NCBI GenBank assembly: GCA_947453935.1 | Contig: CANGJU010000003.1 | Location: 1 to 58,429 of the forward strand | Length of the DNA: 58,429 nucleotides | Direction: 5' to 3' | Source of the DNA: Bacteroidota bacterium | Lineage (GTDB): Bacteria; Bacteroidota; Bacteroidia; AKYH767-A; OLB10 | Shown here: positions 1-58,429 of the stretch, in pieces | Layout: every line of letters begins with the position of its first letter | Position numbering within the stretch: position 1 is the stretch's first letter | Translations under genes and position numbers: made by a program | The notes under the pieces: generated by a model | Seen by the model: the letters and a program-made list of their open reading frames with translations, nothing else | Databases searched by the model: none | What the model was told of the DNA's origin: nothing

Positions 1-89
1 GGACCAATTCCCACCATATCAATCATGTTAATAGCTGTGGCTTGTAATAATCCAAGTCGTCGTTCTAAATGAGGTTGCGTATTTTGCAT
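1..89 (-). CDS. APC-family amino acid permease, 5' fragment (runs off window edge)
   Basis: Manual translation from the ATG at 89 gives MQNTQPHLERRLGLLQATAINMIDMVGIG, resembling the APC TM1 motif (L.R.LG.....I.....G.G). Not in the ORF track. Confidence 0.7.
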   Translation of the reverse strand, partial: MQNTQPHLERRLGLLQATAINMIDMVGIG

Positions 90-154
90 TTCCGAAAAAT
101 AGAAATAATTTTCAATTAAAGGCAGATTAATTACCTTTACAAAAATCATTAGTT

Positions 155-1000
155 ATGTTATTAGTTTGCGACTCAGGCTCAACCAAAGCAGATTGGTTAT
201 TATACGACGGAAAAGAAATCAAAGGTCCTTTTCATACCATCGGATTTAATCCGCTTTTTCATTCTACTGAATTTGTATTTCAAACAATGCAGGCGGCATC
301 TGATTTTAAAGACTTCGCCGATCAGGTGAAAGAAGTAAAATTCTTTGGTGCCGGATGTTCTAATCCTTCAAGTAAAGAAACCGTTGCTGCAGGATTGCGC
401 TCGTATTTTTTAAATGCACATGTGCATGTTGAACACGATTTGTTGGCATGTGCTTATGCAACTTGTGGCAATGAGCCAGGCATATCTTGTATTCTAGGAA
501 CAGGTTCTAATGCTTGTTGGTTTGATGGGAAAGAAGTGCATGAAGGCAATTTCGGATTAGGTTATATCTTAGGTGATGAAGGAAGTGGTTCTTACCTTGG
601 AAAAAAATTACTTACTCACTATTTATACGGCATGCTTCCAAAAGAAGTATCAGAGGATTTTTATAATTCATTTAAGTTGGATAAGGTGAGTATTGTAAAT
701 CAGGTTTACAAGCAACCGAATGCGAATGTATGGTTAGCGTCTTTCGCGAAGTTTATTGGTAAACATCAAGAGAATCCTGCTATTGCAAAAATGATTCAGG
801 ATAGCTTCAGAGATTTTTTAACGATTACCGTTTGCAATTATCCCGACTATAAAAACAAGATTGTTCACTTTGTAGGGTCAATTGCCTTTTTATATCAGCG
901 TGATTTGAAAATGGTAGCTGATTCACTCGATATTAAAATCGGAAAAATTATTAAGCAACCGATTGATGATTTGATGAGTTATTACATTCAGCAACGTTAA
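155..1000 (+). CDS. N-acetylglucosamine kinase-like protein (BadF/BadG/BcrA/BcrD ATPase family)
   Basis: DSGSTKADW phosphate-1 motif, ILGTGSN, GYILGDEGSG. Confidence 0.85.
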   Translation: MLLVCDSGSTKADWLLYDGKEIKGPFHTIGFNPLFHSTEFVFQTMQAASDFKDFADQVKEVKFFGAGCSNPSSKETVAAGLRSYFLNAHVHVEHDLLACAYATCGNEPGISCILGTGSNACWFDGKEVHEGNFGLGYILGDEGSGSYLGKKLLTHYLYGMLPKEVSEDFYNSFKLDKVSIVNQVYKQPNANVWLASFAKFIGKHQENPAIAKMIQDSFRDFLTITVCNYPDYKNKIVHFVGSIAFLYQRDLKMVADSLDIKIGKIIKQPIDDLMSYYIQQR

Positions 1001-1010
1001 TTATTGCTCT

Positions 1011-1391
1011 ATGAGTAAGCATGAAACATGGCGAACAAGAAAATACTGGGAGCAAGTAGGTGGGCTTTTAATTGAAGAGTTTGTTGCTGTACACAACGGA
1101 CCGGACCGTGGGAGAAGGCCTATTGATGGCGTCATTGTTTTGAATGAGCCAAAAGCAATCCATGATAAAAATTTTTATGATTTAACAGGGAAAGACGTAG
1201 TTGTTATACAAACAAAAGCAAGTAGAATAGGAATGTACTTATTAGGACAAGCTTATTTTAGTAAGTTTTTAATTGAAAAATTTAATCCAAAAAGTATTAA
1301 GTCGGTTGCTATTTGTGATAGGTCTGATGCGGTTATGGCCGAACTTGCTCAAAAGCATGATGTCGAAATTGTTGTGATTAATGAAAGGTGA
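1011..1391 (+). CDS. Hypothetical protein, possible PD-(D/E)XK nuclease fold
   Basis: 126-aa ORF with PIDG...IQTK...GQAYF spacing, resembling the PD-(D/E)XK core. Confidence 0.5.
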   Translation: MSKHETWRTRKYWEQVGGLLIEEFVAVHNGPDRGRRPIDGVIVLNEPKAIHDKNFYDLTGKDVVVIQTKASRIGMYLLGQAYFSKFLIEKFNPKSIKSVAICDRSDAVMAELAQKHDVEIVVINER

Positions 1392-1399
1392 TAATATCA

Positions 1400-1861
1400 T
1401 CATTTCAACTTCACACCTTCACCAACAAACTTACTAACGTCTGCGCCGTGACGAATCAAATCTCGAACTATCGTAGATGATACAGGTGCGTATATTGGAG
1501 ACGTAATCAGAAAGACAGTTTCAATGCTGCTCTCAACTGCGTGATTCATCTGTGCAATGGATTTCTCATATTCAAAATCGATTGCATTGCGTACACCACG
1601 CAAAATAAAATGGGCATGAATCGTTTTACAAAAATCGACTGTTAGTCCGTCGTAAGACATTACTTCCACTTGATGATATTCTTTCAAACTATCTTTTACA
1701 AACTGAATACGATCGTTAATTGGAAACATGTAATTCTTCTGTGCGTTGTTTCCAATTCCAACAATAATCTTATCAAATAAATCAAGTCCTCTCGTAATAA
1801 TATCAATATGTCCTGTTGTGATAGGATCAAAACTTCCTGGGAATAAAGCGATTTTCGACAT
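1400..1861 (-). CDS. coaD: Pantetheine-phosphate adenylyltransferase
   Basis: FPGSFDPITTGH (HxGH-like), RGVR...DFEYE, VSSTIVR. Confidence 0.97.
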   Translation of the reverse strand: MSKIALFPGSFDPITTGHIDIITRGLDLFDKIIVGIGNNAQKNYMFPINDRIQFVKDSLKEYHQVEVMSYDGLTVDFCKTIHAHFILRGVRNAIDFEYEKSIAQMNHAVESSIETVFLITSPIYAPVSSTIVRDLIRHGADVSKFVGEGVKLK

Positions 1862-1877
1862 AGTATTTATTTTTTAT

Positions 1878-2411
1878 TTATTCGAAGAATGTAAAGCTAA
1901 CAAATCCGTACTTTCTGGTTTGTAAATAATGAGGTAACTGACTCAAGTCAATTTCCGAAGAATGTTCTAAAATAAAAACACCGTTCGGTTTTAAGAGTTG
2001 ATTTTCAAAAACTAGGTTTACTAATTCGTTGGCCGGTGTTTCTGCATAGGGCGGATCAGCAACAATAATATCTGCTGTTGATTTACTATTCTTCAAGTAG
2101 GTTAGCACATCCGATTGAAGAACGTTGAGTTGTTTACTGATTCCTAATTGCTGCGCTGTTTTATTCATGTAGTTACAACACGCTGCATCTTTATCAATGG
2201 CAGTAATGGCAGCACAGCCTCGCGAAGCAAATTCAAAACTTAAATTTCCAGTGCCTGCATATAAATCTAAAACAGAAGTTTTTTCAAACGAATAATAATT
2301 ATTCAGAATATTAAAGAGTCCTGTTTTAGCAAAGTCAGTGGTTGGCCTCACCGGTAAATTATTCGGTGCAATTAGTTTTTTACCTCTAAATTGACCGCTG
2401 ATTATACGCAC
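1878..2411 (-). CDS. rsmD: 16S rRNA (guanine966-N2)-methyltransferase
   Basis: MRIISG..RG, RPTTD, LDLYAGTG, DPPY, RKYG. Confidence 0.93.
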   Translation of the reverse strand: MRIISGQFRGKKLIAPNNLPVRPTTDFAKTGLFNILNNYYSFEKTSVLDLYAGTGNLSFEFASRGCAAITAIDKDAACCNYMNKTAQQLGISKQLNVLQSDVLTYLKNSKSTADIIVADPPYAETPANELVNLVFENQLLKPNGVFILEHSSEIDLSQLPHYLQTRKYGFVSFTFFE

Positions 2412-3316
2412 AGTATCTGAGAAAATAATAAGTGATATTGAGAAGGTAATAATTGATCGAAGCCGTAAGCATACTCAAGATTTTCTGGTTTATCACCCAG
2501 CATCAAATAACGAATATACTTTTGTGCAATAAGCCACGCCGATGAATTACGTTCAATCTCTCCAAAAACAATTACTTGATGTACATCAGGATTTAACTGC
2601 AATTGCTCCATCACATACAACAGGTAGTAAATAAAATCTTCTCCCGTTTGATGTTCAAATGAATTACAGAATAATAACTCGTTTCCTTTACAAACAACAA
2701 CATCCATGGTATGCTTTCTAACGTTGACCATTACCGCAGGATACTGACGATGTTTATTGTTCATCAAATGAATTTCAATAAAGCTCGATAGTGCATTTAC
2801 TAATGAAGAACCATTGAAATAAGTTGAAATAGCTGAATTGAATTCAAAAGGAATACTGTATGTTAAATGTGTATTTGCTATCGGTAAGAAGTCAGAATAA
2901 ACAATATCAGAATGTTTTAATCTACTTACCAACGATAATCCATCGCGCATATTTTCTCTACTGAATAATGGATCAGGAGTTAATGCGCAGGCATTCGTTT
3001 GAATGGCCAATACTTTTTTATCAGGATTGTAATTTCTTAGAATATCATCAGAAGCAAAAATGGTTTGAAAAAACTCAGCCGATTTTCCAGAACCCATTAG
3101 AATATGATAGTCTTTTATAACAACAGCTTTATTTCTAGCTTTATCAAGAATAAAATAACTGAATTGATGGTCATCAATGGTTGCGAACAACACACCATGG
3201 TCAACCATTCCATGTTCGAATGATTCATCAATGATTTGTCGTTTTAAATTTACCTGAATACCTGTCATTTCCATGATTGTCCAAAAATAACAATTACTTA
3301 TGATTACTTTTGTCAT
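2402..3316 (-). CDS. DUF3822-family protein (true start may be about 3274)
   Basis: Bacteroidota-conserved gene next to rsmD; NSFEHQTGEDFIYYLLYVMEQL pattern. Confidence 0.75.
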   Translation of the reverse strand: MTKVIISNCYFWTIMEMTGIQVNLKRQIIDESFEHGMVDHGVLFATIDDHQFSYFILDKARNKAVVIKDYHILMGSGKSAEFFQTIFASDDILRNYNPDKKVLAIQTNACALTPDPLFSRENMRDGLSLVSRLKHSDIVYSDFLPIANTHLTYSIPFEFNSAISTYFNGSSLVNALSSFIEIHLMNNKHRQYPAVMVNVRKHTMDVVVCKGNELLFCNSFEHQTGEDFIYYLLYVMEQLQLNPDVHQVIVFGEIERNSSAWLIAQKYIRYLMLGDKPENLEYAYGFDQLLPSQYHLLFSQILCV

Positions 3317-3333
3317 TCCCGTAATTTTTATCC

Positions 3334-4758
3334 ATGAATTCAGCCCTTATTTCTAAAATCCGCAATCTGCTTCATGCTTCTATGGAGCTGATTCCTACAG
3401 AGGGTCAATCGAAATTCATTGATACCTTTAGTCGCTTTGCTGCAGATGAGTCAGGTGGTATTTTCATTCTGAAAGGGTACGCTGGTACGGGAAAAACGAC
3501 GATGATGTCGGCTGTAACACGTGTGTTTAACAACATTGTTTTATTGGCCCCAACTGGTAGAGCAGCCAAGGTCTTGTCTAATTATACGGGCAAGGCAGCA
3601 TATACCATTCACAAGCATTTGTATATTCCTGCTACTACTTCCGATGGACGGATGTGGCTTCGTCCAGCAGAAAATAAATTTCATAAGACGTTGTTCATCG
3701 TCGACGAAGCCTCGATGATTCCTGATGCAGCCATCGATGATGAAGGCGCAGTTTTTCCTGGTGTGAATTTATTGACGGATTTAATCAGTTATGTGTACAG
3801 TGGACCTGGTTGCCGTTTGATGCTGGTAGGTGATACTGCGCAGTTGCCTCCTGTACATTTTGATACAAGTCCTGCATTAGATGCTGATCATTTAAAATAC
3901 CGCTTTCGCCGAGAGGTTTATCAAACGGAATTGACAGAAGTAGTGCGTCAGAAAAACGATAGCGGAATTCTTTATAACGCTACCCATATCCGTGAACATA
4001 TACGAGAGGAAGATGAGCATCTTGAATTCGATTTGAATGGATATAAAGATATTGTTCGTGTAACAGGAAATGAGTTAGTCGACTTAATGCATACAGTTTA
4101 CAAAGAGGAAGGAACAGAAAATGTATTGCTAATTACGCGAAGTAATAAATCGGCTATTCAGTATAACCGTTTGATTCGATTTAATCAGATGTGGATGGAG
4201 AATGAGATTGATGCTGGAGACCAGCTCATGGTGGTTAAGAATAATTATCACTGGATTGATGAGGAGCATCCTGCGAATTTTATTGCGAATGGTGATATCA
4301 TCGAAGTGCAGAAAATACATCGTTTCGAAGATGCTTTTAATTGCCGTTTTGCATTAGCAACAATCAAACTTAACGATTATCCCGATGAACCCGCAATAGA
4401 GGCTTATCTGTTATTGGATACATTAAGCAGTGAAGCTCCTGCACTTTCTAAAGATCAGCAGAATAAACTTTATAACGCATTGCAAGATTATTATGCGGCC
4501 GAAGAACCAGATAAGCGTCGCCGAAGTGCGCTGATTCGCAAAGATCCTTATTACAATGCCCTGCAAATAAAGTTTGCTTATGCGGTAACTTGTCATAAAT
4601 CACAAGGTGGTCAATGGCCAGTAGTGTTTGTCGATCAGGGGTATTTTACGGAAGATATGCTCAATATCGAGTACCTGCGCTGGTTGTACACTGCAATAAC
4701 ACGTGCATCGAAAAAGGTCTATCTGTTGAATTTTTCAGATTCTTTTTTTCAGAATTAG
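3334..4758 (+). CDS. RecD-like SF1 helicase / ATP-dependent exoDNase alpha family
   Basis: Walker A GYAGTGKT, LAPTGRAA, IVDEASM, GDTAQLPPV, YAVTCHKSQG, WLYTAITRA. Confidence 0.9.
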   Translation: MNSALISKIRNLLHASMELIPTEGQSKFIDTFSRFAADESGGIFILKGYAGTGKTTMMSAVTRVFNNIVLLAPTGRAAKVLSNYTGKAAYTIHKHLYIPATTSDGRMWLRPAENKFHKTLFIVDEASMIPDAAIDDEGAVFPGVNLLTDLISYVYSGPGCRLMLVGDTAQLPPVHFDTSPALDADHLKYRFRREVYQTELTEVVRQKNDSGILYNATHIREHIREEDEHLEFDLNGYKDIVRVTGNELVDLMHTVYKEEGTENVLLITRSNKSAIQYNRLIRFNQMWMENEIDAGDQLMVVKNNYHWIDEEHPANFIANGDIIEVQKIHRFEDAFNCRFALATIKLNDYPDEPAIEAYLLLDTLSSEAPALSKDQQNKLYNALQDYYAAEEPDKRRRSALIRKDPYYNALQIKFAYAVTCHKSQGGQWPVVFVDQGYFTEDMLNIEYLRWLYTAITRASKKVYLLNFSDSFFQN

Positions 4759-4841
4759 TCATTGTAATCCGTTGAAAAATCACTTTGGATTTTTGCAATC
4801 GTATCATTCATTCCGTTATATTTAGCCATTGAAATTTTCGA

Positions 4842-5501
4842 ATGAGCCAACCAATTATTGAAGTTAAAAACATCTTTAAGTCGTACGGTGATTTACCTGT
4901 ATTGAAAGGCGTAAACATGTCGGTTAACAAGGGAGAAGTTATTTCCATTGTAGGTGCGAGTGGGGCAGGAAAGAGTACACTTATGCATATCATTGGAACA
5001 CTCGATGAGGCGGATAAAGGACAGGTGATTATTGATAATAAAGACTTATCAGGATTAAGAGGGAAAGCATTATCCGATTTCAGAAATAAGCACATTGGAT
5101 TTGTATTTCAGTTTCATCAGTTATTGCCCGAGTTTACCGCGTTGGAAAATGTATTGATGCCTGCGTGGATAGCTGGGGAGAAAGAGTCTTCTGCTGATCA
5201 ACGAGCAAAGGATTTATTGAAGCGTATGGGACTTCTTGATCGTATTCATCATAAGCCTTCGGAATTGTCAGGTGGTGAGCAGCAACGAGTAGCAATTGCA
5301 AGAGCATTGATAAATAATCCTGCAATTATTCTCGCTGATGAACCCTCTGGAAATCTTGATTCTAGCAATGCGGAACAATTACATCAGTTGTTCTTCGAAT
5401 TAAGAAATGAAATGAATCAAACATTCGTTATTGTAACACATAACAATGAACTAGCGGATATGGCCGATCGTAAATTAACAATCAAAGACGGAATTATTTA
5501 A
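4842..5501 (+). CDS. lolD: ABC transporter ATP-binding protein, LolD-like
   Basis: [51 protein letters not shown]. Confidence 0.8.
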
Positions 5502-5511
5502 TCAGAAAGAA

Positions 5512-7605
5512 GTGGGAATATCAATTATAACAGAATACTCAATTGCATTTGTTTTTGTCTGCCTTGCTTTAGGAGCTTTGTTCACGTATTTGCTTTATCG
5601 AAACAGTACATTCTCGAAAGATTTACCCAAAGCTTTATTCTATACAGTAATTGGTGCACGCTTTATATTGATTAGCTTTTTGTCGTTTCTATTACTCGGA
5701 CCAATGTTGAAAGTAATCACTCGCGAAGTTGAGCGTCCGATTGTAATTGTTGCGGTCGACAGAAGTAAGTCTATGGCTAATACAAAAGACTCTACTGCAG
5801 TTTTTGAAACAGTTAAGAACTTTCTGGATAAATCGAATGCGGATTTGCCAGCTGATTATGATTTGAAAGTACTTTCTTTTGGTGATAAAGTAAGAGAAAA
5901 TAATAACGATGCATTTATTGATAAGGCTACTGATTTTACCTCGCTGTATGATGCTATCGATATCAAATTTGCGAATAGAAATGTAGGAGCAATTGTTATT
6001 GCCAGCGATGGAATTTATAACGAAGGTAGCAATCCTGTTTACGGACCTGATCGAATTAAGGCACCTATTTATACGTTGGCATTTGGTGATACTACCACTC
6101 GTAAAGATGCGGCCATTGCAAAAGTCAATATCAATAAGGTTGCTTTGTTAGGAAATAGTTTTCCAATTGAAGTATCGCTTGATGCGAAACAATGTGCAGG
6201 TAATTCTCTTTCATTAACAGTAACCGAGGATACTTCGCTCGTTGTCTTTACGAAAACAATATCGCTTACGTCTAACGATTTCCGTTTGAATGTTCCTTTG
6301 TTTCTCGATGCTAAGAAAAAAGGAATTTGTCGCTACAGAATTACAATTAACAAGCTCGATGGCGAGGTAACTTATCTGAATAATACAACAGATGTTTTTA
6401 TCAATGTAATTGAGAACAAACAAAAAGTGTTGATTCTTTCTTCTGCCCCAAATCCTGATATCGCTGCTTTGAAGAATGCGATTGAATCCAGTATTAATTA
6501 TGAAGTAATATCGTTGCCTGTTGGTGATTTTGCGGGACGTGTGAGTGATTATAACCTTTGTATTTTACACGGATTGCCAGCAAGAAATAATGCAGCATCG
6601 AGCATTATTGATAATCTTAAAAATGCAGGTGTGCCTTTTTGGTTTATTTTGAGTTCGAATACTGATATCAATACATTGAATAATTTATCAGCAGGAATTC
6701 AAGTTGCAAATAATCGCGGAAGCATGCAGGATGTTTATCCAAGTGTATCGAATGGTTTTTCATTGTTTACTTTTTCTGAATTATTAATTGATAAGATAAA
6801 AGAATGGCCTCCGTTAACTTCACCATTTGGAGTGTATACAACAAAGGCAGGTGCATCCGCTTTATTGAATCAGAAAATTGGAAGTGTTGTTACCAATCAG
6901 CCTTTAATGGTTTTTAGCGAGCAAGGAAATTATAAGTCGGTGGTGTTAGGTGGAGAAGGATTATGGCGCTGGCGACTGGCCGATTACAATTCAAATGGCA
7001 ATCACGATTTAAGCAATGAATTAATTCTGAAAACGGTTCAATACCTGAGCGTGAAAGATGATAAGTCGCCGTTTAAGGTGAATGTTAAGAATGCAGTTAA
7101 AGAAAACGAGTCTGTTGTTTTTGATGCTGAGCTATACAACGAAAGTGGTCAGCTGACGAATATTCCCGAAGCAAAAATTACCATCACTGATCAGAATAAA
7201 AAACAGTTTCCTTATGTGTTTTCAAGAACAGAGAAAGCATATACATTAAACGTTGGGCAATTTCCAGTAGGTAAATACACTTATAAAGCAGAGGTGAAAT
7301 TAGGTGATAAGCTATTTAATCGTTCAGGAGAGTTTAGCGTTAATGCCTTGCTGTTAGAAACTGTTAATACAATAGCGAATCACCAATTATTAAATTCAAT
7401 TTCTGTCAGAAGTGGTGGTAAAATGTTTTTGTCATCCAATTATCAGGAGCTGATTAACGTTTTGAAAAAGCAGGAAGATCTTAAACCAATGTCGTTTACC
7501 CGAAAGAAAATGGAAGACATGATTGATTTTCCTTGGGTGTTTTTTGTATTGATTTTACTGGCCGCTGCCGAGTGGTTTATTCGTAAGCGTTCTGGTGGAT
7601 ATTAG
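5512..7605 (+). CDS. Membrane-anchored VWA-domain protein
   Basis: Two N-terminal TM helices, MIDAS-like DRSKS and ASDG, C-terminal TM ending EWFIRKRSG. Confidence 0.7.
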   Translation: MGISIITEYSIAFVFVCLALGALFTYLLYRNSTFSKDLPKALFYTVIGARFILISFLSFLLLGPMLKVITREVERPIVIVAVDRSKSMANTKDSTAVFETVKNFLDKSNADLPADYDLKVLSFGDKVRENNNDAFIDKATDFTSLYDAIDIKFANRNVGAIVIASDGIYNEGSNPVYGPDRIKAPIYTLAFGDTTTRKDAAIAKVNINKVALLGNSFPIEVSLDAKQCAGNSLSLTVTEDTSLVVFTKTISLTSNDFRLNVPLFLDAKKKGICRYRITINKLDGEVTYLNNTTDVFINVIENKQKVLILSSAPNPDIAALKNAIESSINYEVISLPVGDFAGRVSDYNLCILHGLPARNNAASSIIDNLKNAGVPFWFILSSNTDINTLNNLSAGIQVANNRGSMQDVYPSVSNGFSLFTFSELLIDKIKEWPPLTSPFGVYTTKAGASALLNQKIGSVVTNQPLMVFSEQGNYKSVVLGGEGLWRWRLADYNSNGNHDLSNELILKTVQYLSVKDDKSPFKVNVKNAVKENESVVFDAELYNESGQLTNIPEAKITITDQNKKQFPYVFSRTEKAYTLNVGQFPVGKYTYKAEVKLGDKLFNRSGEFSVNALLLETVNTIANHQLLNSISVRSGGKMFLSSNYQELINVLKKQEDLKPMSFTRKKMEDMIDFPWVFFVLILLAAAEWFIRKRSGGY

Positions 7606-8288
7606 TTGTTTCCAACTTTAACTTCATCCCCTAAAAAGTAAGGGGACTTATGCAAAATGTACAAGTCAAGAAAAACCTTTGTGCGTGCAAAATACTCTCT
7701 GATGTTTACAGCAAGTGAATATTCTGGATCAGGATCTTTTGCATTATATGCTACGGCATTCATGTCATAATAATGAGCGATAAACAAAGCTCGTTCGTTG
7801 TGAAACTCCTGAGAGATAATTGTGACCTCGTTTTGTCCAAATACTTTTTTGCAACGCACAACTGAATCCAATGTTCTGAAGCCCGCAAAGTCCATGATGA
7901 TAGAAGAATCAGGTATGCCCATTTTCATCAGTTCCTTTTTCATTTCACGAGGTTCGTTGTAAGTATAAAAACGATTGTCTCCACTCACTAGTACATATCG
8001 TATTTTACCTGAAAAAAATAATGATGCCGCTGCTTTGATACGATTATAGAAAAAAGGATTGGGTTGTCCATTTTTCATATGTCGACTGGTTCCTAATACA
8101 AGTCCTACTTTATTTTTAGGAATAGCATTTAAATCAGAATAAATTCGGCCTTTTGAAAAATGATTAATCTGATAATTGCTATAGTATAACATACCACAAG
8201 TAATTATTATCAGGTTAGTGAAAATAATCACTAGCACCTTCTTGTTAAGGAAGTTAAAGTATCTCGTATTTATAGAGGTTAGGGGCAC
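7602..8288 (-). CDS. SanA/YdcF (DUF218) family protein
   Basis: GLVLGTS, LVSGDN, DFAGFRTLDS, ISQEFHNERAL, REYFAR. Confidence 0.9.
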   Translation of the reverse strand: MPLTSINTRYFNFLNKKVLVIIFTNLIIITCGMLYYSNYQINHFSKGRIYSDLNAIPKNKVGLVLGTSRHMKNGQPNPFFYNRIKAAASLFFSGKIRYVLVSGDNRFYTYNEPREMKKELMKMGIPDSSIIMDFAGFRTLDSVVRCKKVFGQNEVTIISQEFHNERALFIAHYYDMNAVAYNAKDPDPEYSLAVNIREYFARTKVFLDLYILHKSPYFLGDEVKVGNN

Positions 8289-8357
8289 GGTAATAAATCA
8301 GCGATTGCGAAGATATAACTTCTAAAATTGTATGTTTAGTATGTTAAAATTAAACAA

Positions 8358-8933
8358 TTAAAATATTTCCAATATTGATCTGCCAATACTTCTGTTTCGT
8401 AACTCGATTACAATTAAAAGATAAACGATAGAAAAAATCAAATAGGGCAGGGTTGCATTTAAAGAGTTCATGAAATAAATCCCTCGTTTGTTATCTGTCA
8501 TATTAAAGAGGTTAAATCGGAAATACGATTCGTAAGTAAAAAACGATTTCCAGCTTTTTGAAATTAACCATTTGTTATAATATACAATTGTTATGATGGT
8601 GGTGATTATTGTAATAATATTAATCGACTGAAGCGCTAAGCCAATAATTAAAATAAATTGACCAAATAATTTCGGTTGATTAATGGCTGAATAGATACCT
8701 GCCTTCGTGTTTTGTTGAAGGTCCATATTATCATTATGGGCCATAAAAAGTACAAACAATCCAATAATAATCAGCCAGGCTGAGACAAGTAACATAGAAT
8801 CCGTAACCATATGGTAAATGGACCCAATTCGGGAATAATAGGCTCCGATAATCCCCATTAAAACACAAATTATCCACAAAAAAGGAGGGTAGGAATCGTC
8901 TGTTTTATCTCGTAAATTGAAATTATTGAACAT
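8358..8933 (-). CDS. Hypothetical membrane protein, weak ICMT/PEMT-like similarity
   Basis: Several hydrophobic segments; GIYSAINQPKLFG resembles a degenerate GxYxxxRHPxYxG. Confidence 0.45.
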   Translation of the reverse strand: MFNNFNLRDKTDDSYPPFLWIICVLMGIIGAYYSRIGSIYHMVTDSMLLVSAWLIIIGLFVLFMAHNDNMDLQQNTKAGIYSAINQPKLFGQFILIIGLALQSINIITIITTIITIVYYNKWLISKSWKSFFTYESYFRFNLFNMTDNKRGIYFMNSLNATLPYLIFSIVYLLIVIELRNRSIGRSILEIF

Positions 8934-9035
8934 GTTAATTGATTGTTGGTAGGTTTTCTTGGAACTTATTGAATTTTAGCTATATTTCACTCCGTCATTA
9001 TAGAAAATTATATAAATCTTTAAACTATTCGCACT

Positions 9036-10142
9036 ATGGCGAAGAATTCAAAAGTTGCCAGTAACAAAGCAACGAAGTCAAAAGTAAGTAAAGCCCCGGC
9101 AAAGAAAAAGCCTGCTGCCAAAAAAGTAGTGGCTAAAAAAGCACCAGCTAAAAAGGTGGTTAAGAAAGTAGCAAAGCCGGTTGCTAAAAAGAAAGTGTTG
9201 GCAAAGAAAGTAGCAAAGCCGGTTGCTAAAAAGAAAGTGGTTGCAAAAAAAGCAGCTCCAAAATCAGCAAAGAAAGTGGCTAAGCCTGCATCTAAAAGTA
9301 AAGTTGTTGCTAAAACAGCAAAGCCAGTAGTGAAAGTAGTAGCGAAGAAACAAGCTCCAAAACCAATTGCTAAACCTATTGCTAAGACTTTTTCTAAAAA
9401 GTCTGCTGAAAAGATCGTTGTTAAAAAAGCGGTTGCTCAACCTGCCGTTAAACAGGTAATAGTAAAAAAGATAGAAAAAGTAATTGAAAATAAAATAGCT
9501 GGCAATAAAGTAAAAGTTGTAGCAAAAAGTACGAAGCCAGTTGAGAAATTAGCTCCAATTAAAGTAGAAGCGAAATCAAAAGGCAAGTCGACAACAGAGG
9601 AGAAAGTAGAGCCATTGCAAGCAAAAGCAGCGAAGGCTATTAAGGAACTAGAAGAAACGATGGACTTATCAAAAGTTCGTCCTCGTTTGCAAGCAGGTTC
9701 GCCTCCTCCAAAACCAATCAGACATAAGGAACCTCCGATTAAATTAGTTGAACCAACCAACACACTTAAGCAGAAGTATTCGCTCGAGTTCGAGTTTCGT
9801 TCATCACCAAAAATTTTATTTAATACCATCTCTGATGCAAGCGGATTAGCAGGATGGTTTGCTGATGAAGTACAAACCAAAGATGATATTTATACTTTCT
9901 ATTGGGATCAGGGTTCATCGCAAGCTAAAATGGTAGCCATGCAAGAGCCACGTTTAATTCGCTTTCAATGGCTGGAAGATACAGATGGTACTTATTTTCA
10001 ATTTGAAATTAAAGAAGATGATATTACCGCAGATGTGGCATTAATCATTACTGATTTTGCATTGAAAGGAGAACGCGAAACACAAATCAGATTGTGGGAA
10101 TCACAAATTCAACAGTTGAAAATGTTTGTAGGAAGTTTATAA
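9036..10142 (+). CDS. Lys/Ala/Pro-rich histone H1-like N-terminus fused to a START-like (SRPBCC) domain
   Basis: About 230 aa of KKVAKP/KKAAPK-type low complexity, then KYSLEFEFRSSPKILFNTISDASGLAGWFADEV. Confidence 0.75.
   Translation: MAKNSKVASNKATKSKVSKAPAKKKPAAKKVVAKKAPAKKVVKKVAKPVAKKKVLAKKVAKPVAKKKVVAKKAAPKSAKKVAKPASKSKVVAKTAKPVVKVVAKKQAPKPIAKPIAKTFSKKSAEKIVVKKAVAQPAVKQVIVKKIEKVIENKIAGNKVKVVAKSTKPVEKLAPIKVEAKSKGKSTTEEKVEPLQAKAAKAIKELEETMDLSKVRPRLQAGSPPPKPIRHKEPPIKLVEPTNTLKQKYSLEFEFRSSPKILFNTISDASGLAGWFADEVQTKDDIYTFYWDQGSSQAKMVAMQEPRLIRFQWLEDTDGTYFQFEIKEDDITADVALIITDFALKGERETQIRLWESQIQQLKMFVGSL
9162..9239 (+). repeat. 36-bp exact direct repeat with 42-bp period inside the Lys-rich coding region
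   Basis: aagaaagtagcaaagccggttgctaaaaagaaagtg at 9162-9197 and 9204-9239. Confidence 0.9.
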
Positions 10143-10230
10143 TTATCAAATCATCATAGAGTGAGGTTGTGAGTTCAAAACACAATCTCACTTTTTTTAT
10201 GTCGTTTAACTTAGCTTTGTTCAACATTAT

Positions 10231-10238
10231 TACCTTTG
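10231..10238 (+). promoter_or_regulatory. Bacteroidota -7 promoter box (TAnnTTTG) upstream of lptF/G
   Basis: tacctttg 19 nt before the GTG start at 10257. Confidence 0.6.
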
Positions 10239-10256
10239 CAATCCATCATTCGATAA

Positions 10257-11696
10257 GTGAAAAAACTACACAAACTTGTTTTAACTTCTTTCGTCGGACC
10301 TTTCATCCTGACTTTTTTCATTTCACTGTTTGTGTTGTTGATGCAGTTTCTTTGGAAATACATTGATGATTTAATTGGGAAAGGTCTCGAGCCATGGGTC
10401 GTTGGCGAATTGTTATTTTATACATCTGCTAATTTAGTTCCCTTAGCATTACCTCTTGCCATTCTCGTTTCATCGATCATGACCTTTGGGAATATGGCAG
10501 AGCATTTTGAAATTACAGCTGCGAAGGCATCCGGAATTTCACTTCAACGCTTGATGCGTCCTTTGTTCTTAATTGCATTTGTAATAAGCATTGGCGCATT
10601 CTTTTTTTCGAATAACGTTTTGCCGTATACGAACTTGAAGATGGGGAGTCTGCTCTATGATATCCGACAACAGAAGCCTTCTTTGTCCATTCGCGAAGGT
10701 GCATTTTACAATGGTTTAGATGGCTATAGTATAAAGGTTGGAAAGAAAGGTAAAGATGGTAAAACACTTTACAACGTGATGATTTATGATCATACCGCTG
10801 GCGATGGAAATAAAAAAGTGGTGATTGCGGAATCAGGTATGATGCAGACTGCCAACAAGGATAAGTATTTAGTACTTACACTCAACAAAGGAGCTGTTTA
10901 CGAGGAGCAAAACAAAATTAAAAACGGATTTGATCATCACCCTTTGATGCGTAATTCGTTCGAGTCTTATAAAATCAGATTTGATTTATCTTCTTTCAAG
11001 TTGAACAGAACAAATGAAGATCTTTTTAAAGGTGGACATCAGATGATGAACATGAAACAGCTCGATGCATCGGTTGACACCTTTCAGACAGATTTGAAAA
11101 AACGATTGAAAGATGTGAATAATAACTTAAAGCCTTATTTCTTTTTCGTTCGCGATACAGTTGATGTTTTTTCGAAAGTAAAAACTGTTAAATCGATGAA
11201 TGTATTTTCAGATTCGAATAAGGTTTATCAGACCATGGCCTACGAAAATGCCATGAATCAGGCGCGCTCTATTCAGGCATATATGAATGGCACCTTCGAA
11301 GATTTAGATGGACGATATTACAATATCAATAAATACAAAGTAGAGTGGCATCGTAAGCTGACCTTATCTGCAGCGTGCTTTATTTTATTCCTGATTGGTG
11401 CGCCATTAGGAGCTATCATACGAAAGGGCGGTATGGGGTTGCCGTTAGTAATATCCATTATCTTCTTTCTGATTTATCATGTAACCAGTATCACAGGAGA
11501 AAAAATGTCAAAAGAGGGTGTGATTACACCTTTAACTGGGATGTGGCTCTCGGCCTTTGTTCTTTTACCTATCGGGATGTTTTTAATTTATAAAGCAACG
11601 CACGACTCTGCCTTATTCGATAGGGATGCCTACCGAAATTTTGGAAAGAAAATTTTAGGGATGTTGGGAAAATCAAATGTAAAAGGGGGGCAGTAA
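10257..11696 (+). CDS. LptF/LptG-family LPS export permease
   Basis: FLWKYIDDLIGKG, PLALPLAIL, EWHRKLTLS..C....LIGAPLG. Confidence 0.9.
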   Translation: MKKLHKLVLTSFVGPFILTFFISLFVLLMQFLWKYIDDLIGKGLEPWVVGELLFYTSANLVPLALPLAILVSSIMTFGNMAEHFEITAAKASGISLQRLMRPLFLIAFVISIGAFFFSNNVLPYTNLKMGSLLYDIRQQKPSLSIREGAFYNGLDGYSIKVGKKGKDGKTLYNVMIYDHTAGDGNKKVVIAESGMMQTANKDKYLVLTLNKGAVYEEQNKIKNGFDHHPLMRNSFESYKIRFDLSSFKLNRTNEDLFKGGHQMMNMKQLDASVDTFQTDLKKRLKDVNNNLKPYFFFVRDTVDVFSKVKTVKSMNVFSDSNKVYQTMAYENAMNQARSIQAYMNGTFEDLDGRYYNINKYKVEWHRKLTLSAACFILFLIGAPLGAIIRKGGMGLPLVISIIFFLIYHVTSITGEKMSKEGVITPLTGMWLSAFVLLPIGMFLIYKATHDSALFDRDAYRNFGKKILGMLGKSNVKGGQ

Positions 11697-11697
11697 T

Positions 11698-12888
11698 TTG
11701 AAGGTTTTACAACTTTGTTTAAAGGTTCCTTTTCCACCCAGTGATGGTGGTTGCATTGCTATGCATAACATGCAGAAATCGTGGTGGAGTAATGAGGTGA
11801 CTGTAAAAGTACTTACGTTTAATACGATAAAGCATCCTGTCGATTTACAAAAACTGCCTGCTGATTATGTAGCTAATACAAATATTGAAGGAGTCTTTCT
11901 CGATAATCGTATTAAACCTGTTGATGCGTTGAAGTCGTTGATGGCTGGAGAATCTTACAATATCAAGCGGTTTGTCAGTACTGATTTTGAAGAAAAGTTA
12001 AAATCGGTTTTAGTAAACGATCAATACGATGTAGTACAATTGGAAAGCTTATACATGGCTCCTTACATTGATGCGATAAGAGCAGTAAGCAAAGCGAATA
12101 TCGTATTTCGTCCTCATAACATTGAGTATAAAATCTGGCAGCGATTAGCAAAAAACACAATCAATCCGATTAAGAAATTTTATCTGAATATCCTGACAAA
12201 GCAATTAAAAAAGTATGAGCAAGGTGTTTTAAATAAAGTTGATTTGTTACTTCCACTAACATGGGAAGATGCACAGCTACTAACGAATATGCAGTGCCGA
12301 AAATCGATGATGGTACTTCCTATTGGTGTTAATGCAAATGAATACTCAGAAGTGCCCCAACCGAATAATCAGGTTGTATTTCACCTCGGGGCTATGGACT
12401 GGCTACCTAATGTAGAGGGTATTAGATGGTTTGTTAAGAAGGTCTGGCCGTTAGTTTTAAAAGAAAATAAGAATGCTGAATTAAGTCTGGCAGGAAAGGG
12501 TATGCCCGCTGATTTATTAAATCTTAATAGCGAGCGATTAAAAGTGGTCGACTATATATCCGATGCGCCTACATTTTTTAAAGAAGGGCAAGTTATGGTT
12601 GTTCCGTTGTTAAGTGGGAGTGGAATGCGTGTTAAAATTATTGAAGGTATGGCAATGGGGAAGGCCATTGTTACCACAAATATTGGACTGGAGGGTATAA
12701 TTGCGCAACATCAAAAAGAGCTATTGGTAGCAGATTCGGCCGAAGATTTTGCTGCCGCAGTCCTTCAATTATTGAACGATAACAGTCTGGTTGTGCGCTT
12801 GGGAAATGAGGCCCGTGAGCTTATTCAAACACGCTACGACCTACATTTTTTAGGGAAAAAGTGGAAAGAGTTCGTTGAAAATAATTAA
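11698..12888 (+). CDS. Glycosyltransferase family 4
   Basis: HNIEY, GAMDWLPNVEG, VPLLSGSGMRVKIIEGMAMGK. Confidence 0.9.
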   Translation: MKVLQLCLKVPFPPSDGGCIAMHNMQKSWWSNEVTVKVLTFNTIKHPVDLQKLPADYVANTNIEGVFLDNRIKPVDALKSLMAGESYNIKRFVSTDFEEKLKSVLVNDQYDVVQLESLYMAPYIDAIRAVSKANIVFRPHNIEYKIWQRLAKNTINPIKKFYLNILTKQLKKYEQGVLNKVDLLLPLTWEDAQLLTNMQCRKSMMVLPIGVNANEYSEVPQPNNQVVFHLGAMDWLPNVEGIRWFVKKVWPLVLKENKNAELSLAGKGMPADLLNLNSERLKVVDYISDAPTFFKEGQVMVVPLLSGSGMRVKIIEGMAMGKAIVTTNIGLEGIIAQHQKELLVADSAEDFAAAVLQLLNDNSLVVRLGNEARELIQTRYDLHFLGKKWKEFVENN

Positions 12889-13061
12889 TCTGATTAAGCA
12901 ATTCGAATAAAACATCAAGTGTAAATAATTGAATTGTAGCAAGTTGCACGTTTTTCGACTTTCTGCATTTTTTTTCAGGAAATTCCTTTTAAAAAAAGGT
13001 GTTTTATAAGGGATAATTTGTTAATATTGCAACCCCAAATTGTGGGTAAATTATAAGCATC

Positions 13062-13421
13062 ATGAACTTACTTCAAATAGCTGAACAAAACAGCATCGAA
13101 TTAAAGCAATGGCCTGACTTCAGAGCAGGAGATACAATTACGGTAAACTATAAAATTATCGAAGGTAACAAAGAGCGTGAGCAGTTGTTCCAAGGTGTAG
13201 TTATCCAACGTAAAGGAAGTGCAGCTACAGAAACTTTCACTATCCGTAAAATTTCAGGTGGTGTTGGTGTTGAGCGTATCTTTCCAGTAAATAGCCCTAA
13301 GATCATCAGCATCGAAGTTAATAAGCGTGGTAAAGTTCGTCGTGCACGTATTTTCTATCTACGCGATCAAGTTGGTAAGAGTGCTCGTATCAAAGAAAGA
13401 AAAGTTAATACAGCAAAATAA
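13062..13421 (+). CDS. rplS: 50S ribosomal protein L19
   Basis: [44 protein letters not shown]. Confidence 0.98.
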
Positions 13422-13441
13422 TTTTCTTATTTATAAATTAG

Positions 13442-13472
13442 AAAGGCCTATCGGAAACGAAAGGCCTTTTTT
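13442..13472 (+). terminator. Intrinsic terminator after rplS
   Basis: aaaggcct / aggccttt stem followed by a T-run. Confidence 0.8.
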
Positions 13473-13516
13473 GTTGATTGTATCTTTTAGCCAATTTTAT
13501 CGTTTAATTTCAAACT

Positions 13517-14032
13517 ATGAAAGTCCGTCTAATAATTCTGTTTTTATACTTCTGCACTTGGAATGCTGTTGCGCAGGATTATAGCGTAGAGCGATTATTT
13601 AGAAAGGACAATTCAACGCTTAGTGTTTATGCCTTAAAGATTAAGAATGTCAGCAATGATAGCATCATCGTTTTACACGCACAAGAGGCGCAGTTTCCTC
13701 CGTTTATTAATACCTATAAGTGGGATGAAGCAAAAGGGGCTAAACAAAAAATGGTAATTCATCTTGGAAAAACATCAGACGAGTTAAATCCTGAGAAATA
13801 CCGCGCTACTAAGTCGCTGGCGCCACAAGAAACCGTTAGTATTTATTTTTCATTGCCAGCTAAATATGATAATACGGCGAAAGAAGTAGAGCTTTGGTTC
13901 TCCTTTTTAGTGAAAAAATACTTGGATGAATTCAAGAAGGCAGAGGTTAGTAATAGTCCCGACGCTATTCGCAGATGTAAGACCTTAAAAGAAAAGCATG
14001 GTCGCGTGGTGCATCGTTTCATAGCATTTTAA
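13517..14032 (+). CDS. Hypothetical secreted protein
   Basis: Signal-peptide-like N-terminus ending AVA-Q; no family recognised. Confidence 0.6.
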   Translation: MKVRLIILFLYFCTWNAVAQDYSVERLFRKDNSTLSVYALKIKNVSNDSIIVLHAQEAQFPPFINTYKWDEAKGAKQKMVIHLGKTSDELNPEKYRATKSLAPQETVSIYFSLPAKYDNTAKEVELWFSFLVKKYLDEFKKAEVSNSPDAIRRCKTLKEKHGRVVHRFIAF

Positions 14033-14124
14033 ACTGCTACTATTCAAATAATAAACTGATTTTTTCTTCGTTTATTAGTTTGACATTAAAATTCATTTTA
14101 TATTTACAAAAAAGCAGGTCATTT

Positions 14125-14412
14125 ATGAATGTAGATTTTCATTTATCTCCAGAAGTAGAAGAAGAGTTACTGGTTGAAACGGTAACCGATAGGTCGAAGT
14201 CGATTGTATTATACAACGATAATCATAACACTTTCGATTGGGTTATTAACTCCTTAATTAAGGTGTGTGATCACCATCCTGAGCAGGCCACACAATGCAG
14301 TTTTATTGTGCATTACAAGGGAAAGTGTTCAGTAAAAGAAGGGAGTATGGATAAATTAAAACCAATGAAAGAGGCATTAATCGATCGTGGCTTAAACGCG
14401 ACTATTGAATAA
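14125..14412 (+). CDS. clpS: ATP-dependent Clp protease adaptor ClpS (ATG at 14125 preferred over the track start at 14080)
   Basis: IVLYNDNHNTFDWVI, QCSFIVHYKGKC, GLNATI. Confidence 0.92.
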   Translation: MNVDFHLSPEVEEELLVETVTDRSKSIVLYNDNHNTFDWVINSLIKVCDHHPEQATQCSFIVHYKGKCSVKEGSMDKLKPMKEALIDRGLNATIE

Positions 14413-14861
14413 TGAATTTTTCAATTGCATTTTCGCTCGTACTAATTGTTGTTAGTTTTCTAAGTTTCTTGATGTATGCCGCGCAGAATTCCTTTAAGGG
14501 TTATCTGGCGTTTTCAATCATCGTTTATGGCTTAGCTTGTATCTGGATAGCCGATTATATCGGAATGCTGGGCGTTGTCGTTTTGTCGATTGCATACGCA
14601 GTTGTTCTTATACTTTTATGGACCAAATACAGAACGAATTTGTTTACTTGGTGGTCATCGTTTTCAGGTTTTCAAACGGACTTATCAGAAGTAAACATTG
14701 GAGATTCAGCAAGTACGATTACCTCATTGAAAATGGACGGATCGTTAAAATACAAAGGCCAGAAGTACTATGCACTGTCTAAGTCGATTGCTATACCAGC
14801 CAACTACTCAGTTACAATTGAAGGAATAGAGGGACATTATTTGGTAGTGCGACCAAATTAA
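14412..14861 (+). CDS. NfeD-like C-terminal domain membrane protein
   Basis: N-terminal TMs, then an OB-fold pattern (G...TSLK..G......YA.S...I.....V.I..IEG..LVV). Confidence 0.65.
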   Translation: MNFSIAFSLVLIVVSFLSFLMYAAQNSFKGYLAFSIIVYGLACIWIADYIGMLGVVVLSIAYAVVLILLWTKYRTNLFTWWSSFSGFQTDLSEVNIGDSASTITSLKMDGSLKYKGQKYYALSKSIAIPANYSVTIEGIEGHYLVVRPN

Positions 14862-14906
14862 TTCGAAGATTTTTACTGCTATCCTTGATTAAAGATATTT
14901 TTTTTC

Positions 14907-14914
14907 TACATTTG
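14907..14914 (+). promoter_or_regulatory. Bacteroidota -7 promoter box for tRNA-Arg
   Basis: tacatttg matches TAnnTTTG just upstream of the tRNA. Confidence 0.7.
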
Positions 14915-14931
14915 CAATCCGAAAGAAAAAT

Positions 14932-15005
14932 GGTTTCGTAGCTCAACTGAATAGAGCATCTGACTACGGATCAGAAGGTTAGGGGTTTGAATCCCTTCGA
15001 GACCA
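14932..15005 (+). tRNA. tRNA-Arg(ACG); CCA not encoded
   Basis: Acceptor GGTTTCG/CGAGACC, anticodon arm TCTGA-CTACGGA-TCAGA (ACG at 14966-14968), T-loop GTTTGAATC. Confidence 0.96.
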
Positions 15006-15022
15006 CTAGTGAATCAATCATG

Positions 15023-15050
15023 AACCCTGAGATTTATCTCAGGGTTTTTT
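15023..15050 (+). terminator. Intrinsic terminator after tRNA-Arg
   Basis: aaccctgagat / atctcagggtt stem plus T-run. Confidence 0.85.
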
Positions 15051-15060
15051 ATTTATTAGC

Positions 15061-15707
15061 TATTTAGCCAAGCTAGCTTGATGCTAAATAGGTTAAATAA
15101 ATAAAAATACGCAAAGCGTTCATGATTGATTTACAACTCGGGTAGAAGGGCTGATGGCGAAGCCAGCATCCCTTTATTTTATTGCCAAGCTCGTTTGAGT
15201 TATAATTAACACATAAAATGCGATCATCGAGGTGCAACCTCGATAGATGATTGATATTCAACTCGGGTAGAAGGGATGATGGCTTTGCCATCATCCCTTT
15301 ATTATAATAGTCCAGTTTAATCGATACAAAATTGCTTAATAAAGAAAGTTTTGTGGTTCCTGAGATCACTCGAAGGATCATGATTGATTTTTTTTAATCC
15401 CGAGTTCACCTCGGGAAGAACTCGGGTAGAAGGGCTGCGCTGAAGTAGAGCATTTTGCAAGCAAAATCACACTTCAGCGCATCTCGAGAAAATTTAGCCA
15501 AGCTAGCTTGAAGTTAAATAGGTCAAATAAATAAAAATAGCTTTGTGGTTCCTGAGGTCACTCGAAGGATCATGATTGATTTTTTTTAATCCCGAGTTCA
15601 CCTCGGGAAGAACTCGGGTAAAAAGGGAGGCGCACGAAGCGCGAATCCCTTTCACGTTTTTTGTCAAGCTCGCTTGAATCAAAATTAACACATGAAATGC
15701 AAGCATC
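15061..15707. repeat. Mosaic array of hairpin-rich repeats (REP/BIME-like)
   Basis: aactcgggta(g/a)aaggg-type motif at 15135, 15260, 15419 and 15611; 79-bp direct repeat at 15350-15428 and 15542-15620 (1 mismatch); 47-bp repeat at 15063-15109 and 15493-15539 (3 mismatches); caagct(a/c)g(c/t)ttga four times. Confidence 0.9.
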
Positions 15708-15757
15708 GCCTCTTTTGATTTTTCCGTTTTAATCAAAACTGAAACATTCAAATAATC

Positions 15758-15792
15758 AAAGTTGTTCATTCGGACAACTTTTAGTAACTTTG
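15758..15792 (+). promoter_or_regulatory. Putative operator palindrome plus -7 box of the TA operon
   Basis: aaagttgt-N8-acaacttt (15758-15781) next to taactttg (15785-15792). Confidence 0.6.
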
Positions 15793-15798
15793 TTCCGT

Positions 15799-16143
15799 AT
15801 GAGTGAAACAAAAATTAGGGTTGTCATCTTATTTAGAAATTATTTTTCTGACTTCTTTGTCAAGCAAAAACAGAAAGTGAAGGATAAAATAGTATGGACT
15901 TTAAGAATAATTGAAACTCAAAAACAAATCTCATCCGATTATTTAAAACATATAGAAGGAACGGAAGGACTTTATGAAATAAGGGTTCAACAAGGAAGCG
16001 ACATTTTTCGCATATTTTGTTTTTTTGATGATGGAAAGCTGGTTGTATTAGCAAATGGTTTTCAAAAGAAAAGTCAAAAAACACCTAAATCAGAAATTGA
16101 AAAAGCATTAAAAATTAAAAAAGAATATGAGCAAGAAAAATAA
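15799..16143 (+). CDS. Type II toxin, RelE/ParE superfamily (HigB/Gp49-like); ATG at 15799 preferred
   Basis: KHIEGTEGLYEIRV, FRIFCFFDDGKLVVLANGFQKKSQKTPKSEI. Confidence 0.9.
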   Translation: MSETKIRVVILFRNYFSDFFVKQKQKVKDKIVWTLRIIETQKQISSDYLKHIEGTEGLYEIRVQQGSDIFRIFCFFDDGKLVVLANGFQKKSQKTPKSEIEKALKIKKEYEQEK

Positions 16144-16429
16144 TATAAAAACACTCGATCAATTTGTTGATGAACAATACGGAAAGAAGGGCACAGCAAA
16201 GCGAGACAAGCTTGAAAAAGGGTATGAGTCATTTAAGCTTGGATTGTTGATTCAGCAGGCTCGACTTGAAAAAGGACTCACGCAGGAAGAGCTGGCTGAG
16301 AAATGTGGGACTAATAAAGGTTATATTTCTAAGATTGAAAACAACCTTAAAGAAGTGCGAATTTCAACACTACAAAAAATTGTTGAACTCGGTCTGGGTG
16401 GTCACTTGGAGCTTTCGATAAAACTTTGA
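16127..16429 (+). CDS. XRE-family HTH antitoxin (HigA-like)
   Basis: QARLEKGLTQEELAEKCGTNKGYISKIEN; overlaps the toxin 3' end, toxin-first order. Confidence 0.88.
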   Translation: MSKKNNIKTLDQFVDEQYGKKGTAKRDKLEKGYESFKLGLLIQQARLEKGLTQEELAEKCGTNKGYISKIENNLKEVRISTLQKIVELGLGGHLELSIKL

Positions 16430-16506
16430 TTTAAGCAGCAGAATTGGGCAGTTTATATGCAAAGATGGCTTTTGAATTTTTTTGCCAATTATAATATTAT
16501 GACCAA

Positions 16507-16540
16507 CAAAAAAATCCCGAAGCATCACCTCGGGATTTTT
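16507..16540. terminator. Bidirectional intrinsic terminator between convergent genes
   Basis: aaaaatcccga / tcgggattttt stem with an A-run on one side and a T-run on the other. Confidence 0.8.
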
Positions 16541-16562
16541 ACTATCATACTATTTTTAAATC

Positions 16563-18341
16563 TTATTTCTTCGCTTTTCCTTTTACCGGCTTTTCATTTT
16601 CAAATGTCACAATGAATGCATCGGTAAAGCCTGCTTGTATCATTATTTCTTTTAAGTTTTTTGCCGATTCGTAACTTGATTCGCTTCCAACAAAATATTT
16701 TAACCAGGTTTCTTCTCCATACGAACTTAACATTTCTGTGTCTGTCATTTGCGATAAGTTTTGCTCAACAACATCTTTTGGTAGTTGGTTAAATGCTCCA
16801 ATCTGTACTTTGTATTGAATGCCTTTATTTATAACTTTTTCAATCACTTTAGCTTCTTTCTTAGCATTTAATGGCTCGTACGACATCCCTCTGATTTCAC
16901 TGCCGTCAGTTGTGTTACCACCATTGGCAGTTAGGTTTTCATCAACAGTACCAACTTCAGTTAAACGTAAATTGCTAATCGCTAAGTCTTCTGAACCTGC
17001 TTTATTGCGATTCAGATATATATTCTGAATATAACTTCTATCGTTAAATTCACCAAAGCGAACTGTCTCCGATTTTATCTGATATCCTTTTACTTCAACA
17101 CTGTAATTATAAGCTCCTGTTCCAGGTAGTTCAACGCTGTACTCTCCTGATTTTATATCTGTATTAATAATAGCGATGTAATCAGGATTGTTATTTTTTG
17201 TAATGGTAATAATTGCTGACTTTAAGTTAGGTTCACCTATGCATTTAAACTTTCCTGTCACAGCAATTGAAAGCTCCTCTAAATTCATATACGGAACTTT
17301 TAATACAGATACTTTTCCTTTTGATGCATCACGCTGACTCGTTACATACGCAAATTGATCAACACCTGATGAGATATAGCAATAGTCATCATCCGGAGAG
17401 TTAACAGGAGATCCCATATTCTCAGGCTTGCCCCATTTTTTCGATTCGCTGTTATAAACTACTTTGAAGATGTCTAATCCACCAGTTGAATTATGTCCGC
17501 GGCTGCTGAAATACAATACACGTCCATCTGAATTACAAGTAGGGTATAGCTCATCATCAGCTGTATTAATCACAGCATCTAATTTAATTGCAGCGCCCCA
17601 GTTTCCGCTAAGGTCTTTTTCTACTCTGTAAATATCCTTGCTTTTATTTTCTTTAGAGGCACTGAAATACATTACACGTCCATTAGCACTTAAAAAAATA
17701 GTAGGCTTGTCGTCTTTAATGCTCTTACTTTCTTTGATAATCTGATCTGGCATACTCAATAATTTACCTGCATCAGCCGTAAATTCATATTTAGTATAAA
17801 AGTTAGTAGCTTCTGTCACATCGGTTTCTAATACTTCACTTAATTGCTCAATATTTAAAAGATTCTTCGCATTCATCACCATATCGATGTGTTTAGCTAT
17901 CGCAAAAGGATCGTTTTGCTTTTTACCAATGATAGTGGCATATTCTGAAAATGCTTTTGCTGCCTCATCAAATTTGTAAGTTAAATGGCAAGCTCTTCCA
18001 TAGTAGTAGTAAATATCCTCCGGACTTCTATCATCATCCATGGCTTTCTTTAAATAAGGAAGGGCTGACGATTTATCAGCTTCAACTATCAACGCACAAA
18101 TACCATAATAGTAATTGTACTTATAGTTATTGGGATTCTTACTTAAAAGCTCCGAGTAAAGTACTGATGCTTTTTCGTATTGCTTCGCTAAATATAGTTT
18201 TTCAGCAGCTTTTGCCTGCTCTGATTCCGTCATGCCCGTAGAATATTTAGCAGGCTTATCAAAGGTAATGGCCTTTGAATGTTGGACTCCAGAAACTACA
18301 ATTGACGATGCAATAGTAACGGAAAGTAGAAAATTTTTCAT
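16563..18341 (-). CDS. Secreted TPR + PD40 + beta-sandwich + SPOR-like protein (PorE-like)
   Basis: Signal peptide; TPR-like helices; PD40 repeats (INTADDELYP, YFSSRGH..GGLDIF, NMGSPVNSPDDD); C-terminal YKVQIGAF...GFTDAFIV. Confidence 0.7.
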   Translation of the reverse strand: MKNFLLSVTIASSIVVSGVQHSKAITFDKPAKYSTGMTESEQAKAAEKLYLAKQYEKASVLYSELLSKNPNNYKYNYYYGICALIVEADKSSALPYLKKAMDDDRSPEDIYYYYGRACHLTYKFDEAAKAFSEYATIIGKKQNDPFAIAKHIDMVMNAKNLLNIEQLSEVLETDVTEATNFYTKYEFTADAGKLLSMPDQIIKESKSIKDDKPTIFLSANGRVMYFSASKENKSKDIYRVEKDLSGNWGAAIKLDAVINTADDELYPTCNSDGRVLYFSSRGHNSTGGLDIFKVVYNSESKKWGKPENMGSPVNSPDDDYCYISSGVDQFAYVTSQRDASKGKVSVLKVPYMNLEELSIAVTGKFKCIGEPNLKSAIITITKNNNPDYIAIINTDIKSGEYSVELPGTGAYNYSVEVKGYQIKSETVRFGEFNDRSYIQNIYLNRNKAGSEDLAISNLRLTEVGTVDENLTANGGNTTDGSEIRGMSYEPLNAKKEAKVIEKVINKGIQYKVQIGAFNQLPKDVVEQNLSQMTDTEMLSSYGEETWLKYFVGSESSYESAKNLKEIMIQAGFTDAFIVTFENEKPVKGKAKK

Positions 18342-18499
18342 GAGAATTTGTATTAAAATTCATGGCTTTCTACGGAATTGAAAACTAAACAGTTTCAATA
18401 TGTTTCAATAAATTCAAATTAAAACATGACTTTCGATACTGTTTGCAAAATTTTGAAAACTAGTTATTTGTAAGTTGCTGGTGAAAAGTCTACGAAATA

Positions 18500-19138
18500 T
18501 CAACTGCTTTTTTTTGATAAAAATCCAACCTTCGATTCCTCATTTTTTAGTAATCGCTCGATGTTCTTTTGATGGGTAATGAATACAAGAATACAAACGA
18601 AAATTGAAAATATATTGATACTTGGAATTGACTCATGATAGATAAACATTACCGAAATTGGAAATGAAAGAGAAGCCAATAAAGAGCTGACCGATACATA
18701 ATGAGTCAATAATAACGAAAGAGTAAAAACGCCTGCACAAATTCCGGCTGCCCCTAAATGCACTGCACATAAAATTCCTAATAACGTTGCAACTCCCTTA
18801 CCACCTCTAAATCCAGCGAACAATGGATAAATATGTCCGATTAACGCAGCCATCGCTAAACATAGTTCGAGGTTCATAAACTGTTGCGTATGGGGATAGT
18901 ATTTAGACGTCAACCATACCAGCTTTACCGCCAGGAACCCTTTGAAAATATCAATGAATAAAACTGGGAATCCTGCTTTTTTACCAAGTACTCTGAAAGT
19001 ATTTGTTGCACCTGCATTGCCACTTCCGTAATCACGTACATCAATATTGTACATCATTTTACCAATCCAAACAGCGGAAGGCACAGAACCTAACATATAG
19101 GCTAGCAAAATCAATGAAATGGTTGTGAAGCTTATCAT
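18500..19138 (-). CDS. plsY: Glycerol-3-phosphate acyltransferase
   Basis: YMLGSVP, GSGNAGATN, GHIYPLFAGFRGGKGVAT, HQKNIERL. Confidence 0.97.
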   Translation of the reverse strand: MISFTTISLILLAYMLGSVPSAVWIGKMMYNIDVRDYGSGNAGATNTFRVLGKKAGFPVLFIDIFKGFLAVKLVWLTSKYYPHTQQFMNLELCLAMAALIGHIYPLFAGFRGGKGVATLLGILCAVHLGAAGICAGVFTLSLLLTHYVSVSSLLASLSFPISVMFIYHESIPSINIFSIFVCILVFITHQKNIERLLKNEESKVGFLSKKSS

Positions 19139-19252
19139 GTTTTATCAAAAATAGTTAGAAACCACTTTTTATTTAAGGTTAGATTAAAGATTTATTAATA
19201 AATAGGATGTTTTATTTATCTAACGACTGTTATTCAATTGTTTAAATTTCAA

Positions 19253-22200
19253 TTATTCTTCTGATTCAGGTTCTGTAAAACGGGTTTTGAATTCGTTTTT
19301 CTTACGATCGGTACTTAGGATATATTCATACGACGGTAAATCACCTTTCTTATCTGCTATGCGTTTATCAGGTTTCATATTGTTAATCGCATCGTTGAAC
19401 TTTATATCTGATGAACATGATTGTAAGATTCCACGGTTATACGTAAAGTACCACCAGTTTCCCTGATCAGCTTCTAAATATAAATTCAATACATCGCCGT
19501 TTTTCTTTTTCTGAATTTCGAAATAACCAGTTAACTGACGACTAATGGTATTCTTATCAATAAAGCCAATACCGATTGGTCCAACTGATTTAAAGCTCTG
19601 AGAATTTTTATTCCAGTACATTTTTAAGTCGGTGAGATACAACGTTTGTTGTAACTCTTGCGGAACTTTTTTCGGAGCGCCATATAACGTGAATTCCGAA
19701 ATCATCTTATCGGCTTTTTCTGTTCCTACAATTGCACGCATACTTCTTGTCCAGATTGAACGTGTATCGTTCGTAGGCTTTAAGGTGCTATTGCCTGTAA
19801 TACTTTCCGACATTAATTTCAACGCATCGTTATTAAACATAAAGTCGAGGCCAAGCAGTGCATCCAACGAAGTTGAATCATTTAACGGATTATAAATGAC
19901 ACGTCCGTTAAAGGTTGTTCGAAGTTGTCCGAAATTAAATCCAGGTTTTAATTCACCTTCAGCAATCACATAACAGGAATCGTTATTTAATGAAATACTG
20001 TTCCCTGGTAAATCAGGATTCGCAATTTTCTCTTTGCTTGCAATAAAATAACTATTCGATTTATCATTGTAACTTAAATATCCTTTTACGGCTACCATGG
20101 CTGAGTCGCTGTTTTTTTCCTTCGGAGAAATAAATCCAGCGTAATAGCCCGAACTATCGTTACTCAAGAAGATACCAACGCCTAAACGTTCGCCATTTTC
20201 ATTACGTGGTTCATCAACCGGAATCGTTAAGTTCTTGATATCAATGTCTGATTTAAATCCGAACCAGTTGATTGATAAACCTGCCGTACATAAATGTTTT
20301 ACACTCGCAAAGCCATCAAAGTTTAATAACGGGTTAGACGCATTAATCTGCACTCTTCCTTTATATTGGATGTTCGTACTCAACTGGAAGTTTTCCGTTT
20401 CAGGAATATTTCCATTCGCATAGGTTTGCTTTGATGTATCAACGCCAATTCGATCTAATGAAATTAAATGTGGCGTACTTGCGTGGTCGTTATAAGCATA
20501 CTGACCAGTACCTTCGTATTCTTTTCTTCCTTTGATCTGAAGTTGAGCTCCTGTAATCGTGTGGTATTTGCTCACAACATTCGCAATTACTTTGGCATTG
20601 AACAATGGACGCATATAGGCATCTTTCTCGATGACGATGGTTGCAGTATCATTTGGTTGTATACTTGCATCAGCCACTAAAATTTCTTTTACCTTTCTTG
20701 CCTTGATTAAATAATCATTTAGATTGTATCGAGCAAGACCCGCATTCCATCGAAGCGAATCCTGAAAGGCATTCGTCGAAACGAAGTCAGATCCTTCGAT
20801 GTTAAGTTTTGTTTTGTCAACATTTTCATCGCCAAACTCAACTTCGTTTTTATCAATGAACCATTTAAATTGAGCAATGTAACAGATGTATTGATTCAAT
20901 GGGAAGCTCACATAAGATCCTTTACCGTTTGATACGAAATTTCCAAAACGATTCACTAAATCTATTTTTGCATTCACATTTTTTGTTTGAATTGCCAATA
21001 CTGTTTCAATATCAGATTTTAATTTGAAGTCAGCTGTATCAGATCCATACGCATCTTGCTTAAACCAGAACTTTCTTGCTTCTAAATTCGACGCATCAAA
21101 CTTCGCATCTCCATTTCCACCTAATCCTTTTGAGGCAAGTAATAAATTACCCGTTAAAGAGACCTGCTTGTTATAAACGGCAATTGGGTCAGTAGTCATG
21201 TAAACATACATCTCATCGTTTTTAGGTCGCCAGTTAATAGCTGTTTGTTTACCTTGTGCATCTGGGAATCCTACACCTGCAATCATTTCTTTTCTTAAAT
21301 CGAATGCGGTATTTTGCATATTCGTTGAATCAATAAAGAAAACAATCTCTTTGGAAGTACTTGATGAACTCAAATAATCTACTTTACCATCACCTAATAA
21401 TCCCGCATAACTTAAATCGATATGATTAGTAAAGGTTCCTTTTCCTCCATACATAACATATCCTTCGCTCGGTGAGTTACGTTCGAATCCGAAAGAATAA
21501 TCAGGTCGTATAACAGCCATTTCTTTGATGTCAGGAAATATTCCTCCTGATACAAATGTCCCTGCGAACTTCATCCCGCCAGAGGAGAAATTATCGAGTG
21601 AGTCAATTGTAAATGGTTCAATTTTAAAATAGAATTTATCTCGATCATAAACACCTCCGAAAATAGATGGATGATCGTAATACACGTATGATTCTTTATC
21701 ACTCACAAACTTCGGATACTGCGAATAACTTTTTCTACTCGATTTATTATTCAAGCTATCAATGTACAATACACCTGATACATTTTGTAATGTACTCTTT
21801 AAAGGAATTAATTTCGGATTTCCTTTTTCATCTAACTCGTTATCAGAAACTACTTTCAAACGAATGGAATCGATAGTCGCTAAATTGAATTTAAACTGAT
21901 CATAAATAAATTCGAATTTCTTTCCAAAGAAATCAGAACGACCAGCATGTACTTTACCAGAGAATTCAAAGTCGCGATTTTTCTTTAATTTGATCTGTTG
22001 ATTTTCGGGAGTAACCCAAACAGCTTGTGTGTCGCTCAAAAATACGCGCGATACACCTTCCATATCTAAATCGAAATTCAACAAGTTGAGTTTTGCATTT
22101 GGCTTAGCAGAAATAACAGAACTGATTTCAATTTTATCGTAATCGATTTTTTCGGTTTTTGCTTCTAAGTAATAAACTACTTTATCTTTTGCAACAGCAC

Positions 22201-23689
22201 TCGATGTTTCTGCATCGTACGTCAAGAATCCTTTGTTAGCTAAAAAGATCATCAACGATTTAGCTTCTGACTCTGCAACACCAAGCATCTGTGCAAGGGT
22301 AGCTGAATAAATTACATCGCCATAACTTCTGTTGTATTTATAGATTAGCTGTAAGGGGTTATAATCACTCAATCCTTGCAACTGACGGAAACGATCGTCT
22401 GAAAATAAATTTTCAGACTCTAACCACATCTTACTTTCGCCAGCGCCTGAAATCATTTTTAATTCCATCAATGGGTCATCAATCTTCCAATAGATACCAT
22501 CAACATACATATCCACTTTGTGAAACGAATTAAAAAACGGCATACTCATTCCCGTTGAATTATCAATAATCAAACTTACCTGACGATCTTTATTTACATA
22601 TTTAAAATCGAGTGAAGGATGATAAATACTATCTGTATCAAAATAAATAATGGCTGTTGCATTTTGTGCACTTAATCGCTCAGGACGAACAACGAAGCTT
22701 TTACATTGAACACTTAATTGTATTTTACCATTGCGCTTAAAATTTAATGTTGCTTTTTGATCTTTTGTTCCTGCTCCAATCATCTTTGCTCCTTGTTGTG
22801 AAAAGCCTCCAACATAATCAGCATCTTTAATTAGTTCTTTGATGGTTAGATTTGCATCATAACTCTGAAAGCGAGGGTAGGTAGCGTTGCTTGAATCAGC
22901 GTTAGCTAAAATTTTATCAGTTACTTTTCCTGTTAAAGCAGTTTTGAAAAACTTCTTGTTGTAGAAGTCAGCAGAATCAGAAGAATATATACTACTTGTA
23001 ACATCAATCGTTGTGTTTTTTAAATTTGCAAACGCTTCTTCCTCTGGAATACCAGCACGCATCCAATTAATTTTCCCACCAGTTCCAAAAAACTTTTTGA
23101 TAAGCGGATAATAAACTCCTTGAATATTGTATATAACACTGCTATCTGATTTTGCATAGCAAGTTAAATTCATCGAAGGGAAATTAACTCTTGGGACAGA
23201 GTCGAAATCAAAAATAAAATTACTTGTGCCTGCTGACCATCTTGTAGATGATGATTGATATAAAATATTTCCGCTAAATAATCCTGAACAGATTTCAATA
23301 TAATCGCTGTAATATTTTGTTTTGCCAAATAGCATTTTATCAAGACTACTATGCCACTTTGTAAACATCTCTGCCGACTTTCCTGATTCGGAAAAACCGA
23401 TTAATGCCTCTATGTAATTACTGAAATCAGGAAATGGTTTCAAGCGTTTCTTTAACATGTCGTTGCACGTCTTAACAACAACAGCTTGTTGATCAGAAGT
23501 GAATTTAGGTTGCTCGAGCCAGACTAATTCAAAACGGTCTGCTAACTTCTCCGTTTCTTTTTTATTCGTTAATTCTAAATAGGCTTTTATTTCTTTGAAA
23601 AAAGTAGGCGCATCAGAAGAGAAGGGTTTCTGTTGAGCATATCCCGTAAAAGGAATTATAAATAAGATCGATAAAAGTAATTTTTTCAT
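19253..23689 (-). CDS. Large secreted beta-rich hypothetical protein (1478 aa)
   Basis: Uninterrupted ORF with a signal peptide; helical N-terminus, then a long aromatic/Gly beta-strand-like body; no family recognised. Confidence 0.8.
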   Translation of the reverse strand: MKKLLLSILFIIPFTGYAQQKPFSSDAPTFFKEIKAYLELTNKKETEKLADRFELVWLEQPKFTSDQQAVVVKTCNDMLKKRLKPFPDFSNYIEALIGFSESGKSAEMFTKWHSSLDKMLFGKTKYYSDYIEICSGLFSGNILYQSSSTRWSAGTSNFIFDFDSVPRVNFPSMNLTCYAKSDSSVIYNIQGVYYPLIKKFFGTGGKINWMRAGIPEEEAFANLKNTTIDVTSSIYSSDSADFYNKKFFKTALTGKVTDKILANADSSNATYPRFQSYDANLTIKELIKDADYVGGFSQQGAKMIGAGTKDQKATLNFKRNGKIQLSVQCKSFVVRPERLSAQNATAIIYFDTDSIYHPSLDFKYVNKDRQVSLIIDNSTGMSMPFFNSFHKVDMYVDGIYWKIDDPLMELKMISGAGESKMWLESENLFSDDRFRQLQGLSDYNPLQLIYKYNRSYGDVIYSATLAQMLGVAESEAKSLMIFLANKGFLTYDAETSSAVAKDKVVYYLEAKTEKIDYDKIEISSVISAKPNAKLNLLNFDLDMEGVSRVFLSDTQAVWVTPENQQIKLKKNRDFEFSGKVHAGRSDFFGKKFEFIYDQFKFNLATIDSIRLKVVSDNELDEKGNPKLIPLKSTLQNVSGVLYIDSLNNKSSRKSYSQYPKFVSDKESYVYYDHPSIFGGVYDRDKFYFKIEPFTIDSLDNFSSGGMKFAGTFVSGGIFPDIKEMAVIRPDYSFGFERNSPSEGYVMYGGKGTFTNHIDLSYAGLLGDGKVDYLSSSSTSKEIVFFIDSTNMQNTAFDLRKEMIAGVGFPDAQGKQTAINWRPKNDEMYVYMTTDPIAVYNKQVSLTGNLLLASKGLGGNGDAKFDASNLEARKFWFKQDAYGSDTADFKLKSDIETVLAIQTKNVNAKIDLVNRFGNFVSNGKGSYVSFPLNQYICYIAQFKWFIDKNEVEFGDENVDKTKLNIEGSDFVSTNAFQDSLRWNAGLARYNLNDYLIKARKVKEILVADASIQPNDTATIVIEKDAYMRPLFNAKVIANVVSKYHTITGAQLQIKGRKEYEGTGQYAYNDHASTPHLISLDRIGVDTSKQTYANGNIPETENFQLSTNIQYKGRVQINASNPLLNFDGFASVKHLCTAGLSINWFGFKSDIDIKNLTIPVDEPRNENGERLGVGIFLSNDSSGYYAGFISPKEKNSDSAMVAVKGYLSYNDKSNSYFIASKEKIANPDLPGNSISLNNDSCYVIAEGELKPGFNFGQLRTTFNGRVIYNPLNDSTSLDALLGLDFMFNNDALKLMSESITGNSTLKPTNDTRSIWTRSMRAIVGTEKADKMISEFTLYGAPKKVPQELQQTLYLTDLKMYWNKNSQSFKSVGPIGIGFIDKNTISRQLTGYFEIQKKKNGDVLNLYLEADQGNWWYFTYNRGILQSCSSDIKFNDAINNMKPDKRIADKKGDLPSYEYILSTDRKKNEFKTRFTEPESEE

Positions 23690-23695
23690 TCGTGA

Positions 23696-24532
23696 TTAGT
23701 GTTTTTTAAAGGTCGCACAGCACCATTCGTTTTGTGAAGTGTGTTGCAAATAGTCGAGTTTATATTCAGCTGCTTTATTTTTAATAACGGATAAATCGGA
23801 AGTATAATATCCGCTGGTGATTAATAATCCACCAGTATTTAAAGAGGCAGCATATTTATCTAAATCATTCAGGATAATGTTTCGATTGATATTCGCTAGA
23901 ATTATATCGTAAGATTTACCTTCGAGCAATTCACTGCTGCCTAGTGCGACTTCAATTTGCGGATAGCCGTTACGCTGCGCATTCTCTATGGAATTATCTA
24001 CGGAGTTTGGATCATAGTCGATGGCATATGCCGAACTGGCACCGAGTTGCATACCAAGAATGGCAAGAATTCCTGTGCCACATCCCATATCTAATAGCGA
24101 TTTATTTTTGAAGTCGATATCGAGCATCGCTTCCATCACTTGTGATGTGGTTGGATGATGACCTGTACCAAATGCCATTCGTGGCTGAACTATTATTTCA
24201 TGCGGATAAGATGGATTCGCCTCATGAAATTCAGCGCGAACATATATTTTGTTGCCAATAATTTCAGGCTGATAGTTCTTTTCCCATTCGGCGTTCCAGT
24301 TTTGCCAAGGAATATCCTGTATGGTATAACTTACTTCGCAATTCATTTCTTTAATGCCTTCTATAATTTCTAGAACAGCATCTTCATTAAAATTAGCAGT
24401 TTGTATGTATGCTTTGAATCCTTGAGGAGTATCTTCAAACATTTCAAATCCGACTTCTCCTAACTGGTAAGTCAGCATTTCGCCAAATAATTCCAGCGGA
24501 TTTAGTTGTAGGTTTAGTTCTGTATAGTTCAC
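23696..24532 (-). CDS. prmA: Ribosomal protein L11 methyltransferase
   Basis: QNWNAEWE, PRMAFGTGHHPTT, LDMGCGTGIL, LANINRN. Confidence 0.96.
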   Translation of the reverse strand: MNYTELNLQLNPLELFGEMLTYQLGEVGFEMFEDTPQGFKAYIQTANFNEDAVLEIIEGIKEMNCEVSYTIQDIPWQNWNAEWEKNYQPEIIGNKIYVRAEFHEANPSYPHEIIVQPRMAFGTGHHPTTSQVMEAMLDIDFKNKSLLDMGCGTGILAILGMQLGASSAYAIDYDPNSVDNSIENAQRNGYPQIEVALGSSELLEGKSYDIILANINRNIILNDLDKYAASLNTGGLLITSGYYTSDLSVIKNKAAEYKLDYLQHTSQNEWCCATFKKH

Positions 24533-24707
24533 GACTTAAAATTATTGTTTTGAAAGGGCAATTATTGCTTGAACCTAATCATGTTTTCAACACTTTTATT
24601 AAGTGTAATTTTTAACAATTATCAGCATCTGACCGTGAATTAAATCATGGACGACTGCATTTTTATTGCGCTACATCTTGATTATCTTCGTAGCCTATTG
24701 TTGTATT

Positions 24708-25940
24708 ATGAACAGAACACTTATTACCAATATTAAAGGACTCGTACAGGCGAATAGAAGTCATGTGATTATGGGTTCCGATATGAAGGAGTTGCCAATT
24801 ATTGATGATGCCTGGTTGCTGATTCAAGGAGAGGAGATTGCTGCTGTTGGACATATGAATCATATGCCTCATTCGGATGTTACCGATGTAATCGATGCAA
24901 CGAATCGTTTTGTGTTGCCTGCTTATTGTGATTCGCATACGCACATAGTTTTTGCTGGCTCGCGCGAAGGTGAGTTTGTGGATCGTGTTCATGGATTAAC
25001 GTACGAGGAGATTGCAAAACGTGGTGGTGGTATTCTAAATTCTGCTAAGCGATTACAAACTACTTCTGAAGATGAATTGTTTGAAGGTGCTCTATCGCGC
25101 ATTCACGAGATGACGATGACAGGTACGGGCGCAATTGAAATTAAAAGTGGATACGGATTATCGTATGATGCAGAGATAAAAATGCTTCGTGTTATTCGCC
25201 GTTTGAAAGAAGCCTCCGACTTAACTATCAAAGCAACTTTTTTAGGCGCACATGCTTTCCCAGCAGAGTTCAAAGAAAATCGTGCTGCTTATGTTGATTT
25301 ATTGGTTGATCGCTTGATTCCGTTAATTGCTGATGAAGGTCTTGCAGATTATAACGATGTGTTTTGTGACCGCGGATTTTTTACGGTAAATGAAACAGAT
25401 CGTATTTTAGAAGCCGGAAATAAACATGGACTCAAACCAAAAATACATGCGAATGAATTAGATTATTCAGGTGGCGTGCAAGTAGGTGTGAAGCATCATG
25501 CATTATCAGTTGATCATTTAGAGTGTGTAGGTGATGATGAAATCAAAACATTGTTGGGAAGTAAAACGATGCCTACCTTATTGCCAGGCACTGCTTTCTT
25601 CTTAAAGATTCATTATCCTCCAGCTCGTAAAATGATTGATGCAGGATTGCCAGTTGCATTAGCCAGCGATTATAATCCTGGTTCTTCTCCTTCGGGAAAT
25701 ATGAATTTCGTACTAACGTTAGCTTGTTTGTATTTGGGAATGTCGCCGGAAGAAGCCATCAATGCAGCAACATTGAATAGTGCTTATGCAATGGGTGTAA
25801 TGGATGAGTTAGGTTCAATTGCACCTCATAAAAAAGCAAATTTATTTATCACGAAAGAAATTCCTTCTGTTGGATATATCCCATATGCGTATGGAAGAAA
25901 TGTAGTGGACAAAGTGATGATCAATGGGAAATTGAAATAA
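24708..25940 (+). CDS. hutI: Imidazolonepropionase (ATG at 24708 preferred)
   Basis: DSHTH, GGGILNS, EIKSGYGL, DVFCDRGFF, DHLE, ASDYNPGS. Confidence 0.96.
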   Translation: MNRTLITNIKGLVQANRSHVIMGSDMKELPIIDDAWLLIQGEEIAAVGHMNHMPHSDVTDVIDATNRFVLPAYCDSHTHIVFAGSREGEFVDRVHGLTYEEIAKRGGGILNSAKRLQTTSEDELFEGALSRIHEMTMTGTGAIEIKSGYGLSYDAEIKMLRVIRRLKEASDLTIKATFLGAHAFPAEFKENRAAYVDLLVDRLIPLIADEGLADYNDVFCDRGFFTVNETDRILEAGNKHGLKPKIHANELDYSGGVQVGVKHHALSVDHLECVGDDEIKTLLGSKTMPTLLPGTAFFLKIHYPPARKMIDAGLPVALASDYNPGSSPSGNMNFVLTLACLYLGMSPEEAINAATLNSAYAMGVMDELGSIAPHKKANLFITKEIPSVGYIPYAYGRNVVDKVMINGKLK

Positions 25941-25967
25941 TAAAATAAAAAATCGTTTATAAAAGAT

Positions 25968-27644
25968 ATGAAACAATTAATCGAATGTGTTCCTAATTTT
26001 AGTGAAGGAAATAATTTACAAATCATTAATCAGATAACTGATGCGATTAGCAGTGTAGAAGGAGTGAAGTTGTTGAATGTTGATCCAGGTAAAGCGACTA
26101 ACCGTACTGTAGTAACGTTAGTTGGTGAACCAGCAGCTGTTGTTGAAGCTGCATTTTGTGGCATTCAGAAAGCAGCAGAGTTAATCGATATGTCAAAGCA
26201 TCATGGTGAGCATCCTCGAATGGGAGCTACTGATGTTTGTCCGTTTATTCCTGTTGCAAATATTACGATGGAAGAAACTGCAGCTTGGAGTCAGAAGCTA
26301 GCAAAGCGAGTTGGAGATGAGTTGAACATTCCCGTTTATTTGTATGAAGATGCACAATCGGATAAATCAAGAAGTAATCTTTCGGTAATCCGTGCAGGTG
26401 AGTACGAAGGATTTTTCAAAAAGATAAAAGAGCCTCAATGGAAACCTGATTTTGGTCCTGCAGAATTTTCTGCAAATTCGGGTGGGACAGTTATCGGTGC
26501 TCGCGACTTTTTAATTGCTTATAATGTGAATCTGAATTCTAAGTCGGTGAAGCGTGCTAACTCGATCGCGTTTGATATTCGCGAAGCAGGACGTATAAAG
26601 ACAGATGAGAAAGGTAAGAAAGTGTTGGATGAGCAAGGAAATGAAATCAGAATTCCGGGATCGTTAAAAGGAGTGAAAGCAATTGGATGGTACATTGAAG
26701 AATATGGTCAAGCGCAGGTATCTATTAATATTACACAATTCAGAGAAACACCATTGCATATTGTTTTTGAAGAATGTTATAAGAGTGCCTTTAATCGTGG
26801 AGCACGAGTAACGGGAAGCGAATTAGTTGGCTTAGTTCCGTTGAGTGCTATGCTGGATGCTGGTAAATACTTTTTGAAGAAACAACGGTTATCCGCAGGT
26901 GTTAGTGATGAAGAGTTAATTCATATTGCTGTGAAATCGATGGGCTTAGATGAATTAGGTCCATTTGATCCGAAGCAACGTATTATCGAATATGTCTTGA
27001 ACGAAGGAAATCAAGCGCCATTAGTGAATATGAAGCTCAACGCATTTGCAGATGAAACTGCAAGTGAGTCGCCAGCACCTGGAGGTGGATCGATCTCTGC
27101 CTACGCAGGTGTATTAGGTGTGTCCTTAGCTACGATGGTAGCGAATTTAAGTGCTTCGAAAAAAGGATGGGAAGACCGTTGGGAAGAATTTAGTAACTGG
27201 GCAGAAAAAGGTCAAGCTTATAAAAAGCAATTACTGGATTTAGTGGATGAAGATACTCGTTCGTTTAATGCAATTATGAATGGATTTTCATTGCCAAAAG
27301 GAACGGATGAAGAAAAAGCATTTCGCAAGCAGGCTATTCAGGATGCAACGAAATATGCGATTGAAGTCCCATTGAAAGTAATGGAAGTTTCACTTGCTTC
27401 AATGGAAGTAATGAAGGCTATGGTAGAAATTGGAAATCCGAATTCGATTACTGATGCAGGTGTAGGAGCTTTATGTGCTCGTACTGCTGTATTAGGTGCG
27501 CATATGAATGTTAAGATTAATACAGGTAGTTACGATGATAAAACATTCGTTGCCGACATCTTAAAGAAATCAGCAGCCATCGAAGAAAAAGCGGTTAAAT
27601 TGGAAGGGGAGATAGTGGCGTTGGTGAATAAAGCGATTGGTTAA
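25968..27644 (+). CDS. ftcD: Bifunctional glutamate formimidoyltransferase / formimidoyl-THF cyclodeaminase
   Basis: ECVPNFSEG, HPRMGATDVCPF, C-terminal PAPGGGS cyclodeaminase domain. Confidence 0.93.
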   Translation: MKQLIECVPNFSEGNNLQIINQITDAISSVEGVKLLNVDPGKATNRTVVTLVGEPAAVVEAAFCGIQKAAELIDMSKHHGEHPRMGATDVCPFIPVANITMEETAAWSQKLAKRVGDELNIPVYLYEDAQSDKSRSNLSVIRAGEYEGFFKKIKEPQWKPDFGPAEFSANSGGTVIGARDFLIAYNVNLNSKSVKRANSIAFDIREAGRIKTDEKGKKVLDEQGNEIRIPGSLKGVKAIGWYIEEYGQAQVSINITQFRETPLHIVFEECYKSAFNRGARVTGSELVGLVPLSAMLDAGKYFLKKQRLSAGVSDEELIHIAVKSMGLDELGPFDPKQRIIEYVLNEGNQAPLVNMKLNAFADETASESPAPGGGSISAYAGVLGVSLATMVANLSASKKGWEDRWEEFSNWAEKGQAYKKQLLDLVDEDTRSFNAIMNGFSLPKGTDEEKAFRKQAIQDATKYAIEVPLKVMEVSLASMEVMKAMVEIGNPNSITDAGVGALCARTAVLGAHMNVKINTGSYDDKTFVADILKKSAAIEEKAVKLEGEIVALVNKAIG

Positions 27645-27658
27645 TTTGAAAAAGAATT

Positions 27659-27742
27659 GATAAAGCGTGTTGCAACTTGTTGCAACTCTGCTTTATCGTT
27701 TGCTAATTTGCTATTGTGGTAATGTGGTAATGTGGTAATGTG
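27659..27742. repeat. Hairpin plus 8-bp tandem repeat
   Basis: gataaagc...gctttatc enclosing two gttgcaac palindromes (27659-27697); (tgtggtaa)x3 plus tgtg at 27715-27742. Confidence 0.75.
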
Positions 27743-27770
27743 AAAATTAATTAAATATGTAATTTAATTC

Positions 27771-27974
27771 ATGGATAAACCAAAATTAGATCGTACGGCT
27801 TTTAAGATTAATTCTTTTGAGTCGGCTGATAATAACAAAGAATATTGGTTGAGTAAAACGCCTGATGAGCGATTTGCTGCTGCATGGTATTTAATCTGTT
27901 GTGCATATAATATCGATTACAACAATCCTCCTAAATTAGATCGAACTTGTTTTTCAATGCGCAGACATGAGTAA
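27771..27974 (+). CDS. Small hypothetical protein coupled to a nucleotidyltransferase
   Basis: 67 aa; YWLSKTPDERF; overlaps the next gene by 8 nt. Confidence 0.7.
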   Translation: MDKPKLDRTAFKINSFESADNNKEYWLSKTPDERFAAAWYLICCAYNIDYNNPPKLDRTCFSMRRHE

Positions 27975-28419
27975 TATTTTAAATGATGATTTTGTTGATT
28001 TTATAAATGCTTTGCAAGACTGTAAAGTTGAATATATTCTTGTTGGTGGGTATGCTGTAATTTATCATGGATATAATAGAACAACAGGTGATTTAGATGT
28101 TTGGGTAAATCCGACAAAGGAAAATTATCAGAAGTTGATATTGGCTTTTAATAAATTCGGATTAAGTCTTTTTGATATGACAGAAGAATTGTTTCTTGTC
28201 AATAAGGAGCTTAACGTTTTTACATTTGGAAGACCTCCAGTTTGCATTGATTTATTGACACGGTTAAAAGGACTAAACTTTGAAGAAGTATATTCAAATA
28301 GTTATCAAACAGAATTTAGCGGAGTGCAAGTCAGAATGATTGACTTACCTAATTTAATAACAGCTAAAAAAGCATCCAATCGACCAAAGGACATCGACGA
28401 TATCAATCATATTTCTTGA
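27967..28419 (+). CDS. Pol-beta-like nucleotidyltransferase (DUF6036-like)
   Basis: VGGYAVIYHG..RTTGDLD, KKASNRPKD. Confidence 0.8.
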   Translation: MSNILNDDFVDFINALQDCKVEYILVGGYAVIYHGYNRTTGDLDVWVNPTKENYQKLILAFNKFGLSLFDMTEELFLVNKELNVFTFGRPPVCIDLLTRLKGLNFEEVYSNSYQTEFSGVQVRMIDLPNLITAKKASNRPKDIDDINHIS

Positions 28420-28436
28420 TTGTTTTCAGAAAAAAA

Positions 28437-29144
28437 TCACAAAATCAAAAACACCACCGGAATCTTATGCAACTCAGGAATTTGTTTTTTCCATTCCTGA
28501 ACACGTAAGGTGCGGATACTTTCCTCGTCTGTATCGATGTTAGATGCAATACATAATCGGGTTTCGTTATTGCATGCCGATAGTAGGTCTTTTAACATCG
28601 GATTGTTACGATACGGCGCCTCAATAAAAATTTGTGTTTCGTTACGCTGTTGCGCAGCTTTTTCTAATTGTTGAAGTGTTTTAATGCGTTCACTTCTATC
28701 GATTGGTAAATAACCATGAAAACAAAAACGTTGTCCATCTAATCCCGAAGCCATTAACGCTAATAAAATGGAAGATGGTCCTATTAATGGTTTGACTTTG
28801 ATATTCGCTTTGTGCGCAGCTGCTACAACGCGTGCTCCTGGATCAGCAACAGCAGGACAACCAGCTTCGCTTAATAAGCCTGTTGGGACTTTATTCTTTA
28901 ACGGATCTAAAAAGGAATTGATGTTTTGCTTGGGATCGTGTTTGTCTAATTCGAAAATGGTTAACTCTGCTTGCGGAGTTTCAATCGCGCATTGTTTTAA
29001 AAAAGCTCTTGCCGATTTTTCATTCTCCACAATAAATACTTTCAACTTACGAATGATATCCAGCGTGCTCGCAGATAAATACATTTCTGGAGGAGTATCG
29101 GTGCTGAGTCCGCAGGGAATTAAATACAATTGAGGATTTAACAT
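28437..29144 (-). CDS. Tetrapyrrole-methylase family SAM-dependent methyltransferase (RsmI-like)
   Basis: LSEAGCPAVADPG, PLIGPSS, FCFHGYLP, QIFIEAPYRN. Confidence 0.85.
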   Translation of the reverse strand: MLNPQLYLIPCGLSTDTPPEMYLSASTLDIIRKLKVFIVENEKSARAFLKQCAIETPQAELTIFELDKHDPKQNINSFLDPLKNKVPTGLLSEAGCPAVADPGARVVAAAHKANIKVKPLIGPSSILLALMASGLDGQRFCFHGYLPIDRSERIKTLQQLEKAAQQRNETQIFIEAPYRNNPMLKDLLSACNNETRLCIASNIDTDEESIRTLRVQEWKKQIPELHKIPVVFLIL

Positions 29145-29154
29145 AGCTGATTCA

Positions 29155-30417
29155 TTAAGCACATTCTAATTCGAACAAGGTAATTTCAGGTAAGATTCCT
29201 ACACGTCCAGGGTAACCTAAAAATCCTAATCCGCGGTTTACATACAAATACTGTTTGCCTTCCTGGTATAAGCCAGCCCATTCTTTATAAACATACTGCA
29301 CAGGACTCCATCTGAAATAGGGTATTTCAATACCGAATTGAAATCCGTGTGTATGACCTGCAAGCATTAAGTCTACCTTCGGATATTCAGTTAAAATTTC
29401 TCCTCTCCAATGCGATGGATCGTGGGAAAGTAAAATATTGAAGTCGCTGTACTGAATATCTTTTGTTGCTTTCTTCATACTTCCATACTTCGGAAAACGT
29501 AAATGCGTACTCCAGTTCTGAACCCCAATTAAAGAAATTTTATCTCCGTTGTTTTCAATTACACGATGTTCATCTAACAAAATATCCCAACCTAATGCTT
29601 TATGATGATTAATCAATGATTGCAAATTTTCTTTTTTTGCATGATCACTTTCCCATTTTACATAATCGCCATAATCGTGATTTCCTAAAATTGAATAAAC
29701 GCCATGCTTAGATTTTAATTTCGCAAGCGCAGGCATGTGTTCGATTACTTCGTCATTCACATTATTGACTAAGTCGCCAGTAAAAAATACAACATCAGGG
29801 TTTAAATTATTGATGATTCCAACGGCTCTGTTCAATGGTTCCTGCGTCACAAAACTTCCCGAGTGTATATCCGATATCTGAACAAATTTATATCCGTGAA
29901 ATCCTTTTGGCAGGTTGGGTAGTTTTAACTTCACTTTTCGTACATGATAATCAGTTGCTCCTTTTGCCATTCCGTAAAGTAAACTTACAAAGGGAAGTGC
30001 CCCTACAAATATTCCAAGGCGCACAAGGAAATCTGATCGAGAGATTCCTTGCGGTAATACATTCCCGTTAGTAGCATCGGTTAATTGTTTAACCGGAAAA
30101 ATTTTGAAGTAACACCATTTTACAAATCGCGTTAAGTCATCCACCAGCATAAAAACCAAAATCAATAATTTCGAAATCATGATAATGAATACAAATGCGG
30201 TGAAGTAAGTACGGATAAATTTTGGCCATGTTTGAATGTCCCATATCATAGCACTTAGTATCACTAAAACACAAAAGGCTGTTAACGACCAATAGATAAT
30301 AGTGGCGGTTTTTTGAGAAAATTCGGAAGAATTACGTAGTGCAAACTTGAATGCCTGATAGACATACAAATCAATGATTAAGATAAGTGCTATTAAAAAT
30401 AACTGTCCGAATTTCAT
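29155..30417 (-). CDS. Membrane-anchored calcineurin-like metallophosphoesterase
   Basis: DIH, GDLVN, GNHD, SHDP, GHTHG motifs; N-terminal TMs. Confidence 0.92.
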   Translation of the reverse strand: MKFGQLFLIALILIIDLYVYQAFKFALRNSSEFSQKTATIIYWSLTAFCVLVILSAMIWDIQTWPKFIRTYFTAFVFIIMISKLLILVFMLVDDLTRFVKWCYFKIFPVKQLTDATNGNVLPQGISRSDFLVRLGIFVGALPFVSLLYGMAKGATDYHVRKVKLKLPNLPKGFHGYKFVQISDIHSGSFVTQEPLNRAVGIINNLNPDVVFFTGDLVNNVNDEVIEHMPALAKLKSKHGVYSILGNHDYGDYVKWESDHAKKENLQSLINHHKALGWDILLDEHRVIENNGDKISLIGVQNWSTHLRFPKYGSMKKATKDIQYSDFNILLSHDPSHWRGEILTEYPKVDLMLAGHTHGFQFGIEIPYFRWSPVQYVYKEWAGLYQEGKQYLYVNRGLGFLGYPGRVGILPEITLFELECA

Positions 30418-30439
30418 AGGGTAAAATGCATATTAATCA

Positions 30440-31096
30440 TTAAGGAGCTAATCTAAATACCATCCAGCTTTCGCCATTGCGTTCGTATAAAAATCGGTCG
30501 TGTAATCTGTTCGGGCGACCTTGCCAGAATTCGATGCGGTTTGGGATAACTAAATAACCTCCCCAATGCTCTGGACGAAGAATTGTTTTGTTTTCGTAAT
30601 AGGTGTTTAAGCGTGCAACTTCATCCTCTAATTCTTTTCTTGATGTTAGAATAGATGATTGTGAAGAAGCCCAGGCTCCAATCTGACTTTCACGTGGACG
30701 TACAGCGAAATAGGCATCCGATTCTTCCGCACTTACTTTTGAAATTGTTCCTTCTATACGTACTTGCTGCGACATTGCTTGCCAGAAAAAATTTAAGCAA
30801 ACTTGTGAGTTATTATTGATTTCTTCTCCCTTTCTACTTTGATAATTGGTGTAGAAAATAAACCCACGATCATCGAGTCCTTTGAGCAATACAATTCTTG
30901 ATGATGGCTTGTTATCAACTACGGATGAGAAGCACATTGCATTGGGTTCCGGAACTTCATTATTAACAGCATCGGTGAACCATTTTTCAAACTGCTTCAT
31001 GGGGTTAGCATCGAGGTCGTTTTCCGACAAAATTCCTTTGTCGTATTGCTCGCGCATTTGCTGTAAATGTTGGCTAAAGGGTGTTCCCTGACTCAT
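30440..31096 (-). CDS. pdxH: Pyridoxamine 5'-phosphate oxidase
   Basis: RIVLLK, FYTNYQSRKG, YFAVRPRESQIGAWAS, EFWQGRPNRLHDR. Confidence 0.97.
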   Translation of the reverse strand: MSQGTPFSQHLQQMREQYDKGILSENDLDANPMKQFEKWFTDAVNNEVPEPNAMCFSSVVDNKPSSRIVLLKGLDDRGFIFYTNYQSRKGEEINNNSQVCLNFFWQAMSQQVRIEGTISKVSAEESDAYFAVRPRESQIGAWASSQSSILTSRKELEDEVARLNTYYENKTILRPEHWGGYLVIPNRIEFWQGRPNRLHDRFLYERNGESWMVFRLAP

Positions 31097-31295
31097 GGTT
31101 AAATTATCGACGTCAAAAGTATAACATCCTTGTCGAATAAATAGTTTTTAAATTGAATTCAGATACGTTTTTTTAACAAAATGTAAGAAAGTGTAAGGTT
31201 TTTCGTTTTTTCAATTAATATCGTAGCAAAATAATATTAGACTTAGAAACAAAACCGTTAATCGTTAGTTTAAGACACTATCAAATCATACCACT

Positions 31296-31856
31296 ATGAA
31301 AAGAATATTCGAACCCACACAAGGCAGCTTATTAGTCTCTGAACCATTTTTAGCTGATTCATTTTTTAAGCGTTCAGTTGTATTGCTAAGTGAACACGAT
31401 AAAAAGGGAACATTAGGATTTATCCTGAATAAACCTACTGATGTAACCGTTAATCAGGCAGTAGATAATTTTCCAGAGTTTGAAGCGCCTTTATACTTCG
31501 GTGGACCAGTTGAGACAGATACGTTATTCTATATTCACACATTAGGCGAGACTTTGAAGGGTGCTATTGAAGTTACCAAGGGGATTTGGTTTGGTGGCGA
31601 CTTTGAAACGTTGAAGAAAATGATTGAAGAGAATAAAGTTACTACTGATCAGATACGATTTTATGCTGGGTATTCAGGCTGGGAGCCCGATCAGTTAGAA
31701 AATGAAATGCGTGAGAAGGCTTGGTTAGTGACAGATGCTCCTTCTGATTTTAACTTCTTAGGAGAACCAGAGGTGTTATGGGGTAAGGTTTTAAAGTCGA
31801 TGGGAAATGAATATGCAATTCTTTCAACTTTTCCAGAAGACCCTAGTTTAAATTAA
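31296..31856 (+). CDS. YqgE/AlgH family protein
   Basis: FKRSVVLL, GFILNKP, GGPV, FYAGYSGWEPDQLENE. Confidence 0.93.
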   Translation: MKRIFEPTQGSLLVSEPFLADSFFKRSVVLLSEHDKKGTLGFILNKPTDVTVNQAVDNFPEFEAPLYFGGPVETDTLFYIHTLGETLKGAIEVTKGIWFGGDFETLKKMIEENKVTTDQIRFYAGYSGWEPDQLENEMREKAWLVTDAPSDFNFLGEPEVLWGKVLKSMGNEYAILSTFPEDPSLN

Positions 31857-31880
31857 AAAATCCAAACAGGTTTTATAGAA

Positions 31881-31915
31881 AGCAGCAGATGATAATTCGT
31901 CTGCTGTTTTTGTTT
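31881..31915 (+). terminator. Intrinsic terminator after the yqgE-like gene
   Basis: cagcagatga / tcgtctgctg stem plus T-run. Confidence 0.75.
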
Positions 31916-31949
31916 TGAAAATAGATTTTTATTTTTTAATATTGATTTA

Positions 31950-32147
31950 ATGAAAATGTTGCTGATTAAATCTATTTCAGAGGATAATTTAAGACTTCTA
32001 TCTAAATATTTGAAACGAGCTGAAGTTGAATTTAAAGTTGTATCAGAAAATCAAATTGAAGATTTAGGCTTGTCATATTTGATGAATGAGGCTGATAAGT
32101 CTATACTAGTATCTAAAGAAATGATATTGAAAAAACTAAGAAAATAG
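31950..32147 (+). CDS. Small antitoxin-like protein (Bacteroidota RelE/ParE partner type), no toxin downstream
   Basis: 65 aa; EDLGL...MNEAD....VS...ILKKL pattern, recognised from recall only. Confidence 0.5.
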   Translation: MKMLLIKSISEDNLRLLSKYLKRAEVEFKVVSENQIEDLGLSYLMNEADKSILVSKEMILKKLRK

Positions 32148-32153
32148 TTTGAT

Positions 32154-32447
32154 TTAGTAAATAATAATCAATTCGTTTTGTATTCGAGAAAAATACTGCG
32201 GTTTGATCCCTTTTTTAGAAACCAAATCTACTTTGATATTTAAAAATTTTTCAAGTTCATTTGCTAAATCTATAAACTCAATACCTATTGATTTTTCAAA
32301 CTCAACCATTATGTCAAGATCACTATTTTTTGTTTCCTCAGATCTGCTATATGAGCCAAAAATAGCCAACTGTTTTATGTTGTACTTGCGAGACAAGTAA
32401 TCTTTATTTGATGATAAAATGCTCTTTATTTCGACTAAGCTTTTCAT
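32154..32447 (-). CDS. Minimal nucleotidyltransferase (MNT/MntA-like), no HEPN partner
   Basis: IFGSYSR......SDLDIMVEF, KVDLVS. Confidence 0.88.
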   Translation of the reverse strand: MKSLVEIKSILSSNKDYLSRKYNIKQLAIFGSYSRSEETKNSDLDIMVEFEKSIGIEFIDLANELEKFLNIKVDLVSKKGIKPQYFSRIQNELIIIY

Positions 32448-32516
32448 CTAGTAAAATTAAAAAGCAATTAATGATTTTCAAAGAGAAATAATGATCATAA
32501 GTTTTATATTTGTTCT

Positions 32517-33551
32517 ATGCAAAGTCGTACTGTTTCCATCGAAGATTTTATTGAGCTTTATAAAAGTAAACAGTACCCTTTGTTGGATGCGCGCAGTACG
32601 TCGGAGTACAATCGCGGACATATTCCAGGAGCACAATCGCTACCATTACTGGATGATGAAGCACGAAAAATAATCGGAACAATTTATAAGCAACAAGGAA
32701 GAGAGGCTGCAGTACTTAAAGGTTTTGAATTAATCGGACCTGAGTTTCATCAAAAGATTATTCGTGCGAGTGAATTAGCGCCCGAAAAGAATGTGATGGT
32801 GTATTGCTGGAGAGGTGGAATGCGTTCGAATATTTTAGCCTGGCTTTTACAAATGGCAGGGTTTAAAGTCGTGTTGTTGAAAGGCGGTTATAAAACGTTT
32901 CGTCATTGGGTGATTGATCAATATTCTTTATCTCGTAATTTAATTGTATTAGGTGGCAGAACAGGATCTGGCAAAACGGAAATGCTTCACATGTTGAAAG
33001 CTTCCAATGAGCAGGTAATCGACTTAGAAGGAATAGCTCATCATAAAGGCTCTGCTTTTGGTGCATTAGGTCAGCCACAACAATTTTTACAAGAGCATTT
33101 TGAAAATCACATAGCATGGGAATTATCATTTACAAATTCATCAGAGCCTTTGTGGATAGAAAATGAAAGTCGACATATAGGAAAGAATCAAATTCCGAAT
33201 GCTTTATTCGAACAAATAAGAACTGCTAGTAAATTAACAGTGAATGTCGATTTGGAAACACGTACCAACAGAATTATGCACGAGTATGGTAGCTTTGATA
33301 TAGAAGTTTTAATTGAAAAAACGCAGGATGTTTCGAGGCGAATGGGTCCACAGCATGCAAAAGCAGCGATACAGCACCTAACGGATGGGGATATACGCAG
33401 TTGGGTAGAAAAAATGTTGAGGTACTATGATAAAACCTATGAGCATTCAGGATTGAGTCAGGAAAATAAAAAATCTGCAACAGTAGATTTCAATTGGGAA
33501 GATGCAGCAACAGGAATTCGTAAAATGATTAATAAGAAGAGTGAATTATAA
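32517..33551 (+). CDS. mnmH: tRNA 2-selenouridine synthase (SelU/YbbB)
   Basis: Rhodanese domain with YCWRGGMRS, P-loop GRTGSGKT, DLEGIAHHKGSAFG. Confidence 0.93.
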   Translation: MQSRTVSIEDFIELYKSKQYPLLDARSTSEYNRGHIPGAQSLPLLDDEARKIIGTIYKQQGREAAVLKGFELIGPEFHQKIIRASELAPEKNVMVYCWRGGMRSNILAWLLQMAGFKVVLLKGGYKTFRHWVIDQYSLSRNLIVLGGRTGSGKTEMLHMLKASNEQVIDLEGIAHHKGSAFGALGQPQQFLQEHFENHIAWELSFTNSSEPLWIENESRHIGKNQIPNALFEQIRTASKLTVNVDLETRTNRIMHEYGSFDIEVLIEKTQDVSRRMGPQHAKAAIQHLTDGDIRSWVEKMLRYYDKTYEHSGLSQENKKSATVDFNWEDAATGIRKMINKKSEL

Positions 33552-33552
33552 G

Positions 33553-34596
33553 ATGGAGCAAAAAATTAAATTAACAGAATATAGTCATGGTTATGGTTGT
33601 GGATGTAAAATTTCACCTGCTGTACTTTCTGAAATATTAGGCAAGGCAAAAAGTAAGCTGACCTTTCCAGATTTGATGGTGGGTAATGTTACGAATGATG
33701 ATGCCGCTGTTATTGACTTAGGTAATGGACAAGCGTTAGTTTCGACTACTGATTTTTTCATGCCGATTGTTGATGATGCTTTTAACTTCGGAAGGATTGC
33801 GGCCACAAATGCGATTAGTGATATTTATGCGATGGGAGCGAAGCCAATTATGGCATTAGCGATATTAGGATGGCCGATAGATAAACTTCATGCTGAAGTA
33901 GCTTCAGAAGTTATGCGAGGAGCAATTCAGATCTGTGATGAAGCAGGTATTCCACTTGCGGGCGGACATAGCATTGATAGTCCTGAGCCAATTTTTGGAT
34001 TATCGGTAAATGGAATTGTCGATAAAACAAAAGTGTTAACGAATCAAGGAATTCAAAAGGGTGATTATTTATTCATCACAAAGCCTTTAGGTGTTGGTAT
34101 TATTACAACCGCGCATAAGATGGGGAAAGCGAGTGATGCTGATTTACAAAATGCAGTCGATTCAATGTGTCGTTTAAACAAGTTGGGCGAAGTCCTTTCA
34201 AAAGTGAAGGGTGTTCATGCGTTAACGGATATCACAGGCTTTGGTTTATTCGGACATTTATTAGAGATGCTTAATGAGACAGAGCTTGCTGCAAAAATCA
34301 ATACCGAGCAATGGCCATTACTTCCTAACATTGATACTTATTTGGCGCAATATACCATTCCTGCAATTACCTATCGTAACTGGAATAGTTATGGAACCAG
34401 GGTTGAAGAACCATCGGCGGATGTGTTACATATTGGTTGCGATCCACAGACGAGCGGCGGCTTACTGATAGCGGTAGCACCCGAAGGGATAGATGAACTT
34501 ACAGCGCTCATGAATGAATACAAAGTACCTTCAAATTGCCTTGAAGCCATTGGTAAGGTTATTAGCAAAGAGGGAGAGTGGGAGGTGGTGTTTTAA
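33553..34596 (+). CDS. selD: Selenide, water dikinase (Cys form); ATG at 33553 preferred
   Basis: GCGCKISP, DDAAV, TTDFFMPIVDD, GGHSID, DPQTSGGLL. Confidence 0.96.
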   Translation: MEQKIKLTEYSHGYGCGCKISPAVLSEILGKAKSKLTFPDLMVGNVTNDDAAVIDLGNGQALVSTTDFFMPIVDDAFNFGRIAATNAISDIYAMGAKPIMALAILGWPIDKLHAEVASEVMRGAIQICDEAGIPLAGGHSIDSPEPIFGLSVNGIVDKTKVLTNQGIQKGDYLFITKPLGVGIITTAHKMGKASDADLQNAVDSMCRLNKLGEVLSKVKGVHALTDITGFGLFGHLLEMLNETELAAKINTEQWPLLPNIDTYLAQYTIPAITYRNWNSYGTRVEEPSADVLHIGCDPQTSGGLLIAVAPEGIDELTALMNEYKVPSNCLEAIGKVISKEGEWEVVF

Positions 34597-34636
34597 TATT
34601 TTATTAATTATAATCTAAATTAAATTTAAATCTAAA

Positions 34637-34987
34637 ATGAGAAAGCTAATTCTACTATTTGTTTTGTTATTAATTTTTAACAACACCCAAGCTCAAACCC
34701 AAGCTGAAATGAATCAGGCTGCTGCGAAAGGATATTATAAAGCCGATGCAGAGCTGAATAAGGTTTATAAAATTCTAATGTCGAAGCTAGATGAGAATGG
34801 AAAAAGCCTTTTAATCAAAGCAGAAAACGACTGGATTAAATATCGTGAATCACATTGTAAATTTGAAGCATCTTTTTACGAGGGTGGCAGTATGCAACCA
34901 ATGATTTATTCGAGTTGTTTAGAAAGTGTCACTATGGAGCGAATAAAAGAACTGAAAGAGGCGATTAAAGAGTTTGGTGAATATTGA
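34637..34987 (+). CDS. LprI (DUF1311) lysozyme-inhibitor family protein
   Basis: Signal peptide; AQTQAEMN, ADAELNKVY, WIKYRESHC, GGSMQPM...C....T.ERIKEL. Confidence 0.85.
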   Translation: MRKLILLFVLLLIFNNTQAQTQAEMNQAAAKGYYKADAELNKVYKILMSKLDENGKSLLIKAENDWIKYRESHCKFEASFYEGGSMQPMIYSSCLESVTMERIKELKEAIKEFGEY

Positions 34988-34990
34988 TTT

Positions 34991-35356
34991 ATGCTTAGAA
35001 CTATCTTCCGTATCGTAGCTGGCTCCTTATGGTATATAGGTCGTTTAACACATTTGACCTATAACGAGATTAACGTTGTAGTTTATTATTTTGTCATTCC
35101 GTACTCCTGGTTGTTAATGTTGGATGCTATTTTCGGATTTCACTACTGCGCTATTATTGGGGGTTTGTTTTATTTCTTGTTCTGGCTAGCGATTAAAAAT
35201 TTTAGAAGTTTTTGTGATGATGTATTTGATTTGTCGGAGCGCTTTTTAAACTCTTTTAATATCTACGGCAGTAATTATGTGGCAAGTTCAGTATGGATAT
35301 GCGTGGCTTTGCCTATATTGATTTATGGAGTGTTGATTTACTATCTGATTAAATAG
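34991..35356 (+). CDS. Hypothetical membrane protein
   Basis: Three hydrophobic segments; FCDDVF..S..FL....G.NYV..SV.ICV. Confidence 0.7.
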   Translation: MLRTIFRIVAGSLWYIGRLTHLTYNEINVVVYYFVIPYSWLLMLDAIFGFHYCAIIGGLFYFLFWLAIKNFRSFCDDVFDLSERFLNSFNIYGSNYVASSVWICVALPILIYGVLIYYLIK

Positions 35357-35492
35357 AAAACGTAATTTCTGCAAGCTTGCAGCTTTTTTGTGTAAGTGTT
35401 TACCCTGATTATTTTCGTCGTGTGAAAAATATTTTTAACGATATACAATGTCTTAATATTTTTTGCGTTCAGAAATTTCAAACCTAAAAAAC

Positions 35493-35837
35493 ATGATAAA
35501 AAAATTACTGTTATCGGCTACGGCGGTAGGACTTTTAATGACTATTTCCTGTAATCAATCTAATCCTGAAGTTTCAAAGAATATTAAGTGGCGGGCAAGA
35601 ACCATTAAAAAAAACAAATTGGTTTATGCATTTAATATTGATTCCTTACCGGTAAAAGCAGGCGATACAGTCTTGTTGAATTACAACAGTGAGTCGTTGG
35701 GTTATTATATAGCTAATGTAGCGTATCCTGTACGTGATACTGCTTATTTAGATACCTACGTCGATTCAAATGGGGTAGAGCAAAGCTATCATTATGAAGC
35801 AATCAATGTTGTTTTGTTGGATAATAGTGTCAGGTAG
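35493..35837 (+). CDS. Hypothetical lipoprotein (ATG at 35493 preferred)
   Basis: MIKKLLLSATAVGLLMTISC lipobox-like signal. Confidence 0.65.
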   Translation: MIKKLLLSATAVGLLMTISCNQSNPEVSKNIKWRARTIKKNKLVYAFNIDSLPVKAGDTVLLNYNSESLGYYIANVAYPVRDTAYLDTYVDSNGVEQSYHYEAINVVLLDNSVR

Positions 35838-35923
35838 TAGGTTGTAAATTAGTATTGAATTTCAATACATTTTAATTTATTAACAGCTCAGAAAAAATTC
35901 AAACCAAATAATAATTTCACTTC

Positions 35924-36964
35924 ATGAAATATAGTTTACGAGAAAAATTAGAAAATATTATTCAAAATGAAGCTTTCAGTGATTCAGAAATCTCGCTTCG
36001 ATTAATTAATTTAATTAACCAATTAGATTTACATCAACCCGTTAAGAAGGAAGCGAAATCCATTAGTAATTTATATGAATCTACTTTATCAGAGGTTAAC
36101 ACTGACAAGCTGAATCATAATTATATTAAAAGTGGATTTACCACATTTGATAAGTCGATTCGAGGTTTTATACCTGGTGAATTTGTAGTGATTGGCGGAC
36201 GACCTGGAATGGGTAAGACACAGTTTGCAATTAATCTTGCAATAAATATTTCAAAAACGCATAAATCGCAATTTTACACCTATGATGATACTGAAGAAAG
36301 TATCATGAGGCGTATACTTTCTAATCTATGTCATATTCCAACATTCAAATTTGATTATAATGAGTTGTCGGATATTAACAAGGATATGATTAACAAGATT
36401 GGACCAATCGTTAATGAATTAAAATTACATGTTTCAGAATGTAATTACTTGAATTTTTTGGATTTCAAAGCTGACTTAATCAGGGATATAAAAGAGAAGG
36501 AACTAAAAGTAGTTTTCATCGATTTCTTGCAAGCCATTATTCCTTCGAAAACAAGATATAACCGCGAATTTGAAATTGGCTACGTATGTCGCGAGTTAAA
36601 AATGATTGCTAAAGAATTTAATGTTTGCATTATTACTACTTGCCAGTTAAGCAGAGCTGTTGAAACAAGAGGTTCTTCTAAACGTCCACAACTTTCAGAT
36701 TTAAGAGATAGTGGTTCCATAGAACAAGAAGCAGACAAAGTATTGATGTTGTATCGTCCGGAATATTATCAGCTGGAAACTTTAGAAGATGGAACAACTA
36801 CCAAAGGATTGATGGAAGTGATGGTAGTTAAAAATAGATGTGGAAAAATAGATTATATCCCTTTACGCTGTCTAATGGCAATTTGTCTGATACAAGATTA
36901 TAACTATTTCGAAGATGATTTTGATTTTGTGGAAAATCGTTTATTTGATCTTCCTGATTTTTAA
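35924..36964 (+). CDS. DnaB-like SF4 helicase C-terminal domain protein lacking the N-terminal domain; candidate retron partner
   Basis: H1 GGRPGMGKT, H2 FIDFLQ, H3 RELKMIAKE..CQLSRAVETR, H4 RPQLSDLRDSGSIEQEAD, KNRCG. Walker A lies at about residue 92. Confidence 0.9.
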   Translation: MKYSLREKLENIIQNEAFSDSEISLRLINLINQLDLHQPVKKEAKSISNLYESTLSEVNTDKLNHNYIKSGFTTFDKSIRGFIPGEFVVIGGRPGMGKTQFAINLAINISKTHKSQFYTYDDTEESIMRRILSNLCHIPTFKFDYNELSDINKDMINKIGPIVNELKLHVSECNYLNFLDFKADLIRDIKEKELKVVFIDFLQAIIPSKTRYNREFEIGYVCRELKMIAKEFNVCIITTCQLSRAVETRGSSKRPQLSDLRDSGSIEQEADKVLMLYRPEYYQLETLEDGTTTKGLMEVMVVKNRCGKIDYIPLRCLMAICLIQDYNYFEDDFDFVENRLFDLPDF

Positions 36965-36984
36965 TATATAAAAAATAAAAACCT

Positions 36985-37149
36985 AGAGCCGTTGCAATCA
37001 ACATTATGATGTCAACATATAGAGACATGGTGGTTGTGTTCCTGCAACCCGTGATCAGTTGGGTAAGGCTAATCGACTATTTATTTGTCGCTCGCTACGC
37101 TCACTCCTCATAAATAGTATCTGCAATCAAGATAATGGACAACGGCTCT
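36985..37149 (+). ncRNA. Putative retron msr-msd ncRNA
   Basis: Terminal inverted repeat agagccgttg (36985-36994) / caacggctct (37140-37149); stem-loop ggttg...caacc (37032-37049); hairpin actatttat/ataaatagt (37076-37118); ends 10 nt before the RT ATG. Confidence 0.8.
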
Positions 37150-37159
37150 TTTTAAATTT

Positions 37160-38317
37160 ATGAAACACAAAGAAAGAATAGATTTAATACTTCGTGAATA
37201 TCGCGATGAAGTCTGGCGTTTTAGTGACCTGGAGGAATGTTATAACTTTCTTAAGCAAAATCATATTGGAGCAAAAAGACATGAGATTAAATCGGCAATG
37301 CTTTTATCGATGAAGAAACATGTGGATATTGCTCGATTGATTTCTCACGACATTTTTGATTTAAAAGAGTTAGTTAATAATCCCGTTTACTCATCCTATA
37401 AGATTGGGAAAAAATCGGGTGGATTTCGTTTAATTGATAGTCCCGATGAAAAACTAAAAAAGGCGCATCGAAATTTAAATTCATTTTTGCAATCCTATTA
37501 TTTATGTATCAAGCCTGAGTCTGTCCATGGATTCGTGCCTGATTTTTACAGGATTCAAAGACGAATTAATATTGTTGAAAATGCAAAGCCACACGTAGGT
37601 AAAAAATATGTTTTAAATATCGACTTAAAAAATTTCTTTGATACCATATCAGCACAAAGGGTTTATCAGTTATTTATTGGAAAGCATTTTGACTATAACA
37701 AGTCGGTAGCAGCCGCATTAGTATTATTGGTTTCTTACAAGGGGAAACTGCCAACGGGCGCACCAACATCTCCTGTTATCTCCAATTTTATTTGTCTCGA
37801 ATTAGATCAATGTCTGATGGAGTTTTGTAAAACCTATAACTTGACTTATACTCGTTATGCGGATGACTTAACATTTTCGTCAGATCATGAAATTTCTGAT
37901 TTGTTATTGTTGATGATTAAAGAGATTATTCAGTTGAATGGATTTAAAGTGAACAATAAGAAAGTGAGAATAAAATCTAGTGCTCGTCAGCAGATGGTAA
38001 CAGGTTTAGTGGTAAATCAAAAAATAAATGTCGATAGAAAATTGATTAAGCAGGTGCGTGCAATGATTCATCATACCAAAGTAAATGGATTAACAGAAGC
38101 AACAAAAAAGCATTTTAGATTATCTGACGAAAAGGACGTGGGACCTTACAGAAAATTATTTCTTGATAAACTTGTAGGATTAATCAATTTTATTGGATTA
38201 ATCAGAGGAAAACTTGATGCTGTATTTTTAAAATTGGAAGATGATTTTTGTAGTCTTGAATTCAACAAGCCTACTATCAAGAATCCAGTGAATAACTATT
38301 ACAGTGTAGATTTTTAA
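37160..38317 (+). CDS. Retron-type reverse transcriptase
   Basis: KKSGGFRLIDSP, HGF, region X NAKPH (NAxxH), IDLKNFFDTI, LPTGAPTSPVISN, YTRYADDLTFS, region Y VTGLVVN. Confidence 0.93.
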   Translation: MKHKERIDLILREYRDEVWRFSDLEECYNFLKQNHIGAKRHEIKSAMLLSMKKHVDIARLISHDIFDLKELVNNPVYSSYKIGKKSGGFRLIDSPDEKLKKAHRNLNSFLQSYYLCIKPESVHGFVPDFYRIQRRINIVENAKPHVGKKYVLNIDLKNFFDTISAQRVYQLFIGKHFDYNKSVAAALVLLVSYKGKLPTGAPTSPVISNFICLELDQCLMEFCKTYNLTYTRYADDLTFSSDHEISDLLLLMIKEIIQLNGFKVNNKKVRIKSSARQQMVTGLVVNQKINVDRKLIKQVRAMIHHTKVNGLTEATKKHFRLSDEKDVGPYRKLFLDKLVGLINFIGLIRGKLDAVFLKLEDDFCSLEFNKPTIKNPVNNYYSVDF

Positions 38318-38329
38318 TTAATTTATTAA

Positions 38330-39016
38330 ATGAAAAAAGTAATTTTATTTTTAGTAGTAATTGCCTTAGCAGGAGGCGCAGTTTTTTATTTTAAATTTTA
38401 TAGGATTGATAAGAAGCCCAAAGTTGCACATAATGGATGTTGGGGTATAGACATATCACATTACCAAAAAAACATTAATTACGATAAACTAATTAAGGAG
38501 AATAAACCTGCTTATGTTTATTTAAAAACTTCACAAGGGAATTCTATGGTTGATGATCTATATGCGGATCGTTTGAAAAAATTCCGCGAATTAGGTATTC
38601 CAGTTGGGGGTTATCATTTTTTCAATTACAATGTGAGTGGTAAAGAGCAGGCGGAACATTATATAAAAACGGCTAATTTGCAAAAAGGCGATTTATATCC
38701 TGTGTTAGATGTGGAGATGAAACACAGTAGTTCCCAAAGTAAACAATGGATTGTAAGAGAAATAAAATCATTTTGTGTAGAAGTAAAAGCAGAGTATGGT
38801 GTGGAGCCACTTATATATTGTGAATACGATTACTACCATAAATATTTGAAGGATGATTTTGGTGATTACCAGTATTGGATTAGCGACTTTGTAAGAGCTC
38901 CTCGTTGTAAATATGTGATGTGGCAATACGATATTTTACATGTTAATGGAGTTGGGAGCATTGATAATAATCGTTTAGCTGAAGGTGTGAGGTTGGAGCA
39001 GCTTATTTTGAAATAA
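38330..39016 (+). CDS. GH25 muramidase (lysozyme) with N-terminal membrane anchor
   Basis: GIDISHYQ, GGYHFF, PVLDVE (DxE), PLIY, YWISD, MWQY. Confidence 0.9.
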   Translation: MKKVILFLVVIALAGGAVFYFKFYRIDKKPKVAHNGCWGIDISHYQKNINYDKLIKENKPAYVYLKTSQGNSMVDDLYADRLKKFRELGIPVGGYHFFNYNVSGKEQAEHYIKTANLQKGDLYPVLDVEMKHSSSQSKQWIVREIKSFCVEVKAEYGVEPLIYCEYDYYHKYLKDDFGDYQYWISDFVRAPRCKYVMWQYDILHVNGVGSIDNNRLAEGVRLEQLILK

Positions 39017-39067
39017 TTCAATTATACTTTTCCCCATTAGTTTCCGTTATTCCATAAACCAACCATT

Positions 39068-39652
39068 ATGAAACAATTATTTTTTATCGCAATTATGCTA
39101 TTGTTCGCTAGCAACTGTTTTGTGCAACAATGGACCATCCAGGAGTTTGAATCTGCTAATACTGCTAAAAATATAAAGGCGATTACTCAAGAAGAAAAAG
39201 AGGTTATCCGGTATATAAATCTTGCTCGAATATATCCTAAAAAATTTGCCTCAATAGAATTAAAAAAAGCTATTGATGATGGATTGTATAAAGAAACTGA
39301 CTTTACAAAGTCACTTCGTGTAACATTAAATCAAATGAAGCCAGTTGGACTATTATCCTTTGATCAAACTATGTTTCAACTCGCGAATTGTTTTGCTTTG
39401 GAGTGTGGTAAATCAGGAGCTGTAGGGCACGATAGGGTTCGCTGTGTCGATGGTTTTGATGCTGAATGTTGTTCTTATGATTGTCAAACAGGTTTAACAG
39501 TTACTCTTCAGTTACTAATTGATCAAGATGTGCAAAGTCTAGGACATCGCAAAATTTGTTTAGATGATGAGTTTGCTAAAGTTGGAGTAAGCATAAAACC
39601 ACATAGCTATTATAATTATTGCTGTATTTTAGATTTTAAACGCAACGACTAG
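39068..39652 (+). CDS. CAP/SCP domain secreted protein
   Basis: INLARIYP, LLIDQDVQSLGHRKICL, VGVSIKPH. Confidence 0.8.
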   Translation: MKQLFFIAIMLLFASNCFVQQWTIQEFESANTAKNIKAITQEEKEVIRYINLARIYPKKFASIELKKAIDDGLYKETDFTKSLRVTLNQMKPVGLLSFDQTMFQLANCFALECGKSGAVGHDRVRCVDGFDAECCSYDCQTGLTVTLQLLIDQDVQSLGHRKICLDDEFAKVGVSIKPHSYYNYCCILDFKRND

Positions 39653-39741
39653 AGTAAAATTCTTAGTTATCGAATTGAATTATTAAAATTCAATATTCGA
39701 ATTTTAAACTGATTGATAAATATTTACAAAATAGTAGTTAT

Positions 39742-39774
39742 AAAAAAAGAGCACCGTTTGGTCCTCTTTTTTTT
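39742..39774. terminator. Bidirectional terminator between the CAP gene and pntB
   Basis: aaaaaaagag / ctcttttttt stem with A- and T-runs. Confidence 0.65.
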
Positions 39775-39794
39775 GAATAGCTTTTATAAATCCC

Positions 39795-41207
39795 CTACAA
39801 CGACTTAATCTCCGCCACCAGCTTCGTTAATACATCTTTCGCATCGCCGAATAACATGCTCGTTTTAGGATTGAAGAATAATTCGTTTTCAATACCTGCA
39901 TATCCTGCACTCATCGAACGTTTGTTAACGATAATATGCGATGCATTTTCAACATCTAAAATTGGCATTCCATAAATAGGAGAGGAAGGATCATTATGCG
40001 CAGCAGGGTTAACAACGTCATTAGCACCTACGACTAATACAACATCGGTCGAAGGGAACTCAGGATTGATGTCTTCCATCTCTACTAGCTTATCATACGA
40101 TACATTCGACTCTGCTAATAATACATTCATATGTCCTGGCATACGACCAGCAACCGGATGTATTGCATATTTAACTTCAACACCACGCTCTTCTAATATT
40201 GTTTCTAACTCATGTATCACATGTTGCGCCTGAGCAACCGCTAATCCGTATCCAGGTACGATCACCACTTTCTTAGAATAGTTCATTAATACCGCAGTAT
40301 CTGATACATTAATGTCTTTAATGCTTCCAGAAATCGCACTTGAACCTTCGGCAGCGTTGCCACCACCAAAAGCTCCGAAAATCACATTGCTCAACGGACG
40401 ATTCATCGCTTTACACATTACTAATGTCAATAATGTTCCTGCAGAACCTACAAGGATACCTCCAGTTAGCATAATCTTGTTGTCGTATAGAAATCCTCCG
40501 AAAGCAGCTGCTAATCCCGTAAACGAGTTTAATAGCGATATAACTACCGGCATATCCGCTCCGCCAATAGGAACAGTAAATAAAATTCCGTAAACAATCG
40601 CAACAGCAAATAATAAATACAAGAACGTCATGCTTGGTGCTGTCATAACTACCCATGCACCAAACAATACAACACCCGCCATTACAATTGTATTAATGAC
40701 ATTATATTGTGGTAAACGAATTGGTTGCTTCATAGTGCCATTCAATTTTAAATAGGCAATGATAGAACCCGAAAAAGAAACTGTACCAATCACCATTCCT
40801 GCAATGATAGTTGCTAGCGCACCTGTATGATGTAAATTATGCTGATATTCCATCAAGCCAATTAATGCGGCACAAGCACCACCCATACCATTAAACATCG
40901 ATACCAATTCAGGCATCTTTGTCATCTGAACTTTCTTCGCTGTTAACCATCCAACGATTGTTCCTAATAAAATAGCTCCGAAAATTAATGCGTAAATAAT
41001 TCCTGGAACAACATGGTCTGCTATTAATACACCATCTTCTGTTTTCTTTTCAAATAAAAAGATAGTTCCTAAAATTGCGATAGTCATTCCTGCTGCACCC
41101 AACAAATTTCCTTTGCGGGCAGATTTAGGATTCCCCATCATTTTTAATCCGACAATAAATGTTACGGATCCAATTAAGTATGATAATTCGAGTAATGCAC
41201 TCTTCAT
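39795..41207 (-). CDS. pntB: NAD(P) transhydrogenase beta subunit
   Basis: MPELVSMFNGMGG, IGGADMPVVISLLNS, PGYGLAVAQAQ, HPVAGRMPGHMN, GANDVVNP. Confidence 0.97.
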   Translation of the reverse strand: MKSALLELSYLIGSVTFIVGLKMMGNPKSARKGNLLGAAGMTIAILGTIFLFEKKTEDGVLIADHVVPGIIYALIFGAILLGTIVGWLTAKKVQMTKMPELVSMFNGMGGACAALIGLMEYQHNLHHTGALATIIAGMVIGTVSFSGSIIAYLKLNGTMKQPIRLPQYNVINTIVMAGVVLFGAWVVMTAPSMTFLYLLFAVAIVYGILFTVPIGGADMPVVISLLNSFTGLAAAFGGFLYDNKIMLTGGILVGSAGTLLTLVMCKAMNRPLSNVIFGAFGGGNAAEGSSAISGSIKDINVSDTAVLMNYSKKVVIVPGYGLAVAQAQHVIHELETILEERGVEVKYAIHPVAGRMPGHMNVLLAESNVSYDKLVEMEDINPEFPSTDVVLVVGANDVVNPAAHNDPSSPIYGMPILDVENASHIIVNKRSMSAGYAGIENELFFNPKTSMLFGDAKDVLTKLVAEIKSL

Positions 41208-41225
41208 AATTCTGTAATGATTAAA

Positions 41226-41531
41226 TTATTTTTTCTTGAACATTTCCAACATACGGTCTGTTACTACAAAACCGCCAACAACGTTAAGTGTACCTAAAAG
41301 CACAGCTAAAAATCCTAATGCTAATGCAAGGTAATCGGTTGGGTCTACATTAAGCATAACATAAATAGCTCCCACAATTACAACTCCGTGAATTGCATTT
41401 GCACCACTCATTAAAGGCGTATGTAATACCGTTGGAACACCTCCAATAACTTCGATACCTACGAATACAGACAACAAAACGAAATAAATCATTTCGCGGT
41501 GTTCGCTGATTAAGTTTAAAATTGATTCCAT
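41226..41531 (-). CDS. pntA: NAD(P) transhydrogenase alpha subunit, membrane part (alpha-2)
   Basis: LHTPLMSGANAIHG, NVVGGFVVTDRMLEMF. Confidence 0.95.
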   Translation of the reverse strand: MESILNLISEHREMIYFVLLSVFVGIEVIGGVPTVLHTPLMSGANAIHGVVIVGAIYVMLNVDPTDYLALALGFLAVLLGTLNVVGGFVVTDRMLEMFKKK

Positions 41532-41562
41532 TTTATATTCTTTGTTTTTTTCTATTATTCAA

Positions 41563-42669
41563 TTAAGCAATCATCTTTTTTCCTTCGTGAACAATCAACG
41601 ATCCTTTCGTAATCTCTTCATCCATTTCCCATTTAAAACCGTCTTTTGTTGCTAAGTGCATTAAAAAGGTTTGAATGTTCTTCGCATATAAATCAGACGC
41701 ATTGAATGGTAGGAGAGAAGGGATGTTTGATTCACCAATGATGGTAACTCCGTGCTTAACAACAGTTGCGTTGACTTCACTAACCGCGCAGTTTCCACCT
41801 TGCTCAACAGCCATATCTACAATCACAGATCCTAATCTCATGCTCTTTACCATTTCTTCTGTAACTAAAACAGGAGCTTTTCTTCCCGGTATTAACGCGG
41901 TAGTAATTACGATATCAGCTTCCGAAACATGCTTCGCTACTAATTCCTGTTGGTTCTTTAAAAATTCTTCAGATACACCTTTTACATATCCACCTTCAAT
42001 TTTGATGGAGTCGTCGCCTTTCACTTGGATAAATTTACCTCCTAATGATTCAACTTGTTCTTTGGTTTCAGGACGTATATCCGTTACTTCTACAATTGCA
42101 CCTAAACGTTTAGCTGTTGCAATGGCTTGAAGTCCTGCTACACCAGCACCAAAAATGACAACTTTAGATGGCTTGATAGTTCCGGCAGCTGTCATTAGCA
42201 TTGGAAAAATTTTACCCAATGTGTTTGCTGCTAAAATTACCGATTTATATCCTGCTAAATTTGCCTGAGAACTTAAGGCATCCATTTTTTGCGCTCTCGA
42301 TATACGAGGAATTGCATCAACTGAAAATGCTGTGATTCCTTGCTTTACACATGCTTCTACAAGCGCAGGATTGGTTCCCGCCATCATAAAAGATATTAAA
42401 ACAGCCCCTTTTTTCATTTGAGCTATTTCGGCATCAGTTGGTGCATTGACTTTCAAAACAACGTCAGCTGTTTGATAAATTTTTGATGCGTCATTTTCTA
42501 ATTTTACTCCTGCAGCAGTATAACGGTCATCTGAAAAATAAGAGTTAATACCAGCTCCAGCTTGTACGCAAACTTCAAAGCCAGCTTTCACTAATTGCGA
42601 TGCTACATCGGGTGTAACTGCTACTCTTTTTTCGTATGCCTTAGTTTCTGTTGTTATTCCAATTAACAT
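41563..42669 (-). CDS. pntA: NAD(P) transhydrogenase alpha subunit, NAD-binding part (alpha-1)
   Basis: EKRVAVTP, PRISRAQKMDALSS, GAGVAGLQAIATAKRLGA, TTALIPGRKAP. Confidence 0.95.
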   Translation of the reverse strand: MLIGITTETKAYEKRVAVTPDVASQLVKAGFEVCVQAGAGINSYFSDDRYTAAGVKLENDASKIYQTADVVLKVNAPTDAEIAQMKKGAVLISFMMAGTNPALVEACVKQGITAFSVDAIPRISRAQKMDALSSQANLAGYKSVILAANTLGKIFPMLMTAAGTIKPSKVVIFGAGVAGLQAIATAKRLGAIVEVTDIRPETKEQVESLGGKFIQVKGDDSIKIEGGYVKGVSEEFLKNQQELVAKHVSEADIVITTALIPGRKAPVLVTEEMVKSMRLGSVIVDMAVEQGGNCAVSEVNATVVKHGVTIIGESNIPSLLPFNASDLYAKNIQTFLMHLATKDGFKWEMDEEITKGSLIVHEGKKMIA

Positions 42670-42874
42670 AATTTGCAAAAATTATTTTTGTGGTGCAAAG
42701 GAATATAAAAAAGAGCAATCTTAGAACTAAAATACAAATTGTTTTTCGTGATTTAACTTGCTAATAACATCAAATTGATTTCGAAATTGGATAGTAGGAC
42801 TGATGCTCATCTAAAATTAAAATTTTTTATCTGCTTAATTTTTTCGAAGTTTGTAGGTAATTAGCAGAAATAAT

Positions 42875-43216
42875 ATGGCGAAGTTTACACCCGCGTACTT
42901 GAAAAAACTAGAGGAGCTCCTTAAAGAGCAAACCTACGAAGTGCGTTATGAAAAGGGTAATTTTAGATCGAATTATTGTCTTTTAGAAGCGAAAAGAGTA
43001 GTGGTAATCAATAAATTTTCTACACTCGAAAGTCGTATTCAAGCACTTATTGAAATAATCACAACACTGAATGCCAATAATCAGATAAAGGTTGATTTGC
43101 GGGATATCGGACTTAAAAATCCGATTGTAAATAAAGAGGATAACTTGGAGTTGGATTTTTCAGATAATGTGGATGAAGCGGTTGAACCATCAGCAGAAAA
43201 CACCGAAAACGAATAA
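42875..43216 (+). CDS. Conserved Bacteroidota hypothetical protein
   Basis: Y.VRYEKGNFRSNYCLLE....VVINKF pattern; precedes the MBL hydrolase. Confidence 0.7.
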   Translation: MAKFTPAYLKKLEELLKEQTYEVRYEKGNFRSNYCLLEAKRVVVINKFSTLESRIQALIEIITTLNANNQIKVDLRDIGLKNPIVNKEDNLELDFSDNVDEAVEPSAENTENE

Positions 43217-43220
43217 TTCA

Positions 43221-43988
43221 TTGCAAACTAAAATTACATTTCTAGGCACCGGTACTTCACAAGGAGTTCCGTTGATTGGTTGCGAATGTGATGTCTGCAT
43301 CTCCGATGATAATCGTGATAAACGCTTGCGGACATCTATTATGGTGGAGCGCGGAAATACGACAATTGTTATCGATTCTGGCCCTGATTTCCGTCAACAG
43401 ATGTTGCGAGAAAAAGTAAAAAAGCTGGATGGATTAGTATTTACGCACGAACATAAGGATCATATTGCTGGTATGGATGATATCCGAGCCTTTAATTTTA
43501 TCAGTAAAAAACCGGTCGATGTATATTGCACTAAGCAAGTAGAAAAAGCCTTGCGCCGTGAGTTTTTTTATGCCTTTGAAAATGATTATCCCGGTGTTCC
43601 TGAATTAAACATTTTTAATTTCGATGAGGATGAATTTACTATTGGAGATATTACTTTAATTCCAATTAAAGTCTATCATGCGCAGCTTGAAATCAGAGGA
43701 TTTAGAATTGGCAATTTTACGTTCATTACCGATGCTAATTTTATCAGTGAAAAAGAAAAACAAAAGATTCTAGGCTCAAAAGCAATGGTGATTAATGCAC
43801 TTCGTCGGAATACACATCCCACACATTTTAATTTAGATCAAGCATTGTTTTTACTCGATGAATTAAAAATTGAGAATGGTTATTTAATCCATTTGAGTCA
43901 TCAGATGGGTAAGCACGGAGATGTTTCTTCTGAGCTACCAAACAACCGTTTTATTGCATACGATGGCTTACAGATTATTACAGAATAG
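43221..43988 (+). CDS. MBL-fold metallohydrolase (PhnP/YycJ-like); probable TTG start at 43221
   Basis: FLGTGTSQGVP, IDSGPDFRQQ, THEHKDH, HLSH, AYDG. Confidence 0.9.
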   Translation: MQTKITFLGTGTSQGVPLIGCECDVCISDDNRDKRLRTSIMVERGNTTIVIDSGPDFRQQMLREKVKKLDGLVFTHEHKDHIAGMDDIRAFNFISKKPVDVYCTKQVEKALRREFFYAFENDYPGVPELNIFNFDEDEFTIGDITLIPIKVYHAQLEIRGFRIGNFTFITDANFISEKEKQKILGSKAMVINALRRNTHPTHFNLDQALFLLDELKIENGYLIHLSHQMGKHGDVSSELPNNRFIAYDGLQIITE

Positions 43989-44048
43989 TTGTGAAAAAGT
44001 CTGTTTTTAATTAATGAATTATGTTAGGAATAATCTAATTTATCGCCT

Positions 44049-44056
44049 TATCTTTG
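44049..44056 (+). promoter_or_regulatory. -7 promoter box upstream of cmk
   Basis: tatctttg; implies the cmk start is at 44062 or 44074 rather than 44014. Confidence 0.6.
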
Positions 44057-44061
44057 TACAC

Positions 44062-44769
44062 ATGCACTCACGAATGATCATTGCTATTGATGGATTTTCT
44101 TCTTGTGGAAAAAGTACGGTAGCAAAAGCTATTGCCAGACGTTTAGGGTTAAAATACATCGATTCGGGTGCTATGTACAGAGCGGTAACGCTTTATTTTA
44201 TGCGTAATGATATTCCGATTCCTGATCCAGAAGAGTTAATCGATTTTCCGTTTGATTTTAATCCCGTTTTAGATAAAATTCAAATTACTTTTCAAGTTAA
44301 TCCCGCGACAGGATTAAGTGAAGTATATTTAAATGGTGAAAATGTTGAACAGCCTATCCGAACAATGGAAATCAGTGAGCAGGTTAGTCATGTGAGCGCT
44401 ATTAAGTCCGTTAGAGAAAGAATGGTTGAGTTACAGCAGGCCGAAGGTCAAACGGGTGGACTTGTGATGGATGGACGTGATATTGGTACAACTGTATTTC
44501 CGCACGCGGATTTAAAAATATTTATGAAAGCAGATCCGATGATTCGTGCAGATAGAAGATTCAAGGAACTTGTTGCCAAAGGAGTTGAGATAACAGTGGA
44601 AGAGGTGATTAGTAATGTAGTAGGACGTGACTACGAAGATTCTAATCGGGAGGAAAGTCCACTAAGAAAAGCCGTTGATGCCATTGTGCTCGATAATTCG
44701 CATTTAAATCAGGACGAGCAAGTAGAGTTTGTAGTTAAAGAAATAGAAAAGTTAAAAGTAGGTTGCTAA
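44062..44769 (+). CDS. cmk: Cytidylate kinase
   Basis: IAIDGFSSCGKST, DSGAMYR, MDGRDIGT, RD..DSNREESPL. Confidence 0.96.
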   Translation: MHSRMIIAIDGFSSCGKSTVAKAIARRLGLKYIDSGAMYRAVTLYFMRNDIPIPDPEELIDFPFDFNPVLDKIQITFQVNPATGLSEVYLNGENVEQPIRTMEISEQVSHVSAIKSVRERMVELQQAEGQTGGLVMDGRDIGTTVFPHADLKIFMKADPMIRADRRFKELVAKGVEITVEEVISNVVGRDYEDSNREESPLRKAVDAIVLDNSHLNQDEQVEFVVKEIEKLKVGC

Positions 44770-44809
44770 ACAATAATAATTAACAAGTGTTGTTATCAGA
44801 CAAAATAAT

Positions 44810-45703
44810 ATGATGAACGTTACAATAGATCCAAATTCTGGTTTTTGCTTCGGAGTAGTTTATGCCATTCAGATGGCCGAAGATGAATTGGATGCGACAG
44901 GTAAATTATATTGCCTTGGTGATATCGTTCATAACAACATGGAAGTAGAGCGTTTGATGGCCAAAGGACTTCAGATTATTAATCATGAAGACTTGGCAGA
45001 ATTACACGATTGTAAAGTTTTGATTCGTGCACATGGTGAGCCTCCATCGACGTATGAGTTAGCTTTGAAAAATAATATTGAACTTATTGATGCCTCTTGT
45101 CCTGTGGTTTTGAAACTTCAAAATCGCGTTAAAACAAGTTTTGAAGGGATTCATGATGACGCTCAAATTGTGATTTATGGTCAGCCGGGACATGCGGAGG
45201 TGAATGGATTAGTAGGACAAACAGATGGAAGAGCCATTGTAGTTTTTGAAGAAAAAGATTTAGATAATATCAATTACGATATGCCTGTCCACTTTTTTTC
45301 GCAGACAACCAAAAGCACAATCGGGTTCGAAAAAATGGTGCGAGATATCCAGGAGCGAATTGTAAAGCACAAAGGATCATTAGAAGATGGCGACTTTGTT
45401 ACGAATGATACATTGTGTCGACAGGTGTCTAACCGCGAGCCACAACTTAAACGCTTTGCCACTGCTTATGAAGTAGTTGTGTTTGTTAGCGGAAGGAAAA
45501 GTTCGAATGGAAAGGCTTTATATGCAGTTTGTAAAAACGTTAATCCCGACAGTTATTTTGTCTCATCGGCTGATGAAATTGAAGCGGATTGGTTCAATGG
45601 AAAACAAACGGTAGGCATTGCAGGGGCCACTTCAACACCGATGTGGTTGATGGAGCAAGTGAAGGAAAAAATCGAGCAATTAGCTGTTTTAGAAAGCCAA
45701 TAA
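44810..45703 (+). CDS. ispH: 4-hydroxy-3-methylbut-2-enyl diphosphate reductase
   Basis: GFCFGV, IVHN, IRAHG, DASCP, GHAEV, SQTT, DTLC, SSN, GATSTP. Confidence 0.96.
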   Translation: MMNVTIDPNSGFCFGVVYAIQMAEDELDATGKLYCLGDIVHNNMEVERLMAKGLQIINHEDLAELHDCKVLIRAHGEPPSTYELALKNNIELIDASCPVVLKLQNRVKTSFEGIHDDAQIVIYGQPGHAEVNGLVGQTDGRAIVVFEEKDLDNINYDMPVHFFSQTTKSTIGFEKMVRDIQERIVKHKGSLEDGDFVTNDTLCRQVSNREPQLKRFATAYEVVVFVSGRKSSNGKALYAVCKNVNPDSYFVSSADEIEADWFNGKQTVGIAGATSTPMWLMEQVKEKIEQLAVLESQ

Positions 45704-45776
45704 TCAGGCATTTTTTTAATTCAAAACATTTCTCTTTTATAAATACAAAATCCTTTGATATTCAAAGGTTGTTTAT

Positions 45777-45784
45777 TACATTTG
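45777..45784 (+). promoter_or_regulatory. -7 promoter box upstream of rpsA
   Basis: tacatttg matches TAnnTTTG. Confidence 0.65.
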
Positions 45785-45830
45785 CACTCCTTTTTTGAAG
45801 CACTTAAAATCAAAAGAGGCAATAAACTAG

Positions 45831-47648
45831 ATGGCAAATTCTACACATATCAATTTTGCAACGCCTGATTCCAGCGAATTCGATTGGGATAACACAGGCA
45901 AAGCTTATGAAACGTACAAGTCAGCTGACCGTGAGAAAATGGAAGCGTTGTATGATCATAAGTTGAATCAAGTGCTGGAGCACGAAATCATGATGGGAAC
46001 CATCATTAGCTTAACCAGCAAAGAAGCCGTTGTTGACATCGGCTACAAGTCGGATGGATTAATTCCGCTTACTGAATTCCGTCACATGCCAGATTTAAAA
46101 GCTGGCGACAAGGTGGAAGTGTACGTGGAAACTACAGAAGACAAAAACGGTCAATTGATCCTTTCTCACAAGCGTGCGCGTGCTACCAAATCATGGGAGC
46201 GTGTTAACGAGTCTTTGGAGAAAGATGAAATCATTACCGGTTACGTTAAATGTCGTACGAAGGGTGGTTTAATCGTAGATGTTTTTGGTATTGAAGCTTT
46301 CTTACCAGGATCTCAAATCGATGTTAAGCCTATCCGTGATTACGATGTTTACGTAGGAAAAACAATGGAATTCAAGATTGTTAAAATCAATCAAGAGTTC
46401 AAAAATGTGGTTGTTTCTCACAAGGTTCTTATCGAGAACGAAATGGAGAAGCAGAAGCTTGAAATCATGAGTAAACTTGAAAAAGGTCAGGTGCTTGAAG
46501 GAACTGTGAAAAACATCACTTCTTATGGTGTGTTCATGGATCTTGGTGGTGTTGATGGCTTACTTCATATTACTGATATCAGCTGGGGCCGCATCAATCA
46601 TCCAGAAGAAGTATTGAAGTTGGATGATAAAATCAATGTAGTAATTCTTGATTTTGATGATGAGAAGAAGCGTATCGCGTTAGGTTTAAAACAATTAACT
46701 GCTCAACCTTGGGAAGCTTTAGATGCAAATCTGAAAGAAGGCGACCGTATCAAAGGAAAAGTAGTTGTATTAACTGACTACGGTGCATTCATCGAAATTA
46801 TCCCGGGTGTTGAAGGTTTAATTCACGTTTCTGAAATGTCTTGGTCACAACATTTACGTAGTCCGCAAGACTTCTTAAAAGTAGGTGATGAAGTAGAAAC
46901 AGTAATCCTTTCAGTTGACCGTGATGAGCATAAAATGTCATTAGGTTTAAAACAACTTTCTGATGATCCTTGGGGAGCTATCTTAGCTAAATATCCTGTT
47001 GGATCTAAGCATAAAGCGAAGGTGCGTAACTTCACTAACTTCGGTGTATTCGTAGAGTTAGAAGAAGGTGTTGATGGATTAATTCACATCAGCGACTTAA
47101 GCTGGAACAAGAAAATCAAGCATCCTGCTGAATTCACTAAGATTGGTGAAGAACTAGATGTTGTTGTTTTAGAAGTAGATGTTGATAATCGTCGTTTAAG
47201 TCTTGGACATAAGCAATTAGAAGATAATCCATGGGATACTTACGAAACAGTATTCACTGTTGGAAGCGTTCACGAAGGTGCTATTGGAAAAGTAACTGAT
47301 AAAGGTGCTGCTGTAATGTTCTCAACATATGGTGTTGAAGCATTCGCTCCTTACCGTCAGTTATCTAAACAAGATGGAACTGTTGCTAAAGAAAACGAAA
47401 CTTTAGATTTCAAAGTAATCGAATTCAGCAAGGACAATCGTCGTATTGTAGTTTCTCATACTCGTATCTTTGATGAAAAAGCAGCTGAAGAAAAGAAAGT
47501 TCAATCTGCTGAAAAAGAAAAAGATGAGAATACAACTGCAAAGGCCGTGAAGAAAATTAAAGAATCACAGGAGAAATCAACTTTAGGAGATATCTCGGCG
47601 CTTGCTAACTTGAAGAATAGCATGGATGAAAACAATAACAATGCATAA
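45831..47648 (+). CDS. rpsA: 30S ribosomal protein S1
   Basis: Repeated S1 domains (DIGYKSDG, FLPGSQID, DGLLHITDISW, EGLIHVSEMSW, DGLIHISDLSW). Confidence 0.98.
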   Translation: MANSTHINFATPDSSEFDWDNTGKAYETYKSADREKMEALYDHKLNQVLEHEIMMGTIISLTSKEAVVDIGYKSDGLIPLTEFRHMPDLKAGDKVEVYVETTEDKNGQLILSHKRARATKSWERVNESLEKDEIITGYVKCRTKGGLIVDVFGIEAFLPGSQIDVKPIRDYDVYVGKTMEFKIVKINQEFKNVVVSHKVLIENEMEKQKLEIMSKLEKGQVLEGTVKNITSYGVFMDLGGVDGLLHITDISWGRINHPEEVLKLDDKINVVILDFDDEKKRIALGLKQLTAQPWEALDANLKEGDRIKGKVVVLTDYGAFIEIIPGVEGLIHVSEMSWSQHLRSPQDFLKVGDEVETVILSVDRDEHKMSLGLKQLSDDPWGAILAKYPVGSKHKAKVRNFTNFGVFVELEEGVDGLIHISDLSWNKKIKHPAEFTKIGEELDVVVLEVDVDNRRLSLGHKQLEDNPWDTYETVFTVGSVHEGAIGKVTDKGAAVMFSTYGVEAFAPYRQLSKQDGTVAKENETLDFKVIEFSKDNRRIVVSHTRIFDEKAAEEKKVQSAEKEKDENTTAKAVKKIKESQEKSTLGDISALANLKNSMDENNNNA

Positions 47649-47668
47649 TTTTAGTTTTCATAAATAGT

Positions 47669-47706
47669 AAAAAGTCCCTCTTAATTTATTAAGGGGGATT
47701 TTTTTT
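47669..47706 (+). terminator. Intrinsic terminator after rpsA
   Basis: gtccctcttaat / attaagggggat stem plus T-run. Confidence 0.8.
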
Positions 47707-47732
47707 GAATAAATACACTAAATTTGCTCACG

Positions 47733-48290
47733 ATGCAAAACGGACAAACAAAGCGAATTTTTGATAAGGAATTGCTACGCATTACCATCGATCGTTTATG
47801 TTATCAGTTAATCGAAAATCACAATGATTTTAAAGGGACTGTCATCATCGGAATACAGTCACGAGGTGTATTGGTATCTCGTCGAATTTTTAAACGCCTT
47901 CAAGAAATAAACCCTTCAATCGATATTCAGTACGGCGAGCTCGATATCAGTTTTTACAGAGATGATTTCCGACGTAGAGAATTGATAGTGCCCAGTGCTA
48001 ATAAAATGGATATTGAAGTGGAAGGGAAGGTAGTAGTGTTAGTGGATGATGTATTATATACAGGAAGAACCATCAGAGCCGCACTCGATGCCTTGTTGGA
48101 TTTTGGTCGTCCAACAAAAGTGGAATTACTCGCTTTAATTGACAGAAAGTTTAGTCGTGAATTACCGATTGCTGCCGATTATATCGGGCAATCTATAGAT
48201 ACCATCGCAAGTGAAAAAGTATTAGTTCAACTTCAGTCGGATGATGGTGACGACGGAGTTTGGATCACTTCATCAGAAACAAAATTATGA
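47733..48290 (+). CDS. pyrR: Pyrimidine regulatory protein / UPRTase PyrR
   Basis: LDISFYRDD, VLVDDVLYTGRTIRAALDAL, LIDR...ELPI.ADYIG. Confidence 0.95.
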   Translation: MQNGQTKRIFDKELLRITIDRLCYQLIENHNDFKGTVIIGIQSRGVLVSRRIFKRLQEINPSIDIQYGELDISFYRDDFRRRELIVPSANKMDIEVEGKVVVLVDDVLYTGRTIRAALDALLDFGRPTKVELLALIDRKFSRELPIAADYIGQSIDTIASEKVLVQLQSDDGDDGVWITSSETKL

Positions 48291-49225
48291 GTCAACAGTT
48301 GAGTGTTAAACATCTTCTAGGCATTAAAGATCTTACGAAAGAAGATATTGAACTCATATTTCAAACTGCTGATAATTTTAAGGAGGTGATTAATCGCCCA
48401 ATTAAAAAAGTTCCATCTCTTCGCGATATTACGGTTGCCAATATTTTCTTCGAAAACTCTACTCGTACTAAATTAAGTTTTGAATTAGCAGAAAAACGTT
48501 TGTCTGCTGATGTAGTTAATTTTTCTGCCTCTGGCTCTTCTGTTTCAAAAGGAGAAACATTAATCGATACAGTTAATAATATCCTAGCCATGAAAGTGGA
48601 TATGGTCGTTATGCGTCACCCAAAACCAGGAGCTGCTGTATTCCTTGCCAATCACATAAATGCGAGTGTTATTAATGCAGGTGATGGTACTCATGAACAT
48701 CCAACACAAGCATTGCTTGATGCATTCTCGATTCGTGAAAAACTTGGAAGTGTAGAAGGTAAAAAGGTAGTTATTGTAGGAGATATATTACACTCTCGCG
48801 TGGCTTTATCCAATATTTTTTGCTTGCAAAAATTAGGTGCTGAGGTAATGGTATGCGGACCAAAAACGCTAATTCCAAAATACATGAGCGAATTAGGCGT
48901 AAAGGTTGAACATGACTTAATAAAAGCCTTAAACTGGTGTGATGTGGCCAATATGCTGCGTATACAACTCGAACGACAAGATATTAAGTATTTTCCTTCT
49001 TTACGTGAGTATAGCATGCTTTACGGACTTAATCGCAGTATTCTGGATGGACTATCCAAAGAGATTGTGGTAATGCATCCAGGTCCGATTAACAGAGGAG
49101 TTGAAATTACCAGCGATGTAGCCGATAGCAAACAGAGTATTATTCTCGATCAGGTGGAGAATGGGGTAGCGGTGAGAATGGCTGTTTTGTACCTATTAGC
49201 TCAAAACAGTGGATTTAAACAATAA
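48287..49225 (+). CDS. pyrB: Aspartate carbamoyltransferase catalytic subunit
   Basis: FFENSTRT, NAGDGTHEHPTQALLD, HPGPINRGVEI. Confidence 0.97.
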   Translation: MSQQLSVKHLLGIKDLTKEDIELIFQTADNFKEVINRPIKKVPSLRDITVANIFFENSTRTKLSFELAEKRLSADVVNFSASGSSVSKGETLIDTVNNILAMKVDMVVMRHPKPGAAVFLANHINASVINAGDGTHEHPTQALLDAFSIREKLGSVEGKKVVIVGDILHSRVALSNIFCLQKLGAEVMVCGPKTLIPKYMSELGVKVEHDLIKALNWCDVANMLRIQLERQDIKYFPSLREYSMLYGLNRSILDGLSKEIVVMHPGPINRGVEITSDVADSKQSIILDQVENGVAVRMAVLYLLAQNSGFKQ

Positions 49226-49274
49226 ATCGTTAACAATCATTTGTCGCATAATTTTCTGAATTCAATTTTTATAG

Positions 49275-49282
49275 TATATTTG
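49275..49282 (+). promoter_or_regulatory. -7 promoter box upstream of the STAS gene
   Basis: tatatttg matches TAnnTTTG. Confidence 0.6.
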
Positions 49283-49300
49283 TTTAAACACCACTAACCA

Positions 49301-49678
49301 ATGCAGTTCACATTAGATAAAAATGATAAATACGTAGTTGTAAAACTACATGAGCAAAAGTTAAACACACTTATTGCTGCTGAGTTGAAATCAGAGTTGT
49401 TATTAATCAATAGCCAAGGTTTTTCTAATATTGTTGTCGACTTATCCGAATCAATGTATTGCGATTCATCAGGACTAAGTGCAATCTTAGTTGGAAACCG
49501 TTTATGTAAAAACTCAAATGGAGTTTTCGTAGTGACAGGATTAAATGACGCAGTTAAAAAGCTTGTACAGATATCGCAATTGGATCAAGTATTAAATATT
49601 AAATCATCGAATCAGGAAGCTGTTGAGTTTGTTATTGCAAATGAAATGGAAAAAAATATTAACGAAGATCAGTCATAA
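49301..49678 (+). CDS. STAS domain anti-sigma factor antagonist
   Basis: IVVDLS...YCDSSGLSAIL, VKKLVQISQLD. Confidence 0.9.
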   Translation: MQFTLDKNDKYVVVKLHEQKLNTLIAAELKSELLLINSQGFSNIVVDLSESMYCDSSGLSAILVGNRLCKNSNGVFVVTGLNDAVKKLVQISQLDQVLNIKSSNQEAVEFVIANEMEKNINEDQS

Positions 49679-49689
49679 TTAAAGTTAGC

Positions 49690-50442
49690 ATGAAAAAAAT
49701 AATTACCCTTATAGCAAGTTTTGTCATTCTTGGAAGTGAAATAGCATTCTCTCAATGCGTACCTAATTCTGCTATCACGCAGCCAGGTATTTATCCGGAT
49801 AGCGCAACAGGATTAACACCTGCAGTAGTGAATCAACCCTATGTGCAAGAAATGCAGTTAAAGGTTCCGGTTGATACAGTAGTTAATATCGGGCCTCTTC
49901 CTGTTACGGTTCCAATTACATCTATTGAATTGATTGCCTTCTCTGGTTTGCCTGCTGGACTTTCATATACATGTAATCCTGCTAATTGTACTTTCCCAGG
50001 TGGTTCTAACGGATGTGTTGCTGTAACAGGAACTCCAACAGTTGCGGGTGTTTATCAAATCACAGCAATTACAAAAACAAATGCTACTATTTTCGGTGTA
50101 GCTAATTCACAATACGACACACTTAATTATTACTACTTGACAGTTTCAACTGCAGCAGGATTAAGCGAAGCAGGAACACCTACGTTATCGATGAGTCAGA
50201 ATATGCCGAATCCAACGGAAGACTTTACAACTATCATTTATAATTTACCTAATTCAGGAGAAGTTGAATTTTATATGCACAACATGATTGGCAAAGAAGT
50301 TTATCACAGAACGTATAATGGCGATCAAGGTGAAAACGTTTTAAAGTTAGATGTGCGTGATTTTACTCCTGGCGTTTACATGTACTCCATTTCTGTTAAC
50401 GGCGAGTCTGTGACAAAGAGAATGGTGATTTCTAAAAAGTAA
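49690..50442 (+). CDS. T9SS type A sorting domain-containing secreted protein
   Basis: Signal peptide; C-terminal QNMPNP...NMIGKEV...GVYMYSI.....VTKRMVI. Confidence 0.9.
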   Translation: MKKIITLIASFVILGSEIAFSQCVPNSAITQPGIYPDSATGLTPAVVNQPYVQEMQLKVPVDTVVNIGPLPVTVPITSIELIAFSGLPAGLSYTCNPANCTFPGGSNGCVAVTGTPTVAGVYQITAITKTNATIFGVANSQYDTLNYYYLTVSTAAGLSEAGTPTLSMSQNMPNPTEDFTTIIYNLPNSGEVEFYMHNMIGKEVYHRTYNGDQGENVLKLDVRDFTPGVYMYSISVNGESVTKRMVISKK

Positions 50443-51357
50443 ATGGGTTTTGAATTAACAATTTTAGGGAGTAGTTCTGCTACTCCCATTTATAATCGAC
50501 ATCCTACCTCTCAGTTATTAGTTATTCGCGATCATCATTTTCTGATTGATTGCGGTGAAGGTACTTTAACACAGTTGTTAAATTACCGAATTAAGTATCA
50601 CAAAATAACCCATATTTTTATTAGTCATTTGCATGGTGACCATTACCTTGGTTTGGTAGGCTTGATTTCTACTTTTCACTTACAGGGAAGAACAAGCGAT
50701 TTACATATTTACGGACAACAAGAGTTGATGGATATTATCGAGATTCAATTGCGAATTTCGAATATGCATCTCCGTTATAATCTCATCTTTCATTCTGTAC
50801 GACATTACGCTCCTGAAGTTGTATTTGAAGACGAAGAAATAATGGTGCGTTCAGTAGTGTTGAATCACAGAGTCCCTTGTACAGGATTTATCTTTAAAGA
50901 AAAACCTCGTCCGAGAAAGTTACGAATCGATAAACTTCAAGAACATAATATTCCTTTTACGTATTTCAATAAACTTAGGAAAGGAGAGGATTTTAGAACG
51001 TATAACGGTGATGTGATACCGAACAAGGAACTAACAGAAGAACCTTCGCCATCACGCGCCTATGCGTATTGTTCAGATACTATTTTTGATATTGGTATTG
51101 CGGATGAAGTACGAGGTGTTGACTTATTATATCACGAAGCAACCTTCTTACACGAACAAGAAGACAGAGCTGCTGCAACATTTCATTCTACCTGTATACA
51201 GGCGGCTGAGGTCGCGAAAAAAGGAGAGGTGAATAAATTAATCATCGGACATTTCTCTGCTCGCTATCGCGATTTGCAACCCTTGTTGTTAGAAGCCAGA
51301 ACTGTTTTTACGAATACCGAGTTAGCGCTGGAAGGAAGGAAGTTTAAGGTTGACTAA
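50443..51357 (+). CDS. rnz: Ribonuclease Z
   Basis: LGSSSATP, DCGEGT, SHLHGDH, YCSDT, HEATF, GHFSARY. Confidence 0.95.
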   Translation: MGFELTILGSSSATPIYNRHPTSQLLVIRDHHFLIDCGEGTLTQLLNYRIKYHKITHIFISHLHGDHYLGLVGLISTFHLQGRTSDLHIYGQQELMDIIEIQLRISNMHLRYNLIFHSVRHYAPEVVFEDEEIMVRSVVLNHRVPCTGFIFKEKPRPRKLRIDKLQEHNIPFTYFNKLRKGEDFRTYNGDVIPNKELTEEPSPSRAYAYCSDTIFDIGIADEVRGVDLLYHEATFLHEQEDRAAATFHSTCIQAAEVAKKGEVNKLIIGHFSARYRDLQPLLLEARTVFTNTELALEGRKFKVD

Positions 51358-51361
51358 AAAC

Positions 51362-51383
51362 GGTGGCTGAGGCCCTCGAAGCC
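51362..51383 (+). repeat. Isolated REP-like motif
   Basis: ggtggctgaggccctcgaagcc shares the ctgag-N4/5-tcgaag core with copies at 15353 and 15545. Confidence 0.5.
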
Positions 51384-51433
51384 CCGAATTGATGTGCTAA
51401 TTTGCCAATCAGATAATTTGCTAAATAGTTTTA

Positions 51434-51991
51434 TTAAATCAATTTCATTTCTAAAAGTGCCTTCACCTTCAGCACCGATGCAACAGAAAGTAAATCTTTT
51501 ATTTCTCCATTCATCACCATTGTTGCTAATTCATCAAATGGTAATTTGCGAATTTGTAATTGTTCAGTTTCTTCAGGATTAGTTTCTGTTATGGTAAGTC
51601 CTCTTGCAATGTAGGCATATCCTATTTCATCAGAAACAGAATTCGAAAGCTGACAACCATCGATAATTAATTCCCATTCGCTGGCAATTAAGCCCGCCTC
51701 TTCTTCGAGTTCTCGTTGAGCACCTTCTAATAAATCTTCTCCCTCTGGAACACCACCTTCAATGACTTCCCACTCATACGTTTTAGTAGTATATCGAAAT
51801 TGTCCAACAATCCACGTATTGTTTTCTTCATCTAGCGGAATAATGGCCATCGCTCTATTCTTAAAATGTACCACACCGTAAATGCCATCATTGCCAGCAG
51901 GATTTATCACTTGCGACTCATCAAGTCTTATCCAAGGGTTATTGTATTTGGTTTCGGTCGATTTTGTAATCCAGGGATTTTGTTCTGTCAT
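51434..51991 (-). CDS. NUDIX hydrolase (ADP-ribose pyrophosphatase-like)
   Basis: Nudix box GGVPEGEDLLEGAQRELEEEAG; QFRY. Confidence 0.93.
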   Translation of the reverse strand: MTEQNPWITKSTETKYNNPWIRLDESQVINPAGNDGIYGVVHFKNRAMAIIPLDEENNTWIVGQFRYTTKTYEWEVIEGGVPEGEDLLEGAQRELEEEAGLIASEWELIIDGCQLSNSVSDEIGYAYIARGLTITETNPEETEQLQIRKLPFDELATMVMNGEIKDLLSVASVLKVKALLEMKLI

Positions 51992-52073
51992 GCAACAAAA
52001 TTATCGATTTCATTTATTGAATTTGATAAAGTTGTTCGCTTTACTTTTATATTCGTATTCAAATAATCATGAT

Positions 52074-53048
52074 ATGAATCGAATAGCTGTTTTTACATCA
52101 GGAGGAGATGCTCCAGGAATGAATGCTTGTATTCGAGCAGTCACGCGTGCCGCACTTGCCAATAATATTCAGGTTTATGGTATCATGCGCGGCTATCAAG
52201 GAATGATAGATGGAGAAATTATATCAATGGATTCTCGTTCTGTTTCGAATATTGTACAACGTGGCGGAACAATTTTAAAGGCCGCTCGCAGTAAAGAGTT
52301 TCTTTCAAAAGAAGGACGTGATAAAGCCTATGAGCATTTAAAGAAACATGATATCAATTGTATTGTTGCTATCGGAGGCGATGGAACATTTTCTGGGGCT
52401 GAAGTATTTACGAATGAACATCCTGATATTAAAATTGTAGGTATTCCAGGTACAATTGATAATGATTTAGCAGGTACTGATTTTACACTTGGTTTTGATA
52501 CAGCTTTGAATACAGTAGTCGATGCGGTCGATAAAATTAAAGATACCGCAGCCTCTCACGATCGTTGTTTTTTGATTGAAGTAATGGGCCGTGATTCTGG
52601 TTGCATCGCGTTATGGGCTGCTGTTGCTGGAGGTGCTGAAATGGTAATGTTACCCGAAAAAGCGATGAGTGTAGAAGACTTAGTTCACACACTAGAAACT
52701 GCAAAAAAGAATAAAAAGTCGAGTACTATTGTAATTGTGGCAGAGGGTGAAAAGAACGGAGGTGCACAAGCGATAGCTGCTAAAATGAAAGAACATATTC
52801 AGGATTATGAAACCAAAGTAACGGTTTTAGGTCATATACAGCGAGGTGGTAAACCAAGTGCCTTCGATCGTATTCTTGCTGCTCGATTAGGTGTTCATGC
52901 GGTGGAACAGTTAATGTCAGGACAAACCAAAGTAATGGTGGGGATTCGTTCTAACGCTATTGCACTAACCCCATTTGCTCAGGCTACAAAAAGTCATGAT
53001 CCGCTAGATGAAAAATTATTTTCAATTGCCAATACATTATCCATTTAA
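52074..53048 (+). CDS. pfkA: ATP-dependent 6-phosphofructokinase (ATG at 52074)
   Basis: TSGGDAPGMN, IGGDGTFSG, PGTIDND, EVMGR, LGHIQRGG. Confidence 0.97.
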   Translation: MNRIAVFTSGGDAPGMNACIRAVTRAALANNIQVYGIMRGYQGMIDGEIISMDSRSVSNIVQRGGTILKAARSKEFLSKEGRDKAYEHLKKHDINCIVAIGGDGTFSGAEVFTNEHPDIKIVGIPGTIDNDLAGTDFTLGFDTALNTVVDAVDKIKDTAASHDRCFLIEVMGRDSGCIALWAAVAGGAEMVMLPEKAMSVEDLVHTLETAKKNKKSSTIVIVAEGEKNGGAQAIAAKMKEHIQDYETKVTVLGHIQRGGKPSAFDRILAARLGVHAVEQLMSGQTKVMVGIRSNAIALTPFAQATKSHDPLDEKLFSIANTLSI

Positions 53049-53058
53049 AATTATATCC

Positions 53059-53847
53059 ATGAAAAATAGAATTCTTATTTCATTACTGGCTTTATCAGTT
53101 TCGGTAAGCGCTCAAGATATTTTAAAAACAAAATCAGGCAAACCCATTTTACCTGCTAAAAACGATTTCGCATTGAACATTGATGCTGTACCATTTATCA
53201 ATTTTACAGGTAACTTATTTAATGGAAGTAGCTCGATAGCTCCTCAGTTTTTATTTTCTGAGCGACATCCAATGACTTTATCAGGATTATATCTAAAAGA
53301 AAATGACTTAGCTTACCGTATGAAAGTGCGTTTAGGATTTTCATCTTTAAAAATCGACACAGCTGTTGCGAAGAATGGAAGTACGAATCCGAATGAATTA
53401 GTAATAGATGAATCAATCCAAAAAACCAGTGCAATCACATTAGGATTTGGAGTGCAGAAATGGCGAGGAGAAGGTCGTGTGAGAGCCTATTATGGAGGAG
53501 AGGTTTTGTACGGAGTAAAAACAGATAAAACGACATACACCTACGGAAACGAATTGAGCAATGAAAATCAGGTTACCCGTAACACTTTGTATAAGCCAGG
53601 TAATACAATACAATTCTCTTTACGTGGATTTATTGGTATTGAGTATTTCTTCGCTCCTAAAATGTCGGTGAGTGGTGAATTCGGATGGGGGCCGGCAGCG
53701 CAATCGCGTAAAGCCGGGGAGTTAGTAAGAGAAAAATGGAACGGAGGTGCAGTAGAAGAAATTAAAACAGCTACCGGAAAGTCATCGTTGTTTTCAATCG
53801 ATAATGATAACAACGGAGGCGCTTTAAATCTGAATATTTATTTCTGA
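53059..53847 (+). CDS. Outer membrane beta-barrel protein
   Basis: Signal peptide, alternating strands, GIEYFFAPKMSVSGEFG, terminal NIYF. Confidence 0.75.
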   Translation: MKNRILISLLALSVSVSAQDILKTKSGKPILPAKNDFALNIDAVPFINFTGNLFNGSSSIAPQFLFSERHPMTLSGLYLKENDLAYRMKVRLGFSSLKIDTAVAKNGSTNPNELVIDESIQKTSAITLGFGVQKWRGEGRVRAYYGGEVLYGVKTDKTTYTYGNELSNENQVTRNTLYKPGNTIQFSLRGFIGIEYFFAPKMSVSGEFGWGPAAQSRKAGELVREKWNGGAVEEIKTATGKSSLFSIDNDNNGGALNLNIYF

Positions 53848-54395
53848 TCAGAAGTTCCTTGTTTACTTAAGTAATCCTCGAGTTTGATATTGTTTTTATA
53901 TATTTCCTCAGCAAAATATTTAAGCGTCGGTAAAAACTGATCGCTGGTTTGATACCCTTTTAAATTATAGATTAACTGATATTGTCCGTCTAGAAAGGAG
54001 TAAGTTGGATAACTCATTTGTCCTTGCATTAAATCGATTGCTATCTGATTCGTTTTATAATCTGGTACATAGCCAAACTTTTTATCATGAAACGAAATTG
54101 TGTCCTTTGTTTCTGCATCTAACTTTACTGCATAAAAATTATCGTTCATGTATTTTACTACTGCTGGATCTTTAAAAGTAGCTGCATCCATTTTCTTGCA
54201 CCATCCGCACCATTCAGTATAGGTATCAATAAAAATACGTTTGGGATTTTGGTCATTTAACTTAACAGCTTCTTCAAAACTCATCCAATGAATTCCGTTA
54301 GGGTCATATTTATTTTCTGACGATTGTGCATTGCATCCTGAAAAAAAGAAGGACATACAATAAATGGAAATTATGGTAACGATTTTGTTTTTCAT
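53838..54395 (-). CDS. Thioredoxin-fold lipoprotein (DUF255-like)
   Basis: Lipobox-like FSGC; YTEWCGWCKKMD (CxxC); FYAVKLDAE. Confidence 0.88.
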   Translation of the reverse strand: MKNKIVTIISIYCMSFFFSGCNAQSSENKYDPNGIHWMSFEEAVKLNDQNPKRIFIDTYTEWCGWCKKMDAATFKDPAVVKYMNDNFYAVKLDAETKDTISFHDKKFGYVPDYKTNQIAIDLMQGQMSYPTYSFLDGQYQLIYNLKGYQTSDQFLPTLKYFAEEIYKNNIKLEDYLSKQGTSDQK

Positions 54396-54428
54396 GGTGC
54401 ATTTAACGATTATAATATACTTAGGTTA

Positions 54429-55922
54429 CTATTTTACATCTCCCATTAATTTTTTCACTGCTGGGGAAATAACAATCAATACCACACCTGCGATGATCGA
54501 ATATAATGCTAATTGCTCATAGCCGTTAGTATATGAAATTAATTTCTCTGTGAGAGATGCTTTTGGATTTGGGTCCGACATTCCTGCACCAATAATTCCT
54601 GCTACGTATTGTCCGTAGGCACTTGCTAAAAACCACATACCCATCATCATTCCCTGTAATGGCTGAGGCGATAATTTTGTCATGATAGATAATCCAATTG
54701 GTGATAAGCACAACTCACCAAAAGTAATCACGAAGTAAGCTAGCGTAAATACTTCTAACGATGTTACTCCATTCGAATCTGCAAAAAACTTGGTCTGATA
54801 AAAAACAAAGAAGCCACCAGCTAAAAAGATAAATCCTAATCCGAATTTAATTAAGGTATTAGGCTCAAGATTTCGTTTGCTCATCCAAACCCAAAGCAAA
54901 CCTAAGATAGGAGCGAAGATGATTACAAAAAGAGCATTTGCCGAATTATTAATTCCATTCGGATCGAAATTAACCCCGAAGATGGTGTTGTGTAAATTCT
55001 CATGTGCAAATAACGCTAACGAACCACCGCTTTGTTCGTAGATGCCCCAAAAAATAATAGAGAAGAAGATGAATACCATTGCAGCCATCAATTTCTTTAC
55101 TTCTTCCGAAGAATATTTTCTTAATTCAAATAGTATATAAATTAATGCTGCTGGACCAATCGTGTACATGAAGTAGTCGGTGTACTCTGTTTTAGCAACC
55201 ATCATCATGATAACCGGAATCAATACTAATGATCCAATATATACTGCGAGCTCTGCGATTCTATTTCCTTTGCCTTGGTTTAATGGGGATAATCCAATAG
55301 GACCTAAGCTGCGTTGCGTAAAAATGAATGTTCCTAAACTAATGGTCATAACAATGGCAGCTAAACCGAATGCTAAATTCCACGAATATGAATTTGCAAT
55401 GGCAATGCATGCATAACCTCCTAAAAGAGCTCCGACATTTATACCTGCATAGAATAGCGAGAATCCAGCATCACGACGTGAATCATTTTCATGATATAAT
55501 GATCCTACCATCGTTGAGATATTCGGTTTAAAAAATCCTGTTCCAATAATTGTAAAGCTTGTCCCTAAGAAAAACCAGAAATGATTATCAGCAACAGCAT
55601 GATTAACATTAATACCAAGTGATAAAATTAAACTGCCTGTAATCATTAATAATCCGCCCCAGAAAAGCGATTTGCGAAACCCTAATATTTTATCAGCAAA
55701 GAGTCCACCGATAAATGTAAACGCATATACAAAGGCTTGTATGGCGCCATATTGCAAATTGGCAGTACCTTCATCCATTTTCAATTGCGACACAATAAAT
55801 ACGGCCAGCATTCCGCGCATTCCATAAAAGCAAAAGCGCTCCCACATTTCTGAGAAGAACAGATACCATAATTGTTTCGGATATTTTCCTTTAAAGTTTT
55901 GTATCTCGGCTAATGTCGACAT
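54429..55922 (-). CDS. POT/PTR-family peptide:H+ symporter
   Basis: EMWERFCFYGMR (ExxERF), GFFKPNIS, GELCLSP. Confidence 0.95.
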   Translation of the reverse strand: MSTLAEIQNFKGKYPKQLWYLFFSEMWERFCFYGMRGMLAVFIVSQLKMDEGTANLQYGAIQAFVYAFTFIGGLFADKILGFRKSLFWGGLLMITGSLILSLGINVNHAVADNHFWFFLGTSFTIIGTGFFKPNISTMVGSLYHENDSRRDAGFSLFYAGINVGALLGGYACIAIANSYSWNLAFGLAAIVMTISLGTFIFTQRSLGPIGLSPLNQGKGNRIAELAVYIGSLVLIPVIMMMVAKTEYTDYFMYTIGPAALIYILFELRKYSSEEVKKLMAAMVFIFFSIIFWGIYEQSGGSLALFAHENLHNTIFGVNFDPNGINNSANALFVIIFAPILGLLWVWMSKRNLEPNTLIKFGLGFIFLAGGFFVFYQTKFFADSNGVTSLEVFTLAYFVITFGELCLSPIGLSIMTKLSPQPLQGMMMGMWFLASAYGQYVAGIIGAGMSDPNPKASLTEKLISYTNGYEQLALYSIIAGVVLIVISPAVKKLMGDVK

Positions 55923-55982
55923 AGTAATTTCGTTTTAATCAAAGTAAATCTATTTTAGGCAATTTCCCAATAGGGCTAAAAT

Positions 55983-56012
55983 AAAAAAGTCCTGACTTAT
56001 CATCAGGACTTT
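55983..56012 (-). terminator. Intrinsic terminator between the two POT genes
   Basis: aaagtcctga / tcaggacttt stem; the A-run on + gives a U-tail for the minus-strand transcript. Confidence 0.75.
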
Positions 56013-56034
56013 CTCATTAATTATTAAAACACGA

Positions 56035-57774
56035 TTAGTTTACACCGTGCATCATTTTAATTAATTTTCTATAAAGTGCTAACAAGATAAGTGAAGCAGC
56101 TCCACTTAATACGATAAACACGCAGAAGAAAATAAATAAGTTATTGATTTGAATTCCTAAGATACTTGGAATTTCTGTCGATGCTTCTTCGCCAGCTCCT
56201 GGAGGAATTAACGCACTTAAGGTTCCTGCTAATTTATTAGCTACTGCATTTGCTAAGAACCATGTTCCCATTAGTAAAGATGATAATCTAACGGGTGCGA
56301 GTTTACTAACCATACTTAATCCGATAGGTGATAAGCAAAGTTCTCCCATTGTATGTACAATGTATAACGCAAATAACCAGAACATCGCAATTTTTGTAGA
56401 AGACGAAATTCCGCTAACAGCAAATGCAATAATCACATATCCTAATGCAACTAAACCAAGACCTAATGCCATTTTAAGAGGCGAAGAAGGTTCCATATTT
56501 AGCTTCGCTAATTTTCCCCACATTACTGTGAAGAAAGGTGCAAGAATAATAATTGCTAATGGGTTTACCGACTGGAACCAAGGAGAAGGGAATTCTGATA
56601 AATGAATATCAGCAATAAATCCGAAAGCAGTTAACGAAATAACAAGTAAGACTCCAACTACCTGAATAATTTTTACAATTTTTGATGTCCATTCGAAGAA
56701 CCATCCTAATGCATTTCCTAAGAAATAAATGATTGTTGCATATACAGCTGCAATCATATACGCACTGATGTTGATATCAATTGCTCTGTCTACTTGCTGA
56801 TCAGCAAATAAGGTTAATGATGCACCAGCTTGTTCGAAACATGCCCAGAAGAAAATTACGAAGAACGCAAGAATGAAAATTACAATGATTCGCTCTCTTT
56901 CATCTTTTGTTAAGGATTTATCTCTTAAGATGACCAAAGGCATAACGATTAGTGAAAGGTAAATTAAATATCCTACGACATCAAGATTCGCAATGGTGTG
57001 TGATAATGAATGTGCATCAGCAATTGCTCCAGCGCTTAAGAAAAATCCTACTATTGTTTTGTAATTTAAGAATGCAAAAATTGCAAGAATAGAACCCACA
57101 ATCGATAATCCTGTTTTCATATCTAACTTAGCAACCGGCATTCCTAAGTCGCTTCCATCAGGACCTTTTAAATGTTTGTTCTTTAATAATTCAAATGAAA
57201 TCAAACTTAAAATCATTCCTATTGCAGCAGCTAAGAATCCGTATTTGAAGTCTGTAAAGCTTCCACAAATCAAAGGAGAGAAAAATGCTCCCATATTGAT
57301 ACCCATGTAGAAAATGGTAAATGCACCATCTACGCGACTATCATTTTTAGGATATAACTGACCTACCATTGTCGAGATGTTCGGTTTGAAAAAGCCATTA
57401 CCAATAATTAGTAATGTTAATCCAGCCCACATAAATGTAACGGCTGATGCCGATTGTACATCTGGCAAAGTCATGGTCGCACTAAGGTATAAGAACAATT
57501 GTCCTACAGCCATTAATATACCACCGTATAAGATACTTCTTCTGTTTCCCCAATACTTATCGCATAAGTAACCTCCTAATAGCGGAGTCAAGTAAACAAG
57601 TCCGGTAAAGCTTCCATAAATATTAGAAGCGAATGCTTTATCAATGAATAAAGCTTTTGTCATGTACAGAATGAAAATTGCTCTCATTCCATAGTAACTG
57701 AAGCGTTCCCACATTTCTGTGAAGAAGAGTAGGTATAACCCCCTCGGATGTCCGCTTTGATTGGTTGTGCTCAT
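56035..57774 (-). CDS. POT/PTR-family peptide:H+ symporter (second paralog)
   Basis: EMWERFSYYGMR, GFFKPNIS, FQSVNP, GELCLSP. Confidence 0.95.
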   Translation of the reverse strand: MSTTNQSGHPRGLYLLFFTEMWERFSYYGMRAIFILYMTKALFIDKAFASNIYGSFTGLVYLTPLLGGYLCDKYWGNRRSILYGGILMAVGQLFLYLSATMTLPDVQSASAVTFMWAGLTLLIIGNGFFKPNISTMVGQLYPKNDSRVDGAFTIFYMGINMGAFFSPLICGSFTDFKYGFLAAAIGMILSLISFELLKNKHLKGPDGSDLGMPVAKLDMKTGLSIVGSILAIFAFLNYKTIVGFFLSAGAIADAHSLSHTIANLDVVGYLIYLSLIVMPLVILRDKSLTKDERERIIVIFILAFFVIFFWACFEQAGASLTLFADQQVDRAIDINISAYMIAAVYATIIYFLGNALGWFFEWTSKIVKIIQVVGVLLVISLTAFGFIADIHLSEFPSPWFQSVNPLAIIILAPFFTVMWGKLAKLNMEPSSPLKMALGLGLVALGYVIIAFAVSGISSSTKIAMFWLFALYIVHTMGELCLSPIGLSMVSKLAPVRLSSLLMGTWFLANAVANKLAGTLSALIPPGAGEEASTEIPSILGIQINNLFIFFCVFIVLSGAASLILLALYRKLIKMMHGVN

Positions 57775-57930
57775 GCGTTTTATTTGGTTTGGTTAGTTTA
57801 AAATTAAGATGATTCTACTTTAACGGCTCTAATGTAATTAAAAGATGGGTTCTTCCAAAACGGATTTATTTACGGCAGGCTAATTAATTAACAATTAGCT
57901 GTAAATTCGCATCACAAAACTCATTAATTT

Positions 57931-58236
57931 ATGTTCGATATACTCAGTAAACTCGGTGATGTGCAAAAGAAAATGGAAGAGGTGAAAACGCGCCTCAATA
58001 CCGTTTATGTAGAAGGTGTTTCTGCACAAGGTCAGGTGAAAATAACTCTCACCGCCAATAAAAAAATGAAGTCTATCGATATCGATCCCTGTCTCCTTTT
58101 CCCTGAACGAAAAGAAGAAGTGCAGGATTTTCTAGAGTTAGCTTTTGCCGAAGCACTTAGAAAAGCTGATGAGATTTCAGAAACAGAAATGAAAGCCGCA
58201 GGTCGTGATATGTTACCAGGATTTCCAGGATTTTAA
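57931..58236 (+). CDS. YbaB/EbfC family nucleoid-associated protein
   Basis: VEGVSAQGQVKITLTANK..KSIDID..LL......VQDFL..AF.EAL.KA pattern. Confidence 0.85.
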   Translation: MFDILSKLGDVQKKMEEVKTRLNTVYVEGVSAQGQVKITLTANKKMKSIDIDPCLLFPERKEEVQDFLELAFAEALRKADEISETEMKAAGRDMLPGFPGF

Positions 58237-58244
58237 TTTATTCC

Positions 58245-58429
58245 ATGATGACAACTCAAGAACAAAAAGCATATTTGCTAAATCAATTAATCAACGATTT
58301 TAAGTCGATACATCTACCTGCAAAAGCGAATTGGGGCAAATTGAATTTTAATCAGATGCTGGAACATTTAATTGATTCTTGCAAGAATGCCAGCGGTGAT
58401 ATTTCGTTTGATACGATTCATTCTCCCGA
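58245..58429 (+). CDS. DinB/DUF1569-like protein, 5' fragment (runs off window edge)
   Basis: Manual translation MMTTQEQKAY...ANWGKLNFNQMLEHL matches the WG.M...QM..H pattern. Confidence 0.55.
   Translation, partial: MMTTQEQKAYLLNQLINDFKSIHLPAKANWGKLNFNQMLEHLIDSCKNASGDISFDTIHSP

Follow-up and report, generated by a model that had tools for sequence, protein, structure and literature searches.

A Bacteroidota retron made of a lone reverse transcriptase, an msr-msd RNA and a headless DnaB-like protein with host-matching loops

Background

To our knowledge, all retron effectors yet described belong to the nucleases, the NAD- or nucleotide-modifying enzymes, the membrane proteins or the proteases. 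The survey of Mestre et al. 2020 (PMC7736814) names no helicase, RecA or KaiC partner, in agreement with the earlier note on this DNA, which listed no SF4/DnaB-like helicase among the retron effectors; in the same survey, no ncRNA was found for type XI. Type XI-like retrons that lack the protease and have DnaB_C proteins as partners, called TXI_noncan_h, were later reported by Toro (bioRxiv, May 2026, 10.64898/2026.05.14.725207; mSystems, September 2026; PMC13712802), on sequence evidence alone and with no function assigned, and the claim of the earlier note that the architecture was undescribed has therefore to be withdrawn. Among the 29 curated loci of that report, DnaB_C is found in 20, mostly in a 'downstream' position (+1 in 14, -1 in 5); the gene order was given by contig coordinate, apparently without strand normalisation (PMC13712802).

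The locus described here lies in a window of 58,429 nucleotides, the whole stretch of Bacteroidota DNA that was analysed.

Organization of the locus

Three parts follow each other on the + strand: a DnaB-like gene (35924..36964), a 165-nt msr-msd RNA (36985..37149) and a gene for a 385-aa retron reverse transcriptase (RT; 37160..38317). Only 20 nt separate the stop of the DnaB-like gene from the a1 arm of the RNA, and 10 nt the a2 arm from the RT ATG, so that the tight packing, coordinates and common strand claimed in the earlier note were all confirmed. No terminator-like site was seen between the three parts, and no TAnnTTTG motif was found in the span that opens 400 nt 5' of the DnaB-like gene and closes at the start of the RT; a sequence scan thus agrees with the earlier note, which had seen neither element between the parts. 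Ahead of a1, no conserved sigma-70-like or Bacteroidota TAnnTTTG promoter was seen. Since there is neither a conserved promoter before a1 nor a terminator between the parts, separate transcription of the ncRNA is unsupported, and the whole unit is probably read as a single transcript.

The reverse transcriptase

The RT (37160..38317, + strand) is a stand-alone protein of the clade of types I-C, XI and XII, with no fused effector domain. PADLOC matches extend over the RT portion only, namely RT-Toprim_I-C (1.6e-94, 316 bits), RT-Protease_XI (1.8e-93, 312 bits) and RT-TIR_XII (3e-85, 285 bits), and cover just the RT part of fused models of 475-529 positions, the protease, Toprim or TIR part being unmatched. 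These profiles clearly give the clade (clade 8) but not the subtype, XI and I-C being nearly tied. In NCBIfam, the TIR and Ec67 retron RT models match best, each below its cut-off, and Pfam reports RVT_1 only (1e-20); the best profile matches are all retron RT models. The motifs listed in the earlier note were all found, as NAKPH (residues 141-145), LPTG (197-200), YADD (233-236) and VTG (280-282), and the key residues of NAxxH, YADD and VTG are invariant in 39 homologues.

The retron ncRNA

The predicted msr-msd RNA (36985..37149, + strand) is closed by a perfect 10-nt inverted repeat, a1 at 36985-36994 and a2 at 37140-37149, and folds with a z-score of -2.5. When 70 spacers were aligned, compensatory double changes were observed in 13 of the 18 predicted pairs, including all a1/a2 positions. 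Two msr stem-loops are predicted by the MFE fold at 37006..37049 (+), one at 37006-37031 and the other, GGTTGTGTTCCTGCAACC, at 37032-37049; the second is near-invariant in sequence, its compensatory variants being GGCTG/CAGCC and GATTG/CAATC. They are followed by an msd hairpin (37076..37118, +), the presumed msDNA template, whose inner repeat ACTATTTAT/ATAAATAGT has its arms at 37076-37084 and 37110-37118. The msd loop is unusually conserved between loci, with the consensus CGATGCTCACTnCGTTCCGCTTCTCAT. In retrons, the guanosine that ends a1 bears the msDNA branch on its 2'-OH; in the aligned spacers, a1 ends in a conserved G (GAGCCGTTG). The structurally conserved a1/a2 closure, the msr stem-loops and the msd hairpin are those of a retron ncRNA. 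An Rfam scan of 35700-38500 returned no retron or other family, apart from chance microRNA/snoRNA matches. Being compact, the pair of RT and ncRNA is a candidate from which retron-based editing tools for Bacteroidota might be built.

The DnaB-like protein

The partner (346 aa; 35924..36964, + strand) contains a Pfam DnaB_C domain at residues 68-316 (2.7e-63). Against TIGR00665 it scores 221 bits, where the cut-off is 385, with an alignment that begins at model position 146, and it stays under every DnaB equivalog cut-off (TIGR00665, NCBIfam). The structure predicted by AF2 (pLDDT 86, pTM 0.81) finds its best Foldseek matches in full-length DnaBs, over about 335 columns. A helical hairpin (2-34), a linker helix (47-59), the RecA-like core (68-325) and a flexible tail are kept; in the light of this model, the partner is a DnaB derivative short of nothing but the globular N-terminal head. 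In DnaB, the head contributes to the N-terminal collar and to the primase site. The same genome encodes a separate DnaB of 513 aa.

The Walker A motif or P-loop, GRPGMGKT (residues 91-99; 36194..36220, +), is intact, and G91, R93, P94, G97, K98 and T99 are invariant in an alignment of 44 family members. Walker B, the ssDNA-binding loop and the Lys/Arg finger are also kept. The motif DLRESG is presumably the ssDNA-binding loop, by reference to the Bst DnaB-ssDNA structure 4ESV. The same motif had been considered as the arginine finger and was rejected: the alignment to Aquifex DnaB (4nmn) and the published DnaB structure place the trans-acting Lys/Arg finger at K303 and R305, in 'KNR', directly after a hairpin at residues 273-302. 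In that structure, the beta-hairpin arginine finger docks at the ATP site of the neighbouring DnaB subunit (bioRxiv 10.1101/2024.11.09.622779).

At one position of the ATP site the partner departs from DnaB. The alignment to 4nmn sets the DnaB 'FSLEMS' against 'YTYDDT', so that Asp121 (36284..36286, +) replaces the catalytic Glu of motif H1a (SLEM) expected of a replicative DnaB. The family consensus is 'TFDLS'; D121 is at least 90% conserved among the retron partners, whereas the host DnaB has E. In V. cholerae DnaB, Glu259 is part of the catalytic centre (bioRxiv 10.1101/2024.11.09.622779). The change of Glu to Asp is conservative, and the partner may still be a working ATPase forming homo-hexamers of its own.

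The protein ends in a flexible acidic tail, ...RLFDLPDF (36920..36961, +; pLDDT about 50), and in about three quarters of the family, acidic residues precede a terminal (P)PF, PF or DF. Tails of the 'SRMNDM..(D/E)..PF' type were found on 30 of the 30 full-length Bacteroidota DnaBs examined, and the SSB of the same genome ends in ...SHEPF. The SSB-like acidic ...PF tail on Bacteroidota DnaBs bears on helicase loading in this phylum, in which DciA is reported to be mostly a bare DciA domain (bioRxiv 10.1101/2022.01.24.477630).

Conservation and distribution of the unit

By an alignment-based contig scan, 389 relatives were recovered among GTDB species genomes, while a single-protein query matched nothing; the family is therefore large in Bacteroidota, being found in hundreds of species genomes. 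A DnaB_C gene, a spacer and an RT gene, in the same order and on the same strand, were found at all the 78 related Bacteroidota loci having enough upstream DNA. The spacer measures mostly 165-210 bp, and the family medians are 9 nt from stop to a1, 11 nt from a2 to ATG and about 164 nt for the ncRNA. RT and partner co-evolve (Mantel r = 0.83, a value reached by none of 999 permutations), so that the partner gene is specifically associated, as is the accessory gene of a retron.

The three-part arrangement is well beyond chance adjacency, because order and spacing hold at 78/78 loci, a1 and a2 covary, RT and partner co-evolve, and the flanks differ. The tripartite unit with a DnaB-like partner, as read in the earlier note, is upheld on these grounds. 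As to the checks suggested there, the upstream DnaB-like gene with its ncRNA recurs across Bacteroidota at every one of these loci, RT and helicase co-evolve by the Mantel value, and PADLOC matches the RT to its I-C/XI/XII retron models. For the partner, PADLOC has no effector model, its weak matches being solely to mad8 and PDC-M01A.

No other conserved neighbour was found: the flanking genes range from housekeeping to defence functions (PD-T4-6, DpdF, WYL, SoFic). A universal third gene was considered and rejected, since DUF3127 is present in 10 of 79 loci, and WYL, RecD-like and other genes are sporadic. In 8/79 loci, all of one subclade, DUF3127 stands directly 3' of the RT gene, about 65 bp away; its product is OB-fold-like and carries an SSB-like ...LPF tail. 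As far as the neighbourhoods indicate, the DnaB-like protein is the sole constant partner of the retron.

A constant partner might still be an accessory, a non-toxic scaffold or motor handling msDNA or an RNA-DNA hybrid, any defensive output being located elsewhere; a replication-related or structural role of the DnaB_C partner is put forward in the discussion of Toro 2026 (PMC13712802). The conserved ATP-binding and ssDNA-binding motifs would suit such a role, and the unusual conservation of the msd sequence suggests sequence-specific recognition. We nevertheless consider it quite improbable: there is no other conserved gene to act as effector, the clade-8 relatives (I-C, XI, XII) fuse an effector to an RT that here has none, and the match of the partner loops to the host DnaB, reported below, would be left unexplained.

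Full-length DnaB is encoded in 39 of 41 relatives, and an extra DnaB-like copy in about 6 of the 41. The retron copies form one clade, separate from the host DnaBs (support 1.0). Judging from the genomes scanned, the unit has a patchy distribution within Bacteroidota and moves horizontally there. Carriage by plasmids or phages was considered and rejected, since no RT match in those records exceeds about 42% identity, and the types represented are TIR, Ec67 and others; the only such match with a DnaB_C neighbour is a distant variant, L115, on a predicted viral contig. That variant, and the superficial look of a replication module given by a helicase beside a polymerase, are what would speak for a mobile-element replication unit, in which helicase and RT-made primer serve to copy a plasmid, phage or satellite. 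We regard this as hardly credible. The unit is flanked by chromosomal DNA that has nothing in common from one locus to the next, and neither an integrase nor a replication initiator recurs there; the close family was not found in plasmid and phage records; and the partner has lost the primase-binding head and has an altered catalytic Glu.

Similarity of the partner loops to the resident DnaB

Host matching was evaluated on 32 partner/DnaB pairs, each from one genome, in 26 host groups and with isolate genomes included. An excess of identity to the DnaB of the own host is restricted to two segments and is about zero elsewhere (family-wise 5% threshold, 0.048). The first, residues 237-263 (36632..36712, +), comprises motif H3 and a variable loop leading into the DLRxSG loop, with a peak excess of 0.17; the second, residues 273-302 (36740..36829, +), is the beta-hairpin carrying the Lys/Arg finger, with a peak of 0.22. 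Over the 32 pairs, identity in these loops stands at 0.64 with the own host against 0.46 with other hosts, and at the present locus the values are 0.90 and 0.48. The own host is strictly the best match in 19/32 pairs, about 1 being expected by chance, and in 16/26 host groups, isolate genomes among them; 8/32 pairs show no tracking. Indels specific to a host are common to the partner loop and the host DnaB. Over the same pairs, the linker helix and the expected docking-helix region showed no significant host tracking.

Outside the patch, the phylogenies of module and host agree weakly (r = 0.20), and hence, although the module moves horizontally, its loops fit the host in which it now resides. 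Identity at third codon positions is 0.453 versus 0.419 in the patch and 0.464 versus 0.406 outside it. The excess being alike inside and outside, recent gene conversion and assembly chimeras were both rejected; the idea that every host dnaB had given rise to its own retron copy was also rejected, the copies forming one clade with about zero excess outside the patch. As read from these comparisons, the ssDNA loop and the arginine-finger hairpin of the partner are kept like those of the resident DnaB. Among the mechanisms raised in the earlier note (replisome poison, decoy, msDNA binding), this favours poisoning, or else mimicry.

The same loops might instead be a neutral by-product of occasional ectopic gene conversion from dnaB to its paralogue, seeded by the flanking motifs SQLSR, LSDLRESGxIEQDAD, YRPEYY and AKNR and then preserved by the constraints of a ring ATPase, the resemblance to the host being unneeded. 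The tracked region is indeed one stretch of about 66 aa between the most conserved DnaB motifs, the common host-specific indels favour sequence transfer over convergence, and a quarter of the pairs lack tracking. On the other side, synonymous sites are no closer in the patch than elsewhere, so that any conversions must be old; the loops are host-like in most host groups even though the module moves between hosts; and a nucleotide identity of about 0.66 in the patch offers little substrate for homologous exchange. We consider this explanation unlikely, although old episodic gene conversion followed by purifying selection could produce a host match without selection for mimicry.

A decoy or guard would make a different use of the resemblance. 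The DnaB-like protein would be mainly a sensor, a mimic bound by phage helicase loaders, DnaB inhibitors or SSB-tail binders; binding would disturb RT-msDNA and so set off the response, the toxic agent being perhaps this protein itself, perhaps RT/msDNA out of control. The mimicry in two loops would fit, as would the retention of the host-type acidic ...PF tail and of the linker helix (the loader-binding region), and the DUF3127 gene with its SSB-like tail in the 8 loci mentioned. Helicase loaders, however, are known to bind the outer surface of DnaB, and what tracks the host is an inner loop that binds DNA, together with the finger hairpin between subunits; the linker helix itself shows no tracking, and no phage partner is known. 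In favour, phage replication proteins trigger other retrons, such as type III-A3 by phage helicases, at least as outlined in PMC12746101. On balance, a decoy appears fairly unlikely.

A possible mechanism

The overall explanation that we propose, a self-contained three-part retron with a defective, host-matched DnaB subunit as the effector that stops replication, has in our judgement an even chance of being right. Against it speak the conservative nature of the Glu-to-Asp change, the separate clade of the retron copies, the lack of host tracking in the linker helix, in the docking-helix region and in 8/32 pairs, and the want of a PADLOC effector model for the partner. By analogy with other retrons, the unit would work as an anti-phage switch of the toxin-antitoxin type, a mechanism whose chances we place a little under even. 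RT and msDNA would keep the DnaB-like protein inactive, the msDNA single strand plausibly filling its DNA-binding channel. Disturbance of the msDNA, of the RT complex or of the replication machinery by a phage would free the protein, a host-matched but defective helicase subunit. Once free, it would enter or dock on resident DnaB rings through the host-like arginine-finger hairpin or, alternatively, compete for the partners of DnaB. A headless subunit with a weakened ATP site would stall the hand-over-hand cycle, and DNA replication of cell and phage would both be halted.

More tentatively, the loop comparisons may point to a host-tracking mimic, a deliberately defective DnaB subunit with finger hairpin and ssDNA loop held identical to those of the host, that would co-assemble with, or substitute for, the host DnaB, being caged by RT-msDNA and released by phage in order to freeze the replisome. 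If true, this would be a defence effector that poisons an essential host machine through one of its subunits and renews its mimicry after each horizontal transfer. A truncated form of the cell's own replicative helicase, if it is the effector, would differ in kind from the known outputs, its site of action being the replisome itself. The host-matching loops provide a falsifiable hypothesis and the exact residues for swaps.

Comparison with known systems

The locus resembles TXI_noncan_h as that lineage is described in print. Both have a clade-8 type XI-like RT without protease fusion, an adjacent DnaB_C gene and members in Bacteroidota, and both rest on computational evidence only; a conserved ncRNA with a1/a2 and two stem-loops, within about 100 bp 5' of the RT, fits the description as well. 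The partner is here upstream and on the same strand in 78/78 loci, whereas TXI_noncan_h has it mostly 'downstream', which would correct the published gene order for this lineage. The family is also far larger (389 relatives against 29 loci), and the loss of the head, the change of Glu to Asp, the ...PF tail and the host-tracking loops, all absent from that report, are new here.

The closest RT profiles are those of the canonical clade-8 types XI (RT-protease), I-C (RT-Toprim, the Ec67 family) and XII (RT-TIR). In these, a single gene carries the effector on the RT C-terminus; here a lone RT is served by a separate upstream partner. With retrons that have ATPase-containing effectors, such as Ec78/Septu PtuAB as outlined in PMC12819146, the proposed logic is common, RT and msDNA sequestering an effector that is released upon a phage trigger. 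Unlike PtuAB, the putative effector is a RecA-fold DnaB derivative without a nuclease domain, and its proposed target is the replisome, not nucleic acids to be cleaved.

Compared with the housekeeping DnaB of Bacteroidota, the partner is about 39-42% identical over the C-terminal two thirds, and shares with it the motifs, the acidic ...PF tail of the lineage and two loops matching the resident copy. It differs from DnaB in being headless, in having Asp for the catalytic Glu, in forming a separate clade and in its patchy distribution.

Organization of the locus

Three elements on the forward strand had been read in the earlier note as a DnaB-like gene, an msr-msd ncRNA and a retron reverse transcriptase (RT); ORF, profile and repeat checks showed the feature to be real and this structural reading to be correct. 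The DnaB-like ORF (35924-36964, forward strand) encodes a 346-aa protein, called here the partner, which matches Pfam DnaB_C (2.7e-63) over residues 68-316; its alignment to the DnaB equivalogs starts at about model position 146 and scores far under their cut-offs (221 vs 385 bits for TIGR00665). The ncRNA is closed by a perfect 10-nt inverted repeat, a1 (36985-36994) and a2 (37140-37149), enclosing two small stem-loops and the msd hairpin (37076-37118), all on the forward strand. The 186-nt stretch that was folded is more stable than its shuffled versions (z = -2.5), and an Rfam search of the retron locus gave no match for the ncRNA. The RT ORF (37160-38317, forward strand, 385 aa) is best matched by the PADLOC profiles RT-Toprim_I-C (1.6e-94), RT-Protease_XI (1.8e-93) and RT-TIR_XII (3e-85), and, since all three matches span the RT part only, it carries no fused effector. 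The NAKPH, LPTG, YADD and VTG motifs lie at the positions first described, and their key residues are invariant among 39 RT homologues. Re-measured gaps were again 20 nt from the partner stop to a1 and 10 nt from a2 to the RT ATG, and neither a terminator-like site nor the Bacteroidota TAnnTTTG box was found between the three parts, as had been claimed.

The flanking genes of the window are of housekeeping type (rhodanese protein, AIR-synthase-family protein, LprI, GH25 lysozyme, PntAB). A lysozyme-inhibitor LprI-family gene (34637-34987) lies upstream of the retron, and the GH25 gene (38330-39016) directly downstream; as GH25 is also found 3' of the RT in the related locus L001 and in one further locus, this vicinity is probably local synteny of close relatives.

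Conservation of the unit

Stand-alone RTs of about 365-385 aa, almost wholly from Bacteroidota, make up the very large family to which this RT belongs. An alignment-based scan, using one genome per species, identified 389 relatives, and the best 80 of the 389 loci were fetched. The suggested recurrence of the gene pair was borne out: a DnaB_C-like ORF is located directly upstream, on the same strand, in each of the 78 loci whose upstream DNA is long enough, the remaining 2 ending upstream at a contig edge. These ORFs encode proteins of 322-368 aa, 33-54% identical, and congruence between the two proteins, also proposed earlier, was found as co-evolution of RT and partner (Mantel r = 0.83, 0 of 999 permutations as high). 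Median distances are 9 nt from partner stop to a1 and 11 nt from a2 to the RT start, for an RNA of about 164 nt. Among 41 relatives, 39 have a full-length DnaB and only about 6 a short extra copy; the genome of the window encodes a separate DnaB of 513 aa on another contig. Flanking genes differ between loci, ranging from housekeeping to defence (PD-T4-6 kinase, DpdF, RecD-like, WYL, SoFic); that the unit is the replication module of a mobile element is hardly credible.

Five loci (L006, L009, L026, L040, L058) carry MAG labels of Bifidobacteriaceae, Akkermansia, Ignavibacteria, Sumerlaeota or Rhizobium, most likely by mis-binning, possibly by inter-phylum transfer.

The spacer between partner and RT is strikingly conserved: of 18 pairs assessed by RNAalifold, 13 carry double changes of compensatory type, among them every a1/a2 position (for example GAGCTGTCG/CGACAGCTC and GAATCGTTG/CAACGATTC). 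The msd hairpin loop (37076-37118) keeps the sequence CGATGCTCACTnCGTTCCGCTTCTCAT even between loci where the proteins share only 35-55% identity, a conservation unusual among retron msd regions, which suggests sequence-specific recognition of the msDNA. A T-rich run directly follows a2 (37140-37159 in the window, and 69 related loci): of the 8 nt after this arm, 5.6 on average are T. Because of the long a1/a2 helix and this U-tract, the region just before the RT start resembles an intrinsic terminator, a structure that could restrain expression of the RT or set the 3' end of the ncRNA.

In 10 of 79 loci there is a gene for a DUF3127 protein of about 115 aa (PF11325 1e-30) ending in ...D(D/G)LPF: L037, L039, L041, L052, L058, L060 and L062, where it lies about 65 bp beyond the RT, and L030, L074 and L077. 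In 8 of the 10 it sits immediately 3' of the RT and in the same orientation (all in one Flavobacterium-like subclade, with a shorter msd), and its product, with an SSB-like tail, may be a fourth component specific to that subclade. The DnaB_C-spacer-RT architecture also has a distant variant in a predicted viral contig (L115:3004-7616, IMGVR_UViG_3300005144_000001). Its DnaB_C protein (284 aa) has the Walker A sequence GMGRT, with Arg for Lys, and is devoid of N-terminal hairpin and PF tail; the spacer is 170 bp, the RT 320 aa (38% identical), a 252-aa overlapping ORF has no Pfam match, and a WYL-WCX regulator is encoded upstream of the unit, on the opposite strand.

Anatomy of the DnaB-like partner

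In the family alignments, the P-loop is intact (GRPxMGKTQ), Walker B reads D-[YF]-LQ and motif H3 SQLSR, and the DLRxSG loop and a Lys/Arg finger (AKNR; K303, R305) are conserved. The DnaB motif FSLEMS is changed to TFDLS in the family and aligns with YTYDDT in the window, so that the catalytic Glu is replaced by Asp121; alignment to Aquifex DnaB agrees. The AlphaFold model (pLDDT 86, pTM 0.81) predicts a two-helix hairpin (2-34), a linker helix (47-59), a RecA-like core and a disordered tail, and about 335 of the 346 residues align to full-length DnaBs by Foldseek. As modelled, the partner is a DnaB minus its globular N-terminal head only.

About three quarters of the partners end in an acidic stretch followed by (P)PF, PF or DF (...DLPDF in the window). 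All 30 full-length Bacteroidota DnaBs examined (L081 and L084-L112, the housekeeping copies of the genome of the window and of 29 relatives, all of one Bacteroidota order) bear a C-terminal extension of 'SRMNDM..(D/E)..PF' type, in which an acidic stretch is followed by a terminal PF, DF, EF, LF, MF or AF, and the partner tail is therefore inherited. The DnaB tail resembles the C-terminal tip of SSB, which ends ...SHEPF in this genome; a literature search on such a tail in Bacteroidota DnaBs found no paper. According to a preprint (bioRxiv 10.1101/2022.01.24.477630), the DciA proteins of Bacteroidetes are for the most part devoid of the extensions on which function depends in other phyla.

Host tracking of two loops

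Because the partner of the window and the DnaB of its genome share a stretch departing from the family consensus, 32 retron copies of DnaB were each paired with the full-length DnaB encoded by their own genome (own host). Under a single old duplication, the DnaB of its own host is expected to be no closer to a copy than the DnaBs of other hosts are. The own-host excess, taken over all columns, is small (35.8% vs 33.8%, p = 1e-4, 32 pairs); it is limited to residues 237-263 and 273-302, where it peaks at 0.17 and 0.22 (family-wise 5% threshold 0.048), and is about zero elsewhere. Over the 29 loop columns, identity to the own host is 0.64, compared with 0.46 for other hosts, and it reaches 0.90 for the window. 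Ranked against about 26 host groups, the own host comes strictly first for 19 of 32 pairs and, counted by group, for 16 of 26, with isolate genomes among them. Matches extend to host-specific peculiarities and indels: copy and own host share ERREGN-RP in L032 and RPG-KRP in L064, and compare as GINNNEYGEKVEGET vs GINNNEMGETVEGET in L070. Such host tracking of two loops is, at the level of sequence, a new finding.

Third-codon-position identity at identical residues shows no patch-specific rise (0.453 vs 0.419 in these segments, 0.464 vs 0.406 outside), which rules out recent gene conversion or chimeric assembly as the cause of the match; the third-position excess reflects shared codon usage. 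An old, neutral gene conversion, leaving matched loops devoid of functional mimicry, is improbable. The retron copies form one clade separate from host DnaBs (support 1.0), and outside the patch the module and host phylogenies agree weakly (r = 0.20); together with the own-host matches, this indicates that the loops fit the current host despite movement of the module between hosts.

The loops of 8 of the 32 copies (L004, L007, L008, L015, L033, L046, L057, L071) do not match the own host, and several of these copies agree best with the L050 host; recent horizontal transfer or mis-binning of contigs could account for them.

Possible function of the partner

The ATP site of DnaB is composite, the arginine finger of a beta-hairpin docking at the site of the neighbouring subunit (bioRxiv 10.1101/2024.11.09.622779). 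Residues 273-302 are this beta-hairpin. The other segment, 237-263, presumably leads into the ssDNA-binding loop known from the DnaB-ssDNA structure 4ESV. The partner combines host-like docking and DNA loops with a weakened catalytic residue and the loss of the N-terminal head, which makes it look like a dominant-negative subunit of DnaB. On the pattern of other retrons, it is tentatively proposed to be such a subunit, which RT-msDNA would restrain and phage attack would release, stopping replication in both cell and phage. The Glu to Asp change is conservative, and host tracking is absent from the linker-helix region and from 8 of the 32 pairs; these are weak points of the dominant-negative reading. 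It is somewhat unlikely that the partner is a decoy sensing phage proteins aimed at DnaB, and quite improbable that it is a non-toxic accessory of the ribonucleoprotein.

Comparison with known retrons

Mestre et al. 2020 (PMC7736814) mention no helicase, RecA or KaiC partner. The claim that the system is undescribed nevertheless falls, as N. Toro (bioRxiv May 2026, 10.64898/2026.05.14.725207; mSystems Sept 2026, PMC13712802) had already reported TXI_noncan_h, a candidate lineage of protease-less, type XI-like clade-8 RTs from Bacillota and Bacteroidota, with adjacent DnaB_C proteins in 20 of 29 loci and an a1/a2 ncRNA upstream. That report is computational, and terms the function of the DnaB_C partner unclear. 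DnaB_C is there mostly at '+1', with genes ordered by contig coordinate, whereas it is always upstream here, after strand normalization. Compared by description only, the present family is of the same kind in every described feature; the retron is thus of a kind known computationally since 2026. The host-matched loops, inherited tail, corrected gene order and family size are added to Toro's description, and make the function directly testable.

Follow-up and report, generated by a model that had tools for sequence, protein, structure and literature searches.

A truncated DnaB paralogue consistently linked to a probable type XI-like retron in Bacteroidota

What does a shortened relative of the replicative helicase DnaB do when its gene lies just ahead of a reverse transcriptase (RT), and does it still take part in replication as a helicase? 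The question is raised by a locus in the 58,429-nt stretch of DNA from a Bacteroidota bacterium (GCA_947453935.1, CANGJU010000003.1:1-58429) that is called the window below. The original prediction, made from the sequence, held that the protein is a repurposed single-stranded DNA (ssDNA)-binding NTPase ring, possibly with reduced hydrolysis, whose C-terminal tail may dock the RT or replication proteins of host or phage. Our analyses show that the gene is a paralogue of the one encoding the replicative helicase DnaB and that its product is the protein that regularly accompanies a retron, probably one of type XI-like affinity, and we put the probability that the protein is a retron partner and not the replicative helicase at about 0.9. 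Its features are best read as those of a DnaB mimic that may serve the retron as effector or sensor. The coordinates of the locus are given in Table 1.

Table 1. Features of the DnaB-like gene and the neighbouring retron genes, with positions counted from the first letter of the window.
Feature	Position	Strand	Remarks
DnaB-like retron partner gene	35924..36964	+	346 aa; ORF, Pfam DnaB_C, AF2 model, dN/dS
Walker A GRPGMGKT, residues 92-99	36197..36220	+	Lys98 in 119/120 family clusters
H1a YTYDDT, residues 118-123	36275..36292	+	aligned to host FSLEMS; Asp121 at the catalytic Glu position
DnaB docking (DH) helix equivalent	36371..36400	+	host DEWGRL aligned to INKDMI; signature Trp replaced
H3-H4 loop through H4 to pre-Arg-finger hairpin	36662..36814	+	matched to the DnaB of the host at both ends
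KNRCG arginine-finger motif, residues 303-307	36830..36844	+	Lys303 in 120/120, Arg305 in 112/120 clusters
Acidic C-terminal tail YFEDDFDFVENRLFDLPDF, residues 328-346	36905..36961	+	homologous to the Bacteroidota DnaB tail
Retron ncRNA (msr-msd)	36985..37149	+	conserved in 11 aligned loci
a1 repeat AGAGCCGTTG	36985-36994	+	ncRNA end, pairs with a2
Two msr hairpins	37009-37028 and 37032-37049	+	within the retron ncRNA
Long msd hairpin	about 37051-37118	+	within the retron ncRNA
a2 repeat CAACGGCTCT	37140-37149	+	ncRNA end, pairs with a1
Retron-type RT, 385 aa, no fused effector domain	37160..38317	+	Pfam RVT_1; begins 195 nt after the DnaB-like gene
GH25 muramidase, 228 aa, N-terminal membrane anchor	38330..39016	+	Pfam Glyco_hydro_25, 2.9e-33

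The protein consists of a helical-hairpin remnant, a linker helix, a RecA-type DnaB C-terminal domain, and a disordered tail. Pfam DnaB_C (PF03796) matches residues 68-316 with E = 2.7e-63 (214.2 bits against a gathering cut-off of 27), the Pfam search gave no match to the N-terminal primase-binding domain PF00772, and the score of 221.2 bits against TIGR00665, the NCBIfam DnaB equivalog, lies under the cut-off of 385. In alignment, residue 1 is the partner of residue 127 of the host's own 512-aa DnaB, leaving ~126 residues of the collar missing, and Walker A lies at 92-99 as against 227-234 in the host protein (GMGKT from residue 230); the absence of the primase-binding collar and the shift of Walker A from about 230 to about 92 had both been anticipated. 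The AlphaFold2 (AF2) model (pLDDT 87.6) has two short helices (residues 3-14 and 20-33), the linker helix (47-59), and a RecA core, and its top Foldseek matches are DnaB chains with E about 1e-25. Walker B (VVFIDFLQ, residues 196-203), H3 (QLSR, residues 241-244), H4 (LRDSGSIEQEAD, residues 260-271), and the KNRxG finger are all retained, and H1a does read Y-T-Y-D-D-T in place of S-L-E-M, in agreement with the prediction on each count. Among phage protein families, PHROGs phrog_19 and phrog_243 ("DnaB-like replicative helicase") match the protein, and the PADLOC defence models returned weak P-loop matches only (mad8, 6e-7). A further change lies in the DH helix, which is the binding site of all known helicase loaders and whose Trp has a described role (PMC9912922): in our alignment, this Trp is present in 35 of 36 Bacteroidota DnaBs and in none of 44 paralogues. 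The DnaB-like protein has lost both the collar and the loader-docking Trp.

The surroundings of the gene are those of a retron, a reverse transcriptase with its template RNA that probably serves in defence against phages. The a1 and a2 repeats at the ends of the ncRNA form a helix with compensatory changes at its ends in the 11 aligned loci, and no Rfam family matches the ncRNA. The RT carries NAKPH at residue 141, YADD at residue 233, and VTG at residue 280; its best PADLOC and NCBIfam matches are all retron RT models, with close PADLOC scores for RT-Toprim_I-C (315.6 bits), RT-Protease_XI (312.2 bits), and RT-TIR_XII (284.8 bits). Mestre and colleagues are said to have defined retrons in 2020 by a retron-clade RT with NAxxH and VTG motifs, an upstream ncRNA with a1/a2 repeats, and msDNA; the present locus has an NAxxH/VTG RT and a structured a1/a2 ncRNA directly upstream of it. 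Gene order is constant: in all 16 distinct lineages with enough flanking sequence, in which the DnaB-like proteins are 34-85% identical to the window copy, an RT of 365-385 aa begins 183-244 nt downstream of the DnaB-like gene, and no further neighbour is conserved around the two genes across these lineages. Several of the loci lie among defence genes (Abi_2, PLD-helicase, Schlafen, PemK, GmrSD). Scans for promoters and terminators, including the Bacteroidota -33/-7 pattern, found nothing above chance.

The claim that this is not the replicative helicase stood up: besides the missing N-terminal domain and the score under the DnaB equivalog cut-off, there are a separate full-length dnaB, a patchy distribution, and the constant linkage to the retron RT. 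The full-length gene, which the prediction had named as a point to check, lies in the same assembly on contig C133 (G000:C133) and encodes a protein of 512 aa with PF00772, PF03796, and an FSLEM motif. The short paralogue occurs in 2 of 401 species of a phylum-wide sample, in about 7 of 146 in the host's order, and in 4 of 12 in the genus, and a search of genome contigs with the family profile recovered mostly true DnaBs, with 3 paralogues among 80 loci. In a close relative that lacks the short paralogue (G405), the empty site can be seen: an LprI gene (window 34637-34992) runs straight into pntB (39795 onward), and the segment of the window from ~34993 to 39794 is therefore a variable island. 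Such an island, together with the PHROGs matches, would also be expected if a mobile element, such as a phage or a plasmid, had its replicative helicase gene next to an RT by chance, but no other replication, integration, or structural genes are conserved around the DnaB-like gene, the ncRNA and the RT are its only constant neighbours in 16 lineages, and the collar and loader-docking Trp are absent; we regard this origin as highly improbable.

The altered catalytic motif invites the question of whether the protein is still an ATPase. Across the family, which comprises at least 120 intact homologue clusters of 321-375 aa, 113 of 120 clusters have Asp at the catalytic position of H1a, six have Glu, and one has Gly. 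The reading of H1a in the window is thus more than a chance feature, and a carboxylate is selected at this position, usually the shorter one. Among the same 120 clusters, the ATPase residues Lys98, Asp200, and Gln241 are kept in 119, 120, and 118, respectively. Two glutamates, Glu124 and Glu125, come after Asp121; 76 of 120 clusters have a Glu at +3, which falls outside the aligned catalytic position. The ATPase site thus looks retuned, not dead, as judged from sequence conservation: the reduced hydrolysis that had been proposed is plausible given the Asp, whereas inactivation is at odds with the near-invariance of the carboxylate and of the other ATPase residues. The E96D variant of RecA keeps ATP and DNA binding and hydrolyses ATP about 100-fold more slowly. 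By analogy, we infer that the DnaB-like protein would have ATP and DNA binding intact and much slower hydrolysis and would act as a switch instead of a motor; slowed hydrolysis would not be obligatory for the family, in which six clusters keep Glu. Binding of ssDNA and use of NTP are likely given the retained H3, H4, and Arg finger. A decaying dnaB duplicate, a pseudogene, might be suspected from the truncation and the altered catalytic motif, but this reading is refuted by the number of intact clusters, by near-invariant catalytic residues, and by purifying selection: among close relatives, dN/dS of the DnaB-like gene is 0.10-0.12 overall, no different from that of the RT, with still lower values of 0.05-0.08 for the ATPase core. 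A dN/dS of about 0.1 shows that the gene is not decaying, and the likelihood of a pseudogene is practically nil.

The two halves of the protein relate differently to the DnaB of the host. Over residues 223-305, the window protein and the DnaB of its host share 72% identity, but over residues 68-222 only 26%. The end pieces of the host-matched stretch are ETRGSSKRPQ (residues 247-256) and QLETLEDGTTTKGLM (residues 283-297), and a genus-specific DnaB loop, QLETLEDGTSTKNL, is common to the paralogues of the same genus; in this loop, synonymous codons, even non-interconvertible Ser codons, differ between DnaB and paralogue. The matching extends beyond the window. In 11 independent lineages from which both paralogue and DnaB were recovered, paralogue identity over residues 223-320 (98 positions) was 0.616 to the own-host DnaB versus 0.588 to those of other hosts (permutation p = 5e-5; p = 2e-4 with the window genome left out). 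The effect is small, and the choice of region was originally made post hoc. In four lineages that were added once the hypothesis had been framed, the own-host pairing ranked first among all 24 permutations. In a sliding-window analysis, the own-host excess was confined to about residues 236-308, that is, the H3-H4 loop, H4, and the pre-Arg-finger hairpin, and there was no excess in residues 1-235 in the 11 lineages. In a FastTree phylogeny with outgroups, segment 236-320 nests inside Bacteroidota DnaB (support 0.93), with an identity of 0.59 to Bacteroidota DnaB versus 0.47-0.52 to that of other phyla, whereas segment 66-235 is equidistant from all DnaBs (0.30-0.32).

Several origins of this pattern were considered. 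Recent gene conversion with the host dnaB is unlikely, because synonymous sites are saturated in the similar region and codon identity to the own host (0.442 vs. 0.402) shows no excess over the codon-usage effect in a control region (0.422 vs. 0.369); ancient short conversion tracts followed by synonymous saturation are a possible source. Whole-protein co-divergence, or independent births of paralogues from each host's DnaB, was rejected because DnaBs and paralogues separate into two clans (support 0.995-1.0) and because residues 1-235 show no own-host excess. Oscillospirales DnaB as the sister of the paralogue clade, which would have pointed to retron-linked Bacillota helicases, was also set aside: both sequences concerned are housekeeping rplI-dnaB-tilS-ftsH genes, and their placement, which rests on the fast-evolving segment, is probably due to long-branch attraction.

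The tail continues the theme of likeness to DnaB. The C-terminus is acidic and Phe-terminated exactly as had been read from the sequence; it ends in ...ENRLFDLPDF, and that of the host DnaB in ...VESRINDDRGSADF. In the AF2 model, it has low pLDDT with a short helix at residues 337-342, and it evolves at a dN/dS of about 0.5 with the terminal motif kept. The last residue is Phe in 93 of the 120 family clusters, and the last two are [P/D/E]F in 76. Such a tail is no novelty of the repurposed protein: the full-length Bacteroidota DnaBs that were first sampled all end in Phe (36/36), 27 of them in PF, with acidic residues before it, and the DnaBs of the host's order carry S(R/K)MN(D/E)M, parallel to SRL(D/N)E(I/L)...PF in the retron-linked family. 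In a wider sample, the PF ending was found in DnaBs of Bacteroidota and other FCB groups (Chlorobiota, Ignavibacteriales, Balneolia), and not in those of Clostridia, Gammaproteobacteria, and Gemmatimonadota. The host SSB ends in ...GSHEPF. The tail of the paralogue is thus an inherited, SSB-like feature of the DnaB of the phylum and not a newly gained one. This bears on the docking role proposed for it: because the tail is inherited from DnaB, the RT is a less likely target than a protein with which DnaB associates in the host replisome or a phage protein directed against DnaB. The RT's own tail, ...SVDF, was considered as a matching docking peptide and dismissed because it is confined to the closest relatives. 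No paper on the Bacteroidota DnaB tail was found in the literature searched; the SSB-like ...PF tail on Bacteroidota and FCB DnaB is apparently undescribed and points to an unstudied replisome contact.

In the sub-lineage of the window, the retron has a third gene, which encodes a GH25 muramidase. It begins 12 nt after the RT stop codon, and its product matches PHROGs endolysin families. A GH25 gene lies directly after the RT in all four flanked loci of the sub-lineage (the window, G408, L108, and L109), at a spacing of 8-16 nt where the annotation has coordinates (L108 and L109), and the loci bearing it include DnaB-like copies that are only about 53% identical. Its dN/dS is 0.126. Neither the genomes of the genus without the retron nor the other retron lineages have the gene, which is specific to this sub-lineage.

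How the DnaB-like protein might serve the retron can be considered from these features. Since most lineages have no conserved protein apart from it and the RT, it probably carries the output. Retron effectors are generally held inactive by the RT-msDNA complex, and to our knowledge, those described so far are nucleases, NADases, proteases, membrane proteins, and nucleotide-modifying enzymes. The most economical mechanism would be that of a DnaB mimic acting on the replisome, because the parts that the protein has kept, namely those for binding ssDNA and NTP, its trans-acting face, and its docking tail, are host-matched. A slow, ATP-switched, ssDNA-binding DnaB-like oligomer would be held inactive by the RT-msDNA complex; phage infection would disturb the msDNA and release it; its host-matched rear face and docking tail would then compete or co-assemble with the real DnaB; and host and phage replication forks would stall, resulting in abortive infection. 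In the sub-lineage of the window, the membrane-anchored and presumably co-transcribed GH25 muramidase may add a lytic step. We give this mechanism, a retron effector acting as a DnaB mimic, slightly under an even chance, and a dominant-negative DnaB mimic as its mode of action falls a little further short of even odds. That selection keeps the rear face and tail of the paralogue matched to the host in order to poison or impersonate DnaB during infection is, in our view, rather unlikely. A decoy or sensor, or a shared partner, would account for the co-variation with host DnaB just as well as a poison subunit would, and the divergence of the loader-docking helix and of the whole P-loop side argues against seamless mixed rings.

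Two other roles within the retron have to be weighed against a DnaB-mimicking effector. The look-alike could be a decoy or sensor, a bait for those phage proteins by which the DnaB of the host is taken over or blocked. Once one of them had bound the bait, or the tail of the bait, the retron would be triggered, and killing would be left to the RT-msDNA complex or to the GH25 muramidase. Guard-type retrons are established, as retron Ec48 guards RecBCD; a decoy must resemble the host target, and residues 236-308 are host-matched and the DnaB-type tail is kept; and the GH25 gene directly after the RT provides an extra potential executioner in the sub-lineage of the window. On the other hand, most lineages have no further conserved gene next to the RT that might encode an effector, and known loaders, including those of phages, dock on the LH-DH module (PMC9912922), of which the Trp is lost in 44/44 paralogues, so that a decoy or sensor seems distinctly unlikely. 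The remaining possibility is a helper, that is, an ATPase ring that loads on, remodels, or stabilises the msDNA or the RNA-DNA hybrid and is not an effector. Its gene lies immediately upstream of the ncRNA at every locus, and the H3, H4, and Arg finger that make ssDNA binding and NTP use likely would serve such a ring as well, but a two-gene retron would then be without an output module, and the host-DnaB matching of the rear third and of the tail would be left unexplained. In other retrons, moreover, the RT alone suffices to make msDNA. A helper role is accordingly judged improbable. Should the protein be a DnaB-mimicking effector, a helicase-derived ATPase would represent a different retron route to growth arrest, through the replisome itself; the retuned carboxylate, the lost collar and docking residue, the host-type tail, and the host-matched loops are experimentally testable features of the paralogue.

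Placed beside known systems, the protein shares with DnaB (TIGR00665) the RecA-type C-terminal domain, Walker A and B, H3, H4, the Arg finger, the linker helix, and the tail, whereas it lacks the collar and the docking-helix Trp and has Asp for the catalytic Glu; its identity to Bacteroidota DnaB is ~59% over residues 236-320 and only ~31% over residues 66-235. In slow-hydrolysis variants of the RecA E96D type, the water-activating carboxylate that follows beta-strand 2 is likewise changed conservatively from Glu to Asp while all nucleotide-binding residues are intact, but in the DnaB-like proteins, Asp is the natural, selected state of a whole family. Acidic Phe-terminated docking tails are known from SSB (E. 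coli ...DDDIPF) and from T7 gp4 and gp2.5. With these, the family shares a disordered acidic C-terminus ending in (P/D)F (consensus ...SRL(D/N)E(I/L)xxxPF); unlike the SSB tail, that of the paralogue derives from the DnaB of the phylum, the window copy ends in DF and not PF, and its docking is putative. In tripartite toxin-antitoxin retrons such as Retron-Sen2 and Eco1, the RT-msDNA complex restrains an effector. The present locus has in common with these an operon-like arrangement of ncRNA, RT, and one constant accessory protein, as well as a defence-island context at several loci; the accessory protein is here a predicted ATPase of helicase origin, in which no nuclease, NADase, protease, or membrane domain can be recognised.

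The closest published counterpart is the RT plus DnaB_C lineage TXI_noncan_h, which was predicted computationally in an mSystems paper of September 2026 (PMC13712802); the association of an RT with DnaB_C is therefore already in the literature as a prediction, independent of the present analysis. TXI_noncan_h comprises candidate protease-less type XI-like retrons with DnaB_C in 20 of 29 loci, and its significance "remains unclear" according to the authors, who leave its function open (PMC13712802). Common to both sets are a stand-alone retron RT, an adjacent separate DnaB_C-only protein, a compact a1/a2-flanked ncRNA just upstream of the RT, and Bacteroidota hosts; a position near type XI may be a further common trait, as the PADLOC scores suggest for the RT studied here. 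The sets differ in size and in gene order: in the 20 loci of the paper, the DnaB_C gene is mostly found at +1, downstream of the RT (PMC13712802), whereas our family, of at least 120 clusters, has the DnaB-like gene first, the ncRNA second, and the RT third without exception, so that the published set may include another sub-lineage or follow another orientation convention. That account does not deal with the truncation, the ATPase motifs and their Glu-to-Asp change, the tail, the loss of the docking Trp, the resemblance to each host's DnaB, or the GH25 or lysozyme gene (PMC13712802). Within the literature searched, what the present analysis apparently adds to the published lineage is the anatomy of the protein, the descent of the tail, the way in which the protein is matched to host DnaB, and the GH25-bearing variant.

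The retron lies in a variable island that is bounded by the LprI gene and pntB and that carries two small membrane/lipoprotein genes, the retron itself, a gene for a GH25 muramidase, and one for a CAP-domain protein. The corresponding site is empty in the close relative G405, and in another genome, G408, it is occupied by a retron of the same type together with ~13 kb of other DNA. The GH25 gene is also found directly 3' of the reverse transcriptase (RT) gene in G408 and at loci L108 and L109 and, within the genus, is restricted to genomes with the retron; the muramidase may be a third, lineage-specific retron component. Elsewhere in the window, a 97-aa nucleotidyltransferase gene adjoins a 65-aa ORF, a pair that is kept in L035 (the locus of a close relative) and may form a small toxin-antitoxin-like module.

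Coordinates of the features discussed
Feature	Location	Remarks
Nucleotidyltransferase (NTP_transf_2, MNT-like) and 65-aa ORF	window 31950-32447	nucleotidyltransferase on minus strand
Variable island	window 34993-39794	
Retron RT	window 37160-38317	
GH25 muramidase	window 38330-39016	membrane-anchored, endolysin-like; starts 12 nt past the RT
Tail of DnaB-like homologue P0055	L043 6042-6095	called protein ends ...RLSELTTK
Second DnaB-like copy	G432:C237:8925-9908 (L079/L118)	degenerate
Host full-length dnaB	L001 254-1792	

For the DnaB-like homologue P0055, the usual tail, ...LGLEESPF followed by a stop, is encoded just 3' of the called end in a different frame; either a frameshift or a mistake in assembly affects the tail here. 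The second copy in G432, a genome of the same order as the host, contains in-frame stops; this genome also carries an intact retron-linked copy on contig C187.

At the host dnaB and the DnaB loci L010-L074 and L122-L198, an acidic, SSB-like C terminus of the form ...(D/E)x(P)F occurs on the full-length DnaB of Bacteroidota and of other FCB-group phyla, with Phe as the last residue in 36/36 full-length proteins of the first sample. In the wider sample, this tail was absent from the DnaBs of Clostridia, Gammaproteobacteria, and Gemmatimonadota. Our literature search found no paper on an SSB-like DnaB tail in Bacteroidota or the FCB group.

The RT of the G408 variant (L075) has FADD in place of the catalytic YADD, is otherwise intact, and is under purifying selection. 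The window RT terminates in ...NNYYSVDF, and the ...SVDF ending is confined to the window's own copy and its closest relatives, L035 and L077; in these, the RT C terminus is similar to the tails of DnaB and the DnaB-like protein, which likewise end in Phe.

Follow-up and report, generated by a model that had tools for sequence, protein, structure and literature searches.

The 165-nt element at positions 36985-37149 of the DNA studied here is, as judged from its sequence and that of its homologs, a strongly conserved retron template RNA (msr-msd). Together with the two genes that flank it, it very probably makes up a three-part retron on the forward strand, consisting of a DnaB_C-like ATPase gene, the msr-msd noncoding RNA (ncRNA) and a reverse transcriptase (RT) gene. 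The DNA is a 58,429-nt stretch (the window) of contig CANGJU010000003.1 from a Bacteroidota bacterium with an assembly of 2.2 Mb (GCA_947453935.1). The element occupies the gap between the DnaB_C-only ATPase gene (35924-36964, +) and the RT gene (37160-38317, +), with the a1 arm beginning 20 nt past the DnaB_C stop codon and the RT ATG lying 11 nt past the end of a2. The first-pass annotation of this DNA had proposed that the gap is an msr-msd ncRNA, with a1/a2 arms and msr and msd hairpins directly upstream of a retron RT, and the comparison with homologous loci upheld this proposal. The features of the locus are collected in Table 1.

Table 1. Predicted features of the retron locus in the window, with the number of base pairs modelled, the number of these showing compensatory changes and the share of alignment cells that are paired.
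Feature	Position	Strand	Pairs modelled	Compensatory pairs	Cells paired	Remarks
DnaB_C-only ATPase gene, 346 aa	35924..36964	+				Pfam DnaB_C 2.7e-63; putative effector
a1 core arm AGAGCCGUUG and C36995 (paired in most homologs)	36985..36995	+	10	10	97.8% (79 sequences)	Arm of the 10-bp repeat
Inner a1 extension AUUAU	37003..37007	+	6	2	95.6%	Pairs with 37132-37136; 3 pairs never vary, 1 varies on one side
Invariant unpaired G	37008..37008	+				Best branching (2'-OH priming) candidate; G in 79/79
msr stem-loop 1 (SL1), AUGUC / GACAU	37009..37028	+	4	4	91.7%	
msr stem-loop 2 (SL2), GGUUGUGUUCCUGCAACC	37032..37049	+	6	2	100%	Nearly invariant
msr stem-loop 3 (SL3), weak	37050..37061	+	3	2	75.5%	Many G-U pairs; register varies in some homologs
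Predicted msd template region	37064..37131	+				From retron geometry and G37131 next to a2; cDNA about 60-68 nt
msd hairpin	37075..37119	+	8	8	80.3%	9-bp stem 37076-84 / 37110-18 plus G37075:U37119
msd tip motif C-U-N-C-G (CUACG in the window)	37095..37099	+				c-G-N-A-g in cDNA
Invariant G37131 and AUAAU (inner a2 extension)	37131..37136	+				First template base here or at 37130
a2 core arm CAACGGCUCU	37140..37149	+				Followed by a U-run; RT ATG 11 nt later
Retron RT gene, 385 aa, without fused effector domain	37160..38317	+				RVT_1 1e-20

The product of the ORF at 37160-38317 is, on its domain and motif content, a retron RT. Its Pfam content is RVT_1 alone (1e-20), with no protease and no fused C-terminal domain, and it carries the NAxxH motif of region X (NAKPH, residues 141-145), the VTG motif of region Y (residues 280-282) and YADD at residues 233-236. 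Among 24 RT homologs, residues N141, A142, H145, A234, D235, D236, V280, T281 and G282 are invariant and Y233 is nearly so (at least 90%). The best PADLOC matches were to the RT parts of the RT-Toprim_I-C (316 bits), RT-Protease_XI (312 bits) and RT-TIR_XII (285 bits) profiles, and only positions 6-326 of the 510 in the RT-Protease_XI profiles were matched. The best NCBIfam matches were all retron RTs, with none of the NCBIfam retron models reaching its own cut-off. Additionally, a protein search returned thousands of relatives with lengths of about 365-385 aa, and most of these were from Bacteroidota. An origin from a phage or plasmid was considered and rejected, the phage and plasmid collections searched containing no RT above 40% identity.

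Homologous loci were collected from species-representative contigs, where a query with the single protein gave no matches but an alignment-based query succeeded. Scanning one genome per GTDB species in this manner identified at least 279 tblastn-confirmed RT loci, and 80 of these, with 44-75% identity, were kept (L001-L080). The 76 non-identical gaps were aligned with MAFFT (alignment A2), and this alignment was used to build a covariance model, R1. The core GCCGTTG ... CAACGGC was present in the 76 gaps with a span of about 145-185 nt. Invariant blocks in A2 comprised UUAUG (37004-08), most of the loop and stem bases of the hairpin GGUUGUGUUCCUGCAACC, and G-A-U-A-A (37131-35), the last being invariant or nearly so. 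R1 scored the window at 128 bits (E 7e-26) and found exactly one copy in the organism's own assembly. Across the collected loci, one copy of the element, about 170 nt in length, was found directly upstream of the RT and on the RT strand in all 79 that had room for the element, including three (L011, L044 and L079) that were outside the seed. Each of these 79 loci, down to about 44% RT identity, contained the terminal helix along with the GGUUG and msd hairpins. A search of Rfam at permissive thresholds over positions 36000-39000 yielded only chance-level miRNA and snoRNA matches and no retron families. The possibility that a conserved small peptide is encoded from ATG37006 (an ORF of 35 codons in the window) was also considered and rejected, as the homolog ORFs ranged from 3 to 100 codons in differing frames; since this ORF is not kept in the homologs, the region is taken to be non-coding.

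The secondary structure was evaluated by covariation. Compensatory changes were seen at 28 of the 37 modelled pairs, and the observed values were reached in none of 500 shuffles. In the model-based alignment, 91.8% of cells were paired, compared with 29-51% when the 3' partners were slid by 1-3 columns. This alignment was fitted to a hand-written structure and leans towards it, but the a1/a2 helix and SL2 also hold on the unfitted MAFFT alignment. These two elements were the only ones recovered by an RNAalifold consensus on the MAFFT alignment, the hairpins of variable length having needed the hand-written structure and covariance-model realignment. At the level of thermodynamics, a 176-nt stretch containing the whole element folds better than its shuffles (z -2.5).

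The two arms of the terminal helix, AGAGCCGTTG (36985-36994) and CAACGGCTCT (37140-37149), are perfect inverted repeats of 10 bp separated by 145 nt. Both the repeat and the C that follows G36994 (the TTGC context) are present as the first-pass annotation had described them. When the 195-nt gap was shuffled by mononucleotides, 15 of 1000 shuffles contained a perfect inverted repeat of 10 bp or more, so that the repeat alone is moderately unusual, yet not decisive; the decisive support comes from the comparison among homologs. Covariation of the repeat among homologs had been set beforehand as a test of the msr-msd proposal, and pairs changed on both sides were seen at 10/10 core positions on the plain MAFFT alignment. 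Variants of the core in which pairing is kept include GCUGUUG/CAACAGC, GUCGUUG/CAACGAC, ACCAUUG/CAAUGGU and GCCCUUG/CAAGGGC. The complete a1/a2 helix consists of the GC-rich 10-bp core and an invariant AUUAU/AUAAU helix, with an internal loop between them. Within this inner extension, UUAU/AUAA is invariant in 76/76 sequences, so that the four central pairs give no covariation support; the two outer pairs flanking it do covary (AU to CG, GC, UA or GU), and on this basis the second, inner a1/a2 segment is supported.

Two further observations concern the edges of this helix. A 16-nt direct repeat with 88% identity is found just inside a1 (TGCAATCAACATTATG, 36993-37008) and just before a2 (TGCAATCAAGATAATG, 37122-37137). 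It is shared with the nearest homolog, L001, while in the wider family conservation is confined to the 3' copy (UCAAAGAUAAU) and, within the 5' copy, to its UUAUG end; the repeat may be a lineage-specific duplication or a product of chance. Additionally, a2 is followed in nearly all homologs by a U-run (CUCUUUUUU or CUCAUUUUU; 37149-37159 in the window), and the RT start follows about 5-20 nt further on. Because the start codon lies this close to a2 and the U-run, formation of the a1/a2 helix could affect translation of the RT.

The helix encloses three msr hairpins. SL2 is paired throughout the homologs, and its near invariance in sequence makes it the likely recognition hairpin for the RT. 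A stem-loop had been placed at 37026-37053 by the first-pass annotation, and its GGTTG/CAACC core, in which the pairs run from 37032:37049 to 37037:37044, was recovered here. The outer part of that stem-loop did not hold: pairing between 37026-29 and 37050-53 persists in just 16-61 of 65-79 homologs and shows no covariation, and positions 37024-37028 form the 3' arm of SL1 instead.

In the msd region, the 9-bp stem proposed previously is present, with ACTATTTAT (37076-37084) pairing with ATAAATAGT (37110-37118). The stem sequences vary widely among homologs and pairing is kept. In the window, the hairpin consists of 9 AU-rich pairs round a 25-nt loop; taken alone it is not stabler than its shuffles (z 0.12 as RNA and 0.36 as DNA) and it is missing from the minimum free energy fold of the single sequence, so single-sequence thermodynamics is uninformative for this hairpin. 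The apical region, by comparison with the stem, is conserved in sequence and reads roughly GCUCACU-N-CGUUCCGC. Within the C-U-N-C-G motif, the columns are C in 69/71, U in 70/71, a free N (G in 31, U in 23, C in 9 and A in 8), C in 66/71 and G in 71/71 sequences. As a result, the tip of the cDNA reads c-G-N-A-g in about 90% of the homologs that have the tip segment.

On the cDNA strand, c-G-N-A-g amounts to a GNA triloop closed by a C:G pair, and d(GNA) triloops are stable as DNA mini-hairpins. Selection for a DNA mini-hairpin would be expected to leave such a pattern, a C:G-closed GNA with a free N. The first-pass annotation had noted GAGCGTAGCGAG within the reverse complement of the msd tip, where it is indeed found, and had argued that the hairpin is tuned for the DNA copy. 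The retention of c-G-N-A-g with its free N agrees with this argument, but the full GC-GNA-GC form cannot be generalized: beyond the window only a minority of homologs have it, most reading AC-GNA-GT instead, and the tip of L001 reads GCTCAGC. A conserved msd tip is unusual among retrons, and its presence here suggests that a protein reads it, either as RNA or as DNA.

A mostly Flavobacterium-type subgroup of loci (L039, L041, L043, L055, L059, L060, L062, L070 and L073) was observed to have a longer SL1 loop. In the same loci, the msd is a short simple hairpin with a stem of 8-12 bp and a loop of 3-7 nt, and it lacks the GCUCACUNCGUUCCGC tip. This subgroup provides a natural comparison for the function of the tip.

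The gene upstream of the ncRNA encodes a protein that matches the RecA-fold Pfam domain DnaB_C (2.7e-63) and lacks the N-terminal DnaB domain. Of the 80 loci, 78 have a DnaB_C-only homolog as the gene immediately preceding the RT in the same orientation, and the two loci without this neighbour are both cut by contig ends. The gap from the DnaB_C gene to the RT start is roughly 150-250 nt in nearly all loci. From its conserved linkage, we designate this ATPase the putative effector of the retron. Its Walker A motif is intact, and Walker B, QLSR and the LRDSGxIEQxAD region are also retained. Where DnaB has its catalytic Glu (in SLEMS), the family has a conserved Asp. In the window protein, the segment at residues ~118-124 (about 36275-36295) was observed to read Y-T-Y-D-D-T, compared with F-S-L-E-M-S in DnaB and a family consensus of F-S-F-D-L-S.

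The C-terminus of the window protein (36908-36961) was observed to have an acidic tail and a terminal aromatic residue (...FDLPDF). The last residue is F in 58 of 74 homologs, in 49 of them as part of a terminal -PF, and the final 10 residues contain 3 acidic ones on average; an R-L-x-E-[IL] motif is conserved just before the acidic tail. The C-terminal tip of bacterial SSB consists of acidic residues followed by IPF, and the tail of the DnaB_C-like proteins resembles it.

Other neighbouring genes were compared across the 80 loci. A GH25 muramidase gene (38330-39016) is located directly downstream of the RT in the window, and a gene for the lysozyme inhibitor LprI (34637-34987) is located upstream of the retron cassette. 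GH25 was rejected as a retron component, given that it is a neighbour in only 2/80 loci; beyond the window it adjoins the RT in L002 (71% identity) and, weakly, in L014, and nowhere else. The cassette may have been inserted between or beside a lysozyme/inhibitor pair. Two small ORFs upstream of the DnaB_C-like gene, at 34991-35356 (121 aa) and 35463-35837 (124 aa), had no matches in Pfam, NCBIfam or PHROGs; they are kept with the DnaB_C-like gene in the closest locus, L001 (78% and 85% identity), and in no other.

A scan of the gap identified no sigma-70-like promoters and no terminator-like sites, and the Bacteroidota TAnnTTTG box occurs upstream of a1 in 10/76 sequences, which is about background and shows no enrichment; a dedicated promoter for the ncRNA was thus looked for in these two ways and none was found. 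Given the empty gap and the 20 nt between the DnaB_C stop codon and a1, the simplest arrangement is co-transcription, and the DnaB_C-like gene, the ncRNA and the RT gene are most likely transcribed as one operon.

Altogether, these observations are consistent with a working model of the system. The ends of the RNA would be paired by the two-part a1/a2 helix, enclosing the three msr hairpins and the single msd hairpin, and the RT would recognise the nearly invariant SL2 hairpin GGUUGUGUUCCUGCAACC. DNA synthesis would be primed from the 2'-OH of the invariant unpaired G37008. Copying of the template would start at about 37130/37131 and proceed leftwards across the msd hairpin, and the resulting msDNA would be about 60-68 nt long, with the conserved c-GNA-g mini-hairpin at its tip. 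By analogy with characterised retrons, the msDNA-RT complex may then restrain the DnaB-like ATPase until it is disturbed by phage infection.

The choice of priming base in this model departs from the first-pass annotation, which had assigned priming to G36994. We consider G37008 to be probably the branching G. It is unpaired and G in all 79 homologs, it lies 14 nt downstream of G36994, at the point where the extended a1/a2 helix ends on its inner side, and it is opposite G37131, which is itself invariant in 80/80 loci (G/G in all). In Ec86, the branching G likewise faces an unpaired G next to a2. If G36994 were the branching base of the same ncRNA, the msDNA would start from 37139 and would include the AGAUAA motif. 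This version draws on the presence of G at that position in 78/79 homologs, on a perfect helix that ends exactly at G36994 in the window and 15 homologs, and on the length of the core, 10-13 bp being typical of a1/a2. However, G36994 is Watson-Crick paired in every homolog, it is replaced by an A compensated by U in L075, and 63 of the 79 homologs have 1-3 further pairs beyond it, so that the helix does not end there in these sequences. It appears to behave as an ordinary helix position, and we regard its use for priming as unlikely, with the remaining probability assigned to neither G. G37008 is favoured because it is invariant, unpaired and at the helix end, whereas G36994 is paired, covarying and inside the helix; in published retron geometry, a conserved priming guanosine is adjacent to the inverted repeats (PMC8989520, PMC7736814).

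Two other explanations differ from the msr-msd model more broadly. The RNA might be bound by the RT without abundant msDNA being made in uninfected cells, either because reverse transcription is conditional or because the RNA serves mainly as a scaffold or translational regulator. The a2 arm and the U-run directly precede the RT start codon (11 nt from the end of a2 to the ATG), which would suit such a role, and msDNA synthesis in the lineage described by Toro (2026; PMC13712802) is stated there as unproven. Moreover, some retrons, those of type VI, are reported to be without constitutive msDNA (bioRxiv 10.1101/2025.10.22.683967), and on that precedent constitutive msDNA cannot be assumed. Against this explanation, the layout is that of a classical msr-msd part for part, with a1/a2, a helix-end G, msr hairpins and a covarying msd hairpin; all catalytic motifs are kept in the RT; and the conserved msd tip with its free N in GNA is more readily accounted for if the DNA copy is important. 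Altogether we give this explanation a small chance of being correct. A chance inverted repeat, or an intergenic terminator or attenuator unlinked to the RT, could account for a repeat of a length reached in 1.5% of shuffles and for the U-run after a2, but the 145-nt loop between the arms is not the geometry of a terminator, the terminator scan of the gap found none, and conservation of the whole covarying element in 79/79 loci, down to about 44% RT identity, effectively refutes it, leaving it a negligible probability.

Within the preferred msr-msd model, the msDNA may also be more than a passive antitoxin. As a speculative and improbable joint reading of the tip and the ATPase, the conserved c-GNA-g DNA mini-hairpin tip and its flanks would be read sequence-specifically by a DnaB-like ring ATPase with an SSB-like -PF tail, and the two together would act as a decoy of a replication-fork or SSB-coated single-stranded DNA complex, sensing phage replication or SSB-targeting proteins. 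If this were true, the sequence of a retron msd would itself be selected for recognition by the effector, and the effector would work via replisome mimicry and not as a nuclease or NADase.

A literature search combining retrons and DnaB returned, as directly relevant work, a study by N. Toro (mSystems 2026; PMC13712802) and its preprint (10.64898/2026.05.14.725207). That computational study describes TXI_noncan_h, a protease-less type XI-like retron lineage of 29 RT loci in Bacillota and Bacteroidota, in which DnaB_C proteins are adjacent in 69% and a covarying upstream ncRNA has an a1/a2-like motif, with msDNA synthesis still to be shown (PMC13712802). The present locus shares with it an RT that retains NAxxH and VTG but is not fused to a protease, a DnaB_C-only protein encoded no more than two genes away (here at offset -1), membership in Bacteroidota and, as matched by description, a conserved ncRNA that covaries, carries a1/a2-like repeats and lies a short distance upstream of the RT. 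The locus thus matches a new member of this recently predicted TXI_noncan_h-like lineage, an assignment made by description, the PADLOC I-C, XI and XII profiles being near-tied (316/312/285 bits).

There are also differences. In the published set, DnaB_C is at offset +1 in 14/20 and -1 in 5/20 loci, values that are possibly not strand-normalised, whereas here it is upstream on the same strand in 78/78. The published RNA is a compact double stem-loop of 23 pairs located 22-104 nt upstream. The 37-pair model obtained here, by contrast, combines a two-part a1/a2 with three msr hairpins and one msd hairpin, and 11 nt separate its end from the ATG. Additionally, the family is far larger here than the 29 loci of that study.

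Compared with canonical type XI retrons, in which a clade 8 RT is fused to a trypsin-like protease and which were described as without a recognisable ncRNA (Mestre et al. 2020, PMC7736814), the RT is similar in that its RT-Protease_XI score almost equals that of the best profile, RT-Toprim_I-C, but the 385-aa protein has RVT_1 only, with no protease domain, and is accompanied by a clear ncRNA. The locus shares with Ec86 (Eco1) and Ec67 the a1/a2 arms, the conserved G at the inner helix end, the msr and msd hairpins and the location of the ncRNA directly upstream of the RT. It differs from them in that the a1/a2 helix is broken by an internal loop and in that the msd has a short stem with a large, sequence-conserved loop, whereas classical retrons have long stable msd stems. 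Furthermore, the gene upstream of the ncRNA encodes a DnaB-like ATPase and not a nucleoside deoxyribosyltransferase-like protein, a Toprim protein or another known effector.

Type XI and related groups were among the few retrons without a recognised ncRNA until the study of Toro (2026). The 79 homologs considered here provide a base-resolved ncRNA model, with a two-part helix, G37008, a nearly invariant hairpin that the RT probably recognises, an msd stem free to vary and a conserved tip, and this makes the DnaB_C-associated lineage directly testable. For engineering of single-stranded DNA producers, the msd stem likely tolerates replacement, and the tip and the AGAUAA motif likely do not. The module occurs commonly in Bacteroidota, GTDB species representatives having yielded at least 279 tblastn-confirmed matches. 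What it does is therefore relevant to the biology of phages and their hosts in gut, freshwater and soil communities.
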